Of a stretch of 20,000 bases of DNA, positions 1-20,000 are shown in pieces. This DNA is from Candidatus Heimdallarchaeota archaeon. Lineage in GTDB: Archaea > Asgardarchaeota > Wukongarchaeia > Wukongarchaeales > JBHIFL01. Numbering within the stretch: the first letter of the stretch is position 1; each line of letters starts with the position of its first letter. The position numbers and the translations under genes are program-made. The stretch covers positions 72,716-92,715 of the forward strand of contig JBHIFL010000001.1 in assembly GCA_046761065.1 (NCBI GenBank), given 5' to 3'. Under the pieces are notes generated by a model. It was not told the origin of the DNA, did not search any database, and saw nothing but the letters and a program-made list of their open reading frames with translations.

Positions 1-170
1 TATTTACTTTTCATCAAAGAAACTCTATCTCCTCTCACGTTCACATCAAACCTTCCCTTGAATGAAATGAGAAAAAGGGCCATAAGGTTCTTTTTCTACA
101 TTCCTTTACCTATATGGTTCGTTAGATCCCTCTTATAGGAGAAAGCGCATCATTCCTGAGTGGTGAAACA

Positions 171-971
171 TTATTTGTCAATTACAGCTTCCAATGTCGC
201 TCTGCAGGCATCATCCACACTACACAAGCGACTTAAGGCATCATCAAGACTTCCTCCTTTTTTCTGCCCCAATCTAACAAAGTCTATTATAATAAAACGG
301 TCTTCCCCTGTTTGTTGATTTTCGACTGATACAATGAGTTGGGGGCAGTAAAATACGCCCGCGTTGGTCACCTCTGTGAACAACGCGTTATCGGGTAACC
401 CTAATCGCATTAGAAAGGAAAATCTCACTCCGGAAATCTGGGCAAGCCGTCGAGTGAGTTGGTCTTCTCTGATTCGGGTAGCTTTTGATGTAGGCAAAAA
501 TAGACTCATGGTCTGCATTCTTCGGTGGATTTGGCGAAGTTCCTGCGCCATTTCTTGCCGTTCGATGTCGATTTCAGTACGATATTCAAGTAATTTGTCA
601 AAAATGGTGGGGATGTCTGCTGTTTCAACAGATCCCACCACTTCTTGGGATGGGTTATGATTTACCAACTCCAATTCATGGATATCCGGACGAAACAGAG
701 ATAAAAGATCATTCTCCTCCACCACGCAGGAGCTGAACATAGCGTTGAGAGCTGTCATTCCCGATCCGGTATTTTCTTGGTTAAAACTTGGATCATTCCC
801 TTCGTTGGTGAATTCATAGCGGATTTTATAATACGGCATCCAAATCTTTGTTTCCGAGCAAACAGTTTCTAGAATCCGTCTATGTATTAGACCTTTTCTT
901 GCGAGATTTTTGTTAATGGTTTTCTCAATTTCCATTCTTTCGATTGCAGGTATTTGAACTACCTTGATCAT
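171..971 (-). CDS. Hypothetical protein (266 aa), no family recognised
   Basis: Long ATG-initiated ORF with GGCGG about 9 nt upstream. The central segment is rich in charged residues (EIDIERQEMAQELRQIHRRMQ). I recognise no catalytic or family motif. The antisense ORF 364-660 is judged spurious. Confidence 0.55.
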   Translation of the reverse strand: MIKVVQIPAIERMEIEKTINKNLARKGLIHRRILETVCSETKIWMPYYKIRYEFTNEGNDPSFNQENTGSGMTALNAMFSSCVVEENDLLSLFRPDIHELELVNHNPSQEVVGSVETADIPTIFDKLLEYRTEIDIERQEMAQELRQIHRRMQTMSLFLPTSKATRIREDQLTRRLAQISGVRFSFLMRLGLPDNALFTEVTNAGVFYCPQLIVSVENQQTGEDRFIIIDFVRLGQKKGGSLDDALSRLCSVDDACRATLEAVIDK

Positions 972-1465
972 GGATTTTTCCGCCTTATTACACCAACTGT
1001 TAATCCAATTAGTAGACGTCTTATTTATATCTTAAGTTGTTGAAGAAAAAGGCAGTAATAGCTCCCTAGAGGACATATTTGTTGTTATTTACTACTGCAA
1101 TCCTGTACACATGTTTTATGGTTCTCTGTATACATTTCCTATGATATTGACTTACTGAAAATGAAAATTCAATGGTTTTTCCAGATTATAAGGAATGATA
1201 TTCTTGCGTGATCAATATGAATGTACCTTCGGACTCGATCTTGTGAAATTTAGATTATTAGGCATGAAGAAGCCGCTTTCCTCTTAGAAGCCAGAAAATG
1301 AGGGGAGAAGGAATTTACTACGAGGAGAACCAAAAGGTTATTTTAAATCCTATTAAGTGGAAAATTATAAAGATACACCAATGTATTTGGTCTTTGAACA
1401 TCCTATACTAAATGAAACAAATTCTCGACAGGTCAGAAGCGTAATATGCTTAATGAGGGGTTTTT

Positions 1466-2137
1466 GTGCAAAAAGAAACAATAAGTCTCATTGGTGGTAC
1501 AGGTCAACAAGGACCTGGAATCGCCGCTAGATTAGCATTAGGTGGAGTTAATGTTATAATAGGTAGCCGACAGGATGAGAAGGCCAAACGGGTGGCTAAT
1601 GAGCTCCGAGAAAAGCTCGGAGTGGACAACATAACTGGGGTGATTAATGCAGAGGCGGTTAAAAGCGCTGATGTTGTTTTTCTGACCATACCTTATGATT
1701 ATGTAGAGGCAACTCTGAAGAGGCTAGAGCCTGCGTTTAGAGAAGACGCCATTTTAGTTGACACAACCAATCCCTTAACCCGTGAGGGCAAACATTTTGT
1801 GTTAGCGGAACTCCCTAAAAGAAAGTCAGCTTCTGAAATAATTCAGCAGTTAGTTCCCCCTAATGTGACTGTTGTGGCTGCATTTAAAACAATAGGATTC
1901 GATCTTCTGATGCAGATAGATCAACAGATCAAGTGTGATGTGTTAATCTGTGGTGATAATTCTACTGCCAAAGAACGAGTGATCAGAATGATCAAACAGG
2001 CTCCAAACATGGGAGGCGTTGTAGATCTTGGGCCCTTACTTAATGCTCGATTTGTTGAAGGACTCGTTCCTCTAGCTGTTAATGTAAACCGGGTACGTGG
2101 TGTGAAAAGCACCTGTGTCAAGTTCTTCATTGGGTAG
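1466..2137 (+). CDS. npdG: F420-dependent NADP(H) oxidoreductase (Fno/NpdG family)
   Basis: N-terminal dinucleotide fold LIGGTGQQGPGIAARLALGG..IIGSRQDEKA. Also has LTIPYD, CGDN and DLGPLLNARFVEGLVPLAVNV, which line up with the A. fulgidus Fno sequence as I remember it. GTG start with GAGGGG 5 nt upstream. Confidence 0.78.
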   Translation: MQKETISLIGGTGQQGPGIAARLALGGVNVIIGSRQDEKAKRVANELREKLGVDNITGVINAEAVKSADVVFLTIPYDYVEATLKRLEPAFREDAILVDTTNPLTREGKHFVLAELPKRKSASEIIQQLVPPNVTVVAAFKTIGFDLLMQIDQQIKCDVLICGDNSTAKERVIRMIKQAPNMGGVVDLGPLLNARFVEGLVPLAVNVNRVRGVKSTCVKFFIG

Positions 2138-2374
2138 TCGTATGGTTGTTAACCCCACTTAAAAGGGATTCATTCACATTCTAAATGACTAACCAAACGT
2201 TTTTTACAGCCTATTCTTTCCTTTTTAAAAATCTTCAAGGGCTTTTTTGTGATTGGTATGTGAGGTTCAATAGGGAATAAGAGAAAAGATTGAGATAAAC
2301 CTTGTCAGTAGAAGTGTGGTGTGTTGTTTGATGGAAAAAGAGGGAGATGGGTTAGTTAGGTTAAAACCAACGAA

Positions 2375-3616
2375 CTAACCCTTTGGGTATGCTAAAACTT
2401 TGAGGTTAATCGGGAGTTTAGCCACTTCTCCAACTCGTGCGCCTACTAGATAGGTAATGTTGTGTTCTAAGGCCAAATCAACGAGCCTTTGGGTAACTAT
2501 GCCATCAAAAATTATGGCATAGATGGTTTTATTTTCCTTGATTTTGTTTAATTCTTCTGCTAATTTCCGTACAGGGACCTCTTTTATTAATCCCCCATTT
2601 TCATCCAGGAAGAATCCTTTCTGCGTTCCTTGGACGATCTCGATTTGTGGTTCAAACACTGTGGGGATTTTAGGCTCTCTTAGCATCGTTTCCGAACGCG
2701 ATTTCTCTTTCATCTCTTCTGGCTTTTCCGGAGTTTTCCCGGGCGGGATAGGTTCGACTTTTTGTTTTCCAGCTTTTTGGGATTCTCCAAGGAGCTGTTC
2801 GATCGGTACACGATTCCGTAATGCTTTTGTGATTTCCTTGCGGGTAAGATCTTCTACTTCACGACCAGAGGAGGCTCGCGCAACATAGTCGATATCAGCG
2901 ACTTGCGCTAGTTCTCGCAAGATCAGATCCCCTCCGCGATCCCCATCCAGAAATGCGGTCGCTTCCTTCTTTTTTGAGAGCTCTGTAATAACAGATGGGA
3001 TATTTGTCCCTTCAACAGCTACTACATTTTTATAACCATGTCTTAACAGATTGATTACATCTGCTCGGCCTTCAACGATTAAAATAGAATCACTTTCATC
3101 AACCGTTGGACCGGCAGGGACTTTACCTTTATACCGAACAATGGATTCAATTCGTGCGCTCTTCAGAACTTCATCAACGAGTTGAGAGCTCTCAGGAGAA
3201 ATATCTCCTTCCCATTTTCGTAAAATATTCGTAGCTCGCTGAATGATCTTCTTCCGCTTTGATTGGCGGACATCTTCGATCTTATCTAAGGTTAGTTTTG
3301 CCCCACAAGGACCAACACGATCGACTGTTTCTAAAGCGGCTGCGATGATAGCAGTTTCAATTCTATCTAAAGATGATGGGATTATAACGGTTCCAGTGGT
3401 CTTTCCACTCTGTGTGGTTGTATTCACAATGATTCGACCAATACGCCCTGTTCGTTGCATGTCTCGTAAATCCAATTCTTCACCTAGGAGCCCCTCAGTT
3501 TGACCAAAGACTGCACCGATTACATCGCTACGTTCGACGACTCCCGTTACCTCGAATTTACTATGAATCAGGTATTTTGTCGTTGAAACATCTGTAACAT
3601 TAGCATTATTCGTCAC
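2375..3616 (-). CDS. dnaG: Archaeal DnaG-type Toprim protein (primase-like, exosome-associated)
   Basis: N-terminus KYLIHSKFEVTGVVERSDVIGAVFGQTEGLLGEELDLRDMQRTGRIGRI is typical of archaeal DnaG. Toprim core ILIVEGRADVINL ... FLDGDRGGDLI. GTG start preceded by GGAGGT. Confidence 0.85.
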   Translation of the reverse strand: MTNNANVTDVSTTKYLIHSKFEVTGVVERSDVIGAVFGQTEGLLGEELDLRDMQRTGRIGRIIVNTTTQSGKTTGTVIIPSSLDRIETAIIAAALETVDRVGPCGAKLTLDKIEDVRQSKRKKIIQRATNILRKWEGDISPESSQLVDEVLKSARIESIVRYKGKVPAGPTVDESDSILIVEGRADVINLLRHGYKNVVAVEGTNIPSVITELSKKKEATAFLDGDRGGDLILRELAQVADIDYVARASSGREVEDLTRKEITKALRNRVPIEQLLGESQKAGKQKVEPIPPGKTPEKPEEMKEKSRSETMLREPKIPTVFEPQIEIVQGTQKGFFLDENGGLIKEVPVRKLAEELNKIKENKTIYAIIFDGIVTQRLVDLALEHNITYLVGARVGEVAKLPINLKVLAYPKG

Positions 3617-4005
3617 TAGACACTGACCTCCTTGTTATATTGTTCAATATAGCTAGTTCTTCATAGGATCGACAGATTCTTGATGTAGCTATTTGGTCCT
3701 AGAATTACTAGACACTTATCACTACTATTAATCTATTACTCCCGTTCTTCTTATCTATTTCTTTTTTGACCATTCTTGCTCCTTATCTCTTCGTATTTTT
3801 TTTATTTCCAATAAATAATCGTTTTAGACTAAAAAAAGTATATAAAACCCTTTTTTTTGCCAGACAGGGTGGGAAACAACCTTACTGTCCCAAACTAGTG
3901 CTTTAGATAATTTTATGAAAAATGATTTCTTAAAATGAATAATTATGGCTTTTCGATGAATATCTCTGGTTTTAACGAAAAAGAATAGGAGAAGAGTTAC
4001 TAACT

Positions 4006-5016
<1,011 letters not shown>

Positions 5017-5163
5017 TTAACCTCCATTTGTTTAAAAACATGCAGAGAAGATGTGCTTGTGATTTTAGGTAGTCTGCATGATTCGCCGACCATATTAGGG
5101 CTAAAAGGCTCTCTCCCCTTTAATTTTTTTCTTTGACCTACAGTTAATCAAAGTAAATTTATC

Positions 5164-5260
5164 ACCATTATGCGTTCTTGATAAAGATATTCTATCTCTA
5201 TGAACCTCTCAAGATATAATTTACCTAATAAACCATTATGCGTTTTTCGATCTTGAAAAG
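5164..5260. repeat. Imperfect direct repeat upstream of gap
   Basis: accattatgcgtt occurs at 5164-5176 and 5232-5244. Each copy is followed by cttga(t/a)aaag, with a 7-nt insertion in the second copy. Both lie 150-230 nt upstream of the gap start on the minus strand. Confidence 0.5.
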
Positions 5261-5326
5261 GGATGACTAACTCATTCTAAATCCCTCAAGAACTAGTTTT
5301 TGGGCTTTAAAATGTCGATAAAGAGA

Positions 5327-5347
5327 AAGGTGCTACTTAGCACCTTT
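5327..5347. terminator. Perfect stem-loop flanked by T/A runs, between the membrane-protein gene and the gap upstream region
   Basis: aaaggtgct-actt-agcaccttt is a 9-bp perfect stem with a 4-nt loop. On the minus strand it is followed by tttctcttt, about 170 nt downstream of the stop at 5515. Confidence 0.35.
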
Positions 5348-5514
5348 TGAAATTATTGTATGTGTTTAAGGTTGTAGGTATCTCGATCTCGTTAGAAATG
5401 TGAATGTTATTCTTTGAATGCCTTTAAACTCTTCAGACAACTGTGAATTTGGAATGGAATGTTTGATTTACGAATTACTTTTATTCTACTGTATTAAGGG
5501 TTTGGTTCGGCTCC

Positions 5515-6144
5515 TTAGGCTTGCGAGATATATTCAGACAACGTTTCAAAAGTTAATGGATTTCCAAGGATAATTAGGACGCCTTGAATGATGCAAAGGA
5601 GACCTAAGAAGGTTGCCACTGGTTGAAACCGCAGAATCATTGTGGTAGCTTTAGTTACGTCCTCAATAAACTTGAGGGCCAAGAATACTAACAGGAATAT
5701 AATAACCATGATTGCCCCTAGGATATATTTCATTTCAATCCCTAAAATGGTGCCAGTTACTCGATCTCCATAACGGAAGCAGATTAGTGCTGCAATACCT
5801 CCCCCTGCGACGAGACCTACCAGAGCAGCCCAAGGAATGTCCTTAAACGGTTCCATAAATAGTGCAAAGCCTACTATTATCAGAAGTGTGACTGTGAACC
5901 ACCCTTGATTTAAGTATTCGTTAGTTTTGAAGATCGCAGCTGCAGTTATTAAGCCTAAAGCGCCGAAAATCCAGCCCGCATGCTTTGCAATTGTAGAAAG
6001 TGCATCGGCAATATTATCGATAAACCCTGGGAAAACATGAAGTACGTTTGAGATGAACCATGCACCTGATATTATTCCAATAATGATTAAGACGATAGGC
6101 GAGAATTCTGCTAGGGTAGAAATATAAGTAGCAATATCCGCCAA
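5515..6144 (-). CDS. Polytopic integral membrane protein, unknown function (209 aa)
   Basis: Five or six hydrophobic segments, for example PIVLIIIGIISGAWFI, WIFGALGLITAAAIF and ILGAIMVIIFLLVFLAL. TTG start with AAGGAGG 8 nt upstream. TTTTTATAT TATA-like box on the minus strand near 6188-6197. Confidence 0.6.
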   Translation of the reverse strand: MADIATYISTLAEFSPIVLIIIGIISGAWFISNVLHVFPGFIDNIADALSTIAKHAGWIFGALGLITAAAIFKTNEYLNQGWFTVTLLIIVGFALFMEPFKDIPWAALVGLVAGGGIAALICFRYGDRVTGTILGIEMKYILGAIMVIIFLLVFLALKFIEDVTKATTMILRFQPVATFLGLLCIIQGVLIILGNPLTFETLSEYISQA

Positions 6145-6271
6145 TTTGTTGTCCTCCTTACTGTTTTACCCATTCTTACTTATACCGATATAAAAAGTAT
6201 CCTAATTAGGGTCTGGGAACTTATTATTAACAGAAGACGCAGACCACACAAGACTCATTCACTTGGAATGC

Positions 6272-6624
6272 GGGGGAGTGGGAGTTGGAATGATCTGTTG
6301 TCTAGGGCTGTTGTAGCTCGATACTAACTCTCAACTTCCTAGATGAGACGATCGCCTTTCTCAGTTGAGTTCTCCCGTATCGAGCTGCAGAAGACAGCCC
6401 CCAACAGCTTATATCTCCCGAAGGATGTGAAAAAGACGGGTTGACTCCACACTCATTGCTAGACGACCCGTCCACTCGCTTCAGTGAGAGCCCGTCCGCT
6501 TTTCCTAAGCATCTTGGTTGGACGTTAGTCTAACCAAGTTCACGAGTTTACCCCGTGACTCTAGGAAACCTCCTGATAGATTTATTTCTCTAGCACCAGG
6601 CAAATTACTAACTCCTTCTCCTCC
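6272..6624 (+). ncRNA. Candidate structured non-coding RNA (~350 nt), family not identified
   Basis: About 50% GC by hand count across 6241-6540, in an ORF-free 650-bp gap with AT-rich flanks. Closing stem 6272-6288/6608-6624 has 16 pairs of 17 positions. Hairpins: 6305-6400 (20 outer bp plus 7 inner bp), 6435-6472 (9 bp), 6475-6488 (5 bp, UUCA loop), 6513-6538 (11 bp, GUUA loop). The G.U pairs in these helices would be A.C mismatches on the minus strand. AT-rich TATA-like ttattattaa at 6221-6230 and T-tract ttttctt at 6637-6643. Confidence 0.45.
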
Positions 6625-6794
6625 ATCCTAATAAAATTTTCTTCTGATCCTCATGAGGGACGGATTTTCAGAATCTATTAGTGAGGTAAGCCGTTATTAT
6701 TCTTTAGATTCGCACTCATCCTTCAGTACACAAATCTCGCTAAGACTTAAATTAATATAGAGATTATTCATCCTTTTTGAATGATTGAAAAGCC

Positions 6795-7793
6795 TTAAAA
6801 ACAATGCGGGACTAGACGAAGGTCCGATTGATCGACTTGCATATCTGGCTCGTCTTCAAATCCAAGAAACTGATTGATCATTACAGCAGCATAATTTCCG
6901 GTTCCTACAGCCATTGCAACCTGTTGAGTAATGGCTCTAACATCTCCTGCGGCCCAAATACCCTCCACGTTAGTTTTACCGCGATGATCAGTTATAATGG
7001 AGCCAGACTCAGTCAAAGCCACGCCAAGTTGGGCAGCCAGTTCGGAACGTGGAACGGCCATATAAGATGCAAAAAAATGTTGACATTCAACCTGTTGCCC
7101 ATCAGTAGTGATAAGGATCTGCTGTTGGCCCGGGGTTTTAATTTCCACACGATCTATAACTCCAGACATCCATTCAAACTCAGATTGATCTAAAACTTGA
7201 CGATCTGCATCGGTGAATGGTATAGAACTATCTTCTGTCATAAAAATGCGGATTCGCTTGGCAAAACGTTGGATCGATCTAGCAACGTGCAAAGCACTTC
7301 GAACTGTCCCTACATTCACCACTAAAATGTCTTTCCCAGCTGTCTCGGGTGCTTCACAGTTTGCACAGTAGAAGCATATCGATTTCTTACCCGCGTATGG
7401 GAGCCATTTCCGCCAATCTCCTCCCACAAGTGGGTGTTTGCGGGCTACCCCGGTGGCGAACAATAGAGTTTTTCCCTGATACTCCTCTACACCTCGTTTT
7501 GATTCGGTCCAAACATAAAATTCGGGACATGTTCCTTCGATTCTAACAACATTAGCGAAACAATATATAGCTCCAAGTGCCTTCGTCTCCTCTTGGAACA
7601 TTTGGAGTAATTTACGTCCTTCGATCGCGCTTTGCCCACATAGATAGTTGTGAATTGGATTCGTGATAAAATACAACGGGGAGGATCTTCTATCAATCAC
7701 CAACACGCGACGACGATGGTATGCGAGGTGTTTGGCCGCAGTCAATCCCGCAGGTCCACCCCCTATAATTAATGTGTCATATTTATTGCTCAT
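6795..7793 (-). CDS. Thioredoxin-reductase-like FAD-dependent disulfide oxidoreductase lacking canonical NADPH-binding motifs
   Basis: FAD motif IIGGGPAGLTAA, redox-active C143-A-N-C146 at the position of TrxR CATC, and C-terminal GIWAAGDV. The position of GGGNSA/HRRxxxR reads VVNVGTVRSA ... FMTEDSS. Confidence 0.8.
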   Translation of the reverse strand: MSNKYDTLIIGGGPAGLTAAKHLAYHRRRVLVIDRRSSPLYFITNPIHNYLCGQSAIEGRKLLQMFQEETKALGAIYCFANVVRIEGTCPEFYVWTESKRGVEEYQGKTLLFATGVARKHPLVGGDWRKWLPYAGKKSICFYCANCEAPETAGKDILVVNVGTVRSALHVARSIQRFAKRIRIFMTEDSSIPFTDADRQVLDQSEFEWMSGVIDRVEIKTPGQQQILITTDGQQVECQHFFASYMAVPRSELAAQLGVALTESGSIITDHRGKTNVEGIWAAGDVRAITQQVAMAVGTGNYAAVMINQFLGFEDEPDMQVDQSDLRLVPHCF

Positions 7794-8086
7794 TGGAAAA
7801 TTCCTCTCAATTTTTTGTGTGGGAGAGACTTCATGGATGATACGATTAAAAAAGTCAAACCCTCTAAATATAATTGGATCGAGATAGTAGGTTAAGAGGC
7901 GTTAGTCTTCAGAATCGTTATTAATTTAAAGAAATCTAATTTCTAATATTGATACAATTCATACTAACCCCTTTCTCGGTCAAAGATCCTATAAAGTGAG
8001 ATACAACACCTTAAACCTTAATTCAATCCATTTTGTATTTGATTTACGAAAAATCCATTTTAATTCAATAATTTATAGGTGATAAT

Positions 8087-9166
8087 ATGAGTGTGAAAAT
8101 TGGGTCTATTGCTGGTATTGATATAAAAATTCATCAAACGTTTATTTTGTTTATCATTGGTCTACCTCTCCTAGTTCTGATTGTTCAAGGGCTCCAAGCT
8201 GCCTTTGATTTTGCAGTAACACTTGTTATTCTCTTTAGCTCAGTTCTTTTCCATGAAGTAGGTCATGCATTGATGGGACGAAAATTTCAAATTGAAACCA
8301 AAGACATTACACTCCTTCCTATCGGTGGGATGGCGGCAATGTATGAAATCCCCGAAGAACCAAAGAAAGAGGGACTTATTTCCATCGCTGGCCCATTTAT
8401 GAGTCTACTTCTAGCTGTCATTGCCTATGGCTTGACCCTCGTAATCAAAGTTGATCTTATCTATACCTTCCTCGAACAAGTCGTTATACTGAACTTATTA
8501 CTTTTTGGCTTCAACGCATTCGTTCCAGCTATCCCACTTGATGGAGGCCGAGTATTACGGGCAATCCTTGCTTCTAGAATGCCCCACCTCCGCGCCACCA
8601 TGCTTTCCGTCAGAATCTCCCACCTAATAGCCATGGGAATGGCTATTATTGGACTTGTTTTCATTCAGAACCTCTGGCTTCTAATCATCGCAGCATTCAT
8701 CTACGTAGGGGCAAATGCTGAAGGAGAACAAGCCACCCAACGGTATCTGCTCAAAGATATTAACGTGGGAGAAATTATGTCTTCCCCCGTTCTAGCAGTT
8801 CCCACTTCCATGACCTGTGACGACTTGCTCGAATTCATGCGAAAACAGGGGCACTTGCGTTTTCCTGTAACTGATGAACAAGGGAAATACGTTGGGATGG
8901 TTTCACTCCGGGATATAAGTCAATTCGGTCCGAATCGACGGTGTGATGTTTTGGTAGGGGACATCATGCGTAAGAATATCGTTACTGTTGACCCAGTGAC
9001 TCCCGTCTCTCAGGCTATTAAAAAAATGCAAGAAAACGATATCGGAAGTCTATTGGTGGCACAGTCTGATGAACCAGATACAATTCTCGGGATTGTAACA
9101 AGAACTGATGTTATGATCACCCTTGGAATTGAAACGGTTCGCAAAGGCATCCCAAGTGCAGCTTGA
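8087..9166 (+). CDS. Site-2 protease family (peptidase M50) zinc metalloprotease with C-terminal CBS-domain pair
   Basis: HEVGHAL (HExxH) in a transmembrane segment. NAFVPAIPLDGG (NxxPxxxLDG). Several transmembrane helices. Two CBS-like repeats in the C-terminal ~130 aa (IMSSPVLAV..., IMRKNIVTV...GIVTRTDV). Confidence 0.85.
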   Translation: MSVKIGSIAGIDIKIHQTFILFIIGLPLLVLIVQGLQAAFDFAVTLVILFSSVLFHEVGHALMGRKFQIETKDITLLPIGGMAAMYEIPEEPKKEGLISIAGPFMSLLLAVIAYGLTLVIKVDLIYTFLEQVVILNLLLFGFNAFVPAIPLDGGRVLRAILASRMPHLRATMLSVRISHLIAMGMAIIGLVFIQNLWLLIIAAFIYVGANAEGEQATQRYLLKDINVGEIMSSPVLAVPTSMTCDDLLEFMRKQGHLRFPVTDEQGKYVGMVSLRDISQFGPNRRCDVLVGDIMRKNIVTVDPVTPVSQAIKKMQENDIGSLLVAQSDEPDTILGIVTRTDVMITLGIETVRKGIPSAA

Positions 9167-9350
9167 AACTGACATACTAGTATAGTATATAGTATAAGGC
9201 CGATCTAGACAACTTCTCGAAAATCTTCTTCATGATGATTCAAAACTTCAAACAGCACACATCGATAGTCGAGGAAGAGCAATTCTCAATACTATTGCGA
9301 TATATTCTCTTTTTCGCTCGTTTTTAGAGGATACAGAAGGCAAAAGCTTC

Positions 9351-9821
9351 CTATTCCTCTTCTAGTCGAAGATCAGTGGAACGGTATGGTCGGCCTGAAT
9401 TTGTGAGAATATAGGGTACAAAGATCTTGACTAACGGGGTGAGACCTCTTGAACTACGCACCGCATTAATTTTATCCAGCATAGGATGTGTTTCTTCCGA
9501 AACGATCATTGCATCAGCATCTGCTAGCTCCTCGCTTATTCCTTCCGGTTTCGTAAGCTGGGCAATCTGAAATCTTCCTTGAAAATTCCCGTTTGCGAGA
9601 TATTCTTTAAGTTGTTTAACGCGTTCTTTAAAGGGTTGAATCTTCTCCGCCGCCATTTTTCCCTGTACCATCTCATCTGAAGTCACGCCTATCGCTACCT
9701 GTTTTGCGAGGGTGAGAGCCACTTCCAAGAGCACACGATGAGCCACATGCAAACGATCGAACGTGCCTCCGTACAAGCATAGCTTGAAACATCGCTGGGC
9801 TTCATCACGAAGGCCAATCAA
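9351..9821 (-). CDS. coaD: Phosphopantetheine adenylyltransferase, archaeal type (cytidylyltransferase superfamily)
   Basis: GGTFDRLHVAHRVLL nucleotidyltransferase (H/T)xGH motif. About 150 aa. Lies 28 nt downstream of the hydrolase gene on the same strand. The start is uncertain: TTG at 9821 or an internal TTG giving MYGGTFD. Confidence 0.65.
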   Translation of the reverse strand: MIGLRDEAQRCFKLCLYGGTFDRLHVAHRVLLEVALTLAKQVAIGVTSDEMVQGKMAAEKIQPFKERVKQLKEYLANGNFQGRFQIAQLTKPEGISEELADADAMIVSEETHPMLDKINAVRSSRGLTPLVKIFVPYILTNSGRPYRSTDLRLEEE

Positions 9822-9849
9822 GATACCGCCCCCTATAAGGTTTATCGTT

Positions 9850-10515
9850 TTAGATTGAAACTGTTTCGCCAGGTTTCAGAATCCTAACCTCCGCCGCTTC
9901 ACCTACAAGCTTTTTGAACTCCTCCGCATCTTGTTCTATCGCCGGGAAGGTATTGAAGTGACAGGGAATTGCAATCTTCGGATAGAGCATCCGGATCGCT
10001 TCTGCAGCTTCCCTCGGTCCCATTGTGTACGTCGATCCAATCGGAATCAAAACGACTTTCGGCAAGTAGAGTTTCGCAAGGAGTGCCATATCCCCGAATA
10101 CCGCAGTGTCTCCCGGAAAATAGATCGGGCCTTCTGAAAGGTGAACAATAAAGCCACAAGGCATACCCCTTTCACATGAATGGAAGGCTTGTGTAAATGT
10201 GATGGGAATATTTGTTGGGGTCACAACAGTCCCTCCAATATTGCCTCCAATCGCACATTTAACCCCACCCTTCTCTGCTTCGATAGCAAGCTCATGAACT
10301 CCTATAAAACATGCATCATGTTGTTTGCAGATTGTTGCCGCATCATTAAACCCGTGATCCTCATGATCGTGTGTAACGCAAACGATATCCACCTGCTGGA
10401 TTTCTTCTACGCTTTTAAATGGGTTTGTCGGGTTAGCCGTGATCCAAGGGTCAAACAGAACTACAACTTCACTTTCTACCATGAATGCGGCATGGCCGAG
10501 CCAAGTGATTTTCAT
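9850..10515 (-). CDS. UPF0173-type metal-dependent hydrolase (metallo-beta-lactamase fold)
   Basis: MKITWLGHAAF N-terminus and THDHEDHG metal-binding motif. I prefer ATG at 10515 (GAGGT 7 nt upstream) over the track's TTG at 10521. Confidence 0.8.
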   Translation of the reverse strand: MKITWLGHAAFMVESEVVVLFDPWITANPTNPFKSVEEIQQVDIVCVTHDHEDHGFNDAATICKQHDACFIGVHELAIEAEKGGVKCAIGGNIGGTVVTPTNIPITFTQAFHSCERGMPCGFIVHLSEGPIYFPGDTAVFGDMALLAKLYLPKVVLIPIGSTYTMGPREAAEAIRMLYPKIAIPCHFNTFPAIEQDAEEFKKLVGEAAEVRILKPGETVSI

Positions 10516-10700
10516 TATCAAACCTCGTTGAAATTCATTATTTCGTTCTTATCTTATATTTGGTGATCCCGTCCAGTTTTTTTACTTTCTGTCATTAACC
10601 AACGAGCCTACCATTAAAGTCCCATGGTTATCCAAGAGTAATCATCCTTTCTACGAATCCGTTAATCCCTAAAAATATTTACAGTGATAATGATCTTAGC

Positions 10701-10716
10701 AAAAGATTAATAATTG
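10701..10716 (+). promoter_or_regulatory. Putative archaeal BRE/TATA promoter for the permuted 5S transcript
   Basis: aaaagattaataattg has an A-rich BRE-like run plus a TTAATAAT TATA-like box. It is centred about 27 nt upstream of the first base of the leader stem (10737). Confidence 0.35.
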
Positions 10717-10736
10717 AATTTAATTCACCATTACTC

Positions 10737-10895
10737 ACTGCAGTGGAGCCGAAAGATAAGCTCGTTTCCGTTCTTGAGTGTACTACGCTGCGAGAGCGCG
10801 TGGGAAATCAGGGAAGCTACCATTTCTCTGAGGTGGTGGCCAGAGGGGCGAGGAAACTCCCGGTCTCATTCCGAACCCGGAAACTCCATTGCAGT
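10737..10895 (+). rRNA. 5S rRNA gene in circularly permuted order, including leader/trailer processing stem
   Basis: 10755-10822 matches the 3' half: GATAAGC-CTCGTTTCC-GTTCTTGAGTGTACTACGCTGCGAGAGCGCGTGGGAAATCAGGGAA-GCTACCA. Compare H. marismortui GAUAAGCCCACCAGCGUUCCGGGGAGUACUG..GCGAG..UGGGAAACCCGGUUCGCCGCC. Loop CTCTG at 10826-10830 caps helix I. 10831-10880 matches the 5' half: GGTGGTGGC-CAGA-GGGGCGAGG-AAACT-CCCGGTCTCATTCCGAACCCGG. Compare Sulfolobus CACCCGGACUCAUUUCGAACCCGGAAGUUAAGC. Flanking 12-bp stem 10737-10748/10884-10895. Confidence 0.8.
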
Positions 10896-11064
10896 CTATT
10901 TCTTCAATTTATTTCCCAAAAAGGGATTAGATGTTTTGTTTTTAACTGAATTTCAGAGGCTCATTAATAATAGGATCCAAATCAATGGTTGAATGGCAGA
11001 ATGAGATAGTTGTCCTTATCCAAAACTCCTAGTTTTATAACTTCACTTCGTCCTGTAGTTTTAG

Positions 11065-11664
11065 TCAATGTTCTGGAGGGATGGTTTCTATAATACCTCC
11101 TTTCTCTGGAGTGATGACTAGAACATCAATTCCATCCCCCGATGTAGCTTCTCGCCGTGAAGCCATCCGAATAGTCTCGATCACAAGTTCTCGTCCCTTA
11201 TTTGTTGTGATATCAGTAAAATAGCCATCTTCAAGGACCCCAATAGCAATTTGAGCACCTGTTCCAGTTGCCGCATAGTCTTCAGCCATCAGACTCCCAA
11301 TGGGATCCAATACATAAATATGGTTGCCTTTTTTGTCGGTCCCACCAACTATCGGTTCAACATAATATGGAAATATCCGGTTATTAAAAAGAACATTCGC
11401 CATGAGCTTTGCTGCAGTGCGGGTACCAATCATTTCCCCCTCTCGTTCCAAGTTATAGAGATTCACATAAGCCTTGATTAACCGAACAATTTGCTGGGAG
11501 TCGCTGAAAAGTCCTGCCACTGCGGCTCCGATTCTTTCATCAACTAAAAACACTTTTCGAACATTTCTGGATTGGATGAACCTTCCTAATGCCATCCGTT
11601 TCTCCGCAGCTAGAACGACTCCATCAGTACAACTTAACCCTACAGCTGTTGCTCCTGCAATCAT
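11065..11664 (-). CDS. psmB: Proteasome beta-type subunit with Thr1 replaced by Ala (predicted non-catalytic)
   Basis: Gap-free alignment to T. acidophilum and M. jannaschii beta subunits: G|ATAVGLSCTDGVVLAAEKR..RK versus G|TTTVGI...TERR..KK. Glu17 and Lys33 equivalents are present. An in-frame TAA lies 5 codons upstream of the ATG, so no longer propeptide is possible. Confidence 0.88.
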   Translation of the reverse strand: MIAGATAVGLSCTDGVVLAAEKRMALGRFIQSRNVRKVFLVDERIGAAVAGLFSDSQQIVRLIKAYVNLYNLEREGEMIGTRTAAKLMANVLFNNRIFPYYVEPIVGGTDKKGNHIYVLDPIGSLMAEDYAATGTGAQIAIGVLEDGYFTDITTNKGRELVIETIRMASRREATSGDGIDVLVITPEKGGIIETIPPEH

Positions 11665-12256
11665 CTATATCACACTCTTATTTGCAATTTTTGGCTTCAT
11701 CAAATTCCGTTATTTAGTGTGTTCTTACCGTCTTTGGGAGTTTTGATTGCCAATGCATATTTCTTTATTTGTAGTTAGTATTCCTAATTCGCCTTCAACA
11801 TTCATAAATCTAGAGGGTTTTTAGCATTTTGTTTCTGGGTGGTTTCTTAAAATCCAGTTGTGGATAATCAGTATCGTTATAGCAACTCTTGAAAACCCAT
11901 AAGATCGGGACATGCATTGTGGGCTGGATATTCTCTGAATATTCTCTTCCATTGGGAATTTTTATATCCATTAAACTTTTCTATTCATTTATACGGGTTT
12001 TTGTTATTTTTGACTAAAAATGGATTAAGGCTTATTTAAAGAGATAAACAGGGTGCTTCTAGGATTTACAAGCAATTATCAAAGGATTTAAATAAGAAGT
12101 CCTATTAACTACATTTAGAATTATAAATACAATCTGGTGGGGTTTGATCCCTTGGACTGGAATTTGCTTTAATGAGAACATTATTTTTCCGAAATCCCCA
12201 GTCCATTTCAGATTCGTACCCTCTGAATATTGGGTTTACGCAAAATAAACACCTAT

Positions 12257-12283
12257 TCCTACTAGGTTATATCCCTAGTAGGA
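12257..12283. promoter_or_regulatory. Perfect 9-bp inverted repeat upstream of trpS (possible operator or 5'-UTR hairpin)
   Basis: cctactagg (12258-12266), ttatatc, cctagtagg (12274-12282). The flanking t/a extends it to 10 bp. It ends 62 nt before the trpS ATG. Confidence 0.4.
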
Positions 12284-12343
12284 GAACCCCTCAATCGTAT
12301 GCTTCACGGATGCTGAAATGCTTGAAATTGGAGGTTCTACCTT

Positions 12344-13465
12344 ATGACTAGAGAAAATTCTGAGGAACTAGTAGTAGATGCATTTGGAGGAGGAGTAAGA
12401 GAGGATGATTATGCTTACTTGATGACGGAATTCGGAATCGAACGTATCCAAGATATTCTCTCCAATATCCCTGAACCGCACTTCTATATGACGCGAGGGA
12501 TCATGTTTGGACACACGGATCTGGGTCGTATACTCGAAGCAATTCGGAAGAACCGGCCCTTTGCGGTTATGACAGGGATTAAACCCTCATCATACTACCA
12601 TCTAGGTTCTTTCATTACAGCGACAGAAGTCATCTATTTCCAGAGATTAGGAGCACACGTCTCCTTTTGCATTGCAGATCTAGAATCGTATGCGGATGGG
12701 CGCCAAACACCGCAAGAAACGACCAAATATGCTATTGATAACATAACAGATGTTTTGGCCTTAGGCCTTGACCCGAAGCGGGCCTATATATATCGACAAT
12801 CAGAGGAGCTCGACGTGTTACGATTGGCTAGCCTTTTTGCAGCCCACGTGACGTATAATATGATGAAGGGACTCTATGGGGAAAGAGGGTTTGGACATTA
12901 CCACGCAGCGTTGATTCAAGCAGGAGACATTCTACTTCCCCAACTTGAGCGTTTCGGTGGTCCTAAGCCAACAGTAACCCCAGTTGGGGCAGATCAGGCA
13001 CCACATGCCCGTTTAACGCGAGATCTCGCAAAAAAAGAAGTCTTTCAGAAATTCTATGAATTTGTCCCCTCTGGTTTCACCTATCATTTACTGCTTAAGG
13101 GACTTGATGGCACTAATAAAATGTCTAAACGAACAGCTATGTCATTTTTCAATTTCCAGGAAGAAGACTTCTTAATCAAACAGAAAGTGTTGAACGCCTT
13201 TACCGGAGGACGGGACACCGTTGAAGAGCAAAAACGGCTTGGCGGACGACCCGATATTTGTCGAAATTTCGATTTAGGCAAATTTTTCTTTATCCAGAGT
13301 GATAAAGAACTAGCAGATTTACGGGAAGAATGCATGAGTGGCCGATTACTTTGTGGAGAATGCAAACTGCAAATGCTCGAGCGGGTCTTAGAGTTCAAGC
13401 ATCGACATAACGCCAAAAAAGAGAAATTACAGGATATGGCTCGTGAGATTATCTTGGGAGAATAA
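12344..13465 (+). CDS. trpS: Tryptophanyl-tRNA synthetase, archaeal/eukaryal type, with a four-Cys motif
   Basis: HIGH-like YYHLGS, KMSKS-like KMSKR, and GADQAPHARLTRD. AFTGGRDTVEEQKRLGGRPD closely matches archaeal/eukaryal TrpRS AFSGGRDTVEEHRKFGGNPD. GGAGG 10 nt upstream of the ATG. Confidence 0.88.
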   Translation: MTRENSEELVVDAFGGGVREDDYAYLMTEFGIERIQDILSNIPEPHFYMTRGIMFGHTDLGRILEAIRKNRPFAVMTGIKPSSYYHLGSFITATEVIYFQRLGAHVSFCIADLESYADGRQTPQETTKYAIDNITDVLALGLDPKRAYIYRQSEELDVLRLASLFAAHVTYNMMKGLYGERGFGHYHAALIQAGDILLPQLERFGGPKPTVTPVGADQAPHARLTRDLAKKEVFQKFYEFVPSGFTYHLLLKGLDGTNKMSKRTAMSFFNFQEEDFLIKQKVLNAFTGGRDTVEEQKRLGGRPDICRNFDLGKFFFIQSDKELADLREECMSGRLLCGECKLQMLERVLEFKHRHNAKKEKLQDMAREIILGE

Positions 13466-13702
13466 TACGCTCTTGTGAGCTTATTCGAGGTATTCTGAGT
13501 AACAAAGAACTTGAAAGATTAAGAGAGAGCAGAGAAAAGAAGAAAGATGGTCTTTTAATGAACGAAGTTCAATCACTGTATTGTTTCAAGTGAGGAACTC
13601 CCAATAGGGAACCAATAAAGACAAACATCAGGAAGCGTAAAAGAAAATTCTTGTATTGAATAGTTGATTTTTATTACACATTAACCTTAAGTATCCCTGA
13701 GT

Positions 13703-14701
13703 GTGGAAAGGATGCAGCAAATAACGGAAAACTGGCTTGACAGCGCATTTAAGCGAGCTATGCGGATTTCTGCGAAATCCTCAAAGACACTCCCAGCGAT
13801 TGTTCGAGCGAAAAACCGTGAAAGTGCACGGGTACGAACGGCGGCACAAGTCCTGAAAGATCGGCTTAGTAGGGTTCAGCGATGGTTTCCAAGTTTCGAT
13901 AAGATGCATCCCTTCTACAGAGCAACACTGAGCATCTTCATTTCGCTTGATAAGGTGAAACAAGCGATTGGCTCCATCGTTGGCGGACAAAGCGTCATCC
14001 AAGCGATTGAACGGGATCAGATTAAAAAGATCAAGCGCGCGACAGAAAGTATCCAAGCAATTAGAGCTAGAAAGCAAGCCTTTGCCCGTTTTGCATCATT
14101 TTTAGGTAAATTGGAGCAAAGGGTACAATTTCTTCAGGAACTACGATTTAAAATGCGAGGGTTCCCGAACTTAGATCCCAATCTGCCAACTGTGGTTTTA
14201 GCTGGTTATCCCAACGTAGGAAAGAGCACTGTTGTTCAAAAAATCTCGTCCGCTAATCCTGAAATCGCTCATTATCCTTTCACGACAAAAGAAGTCTCTA
14301 TAGGACATGTAAACATCTTAAACGTCAAGACACAGATTGTGGATACGCCAGGAATACTAGATAGACCCGCTACTGAACGGAACCCAATCGAAAAACAAGC
14401 ACTGGTTGCTCTACACCATCTTCCAGATCTGGTGGTCTTCATTTTTGACCCTTCGTTCAGCTGCGGATACGAGCTGCAAGCCCAAGAAAATTTATTTAAG
14501 GAGATTTTAGATACCTTTCCTACGACTCCGATCATTATTGCAATAAATAAAGTGGATATTGCCTCAAAAGATACAATTGATCAGTTGAAAGAGCGACTAA
14601 ATGAAAATAAAGATTGTGTAGAGATTATTGCAACTGAAGAAAAAGGTCTTGATATCTTATTGAAGAATATTGGAAGATACCTTCATCAAAGGAAATTGTA
14701 G
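13703..14701 (+). CDS. Nog1-family GTP-binding protein (archaeal NOG1 homolog)
   Basis: N-terminal helical NOG1-like region, then G1 GYPNVGKST, G3 DTPGILDRP and G4 NKVD. The track's GTG start at 13703 may really be the ATG at 13712 (MQQITENW). Confidence 0.8.
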   Translation: MERMQQITENWLDSAFKRAMRISAKSSKTLPAIVRAKNRESARVRTAAQVLKDRLSRVQRWFPSFDKMHPFYRATLSIFISLDKVKQAIGSIVGGQSVIQAIERDQIKKIKRATESIQAIRARKQAFARFASFLGKLEQRVQFLQELRFKMRGFPNLDPNLPTVVLAGYPNVGKSTVVQKISSANPEIAHYPFTTKEVSIGHVNILNVKTQIVDTPGILDRPATERNPIEKQALVALHHLPDLVVFIFDPSFSCGYELQAQENLFKEILDTFPTTPIIIAINKVDIASKDTIDQLKERLNENKDCVEIIATEEKGLDILLKNIGRYLHQRKL

Positions 14702-14800
14702 CATCGAGTGTCTGTTTAAAGCTACCAGCTCCTATTATCCATCCCTCAATGGAAGCCAATTCACCGCTAAATATTTATAAAACTAAAGAAGGACAGTGAT

Positions 14801-15310
14801 ATGCCTGTATTACCGATTTTGTTATTAGGGAATCCTCTGCTACGCGAACAAACAAGTCCTGTTGAAACCTTCAATCTGAAAGAATTACAACATACAATCA
14901 TCAATATGGAAGACACCCTTATCCATCTACAAAAACAAGAAGGATTGGGTCGAGGCCTAGCAGCCCCACAGATTGGTGTTTTAAAACAAATCATTGTCTT
15001 TAAAACACCAGGCGCTCCTCATGTTATGATTAATCCGAAAATTCGCGAAATGAGTTCAGAGCAATTTGTTGTCTGGGATAGTTGTTTTTGCTTTAAACTA
15101 GCCTTTTTTGTTGAAGTCAAGCGGTTTCAGAAAATAAGTGTTGAGTACCAAGACGCAAAGGGGGTTCAGAAGGTCATTGACGCGGAAAATGCGCTTGCCG
15201 AACTCTTTCAACATGAAATTGATCATTTAAATGGCATTCTTGCCATTGATCGAATGATCTCCACACGTCGGATCTTAATGAGAGAGGAATGGGAGAATCA
15301 ATTCCAATGA
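14801..15310 (+). CDS. def: Peptide deformylase homolog
   Basis: Motif 1 GRGLAAPQIG (GxGxAAxQ). Motif 2 is degenerate, DSCFC at the position of EGCLS, with the Cys kept. Motif 3 QHEIDHLNG (HExxH). About 170 aa. Confidence 0.8.
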   Translation: MPVLPILLLGNPLLREQTSPVETFNLKELQHTIINMEDTLIHLQKQEGLGRGLAAPQIGVLKQIIVFKTPGAPHVMINPKIREMSSEQFVVWDSCFCFKLAFFVEVKRFQKISVEYQDAKGVQKVIDAENALAELFQHEIDHLNGILAIDRMISTRRILMREEWENQFQ

Positions 15311-15801
15311 TTTTAGCAGCTTCTTTTGGTCATGAGGACAGAAATCAAATCACCGTGTAATCTGAGCATCAAACAGTAATACGAACAGCTTATGAGAGAA
15401 TAAGGAAGATTTGTCTAAGTTAATTGAGATCAAGTATTAATAAATACAAAAAACCGGTTAAATCGTGTTATATCTAAATTAGGATGAAAATCTTATATTA
15501 GGAGGACAATTAAAACTAAAACACATTTAGTTCTGTTATGTTTGTCATTAATCGTTCACATTTTACTTTTATTAGAACTTTTATGGGGGTTTTTCAATAG
15601 GTGGAGTCTTCGGATTGTAATTGCTGCCCGTATCACTATAGTAACGTTCCATGGTTTAAAGAGACTCTAAATGACGTTCAAACGAAAAGGAAGAGAGATC
15701 ATAGAAAGGTCCTTTGAAAGATTGAATAATATGCATCAAAGAGAGATATCGAAGAAGAAATTCCAATAATCTCTGAGTCGGTGCTGGTGTCTATGCTATT
15801 A

Positions 15802-16866
15802 CTATAATGATCTTCCCGCCCCATGACATTCAATAGTAACAGGTTCCCCAAGTCGTCCAATTACATTAAATTCGGCTCCTGCAATGGTTTCACATAGTTC
15901 AATAGCTGTAATAGCATGTAATGTAAGTTCTGTGCAGCCTATTCGACTAACACCATCAGCCAACGCCATCCAAACGATCAATTGATCTGAGAGGTGTTTG
16001 TCGATGGGCTTATTTCGCTGTAATTGAGAAATGAACTGACGTGCAGCTTCTTCTCCAACATGTTCGGCCTTTTTACCCCGTTCACCTAATGAATCCGCCC
16101 CAATAATAGCACCTAAGGAGGATTTAGCCCATAGAACAATCCCTGATCCGGGGGATCTAGCGCTCATATCGGTTTTAACTTCGATTGATACCTCGTTGAG
16201 CCCGTGTTTGGCAAGGGTACGCCTCGCAGATCGAGCTTGCCTTTCCGCCACATGTCTTGGCAGCTTTGAGCAATAAGATATGCCCTCAATGGCCTCAATT
16301 TTTCCTCGTTCAGGCAGAACAATGGGATTTATTTTATGAATCGGTGTTGCTTCGACTTCGACCAGTCCACCCCCTTTAGGATAGTAACCACGTCTCACTA
16401 GGTTCACAGTGGGTTCAAATCCCATATGTGTGGAGAGGATCGGAAGAAAAACGTTGGTCATATAGGGAATTGGAGGGGCCCACTTGACACTCGTCCCCCC
16501 CATTATTTTCAGGGAGGATCTGACTTGCGTGAATGCGAATACTGGAAGCACACATTGCAGGAGCAAAGTGATACTTCCAGCAGTTCCAATATCAATTGAA
16601 AAAGAACCCCCTCGAATTGATTTAGGAGAAAATCGTACCTCCATGCTGTTCTCCTCTAATCCCCACATCTCAGCTCCGCATACCCTTCCGACCAGCCTCA
16701 CAGCTTGCCTATGTTGCGGTCGAAGTCCAGGATTTTTTCGTTTCTTTCTGATATTATAGACTCTGATTTGACGGCCATAAATAGCTGCTAACGCCACGGC
16801 ATTACGTAACAGTTGCCCTCCGCCCTCACCTTGAGAGCCATCGATGTCTATTAGGCCTTCATGCAT
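15802..16866 (-). CDS. rtcA: RNA 3'-terminal phosphate cyclase
   Basis: N-terminal IDIDGSQGEGGGQLLRNAVALAAI is the RtcA signature. Length ~350 aa. Conserved H in DKHLSDQLI, the adenylylation-site region. Confidence 0.88.
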   Translation of the reverse strand: MHEGLIDIDGSQGEGGGQLLRNAVALAAIYGRQIRVYNIRKKRKNPGLRPQHRQAVRLVGRVCGAEMWGLEENSMEVRFSPKSIRGGSFSIDIGTAGSITLLLQCVLPVFAFTQVRSSLKIMGGTSVKWAPPIPYMTNVFLPILSTHMGFEPTVNLVRRGYYPKGGGLVEVEATPIHKINPIVLPERGKIEAIEGISYCSKLPRHVAERQARSARRTLAKHGLNEVSIEVKTDMSARSPGSGIVLWAKSSLGAIIGADSLGERGKKAEHVGEEAARQFISQLQRNKPIDKHLSDQLIVWMALADGVSRIGCTELTLHAITAIELCETIAGAEFNVIGRLGEPVTIECHGAGRSL

Positions 16867-17040
16867 GGTTATATCCCCTAAATGAAATCGATGCTATACT
16901 GAGTAAATCACTTCGTCTTTATTACCAACCTAGATTGGATTATAGCAAGTATACTTTCCTATCATCTTTTAAGAATTAATAATATTGCGTATACGATGGT
17001 TTCCAGGTGATAAGATGTCAATAACACCTTAAAAATTACT

Positions 17041-17313
17041 CTAAACTTTACGTTCAGTTTTAGAACGGATATTAACAAGACCACGATGAACCGCACAACT
17101 GACGCAGTAATATACAATCCTTCGCTCCCTGGGAATGTAACTTCCACGTTGACGGAGTTCACGTCCGAGGACTGGATCTACTAGACTGCTGTACCGCGTC
17201 TTCTTTTTTGCTTTATCACGAGGAACCATCTGGCCACAAGCCGTACACTGAACCATCGAGCTTCGGCCTTTCTTTCCTTTTGTACGGCCTCGAGATTTTC
17301 GTTTTTTTCCCAA
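17041..17313 (-). CDS. rps26e: Small-subunit ribosomal protein eS26
   Basis: MGKKRKSRGRTKGKKGR basic N-terminus. Cys pairs CTAC ... CVSC. IPRERRIVYYCVSCAVHRGLV is typical of S26e. TTG start. Confidence 0.88.
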   Translation of the reverse strand: MGKKRKSRGRTKGKKGRSSMVQCTACGQMVPRDKAKKKTRYSSLVDPVLGRELRQRGSYIPRERRIVYYCVSCAVHRGLVNIRSKTERKV

Positions 17314-17537
17314 TCTCCAGTCTCTCCAAATTAAATAAAATACCGAGATGTTTAGACATAAATGTTAGGGTACTCACGGATTATCTGAAGGTTCACTATG
17401 TAGACTTCCTTTGGTGGATTCTACAGTTTATTTTGCATTTCTGTTCTTACTTCCCTCAAGATTGCTCTTTATTATCACTTTTCTGAGATGTCACGAGGGT
17501 TCCTTCCCCCTGATCATGTTTAACGCTTTCTCTTTGT

Positions 17538-17984
17538 TTATTCATCAAAAAGTATTTGGATATCACCTGTTAGATCCCGAGTGGCCTTCTCGAAGATTTC
17601 CGCCACACGGTGTGCATACTTCCGTAAGACCCGAATGGCTAACCCAAGTGAACGAGATTCGCGACTGGCACCAATCAAGATGAACCGTCCCGCATTGGCC
17701 AAGATGGTATAACCGGTTTCCCCACGTACCATGACTTCCCACATTTCGGGGCCATGATCCATACGTGAGACTACCATCTCACCAGTACTTAAGACCGCAG
17801 CGGCTATTGCTGCAAAGAGATCAGGATCTGCATCTGTTTCGGTAAAAAAAGCAACTCGTACACCTTCGCGGGTAACCAAAGCGAGAGCATCCATATCGCA
17901 GTATTTAACGATCTCCTGTAAAAGTTGATAAAGTTCTGTTTTTTGTTCAGCAGTAAGAGCAAATTCTCCAGCTAATTCGTTCAC
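17538..17984 (-). CDS. Roadblock/LC7 (MglB-like) domain protein
   Basis: About 148 aa. ALALVTREGVRVAFF ... AAAVLSTGEMV ... GYTILANAGRFILIGASRE pattern is characteristic of the Roadblock/LC7 fold. GTG start. Confidence 0.72.
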   Translation of the reverse strand: MNELAGEFALTAEQKTELYQLLQEIVKYCDMDALALVTREGVRVAFFTETDADPDLFAAIAAAVLSTGEMVVSRMDHGPEMWEVMVRGETGYTILANAGRFILIGASRESRSLGLAIRVLRKYAHRVAEIFEKATRDLTGDIQILFDE

Positions 17985-18211
17985 CTTCTATTGTAGATAA
18001 TGTCGCTTACAAAACAAAAAAGGGTTTTCATTAAAGTTTTTATAGAGGTGGTTGCAGGCAGGAGGATTTGTTTGGGTTATGTCTAAAAGAATTACCTGTG
18101 AATCATTCTTACTAAGACCAAACTATGGACCCCAAAACGTGCCATTTTCTATGGTATGCAAAGAATATAAATATATGATGAGGTGGGGGAGGAGACTCTC
18201 GTTGGACAATT

Positions 18212-19696
18212 TTAATAGGACCTTGCAAAACGCATTATTGTTATAGCCCTTTTACCACAAGCAAAACAGACTCCTTCTACATCTTCAAAGTTCTGTAGGT
18301 CCTCTGGGGTCCCAAGAACGGAACCTGTTAATTCTTCTTCCAGAAATTTCCCACATTCCTCTAACCCACACCATGGAAGTTCTACCACGCCGATACGCTG
18401 CCCAACTACTTCTTTTGCTTCTTCAAGTGTTTTAACACGATAAATACGACTTTGTAGGAATTTTGCTTCTCGCTGCTTGATATCTCGAGTCAATCGAACG
18501 AGAAGATCTGTAATTCGAGTCGTTGCTTCAAGTCGGGGGACGATTTCACGTTTAAGGGTGTCCCGACGGACTAAAGTAACTGAGTTTGTTTCAAGATCCG
18601 TTGGTCCAACTTCAACCCGAACAGGTACGCCTCTCATCTCCCAAAAGAAAAATTTGGCCCCAGGGGTTTTTTCGGACCTATCTACCGTGACCCGAATGTT
18701 TTCGTGTTCCAACTCCTTCATTAATTCGTCACAAACCTTATTGATCTCTTGTTCTAGGCTTGCAAATGGAATAGGGATAATAATTACCTGAATTGGGGCA
18801 ACCTTTGGAGGGAATACAAGACCGTGATCATCTCCATGAACGATAAGGGTTGCTGCGATACATCGTTCGGAGATCCCATAACAGCTTTGATAGGCCCATT
18901 GTGATTTTCCATCTCTGGTCTCAAATTTAATGTCAAAAGCTTTGGCGAAATTCGTTCCCAGATTATGGACTGTTCCAATCTGGAGAGTTCGACCATCTGG
19001 TAGAATTGTATCAAATGCAATTGAGTATTCTGCACCCGCAAATTTATCCCATTCTGGACGACGAGTGATCAGATAGGGGATACCCAACTCGTCGAAAAAC
19101 CTCGCATAGATCCCTACCGCCTCTTGGATTTGCTGTTCTAGCTCTTCATACGAGGCATGGACGGTGTGAGCTTCTTTAAAGCTGGTTAACTCCCGGACAC
19201 GTAGTAACGGACGGGTATGTTTAGTTTCATATCGAAACGTGGATACGACCTGATAGAGTTTCAAAGGAAGATCTGCATGGCTCCGCACCCATAAATGATA
19301 CATGGGGTAGATTGAGGTCTCTGAAGTGGGGCGTAACACAAGGGGGACTTCAAGCTCATCAGTACCTCCTCGAGTGACCCAATAAACTTGCTTTTCAAAA
19401 CCCCGGATATGTTGAGCTTCCTTGAGAAATTCGGCTTCCGGGATCAGCAGTGGAAATAAAGCTTCGTCATGGCCGGTCTGATCATGCAGAGTGCGTAAGA
19501 TCTCATACGTGTATTTCCGCAACTTAAACCCAAAAGGCCGCCAGACTCCTGCGCCTTTTAACGGATATCTAAAATCAACAATTTCAGCATCATCTAGGAT
19601 TTTATCAAACCATTCGGAGAAGTTTCTTGCCCATTCGTCTCGTGTTGGGGATTTTTGCTGTTCTTCGGCTTGCTGCTCGTTACGGTCACTTGTCAT
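18212..19696 (-). CDS. proS: Prolyl-tRNA synthetase, archaeal/eukaryal type
   Basis: Class II motifs (LRPTSETSIYPMY, FRYE..TRPLLRVREF-like, GTVHNLG). C-terminal zinc-binding domain with CG..C..CFACGK, ending in the terminal ...ARSY typical of this ProRS type. Confidence 0.9.
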   Translation of the reverse strand: MTSDRNEQQAEEQQKSPTRDEWARNFSEWFDKILDDAEIVDFRYPLKGAGVWRPFGFKLRKYTYEILRTLHDQTGHDEALFPLLIPEAEFLKEAQHIRGFEKQVYWVTRGGTDELEVPLVLRPTSETSIYPMYHLWVRSHADLPLKLYQVVSTFRYETKHTRPLLRVRELTSFKEAHTVHASYEELEQQIQEAVGIYARFFDELGIPYLITRRPEWDKFAGAEYSIAFDTILPDGRTLQIGTVHNLGTNFAKAFDIKFETRDGKSQWAYQSCYGISERCIAATLIVHGDDHGLVFPPKVAPIQVIIIPIPFASLEQEINKVCDELMKELEHENIRVTVDRSEKTPGAKFFFWEMRGVPVRVEVGPTDLETNSVTLVRRDTLKREIVPRLEATTRITDLLVRLTRDIKQREAKFLQSRIYRVKTLEEAKEVVGQRIGVVELPWCGLEECGKFLEEELTGSVLGTPEDLQNFEDVEGVCFACGKRAITIMRFARSY

Positions 19697-19853
19697 GTTT
19701 AAACCACCGCAATTGGATGAAATTCGTTCTGCAAATGAATTCTAGATTGTTTCTCTTTTGCTTGTTTTAAACTCATTTTTTTTATGTAAAAAAATTCTTT
19801 TAAAGCTCACCTTCAAAACTCTTTATGAAAAACGTGATTGGCGGATCAATCCA

Positions 19854-20000
19854 ATGCGAGCTTTGCTTATTATTGCAGATGGCATGGGAGATCGCCTTAT
19901 CCCCGAATTAGGTGATGGAGAAATAGGTAAAACACCTCTTGAGGCCACAGAGACTCCATCTCTAGATGAATTGGCTCGAAGAGGGATTAATGGGCTGGTT
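19854..20000 (+). CDS. apgM: 2,3-bisphosphoglycerate-independent phosphoglycerate mutase, archaeal form (5' partial, runs off window)
   Basis: MRALLIIADGMGDRLIPELG...KTPLEATETPSLDELARRGINGL matches the ApgM N-terminus (xxIIDGLGDRP...KTPLEAAxTPxxDxLAxxG). Confidence 0.7.
   Translation, partial: MRALLIIADGMGDRLIPELGDGEIGKTPLEATETPSLDELARRGINGLV

Follow-up and report, generated by a model that had tools for sequence, protein, structure and literature searches.

A probable archaeal box H/ACA guide RNA gene in an Asgard genome, a diverged counterpart of the Pab40/Pf7/Afu4 family

HgcG was first found as a GC-rich island in an AT-rich spacer. This RNA, named Pab40, Pf7, Pho40 or Afu4 according to the species (RF00064 in Rfam), is a three-motif box H/ACA sRNA of Thermococcales and Archaeoglobus. 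A second relevant system is the two-stem-loop box H/ACA sRNA of Haloferax volcanii, reportedly described by Blaby in 2011 and by Majumder in 2016. The targets of the Pab40/Pf7/Afu4 RNA are Psi2588 for motif 1, the equivalent of P. abyssi U2678 for motif 2 (a position that is Psi in Haloarcula, Halobacterium, fly and mouse), and Psi2016 in the helix-69 loop for motif 3 (PMC2377435). In H. volcanii, one two-stem-loop sRNA guides Psi2605 with its 5' stem-loop and both Psi1940 and Psi1942 with its 3' stem-loop, one of these two helix-69 uridines being recognised unconventionally (PMC5029457). The definition of an archaeal box H/ACA motif applied here was taken from PMC4652768 and PMC2377435; it puts the ACA at 14-16 nt from the upper stem, limits the lower stem to about 7-9 bp and the GA stem to 8-11 pairs (PMC4652768), and expects two pocket strands that pair with rRNA on both sides of an unpaired U-N.

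The studied locus lies in a window of 20,000 nt (i.e., the whole stretch of DNA that was analysed), in the gap at 6145-6794 between a gene for a 209-aa membrane protein (5515-6144) and a TrxR-like gene (6795-7793), both on the minus strand. As the preliminary description of this DNA had stated, the gap contains no ORF of at least 60 aa and holds a GC-rich block between AT-rich flanks, with a GC content of 0.475-0.525 across 6200-6599 against 0.335-0.40 in the flanks, a setting in common with that of HgcG. The RNA sequence is single-copy in the 4.4-Mb, 234-contig, 91%-complete assembly, and a MITE or other repeat was rejected given that only one genomic copy exists.

We read the minus strand of 6607-6296 as a box H/ACA guide sRNA of ~310 nt that corresponds, in this Asgard genome, to motifs 2 and 3 of Pab40/Pf7/Afu4 and to the Haloferax two-stem-loop sRNA, with a probability of roughly 0.87. 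In each of its H/ACA hairpins, Cbf5-Nop10-Gar1 would be bound by the lower stem together with the ACA box, and L7Ae by the K-turn; the internal loop would hold a stretch of 23S rRNA, in which Cbf5 would isomerise one uridine per hairpin. The features of the locus are presented in Table 1.

Table 1. Positions of the features of the locus, in window coordinates.
Feature	Positions	Strand	Remarks
TATA-like box AAAAUUUUAUUA	6640-6629	minus	aligned with A/T boxes of homologues
Lineage-specific 5' domain, three small hairpins	6513-6593	minus	occupies the place of a Pab40-type motif 1
Hairpin A	6561-6593	minus	
Hairpin B	6542-6558	minus	
Hairpin C	6513-6538	minus	
H/ACA motif 2	6426-6505	minus	model R2
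Linker between motifs 2 and 3	6401-6425	minus	UCC-UUCG-GGA tetraloop hairpin at 6416-6425; identical in L037
H/ACA motif 3, core of the rod	6315-6386	minus	R1 match of 95.7 bits; covariation; aligns with HgcG hairpin 3 in homologues
Motif 3 lower stem	6377-6386/6315-6324	minus	10 bp, AGCUCGAUAC / GUAUCGAGCU
Motif 3 5' pocket GGGAGAA	6376-6370	minus	
Motif 3 upper stem CUCAACU/AGUUGAG	6363-6369/6330-6336	minus	
Motif 3 3' pocket AGUUA	6329-6325	minus	
Motif 3 ACA box	6314-6312	minus	TGT on the plus strand
Outer helix, 3' strand CAGCCC	6305-6310	minus	pairs with GGGCUG 6395-6400
Closing stem, 5' arm (plus sense)	6272-6291		pairs with 6604-6624

A BLAST search of 400 Asgard genomes yielded one true distant homologue, in genome G043, whose common part with the window is restricted to the centre of the rod. 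Two further matches were set aside as chance matches inside coding sequence. Given this yield of a single distant homologue, a covariance model was needed. A pattern scan of public metagenome contigs returned one close relative with conserved synteny, hereafter L037, in addition to the G043 record. The rod core (6317-6384) of these two and of the window served to build model R1. Of 151 Asgard genomes, 28 were found by R1 (95.7 bits at the window locus) to contain a single full-length match each, distributed among 8 families; a second, weaker match occurred in one genome only. The alignment of 21 R1 sequences has 89% of its cells paired, and 14 of the 17 pairs in the upper and apical stems of motif 3 present double changes. 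The covariation score is 0.504, versus 0.216 +/- 0.019 for shuffles (none of 500 reach the observed value) and at most 0.136 when the partners are slid. These values indicate the element is a conserved structured RNA.

In comparison with L037, identity in 25-nt bins is 76-100% across 6189-6563, with 88-100% across 6239-6463, and 68-80% across 6564-6636. Beyond 6637, in the 3' flank, it falls to 50-70%, with a 20-nt indel.

When folded with RNAfold, the plus strand of 6255-6645 presents an MFE of -140.5 kcal/mol (z = -6.83), and none of 100 dinucleotide shuffles is as stable. The helices proposed earlier were reproduced, namely the closing stem 6272-6291/6604-6624, the 96-nt rod 6305-6400, the hairpin 6435-6472 and the 11-bp hairpin 6513-6538. 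This z-score and the covariation among Asgard homologues bear out the view that the block is a real, conserved and structured RNA gene of housekeeping type. The folded structure is real, yet folding energy alone does not decide the strand: the minus strand of the same interval has an MFE of -140.0 (z = -4.96). Over the likely transcript (6607-6296), the minus strand folds better than the plus strand, with -115.0 versus -108.1 in the window and -120.7 versus -107.2 in the same region of L037, and a two-sequence alifold of both gives -106.7 versus -91.3. The minus-strand consensus of window and L037 has 104 pairs, 16 of which are substituted (14 one-sided, 2 compensatory), all still pairing, and the plus-strand consensus has 94 pairs, 10 of them substituted. 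The original assignment to the plus strand, made from G.U pairs, therefore fails. Two such pairs, 6311/6390 and 6314/6387, flank the position of the single-stranded ACA box of the minus strand, hence they are not evidence for the plus strand.

A structured plus-strand RNA of ~350-390 nt, closed by 6272-6291/6604-6624, would agree with the low z-score of the plus-strand fold, with the closing duplex being more stable on that strand (-28.7 vs -18.1 on the minus strand) and with the three G.U pairs inside the closing stem. However, every family-level signal is on the minus strand (homology, ACA boxes, K-turn motifs, promoter-like box), and an invariant TGT and conserved loop sequences would be left unexplained. 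The closing stem itself is present in the window as first drawn, but in L037 it is weaker (-19.4 plus, -14.9 minus) and shifted in register, with 3 of 19 pairs broken. We regard such a plus-strand RNA as extremely unlikely. If the locus is read as an H/ACA guide, most of the closing stem would be outside the transcript, and the mature RNA probably does not include it. The 3' arm would be situated between the TATA-like box and the putative minus-strand start, and the stem is probably fortuitous or at most a feature of the precursor.

The family was identified through the homologues. The best Rfam match in E-value mode was RF00064 HgcG (Pab40) at 7 of 14 homologue loci, with scores of 43.2, 33.2, 33.1, 29.2, 28.9, 23.8 and 18.4 bits and E-values from 1e-8 to 0.4. 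All seven matches are opposite to the strand of R1, i.e., they correspond to the minus strand of the window. The Asgard homologues align to the entire HgcG model; at L043 the alignment spans the three H/ACA hairpins and their ACA boxes, and the rod is the 3'-terminal hairpin. The weak HgcG matches need care, given that sub-cut-off matches were also obtained in 8 of 14 control genomes, several of them bacterial. HgcG found no match at E<=10 in the window at 6100-6850 or 6290-6650, nor any in the whole genome.

In the preliminary description, the locus was either a very divergent or rearranged housekeeping RNA or an undescribed one. Its identity is instead that of a diverged archaeal box H/ACA guide of the HgcG/Pab40/Pf7/Afu4 family, and hence the kind of RNA is known and ordinary. 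It agrees with the structural definition of archaeal H/ACA RNA wherever this could be tested, and since the scores are under the curated Rfam cut-off (a gathering threshold of 77 bits, compared with 43.2 bits for the best Asgard homologue), it is not formally a member of RF00064. The expectation that a match to a known family would remove the novelty applies here, although the match comes through the homologues and lies below the curated cut-off, with no direct match to the window. Rfam searches of the region gave no family at threshold, nor at E<=10.

The conclusion that the RNA is neither RNase P nor SRP RNA proved correct, with both located elsewhere in the genome: an archaeal-type RNase P RNA of 193 bits at G000:C20:16276-16651, and an archaeal-type SRP RNA of 98 bits at G000:C1:41419-41762. 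A permuted housekeeping RNA was rejected together with these two, with no partial Rfam matches on either strand. A 5S-like RNA was also considered, as the minus strand contains 5S-looking words; no 5S model matches, and the H/ACA features account for the conserved words. Genes for the H/ACA proteins Nop10 (84.9 bits) and Gar1 (33.3 bits) are present in the genome, both over the Pfam cut-off.

When the homologues are aligned over their full length and read as RNA, three modules can be distinguished. As in Pab40, these are tandem H/ACA hairpins with an ACA after each. In motif 3 of the window, 15 nt separate the ACA box from the pair that closes the upper stem (AGUUAGUAUCGAGCU). In the homologues, this distance is 15-18 nt, which becomes 15 when the upper stem is taken to continue through two sheared pairs. 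The ACA is found right 3' of the lower stem in 20 of the 21 homologues, the remaining one having AUA (TAT on the plus strand), and the lower stems vary in sequence with pairing kept in all 21. An apical hairpin accompanies a putative GA...GA motif of K-turn type, which agrees with the definition at the sequence level, with 5' CUGAG opposite 3' AGGAAG (consensus UAUGAU) and a GA stem of 9. The outer helix puts the terminal ACA box inside an internal loop. Such a helix, in which the linker before motif 3 pairs with the tail after the ACA, is formed by each of the 21 homologues, although its sequence differs, and in several lineages a U-run follows it. The Asgard RNAs differ from the Pyrococcus consensus in this enclosure of the terminal ACA, and from HgcG in having a linker of 25-45 nt before motif 3 and a motif 3 5' pocket of GAGAG(AA) instead of GGUUA.

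Motif 2 was located with model R2, built from module 2 of 16 other Asgard homologues, with the window and L037 left out. In the whole 20-kb window, R2 matches only 6512-6426 on the minus strand, with 29.2 bits and E = 2.2e-6, and it also matches the equivalent site in L037. The motif has a 7-bp lower stem (GGAAAAG/CUUUUUC), a 5' pocket CGGACG and a 3' pocket AACCCGU. Its upper stem, GGCUCU/GGAGUC, encloses an extra hairpin and AAUGAG (of K-turn type; consensus GAUGAG), and the G.U pairs of this stem would turn into A-C mismatches if the plus strand were the RNA. The putative K-turn of this motif is poorly defined. The ACA box, at 6428-6426, is 14 nt from the upper stem (AACCCGUCUUUUUC) and is present in 16 of 16 aligned homologues. 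The duplicated CCCGUCC noted earlier is accounted for by one copy in the region of the motif 2 pocket and lower stem, and the other in the extra hairpin of the 5' guide strand.

Motif 1 is present in most of the Asgard homologues, where it is a textbook H/ACA hairpin: UCGAGG stands between the lower and upper stems, a GAG...AUGA K-loop comes after the upper stem, and GCAAG leads into the returning strand of the lower stem and then ACA. In these other homologues, 11 of 14 pairs present double changes, and the covariation score is 0.609 versus 0.235 for shuffles. Model R3, built from their motif 1 hairpins, was run on 6000-7000 with filters off and found no motif 1 (best 4.7 bits, E = 1.1). Neither a regular expression nor R3 found a displaced motif 1 in the 91%-complete genome; an R3 match of 24 bits on contig C5 was judged to be an unrelated H/ACA-like candidate. 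The window and L037 thus carry motifs 2 and 3 only, whereas most other Asgard homologues carry all three. Other losses of modules were found: the L044 lineage is without motif 2, and the L050/L055/L057 lineage is without motif 1.

In contrast with HgcG, motif 1 is replaced in the window by the three small hairpins A-C, which L037 keeps through compatible substitutions. When L037 is read on the minus strand, all 11 bp of hairpin C are intact under a GAAA loop, and hairpin B has 6 bp and a GUAA loop; read on the plus strand, hairpin C of L037 would contain two A-C mismatches. No Rfam match was found for the 5' domain. This domain of ~100 nt and the outer helix could be marks of a modified RNP or of a composite RNA, in which the H/ACA module would stabilise or localise a second domain. 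Precedents are the H/ACA domain of vertebrate telomerase RNA and the Pab21 fusion of C/D and H/ACA, but we consider this an improbable description of the Asgard RNA.

The T-tract at 6637-6643, which would be a terminator on the plus strand, is better read as part of the minus-strand TATA-like box. This box aligns with A/T-rich boxes that precede hairpin 1 by 45-50 nt in several families of homologues, and conservation with L037 ends abruptly there. It is the putative promoter of the sRNA, with transcription predicted to start near 6605 +/- 5, and the mature 3' end is probably just past the outer helix, at ~6296-6304.

The orientation of the sRNA gene is that of both neighbouring genes, which raises the question of a cis-acting element, i.e., a 5' UTR of the gene at 5515-6144 or a 3' UTR of the gene at 6795-7793. 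High conservation with L037 extends through 6189-6295, the stretch that separates the RNA from the downstream gene, and in several families a protein gene begins 50-70 nt downstream in the same direction. However, the RNA recurs once per genome beside unrelated genes, which include a Trm5-like methyltransferase, a beta-lactamase-fold gene and, in G037, the 23S rRNA, where the element lies ~365 nt past the 23S. In addition, the RNA has its own TATA-like box, and its conserved positions are accounted for by the H/ACA features. A leader or trailer of the neighbouring mRNAs is thus very unlikely.

For a free-standing guide, targets were predicted in the genome's own 23S (3114 nt) and 16S rRNAs, which were both located. 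The motif 1 pockets of the other Asgard homologues, UCGAGG/GCAAG, are the exact complement of CUUGC-UU-CCUCGA in the own 23S, with canonical pairings of 5 + 6 bp around UU (U2668). Counted from the CCUCGAUGUCGG landmark, U2668 would be the position of Pab Psi2588.

In motif 2, AACCC(A/G)G pairs over 6 bp with CUGGGUU directly 5' of U2758 of the own 23S (AACCCG with UGGGUU in the window), and GACGG pairs over 5 bp with CCGUC four bases further, leaving 4 target bases unpaired. In the peptidyl-transferase centre (PTC), the uridine predicted as the target is thus U2758, which is the third U of GGGUUUAG. It would correspond to Psi2605 in H. volcanii, Psi2621 in H. marismortui and U2678 in P. abyssi, and this third U fits the spacing of U2604, U2605 and U2612 in Haloferax.

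For motif 3, two registers of pairing are available to GUUAGU in the helix-69 loop, either as GUUA-UAAC before U2044 or as UAGU-ACUA before U2046. On the other side, GAGAG (GGGAG in the window) pairs with CUCUC of the helix-69 3' strand, the helix-69 sequence being ACUAUAAC-CUCUC. The pairing around U2044/U2046 amounts to 4 + 5 bp, with 3-5 target bases unpaired. The predicted target is the helix-69 loop at U2044 and/or U2046, which would be equivalent to E. coli 1915 and 1917. When strict contiguous pairing was demanded of motif 3, no target was found in the own rRNAs. A perfect 7-bp match to motif 3 at LSU 2621 was set aside, given its location inside an apparent insertion, and a genome-wide search with the motif 3 target pattern was uninformative, with hundreds of chance matches. 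Compared with textbook guides, motifs 2 and 3 pair with their targets over shorter stretches and in a less canonical way, and given that 3-5 bases are left unpaired, rather than two, the exact uridines are putative.

These pairings bear on whether the RNA still guides. A decaying or re-purposed guide of the Pab40 type would have lost guiding altogether or kept it in one hairpin only, its conserved structure serving a chaperone-like or scaffold role together with the new 5' domain. The loss and replacement of motif 1, the short and non-canonical pairings of pockets and targets, and the capacity of the motif 2 pocket strands to pair with each other (GACGGG/CCCGUC), thereby closing the pocket, are all compatible with such decay. 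Against this, the window and L037 share 96-100% identity in motifs 2 and 3, compared with 50-70% in the 3' flank, the pocket sequences are conserved across 8 Asgard families, and the ACA distances are exactly canonical. Moreover, the helix-69 hairpin of Haloferax likewise recognises one uridine unconventionally (PMC5029457). Hence, a loss of guiding is unlikely, and an active guide RNA is preferred.

As an active guide, the RNA would share with Pab40 the order of its targets: (Pab Psi2588), the third U of GGGUUU in the PTC, and helix 69. Orthology is supported by this agreement in all three sites and in their 5'-to-3' succession. The Haloferax sRNA presents the same order of hairpins, the 5' one for the third U of GGGUUUAG and the 3' one for the helix-69 loop, and its helix-69 hairpin guides two uridines, which fits the two-register 3' guide GUUAGU found here. 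This correspondence rests on targets and architecture, not on sequences, and the window RNA differs from the Haloferax sRNA in its extra 5' domain. The H/ACA snoRNAs snR191 (yeast) and U19 (human) act on the same universally conserved helix-69 target loop by the same H/ACA mechanism. They can be likened to the Asgard RNA by target and mechanism, but they use separate hairpins for the two sites, follow the eukaryotic hairpin-hinge-hairpin-tail plan, carry an H box and lack a K-turn.

The results remove one candidate from the list of unknown RNAs, and they indicate that the Rfam HgcG model, built from Thermococcales, misses the Asgard orthologues. They suggest that the closest archaeal relatives of eukaryotes would use a single multi-hairpin guide for the most conserved ribosomal pseudouridines, i.e., those of helix 69 and the PTC, and that guide hairpins have been gained and lost between Asgard lineages. 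With a broader family model, annotation pipelines could call these genes, which would support the prediction of rRNA modifications in uncultured archaea.

Between the 3' end of the predicted box H/ACA guide RNA (the HgcG/Pab40-related sRNA) and the downstream gene for the 209-aa membrane protein, window 6189-6295 presents 88-100% identity with L037, a close syntenic relative, reaching 100% over 6239-6263. This identity is higher than that in the 3' flank of the sRNA. The features of this spacer are presented in the table below; the TTTTTATA box could be the promoter of the 209-aa gene or else the sRNA terminator.

Features of the spacer between the sRNA and the 209-aa gene
Feature	Window position	Strand
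Small hairpin CAUUC-CAAGU-GAAUG	within 6189-6295	minus
Inverted repeat	6211-6216 / 6241-6246	
TTTTTATA box	6189-6199	

When the motif-1 model, a covariance model of the first H/ACA hairpins of other Asgard homologues (a hairpin missing in the window), was applied, a match of 24 bits (E = 0.004) was obtained on contig C5 of the same genome, G000 (G000:C5:26016-26075, minus strand; 1501-1560 of extracted locus L063), inside a spacer without an ORF. In this match, AACCGUCUU pairs with AAGGUGGUU to form a lower stem of 9 bp, after which comes UACA, whereas the pocket sequences differ from those of the Asgard motif-1 hairpins. It is possibly an additional H/ACA sRNA with a single hairpin. Within the window, a weak match of 6672-6747 to the plant C/D-box snoRNA model snoR71 (15 bits, E = 5.4) is almost certainly due to chance.

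Given the 16S rRNA gene of this genome (G000:C1:440-2273) spans 1834 nt against 1478 model positions, it contains insertions of approximately 350 nt, either introns or expansion segments. The 23S gene has a ~55-nt insertion in domain V (G000:C17 ~20800-20860; own 23S positions ~2597-2651), flanked by GAGCUCACAUC and GACCUCGCGG and close to the peptidyl-transferase centre, which is possibly a mini-intron.

In G037, another Asgard genome (complete; L042 1-1136 and 1501-1575), the sRNA follows the 23S rRNA gene on the same strand, in the usual place of a 5S gene: the distance from the 3' end of the 23S gene is ~90 nt to the sRNA 5' end and ~365 nt to the terminal hairpin of the sRNA. In three Asgard families (L040/L041, L043/L045/L046/L049, L050/L055/L057), the sRNA lies directly upstream of a co-oriented gene, ~50-70 nt away, the product of which resembles Trm5/Taw22-type methyltransferases in its N-terminus (..LLPRGxQxIGDIxIx..). 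No such neighbour was seen in the window. The sRNA and the Trm5/Taw22-like gene may form a conserved RNA-modification neighbourhood.

What the first reader, a model, noticed from the sequence alone, without database searches (positions are those of the whole stretch)
10737..10895. Circularly permuted 5S rRNA gene bracketed by a BHB-like processing stem
Every canonical 5S element is present on the plus strand, but in rotated order.

Order as encoded:
- 10755-10769: loop B / helix II 3' strand (GATAAGC-CTCGTTTCC).
- 10770-10815: helix V, loop E and helix IV (GTTCTTGA.GTGTACTAC.CGCT-GCGAG-AGCG.TGGGAAA.TCAGGGAA).
- 10816-10825: helix I 3' strand, running straight into a 5-nt loop CTCTG (10826-10830).
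- 10831-10840: helix I 5' strand. The capped helix I has 10 bp, 3 of them G.U.
- Then loop A, the helix II 5' strand (GGGGCGAG) and helix III / loop C (CCCGGTCTCATTCCGAACCCGG, ending at 10880).

The normal 5' and 3' ends are therefore covalently joined. The gene's own ends fall between CCCGGAA and GAUAAGC, which are contiguous in every 5S I know.

The sequence just outside those ends pairs: 10737-10748 with 10884-10895 (12 bp, one G.U). The stem continues as trailer bulge AAA (10881-10883), a 3-bp helix CCG/CGG (10749-10751 with 10878-10880), and leader bulge AAA (10752-10754). This has the topology of an archaeal bulge-helix-bulge motif, although the canonical central helix is 4 bp.

Cutting in both bulges and ligating would give ...CCCGGAA-AGATAAGC..., restoring the consensus junction in a circle of roughly 129 nt.

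Circular pre-16S/23S intermediates, permuted tRNAs, a permuted SRP RNA (Thermoproteus) and a permuted 23S (Pyrococcus) have been reported. I am not aware of a permuted or circular archaeal 5S rRNA.

Alternative reading: the RNA stays linear and the leader/trailer helix persists as an extra arm.
Basis: partly seen in the sequence, partly recalled or inferred. Interest (0 to 1): 0.92.

Follow-up and report, generated by a model that had tools for sequence, protein, structure and literature searches.

The report
Circularly permuted 5S rRNA gene (Asgard)
This Heimdallarchaeota genome, and at least 17 other Asgard-type archaeal sequences, encode 5S ribosomal RNA with its two halves in swapped order, flanked by a signal for the tRNA-splicing enzymes that would rejoin them, probably as a circle. 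That would explain why 5S genes go "missing" in these closest archaeal relatives of eukaryotes.

Summary
Window 10737-10895 (+) holds every 5S rRNA element in rotated order.

- **Order:** the 3' half (loop B, helix II 3' strand, helices V and IV, helix I 3' strand) comes first. A 3-nt loop caps helix I. The 5' half follows (helix I 5' strand, loop A, helix II 5' strand, helix III, loop C).
- **Rfam:** two sub-threshold 5S hits in swapped order, none above threshold.
- **Rotation test:** the rotated sequence aligns without gaps to haloarchaeal 5S genes. A covariance model built only from rotated Asgard sequences hits canonical 5S end to end (99-112 bits). On native loci it gives only two partial hits.
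- **Distribution:** a permutation-specific pattern found 18 distinct permuted genes. Labelled sources are Heimdall-, Hod-, Njord- and Helarchaeota and Promethearchaeati. None reaches the Rfam threshold.
- **Covariation:** 94% of cells paired, and 25 of 35 pairs show double changes.
- **Flanks:** a leader/trailer helix of unrelated sequence sits in a fixed register (12 of 12 pairs covary). Then come a 3-nt trailer bulge, a 3-4 bp helix and leader AAG, a relaxed bulge-helix-bulge motif.

Cleavage, ligation and circularity are inferred, not shown. I found no prior report.

The parts
10705..10715 (+). A/T-rich TATA-like box (GATTAATAATT), about 27 nt upstream of the leader stem. Putative archaeal promoter of an independent transcription unit.
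   Evidence: Read from the sequence. The block is conserved in syntenic relatives L002 and L004. Other lineages carry TTTAAA/TTTATAAA boxes 25-50 nt upstream of their stems. The promoter role is inferred, not tested.
10737..10748 (+). Leader strand of the outer leader/trailer helix (helix h of the BHB-like motif).
   Evidence: 12 bp with 10884-10895. Across 15 genes, 12 of 12 pairs change on both sides and 92% of cells are paired, against 25-42% when the partner is slid.
10749..10752 (+). Leader strand of the central helix H (CCGA). It pairs with 10878-10880 (CGG). A10752 lies opposite C10877 and is unpaired. It mimics the 5' strand of helix III.
   Evidence: pair 1 is C-G in 15 of 15, pair 2 is C-G in 11 and U-G in 4, pair 3 is G-C in 15 of 15, and pair 4 forms in 5 of 15. 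Co-folding leader with trailer gives this helix in nearly every lineage.
10753..10755 (+). Leader (5'-strand) bulge AAG. The predicted endonuclease cut lies between A10754 and G10755.
   Evidence: The consensus is C(C/U)G(G/A)-A(A/G)G-N-UAAGC in 15 of 15 genes. The cut position follows the canonical rule, taken from my own knowledge, of cutting between bulge nucleotides 2 and 3. It is inferred.
10755..10882 (+). Permuted 5S rRNA body (128 nt). This is the predicted excised and end-joined product.
   Evidence: Two swapped Rfam partial hits. Gap-free alignment to canonical 5S after rotation. Model R1 results. The circular minimum-energy fold gives the three-armed 5S structure.
10761..10769 (+). 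Helix II 3' strand (U10767 bulged). It pairs with 10845-10852.
   Evidence: 92-96% of cells paired, with 4-5 pairs changed on both sides.
10771..10814 (+). Helix V (10771-77 with 10808-14), loop E, helix IV (10783-91 with 10796-10803) and loop D (GAGA, 10792-95).
   Evidence: All helix V pairs covary. Helix IV is 95-97% paired.
10816..10840 (+). Helix I closed into a hairpin: 3' strand 10816-10826, cap loop UCU 10827-10829, 5' strand 10830-10840. The conventional 5' and 3' ends are covalently joined here.
   Evidence: In relatives the cap is UUCG (7 times), CUCG, GCAA, GUAA, GUUA and others, on a helix of 7-14 bp. Six of 9 helix I pairs covary.
10841..10859 (+). Loop A (CAGA), helix II 5' strand (10845-52) and loop B. 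U10858 and C10859 pair with A10756 and G10755 next to the junction.
   Evidence: The junction-flanking pairs are G-C in 15 of 15, and N-N as CG 6, UA 5, AU 4.
10860..10880 (+). Helix III (10860-65 with 10873-80) and loop C (UCAUUCC).
   Evidence: Rfam hit to model positions 28-51. 100% of cells paired.
10881..10883 (+). Trailer (3'-strand) bulge AAA. The predicted cut lies between A10882 and A10883.
   Evidence: Exactly 3 nt (AAA or AAU) between CGG and the outer helix in 15 of 15 genes.
10884..10895 (+). Trailer strand of the outer leader/trailer helix.
10896..10925 (+). T-rich tract (TTTCTT, TTTATTT). Putative archaeal oligo-T terminator.
   Evidence: Read from the sequence. Relatives have T6-T8 runs just after the trailer. 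The terminator role is inferred.

Best explanation
This is the working 5S rRNA gene of a Heimdallarchaeota archaeon, circularly permuted at the DNA level.

**Proposed pathway.**
1. The gene is transcribed from its own promoter as a precursor of about 160-190 nt. In it the 3' half of 5S precedes the 5' half, and helix I is closed by a small loop.
2. Leader and trailer pair into a 12-bp helix.
3. With a 3-nt trailer bulge (AAA), a short central helix and a leader bulge (AAG), this forms a relaxed bulge-helix-bulge motif. In the central helix, leader CCG displaces the identical 5' strand of helix III from CGG.
4. The broad-specificity (alpha-beta)2 splicing endonuclease of Asgard archaea cuts in both bulges.
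5. An RtcB-type ligase joins ...CCCGGAA to GAUAAGC..., rebuilding the canonical loop B.
6. The product is a 128-nt covalently closed 5S rRNA that folds like any other 5S and enters the ribosome.

**Shown here.**
- The permuted order.
- Its conservation and covariation.
- The fixed geometry of the flanking motif.
- The exact restoration of the canonical junction.

**Inferred.**
- Cleavage by EndA.
- Ligation.
- Circularity of the mature RNA.
- That this is the only 5S gene in the genome.
For: **Permutation.**
- Rfam gives two 5S partial hits in swapped order and nothing at threshold.
- The rotated sequence matches haloarchaeal replicons in a single colinear BLAST segment (query 8-109, 72-74% identity, E 1e-7).
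- Those targets are canonical 5S genes (83-90 bits, downstream of 23S).
- The alignment is gap-free and includes an identical junction, CGGAAGATAAGC.
- Model R1, built only from rotated Asgard sequences, hits canonical 5S over positions 1-123 of 123. Scores are 99-112 bits for haloarchaea and 67.5 bits for a eukaryote-type 5S.
- On native Asgard loci R1 gives only two adjacent partial hits (window: 47.1 and 31 bits).

**Function.**
- There are 18 distinct permuted genes from independent assemblies.
- In the rotated frame 94.4% of cells are paired against 34-50% for slid controls. Twenty-five of 35 pairs change on both sides, and 0 of 500 shuffles reach this. The native frame agrees.
- RNAalifold predicts the same helices independently.
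- Helix I is capped by UUCG or GNRA tetraloops.
- One MAG related to Heimdallarchaeaceae has two copies, both permuted.
- None of the 18 loci scanned (16 distinct genes) has a canonical 5S.

**Processing motif.**
- The outer helix sits in the same register in 15 of 15 genes, with unrelated sequences. All 12 pairs covary.
- The trailer bulge is 3 nt in 15 of 15, and the central C(C/U)G pairs with CGG in 15 of 15.
- Co-folding of leader and trailer recovers the motif in nearly every lineage.
- The bulge-on-3'-strand-first topology matches the canonical BHB. This comparison rests on my own knowledge of pre-tRNA BHB anatomy.
- Canonical cuts give CGGAA|G(A/U/C)UAAGC, the same length and sequence as the Rfam consensus CggAAguUAAGc.
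- Asgard archaea carry the (alpha-beta)2 EndA with the L1 loop, which accepts relaxed motifs (PMC5829648).
- The BHB and mature-like conformers differ by only 3.5 kcal/mol.

**Precedent and plausibility.**
- The permuted SRP RNA of Thermoproteus is circularised by the same machinery (PMC4731332).
- E. coli tolerates a 5S whose native ends are joined by a tetraloop (PMC7283268).
Against: - No RNA data exist. Cleavage, ligation and circularity are untested.
- The motif is not a strict hBHBh'. The fourth central pair forms in only 5 of 15 genes (A.C in the window), and no inner helix h' closes the leader bulge.
- The central helix must compete with helix III.
- The conserved core (CCG/CGG, AA) is invariant, so it offers no covariation.
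- Four lineages are irregular. L010 and L014 have a hairpin inserted in the leader. L011 (Helarchaeota) has an asymmetric internal loop. L024 has an imperfect stem.
- I could not search the rest of this genome for a colinear 5S gene.
- The 5' cut could lie one nucleotide upstream, giving a 129-nt product.
Confidence: 0.66

Rival explanations
1. Linear permuted 5S rRNA. The gene is functional, but the ends are never ligated. Either the leader/trailer helix is trimmed or cut away, leaving a nick in loop B, or it persists as an extra arm on the helix II/III domain. The mature RNA would be a linear molecule with a capped helix I and its termini in loop B.
For: - The permutation, capped helix I and covariation fit this as well as they fit a circle.
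- The two pairs that flank the junction, G10755-C10859 and A10756-U10858, covary strongly and could hold a nicked loop B together.
- The BHB is imperfect.
- Brown-algal mitochondrial 5S is permuted in the final linear product (PMC4267664).
Against: - A static arm does not explain the strictly fixed 3-nt bulge and the 8-nt leader spacing, while stem length (5-16 bp) and sequence vary freely.
- It also does not explain why canonical BHB cut sites fall exactly where the canonical junction is restored.
- From general knowledge, every known archaeal RNA excised at a BHB (tRNA introns, pre-16S, pre-23S, Thermoproteus SRP RNA) is ligated into a circle.
Confidence: 0.2
2. Circular intermediate that is re-opened. 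BHB cleavage and ligation make a circle. A second nuclease then opens the helix I cap, giving a conventional linear 5S with normal ends. [quoted passage not shown]
For: - Circular pre-rRNAs are usually re-linearised in archaea (PMC12918454; PMC10515664).
- Permuted tRNAs end up linear (cited in PMC4267664).
Against: - The caps are stable UUCG or GNRA tetraloops, or short loops, with no conserved sequence. They sit on helices of 7-14 bp, which looks like structural closure and not a processing site.
- No conserved second motif was seen in the alignments.
Confidence: 0.1
3. A rearranged relic or assembly artefact. On this view it is a broken 5S pseudogene, or a chimeric contig, with the real 5S gene elsewhere.
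For: - The native locus fails the Rfam threshold.
- I could not scan the rest of the genome.
Against: - The same architecture appears in 18 distinct sequences from NCBI, JGI, ENA and Logan assemblies.
- Compensatory changes occur in every helix.
- The syntenic position is conserved in the window's clade.
- A TATA-like box and a T-rich tail are conserved.
- One MAG carries two permuted copies.
Confidence: 0.02

Closest known systems
Permuted SRP RNA gene of Thermoproteus tenax (Plagens et al. 2015, PMC4731332)
   Same: - An archaeal structural RNA gene whose halves are swapped in the DNA.
- The canonical gene was reported missing by annotation.
- The new termini lie in a BHB-type motif cut by the tRNA splicing endonuclease.
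- Ligation gives a functional circular RNA.
   Different: - It is a different RNA family and a different lineage (Crenarchaeota).
- Circularisation and cleavage were shown experimentally there. Here they are only predicted.
- The 5S case spans several Asgard lineages, not one genus.
Circular pre-16S/23S rRNAs, circular 23S and permuted Pyrococcus 23S (PMC12918454, PMC7758197)
   Same: A leader/trailer helix carrying a BHB. EndA cleavage and ligation circularise a ribosomal RNA. In some archaea the circle is the mature form.
   Different: - Those genes are colinear in the DNA. Any permutation arises afterwards, by re-opening elsewhere.
- 5S was explicitly described as not using this pathway.
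- Here the gene itself is permuted, so ligation is needed to restore loop B.
Permuted tRNA genes of Cyanidioschyzon merolae (Soma et al. 2007, cited in PMC4267664)
   Same: The 3' half is encoded upstream of the 5' half. The native ends are joined by an intervening sequence. A BHB lies at the new termini and a circular intermediate forms.
   Different: It is a eukaryotic nuclear gene. The circle is re-opened to give a linear tRNA.
Permuted mitochondrial 5S rRNA of brown algae (Valach et al. 2014, PMC4267664)
   Same: A natural 5S in which helix I is a closed hairpin and the termini lie elsewhere. Standard 5S models miss it.
   Different: - It is organellar.
- The ends lie at the three-way junction (between the alpha and gamma domains), not in loop B.
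- The order of the beta and gamma domains is kept.
- There is no BHB and no circularisation.
Engineered cp5S in E. coli (Huang et al. 2020, PMC7283268)
   Same: The native 5S ends are joined by a tetraloop and the molecule is opened elsewhere. The ribosomes work and the cells live.
   Different: It is artificial. It is opened in loop C or D and tethered into 23S rRNA.
Canonical archaeal 5S rRNA (Rfam RF00001)
   Same: All helices and loops match after rotation, with no indels relative to haloarchaeal 5S.
   Different: The gene order is rotated and helix I is capped. The native locus scores 24 and 19 bits against a 38-bit threshold.

Membership tests
5S rRNA (RF00001) | Helices I-V and loops A-E with the conserved loop A, C and E sequences | tested here: met
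   all helices are supported, 94% of cells are paired, and 25 of 35 pairs covary; gap-free alignment to three canonical haloarchaeal 5S genes.
5S rRNA (RF00001) | Colinear 5'-to-3' order, scoring at or above the Rfam gathering threshold (38 bits) | tested here: not met
   The native window locus gives 24.2 and 19.4 bits in swapped order. None of the 18 permuted loci scanned reaches threshold.
5S rRNA (RF00001) | Full-length homology to canonical 5S once the permutation is undone | tested here: met
   model R1, built from rotated sequences, hits canonical 5S over positions 1-123 of 123 at 99-112 bits (haloarchaea) and 67.5 bits (eukaryote-type); a single colinear BLAST segment.
5S rRNA (RF00001) | Presence in the large ribosomal subunit | not testable with these tools
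   This needs ribosome purification or cryo-EM.
Archaeal bulge-helix-bulge (hBHBh') endonuclease substrate | Outer helix h of at least 2 Watson-Crick pairs closing the exon-side bulge | tested here: met
   The helix is 5-16 bp in 15 of 15 genes, in a fixed register, and 12 of 12 pairs covary. The definition comes from PMC7714728.
Archaeal bulge-helix-bulge (hBHBh') endonuclease substrate | Two 3-nt bulges on opposite strands, with the 3'-strand bulge next to h | tested here: inconclusive
   The trailer bulge is exactly 3 nt (AAA or AAU) in 15 of 15 genes. The leader AAG is unpaired in the co-folds but opens into a multiloop and is not a closed bulge.
Archaeal bulge-helix-bulge (hBHBh') endonuclease substrate | Central helix H of 4 bp | tested here: not met
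   Three pairs are conserved in 15 of 15 genes. The fourth forms in 5 of 15 and is A.C in the window. The spacing still equals four positions.
Archaeal bulge-helix-bulge (hBHBh') endonuclease substrate | Inner helix h' closing the intron-side bulge | tested here: not met
   No contiguous h' exists. The motif is of the relaxed hBH/BHL type, which the L1-loop (alpha-beta)2 EndA of Asgard and TACK archaea is reported to accept (PMC5829648).
Archaeal bulge-helix-bulge (hBHBh') endonuclease substrate | Cleavage by EndA in both bulges | not testable with these tools
   This needs an in vitro assay or 5'/3' end mapping.
Permuted RNA genes matured through a circular RNA (Thermoproteus SRP RNA type) | 3' half encoded upstream of the 5' half, with the native ends joined by a short linker | tested here: met
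   Cap loops are 3-6 nt.
Permuted RNA genes matured through a circular RNA (Thermoproteus SRP RNA type) | Processing motif placed so that cut and ligation restore the canonical sequence | tested here: met
   The predicted junction CGGAA|G(A/U/C)UAAGC equals the Rfam consensus CggAAguUAAGc and haloarchaeal CGGAAGATAAGC.
Permuted RNA genes matured through a circular RNA (Thermoproteus SRP RNA type) | Detection of the circular RNA (junction reads, RNase R resistance) | not testable with these tools
   No transcriptome data can be reached from here.
Permuted RNA genes matured through a circular RNA (Thermoproteus SRP RNA type) | Absence of a canonical gene copy in the genome | tested here: inconclusive
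   There is none in the window or in the 18 loci scanned. Both copies in one MAG are permuted. The literature reports that 5S could not be predicted in closed Heimdallarchaeum genomes. Whole genomes could not be scanned.

The most novel reading that the evidence does not exclude
Across a large part of the Asgard archaea the only 5S rRNA gene is circularly permuted, and the 5S rRNA in the ribosome is a covalently closed circle made by the tRNA-splicing endonuclease and ligase. The lineages seen here are Heimdallarchaeia (Hodarchaeales, Njordarchaeales, relatives of Heimdallarchaeaceae, and the window's clade) and Helarchaeales. This would be the first circular 5S rRNA, and the first ribosomal RNA gene known to be permuted at the DNA level in a free-living cell. 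It would also explain why 5S genes are "missing" from Asgard genomes.
Probability: 0.45. Interest if true: 0.95.

Novelty: new variant of a known kind. Interest (0 to 1): 0.9.

Why it matters
- **A universal RNA with a changed topology.** 5S rRNA is treated as an essentially invariant, linear, colinearly encoded molecule. A recent paper explicitly excludes it from the archaeal BHB/circularisation pathway.
- **Phylogenetic position.** The permuted 5S gene that needs the tRNA-splicing machinery sits in the archaeal lineages closest to eukaryotes.
- **A practical puzzle.** It explains why 5S could not be found even in closed Heimdallarchaeum genomes. Such MAGs fail the rRNA criteria for "high quality" because Rfam-based annotation misses every one of these genes.
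- **Essential work for EndA and RtcB.** It adds a new essential substrate for these enzymes.
- **A natural experiment.** It parallels the engineered cp5S ribosomes and bears on whether 5S needs free ends for assembly.
- **An evolutionary question.** Was the permuted form present in the archaeal ancestor of eukaryotes and later reverted?
- **A tool.** The pattern and the covariance model built here allow systematic annotation.

Tried and rejected
- **Rfam at gathering threshold.** No 5S in the window or in the 18 permuted loci scanned. The permissive search was needed.
- **RF00001 on the rotated sequence.** I did the converse. I built a model from rotated sequences and scored real canonical 5S genes with it. 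I also ran BLAST and MAFFT against haloarchaeal 5S.
- **Pattern false positives.** L025 and L027 are normal eukaryote-type 5S genes (92 bits) with a chance CCGAAC..GGAA downstream. I excluded them.
- **Coding reading.** ORF 10714-10992 (92 aa, TTG start) overlaps the gene. It has no Pfam match. A 5-nt indel in L002 and the compensatory changes are incompatible with coding.
- **Taxonomy of the unlabelled MAGs.** Exact cluster look-up returned no organism names. A homology search placed the L010/L014 MAG near Heimdallarchaeaceae.
- **More Heimdallarchaeaceae copies by synteny.** Loci L031-L034, fetched through the E1-like gene and including the closed 4.94-Mb genome CP070695.1, have no 5S nearby.
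- **A strict BHB in L010, L014, L011 and L024.** These are irregular and I left them out of the register statistics.
- **ARAGORN.** It missed the long tRNA-like Rfam hits next to the 5S in L006 and L018.
- **Literature.** Ten full-text searches found no permuted or circular archaeal 5S. Subscription-only papers are not covered.
Full report
**1. What is in the window**

The window comes from a Candidatus Heimdallarchaeota MAG. Its proteasome beta subunit is 100% identical to an NCBI protein of that name, and the contig is Logan SRR29324586_24465.

The feature lies on the + strand, in the 543-nt gap between an MBL-fold hydrolase gene (9850-10521, -) and the proteasome beta gene (11065-11664, -). 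No tRNA and no Rfam family reaches threshold anywhere in the window.

- Leader 10737-10748 pairs with trailer 10884-10895 (12 bp, one G.U).
- GAUAAGC and the helix II 3' strand lie at 10755-10769.
- Helix V, loop E, helix IV and loop D lie at 10771-10814.
- Helix I is closed into a hairpin at 10816-10840 (10-11 bp, 3 G.U, loop UCU).
- Loop A and the helix II 5' strand follow at 10841-10852.
- Helix III and loop C lie at 10860-10880.
- The 171-nt region folds with a z-score of -3.6.

**2. Is it a rotated 5S?**

There are two RF00001 hits in swapped order, both below the 38-bit threshold:
- 10742-10825 scores 24.2 bits. The alignment is nominally global (model 1-120), but only the 3' half of the model finds matching sequence and 40 model positions are skipped.
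- 10859-10882 scores 19.4 bits and covers model positions 28-51 (helix III and loop C).

The Rfam tool cannot take an edited sequence, so I tested the rotation in three other ways.

- *BLAST.* I opened the predicted product (10755-10882) in the helix I cap and searched it against annotated plasmids and megaplasmids. It matched haloarchaeal replicons in one colinear segment that crosses the predicted ligation junction (query 8-109, 72-74% identity, E 1e-7). Those targets are canonical 5S genes just downstream of 23S (83-90 bits).
- *MAFFT.* The rotated sequence aligns to three of these genes with no internal gap from helix I to helix I. The junction CGGAA|GATAAGC is identical in all four sequences.
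- *Covariance model.* Model R1 was built only from 17 in-silico rotated Asgard sequences. It hits canonical haloarchaeal 5S end to end (positions 1-123 of 123, 99-112 bits, E 1e-25 to 1e-29) and a eukaryote-type 5S at 67.5 bits. On native Asgard loci it gives only two adjacent partial hits. In the window these are 10741-10825 (47.1 bits) and 10831-10904 (31 bits).

The predicted 128-nt circle also folds, by minimum energy alone, into the three-armed 5S structure.

**3. Relatives**

*Synteny.* The arrangement proteasome gene, element, MBL-fold gene is kept in metagenomic relatives whose proteasome proteins are 75-80% identical. All carry the same permuted element with the same leader and trailer. 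They show compensatory changes, such as A-U to G-C in helix I, and a 5-nt indel in the cap loop.

*Pattern search.* I wrote a pattern that only a permuted gene should match: TAAGC N16-20 GTACT N17 GGGAA N50-80 CCGAACNNGGAA. The loop B, loop E and helix IV blocks must come before loop C.
- Across 185,579 species genomes it found 9 loci. The labelled records are Hodarchaeota, Njordarchaeota, Helarchaeota (Hel_GB_B) and Promethearchaeati. Four MAGs are labelled only "archaeon".
- One of those four has two copies. Its E1-like protein is closest (72%) to Heimdallarchaeaceae.
- JGI metagenomes gave 13 more loci.
- By my own estimate, a random match is expected about 0.2 times. The realistic false positive is a normal 5S followed by a chance CCGAAC..GGAA. 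Two such cases, L025 and L027, were recognised and dropped.
- In total there are 18 distinct permuted genes from NCBI, JGI, ENA and Logan assemblies.
- I scanned 18 of the permuted loci (16 distinct genes, including the unusual L024) with Rfam. None reaches the gathering score and none carries a canonical 5S. This is why annotation pipelines miss them.

**4. Evidence that the RNA is functional**

- In the rotated alignment (17 sequences) 94.4% of pair cells are standard pairs, against 34-50% when partners are slid by 1-3 columns. Twenty-five of 35 pairs change on both sides, and 0 of 500 shuffles reach the observed values.
- Every helix contributes, including helix I (6 of 9 pairs covary).
- The native-order alignment of 15 sequences gives the same picture. 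RNAalifold predicts the same helices independently.
- Helix I is always closed. The caps are UUCG (7 times), CUCG, GCAA, GUAA, GUUA or short loops, on stems of 7-14 bp. This looks like a structural cap, not an accident of rearrangement.
- Each gene has an A/T-rich TATA-like box upstream and a T-rich run downstream. Promoter and terminator roles are inferred.

**5. The flanking motif**

In 15 genes from at least six sequence groups the architecture is the same:

outer helix / C(C/U)G(G/A) / A(A/G)G / N-UAAGC ... (C/A/U)CGG / AA(A/U) / outer helix

- The outer helix is 5-16 bp and its sequences are unrelated between lineages. It always ends exactly 8 nt before UAAGC and restarts exactly 3 nt after CGG.
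- All 12 of its pairs change on both sides, and 92% of cells are paired against 25-42% for slid controls.
- L008 and L017 differ by G.U/U.G to A-U/U-A at adjacent pairs.
- The two paralogues L010 and L014 share a leader but have different trailers. Each trailer pairs with a different upstream segment.
- Leader C(C/U)G pairs with the invariant CGG in 15 of 15 genes. The fourth position pairs in 5 of 15.
- Co-folding leader and trailer alone recovers outer helix, 3-nt bulge and a 3-4 bp helix in nearly every lineage.

The topology is that of a canonical BHB: the 3'-strand bulge lies next to the outer helix, then four positions, then the 5'-strand bulge. This comparison rests on my own knowledge of pre-tRNA BHB anatomy. 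The formal definition is in PMC7714728.

Applying the canonical cut between bulge nucleotides 2 and 3 gives ...CGGAA and G(A/U/C)UAAGC.... Joined, they equal the Rfam consensus CggAAguUAAGc and the haloarchaeal sequence, with no nucleotide gained or lost. In the window this means cuts at 10754/10755 and 10882/10883 and a 128-nt product.

Two pairs next to the junction covary strongly: G10755-C10859 is invariant, and A10756-U10858 occurs as CG 6, UA 5, AU 4. The rebuilt loop B is therefore under selection.

**6. Where the motif departs from a strict BHB**

- The central helix uses the 3' strand of helix III. Leader CCG is a copy of the helix III 5' strand and must displace it.
- The two conformers differ by only 3.5 kcal/mol (-62.2 against -58.7).
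- No inner helix h' closes the leader bulge, so this is a relaxed hBH/BHL-type motif.
- The trailer site, however, sits in a regular helix / 3-nt bulge / 4-bp helix context in either conformer.
- Asgard archaea are reported to have the (alpha-beta)2 EndA with the L1 loop, which confers broad specificity for relaxed motifs (PMC5829648).
- Four lineages are irregular: a leader hairpin insertion in L010 and L014, an asymmetric loop in Helarchaeota L011, and an imperfect stem in L024.

**7. Mechanism and rivals**

| Reading | Confidence |
|---|---|
| Cut in both bulges by EndA, ends joined by an RtcB-type ligase, circular 5S | 0.66 |
| Linear permuted 5S, nicked in loop B or with the stem retained | 0.2 |
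| Circle re-opened at the helix I cap | 0.1 |
| Relic or assembly artefact | 0.02 |

The best-supported reading is transcription of a permuted precursor, EndA cuts in both bulges, and ligation that restores loop B and yields a circular 5S. The genomic facts are shown. The enzymology and the circle are inferred from the motif and from the rule that known BHB-excised archaeal RNAs are circularised (PMC4731332; PMC12918454).

Capping helix I is compatible with ribosome function in E. coli (PMC7283268).

**8. Comparison with what is known**

- The closest system is the permuted SRP RNA gene of Thermoproteus, which the splicing endonuclease circularises.
[quoted passage not shown] The last has different break points and is not circular.
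- Ten full-text searches found no permuted or circular archaeal 5S. A 2026 paper states that 5S, unlike 16S and 23S, does not go through circularisation. Subscription-only literature was not covered.
- I therefore rate this a new variant of a known kind: BHB-dependent permuted RNA genes, now including a ribosomal RNA and the Asgard archaea.

**9. Limits**

- No transcript data could be reached.
- The rest of the source genome could not be scanned for a colinear 5S.
- The pattern needs exact motifs, so the taxonomic distribution is a lower bound.

Noticed in passing
window 15802-16866 (-): An RNA 3'-terminal phosphate cyclase gene (RtcA; Pfam RTC 261 bits plus RTC_insert) lies about 5 kb from the permuted 5S. 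RtcA makes the 2',3'-cyclic phosphate ends that RtcB-type ligases use. The proximity may be coincidence.
   Followed up: partly
window 17041-17313 (-) and 17538-17984 (-): Ribosomal protein eS26 and a Roadblock/LC7 protein. Both fit an Asgard origin for the contig.
   Followed up: partly
window 10714-10992 (+): A 92-aa TTG-start ORF overlaps the whole 5S locus. It has no Pfam match, and a 5-nt indel in relative L002 breaks the frame. It is spurious.
   Followed up: yes
L010:1452-1603 (-) and L014:7725-7876 (-): Two permuted 5S copies in one MAG related to Heimdallarchaeaceae (CAZEQQ01). They share an identical leader with an inserted 8-bp hairpin (CAUCUAAC...GUUGGAUG). Their trailers differ, and each pairs with a different distal leader segment. 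The processing motif here is a three-way junction or a distal BHB.
   Followed up: partly
L006:3294-3379 (+) and L018:5418-5517 (-): Long tRNA-like Rfam hits (86 and 100 nt, probably intron-containing) lie 80-240 nt upstream of the permuted 5S in Hodarchaeota-type loci. ARAGORN did not call them. Possible co-location of two splicing-endonuclease substrates.
   Followed up: partly
window 10755-10756 with 10858-10859 (A2 columns 19-20 with 128-129): A 2-bp helix immediately next to the predicted ligation junction covaries perfectly (G-C in 15 of 15; N-N as CG 6, UA 5, AU 4).
   Followed up: yes
L024:1462-1613 (-), contig Ga0326728_10000123 (312 kb): A divergent permuted 5S with a UUCG-capped helix I but an imperfect leader/trailer stem. 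Its taxonomy is unknown.
   Followed up: partly
L030:398-519 and 594-715 (+): The Natronorubrum bangense plasmid carries two tandem canonical 5S genes downstream of 23S.
   Followed up: no
L013:3164-3285 (+): A weak extra hit of the rotated-5S model (19.4 bits, E 0.003) lies about 250 nt upstream of the permuted 5S. It is probably noise.
   Followed up: no
L008 and L009: In this group the permuted 5S lies next to a PCNA-like gene and a small GTPase gene. The synteny differs from the window's clade, so the gene has moved while keeping its permuted form.
   Followed up: no
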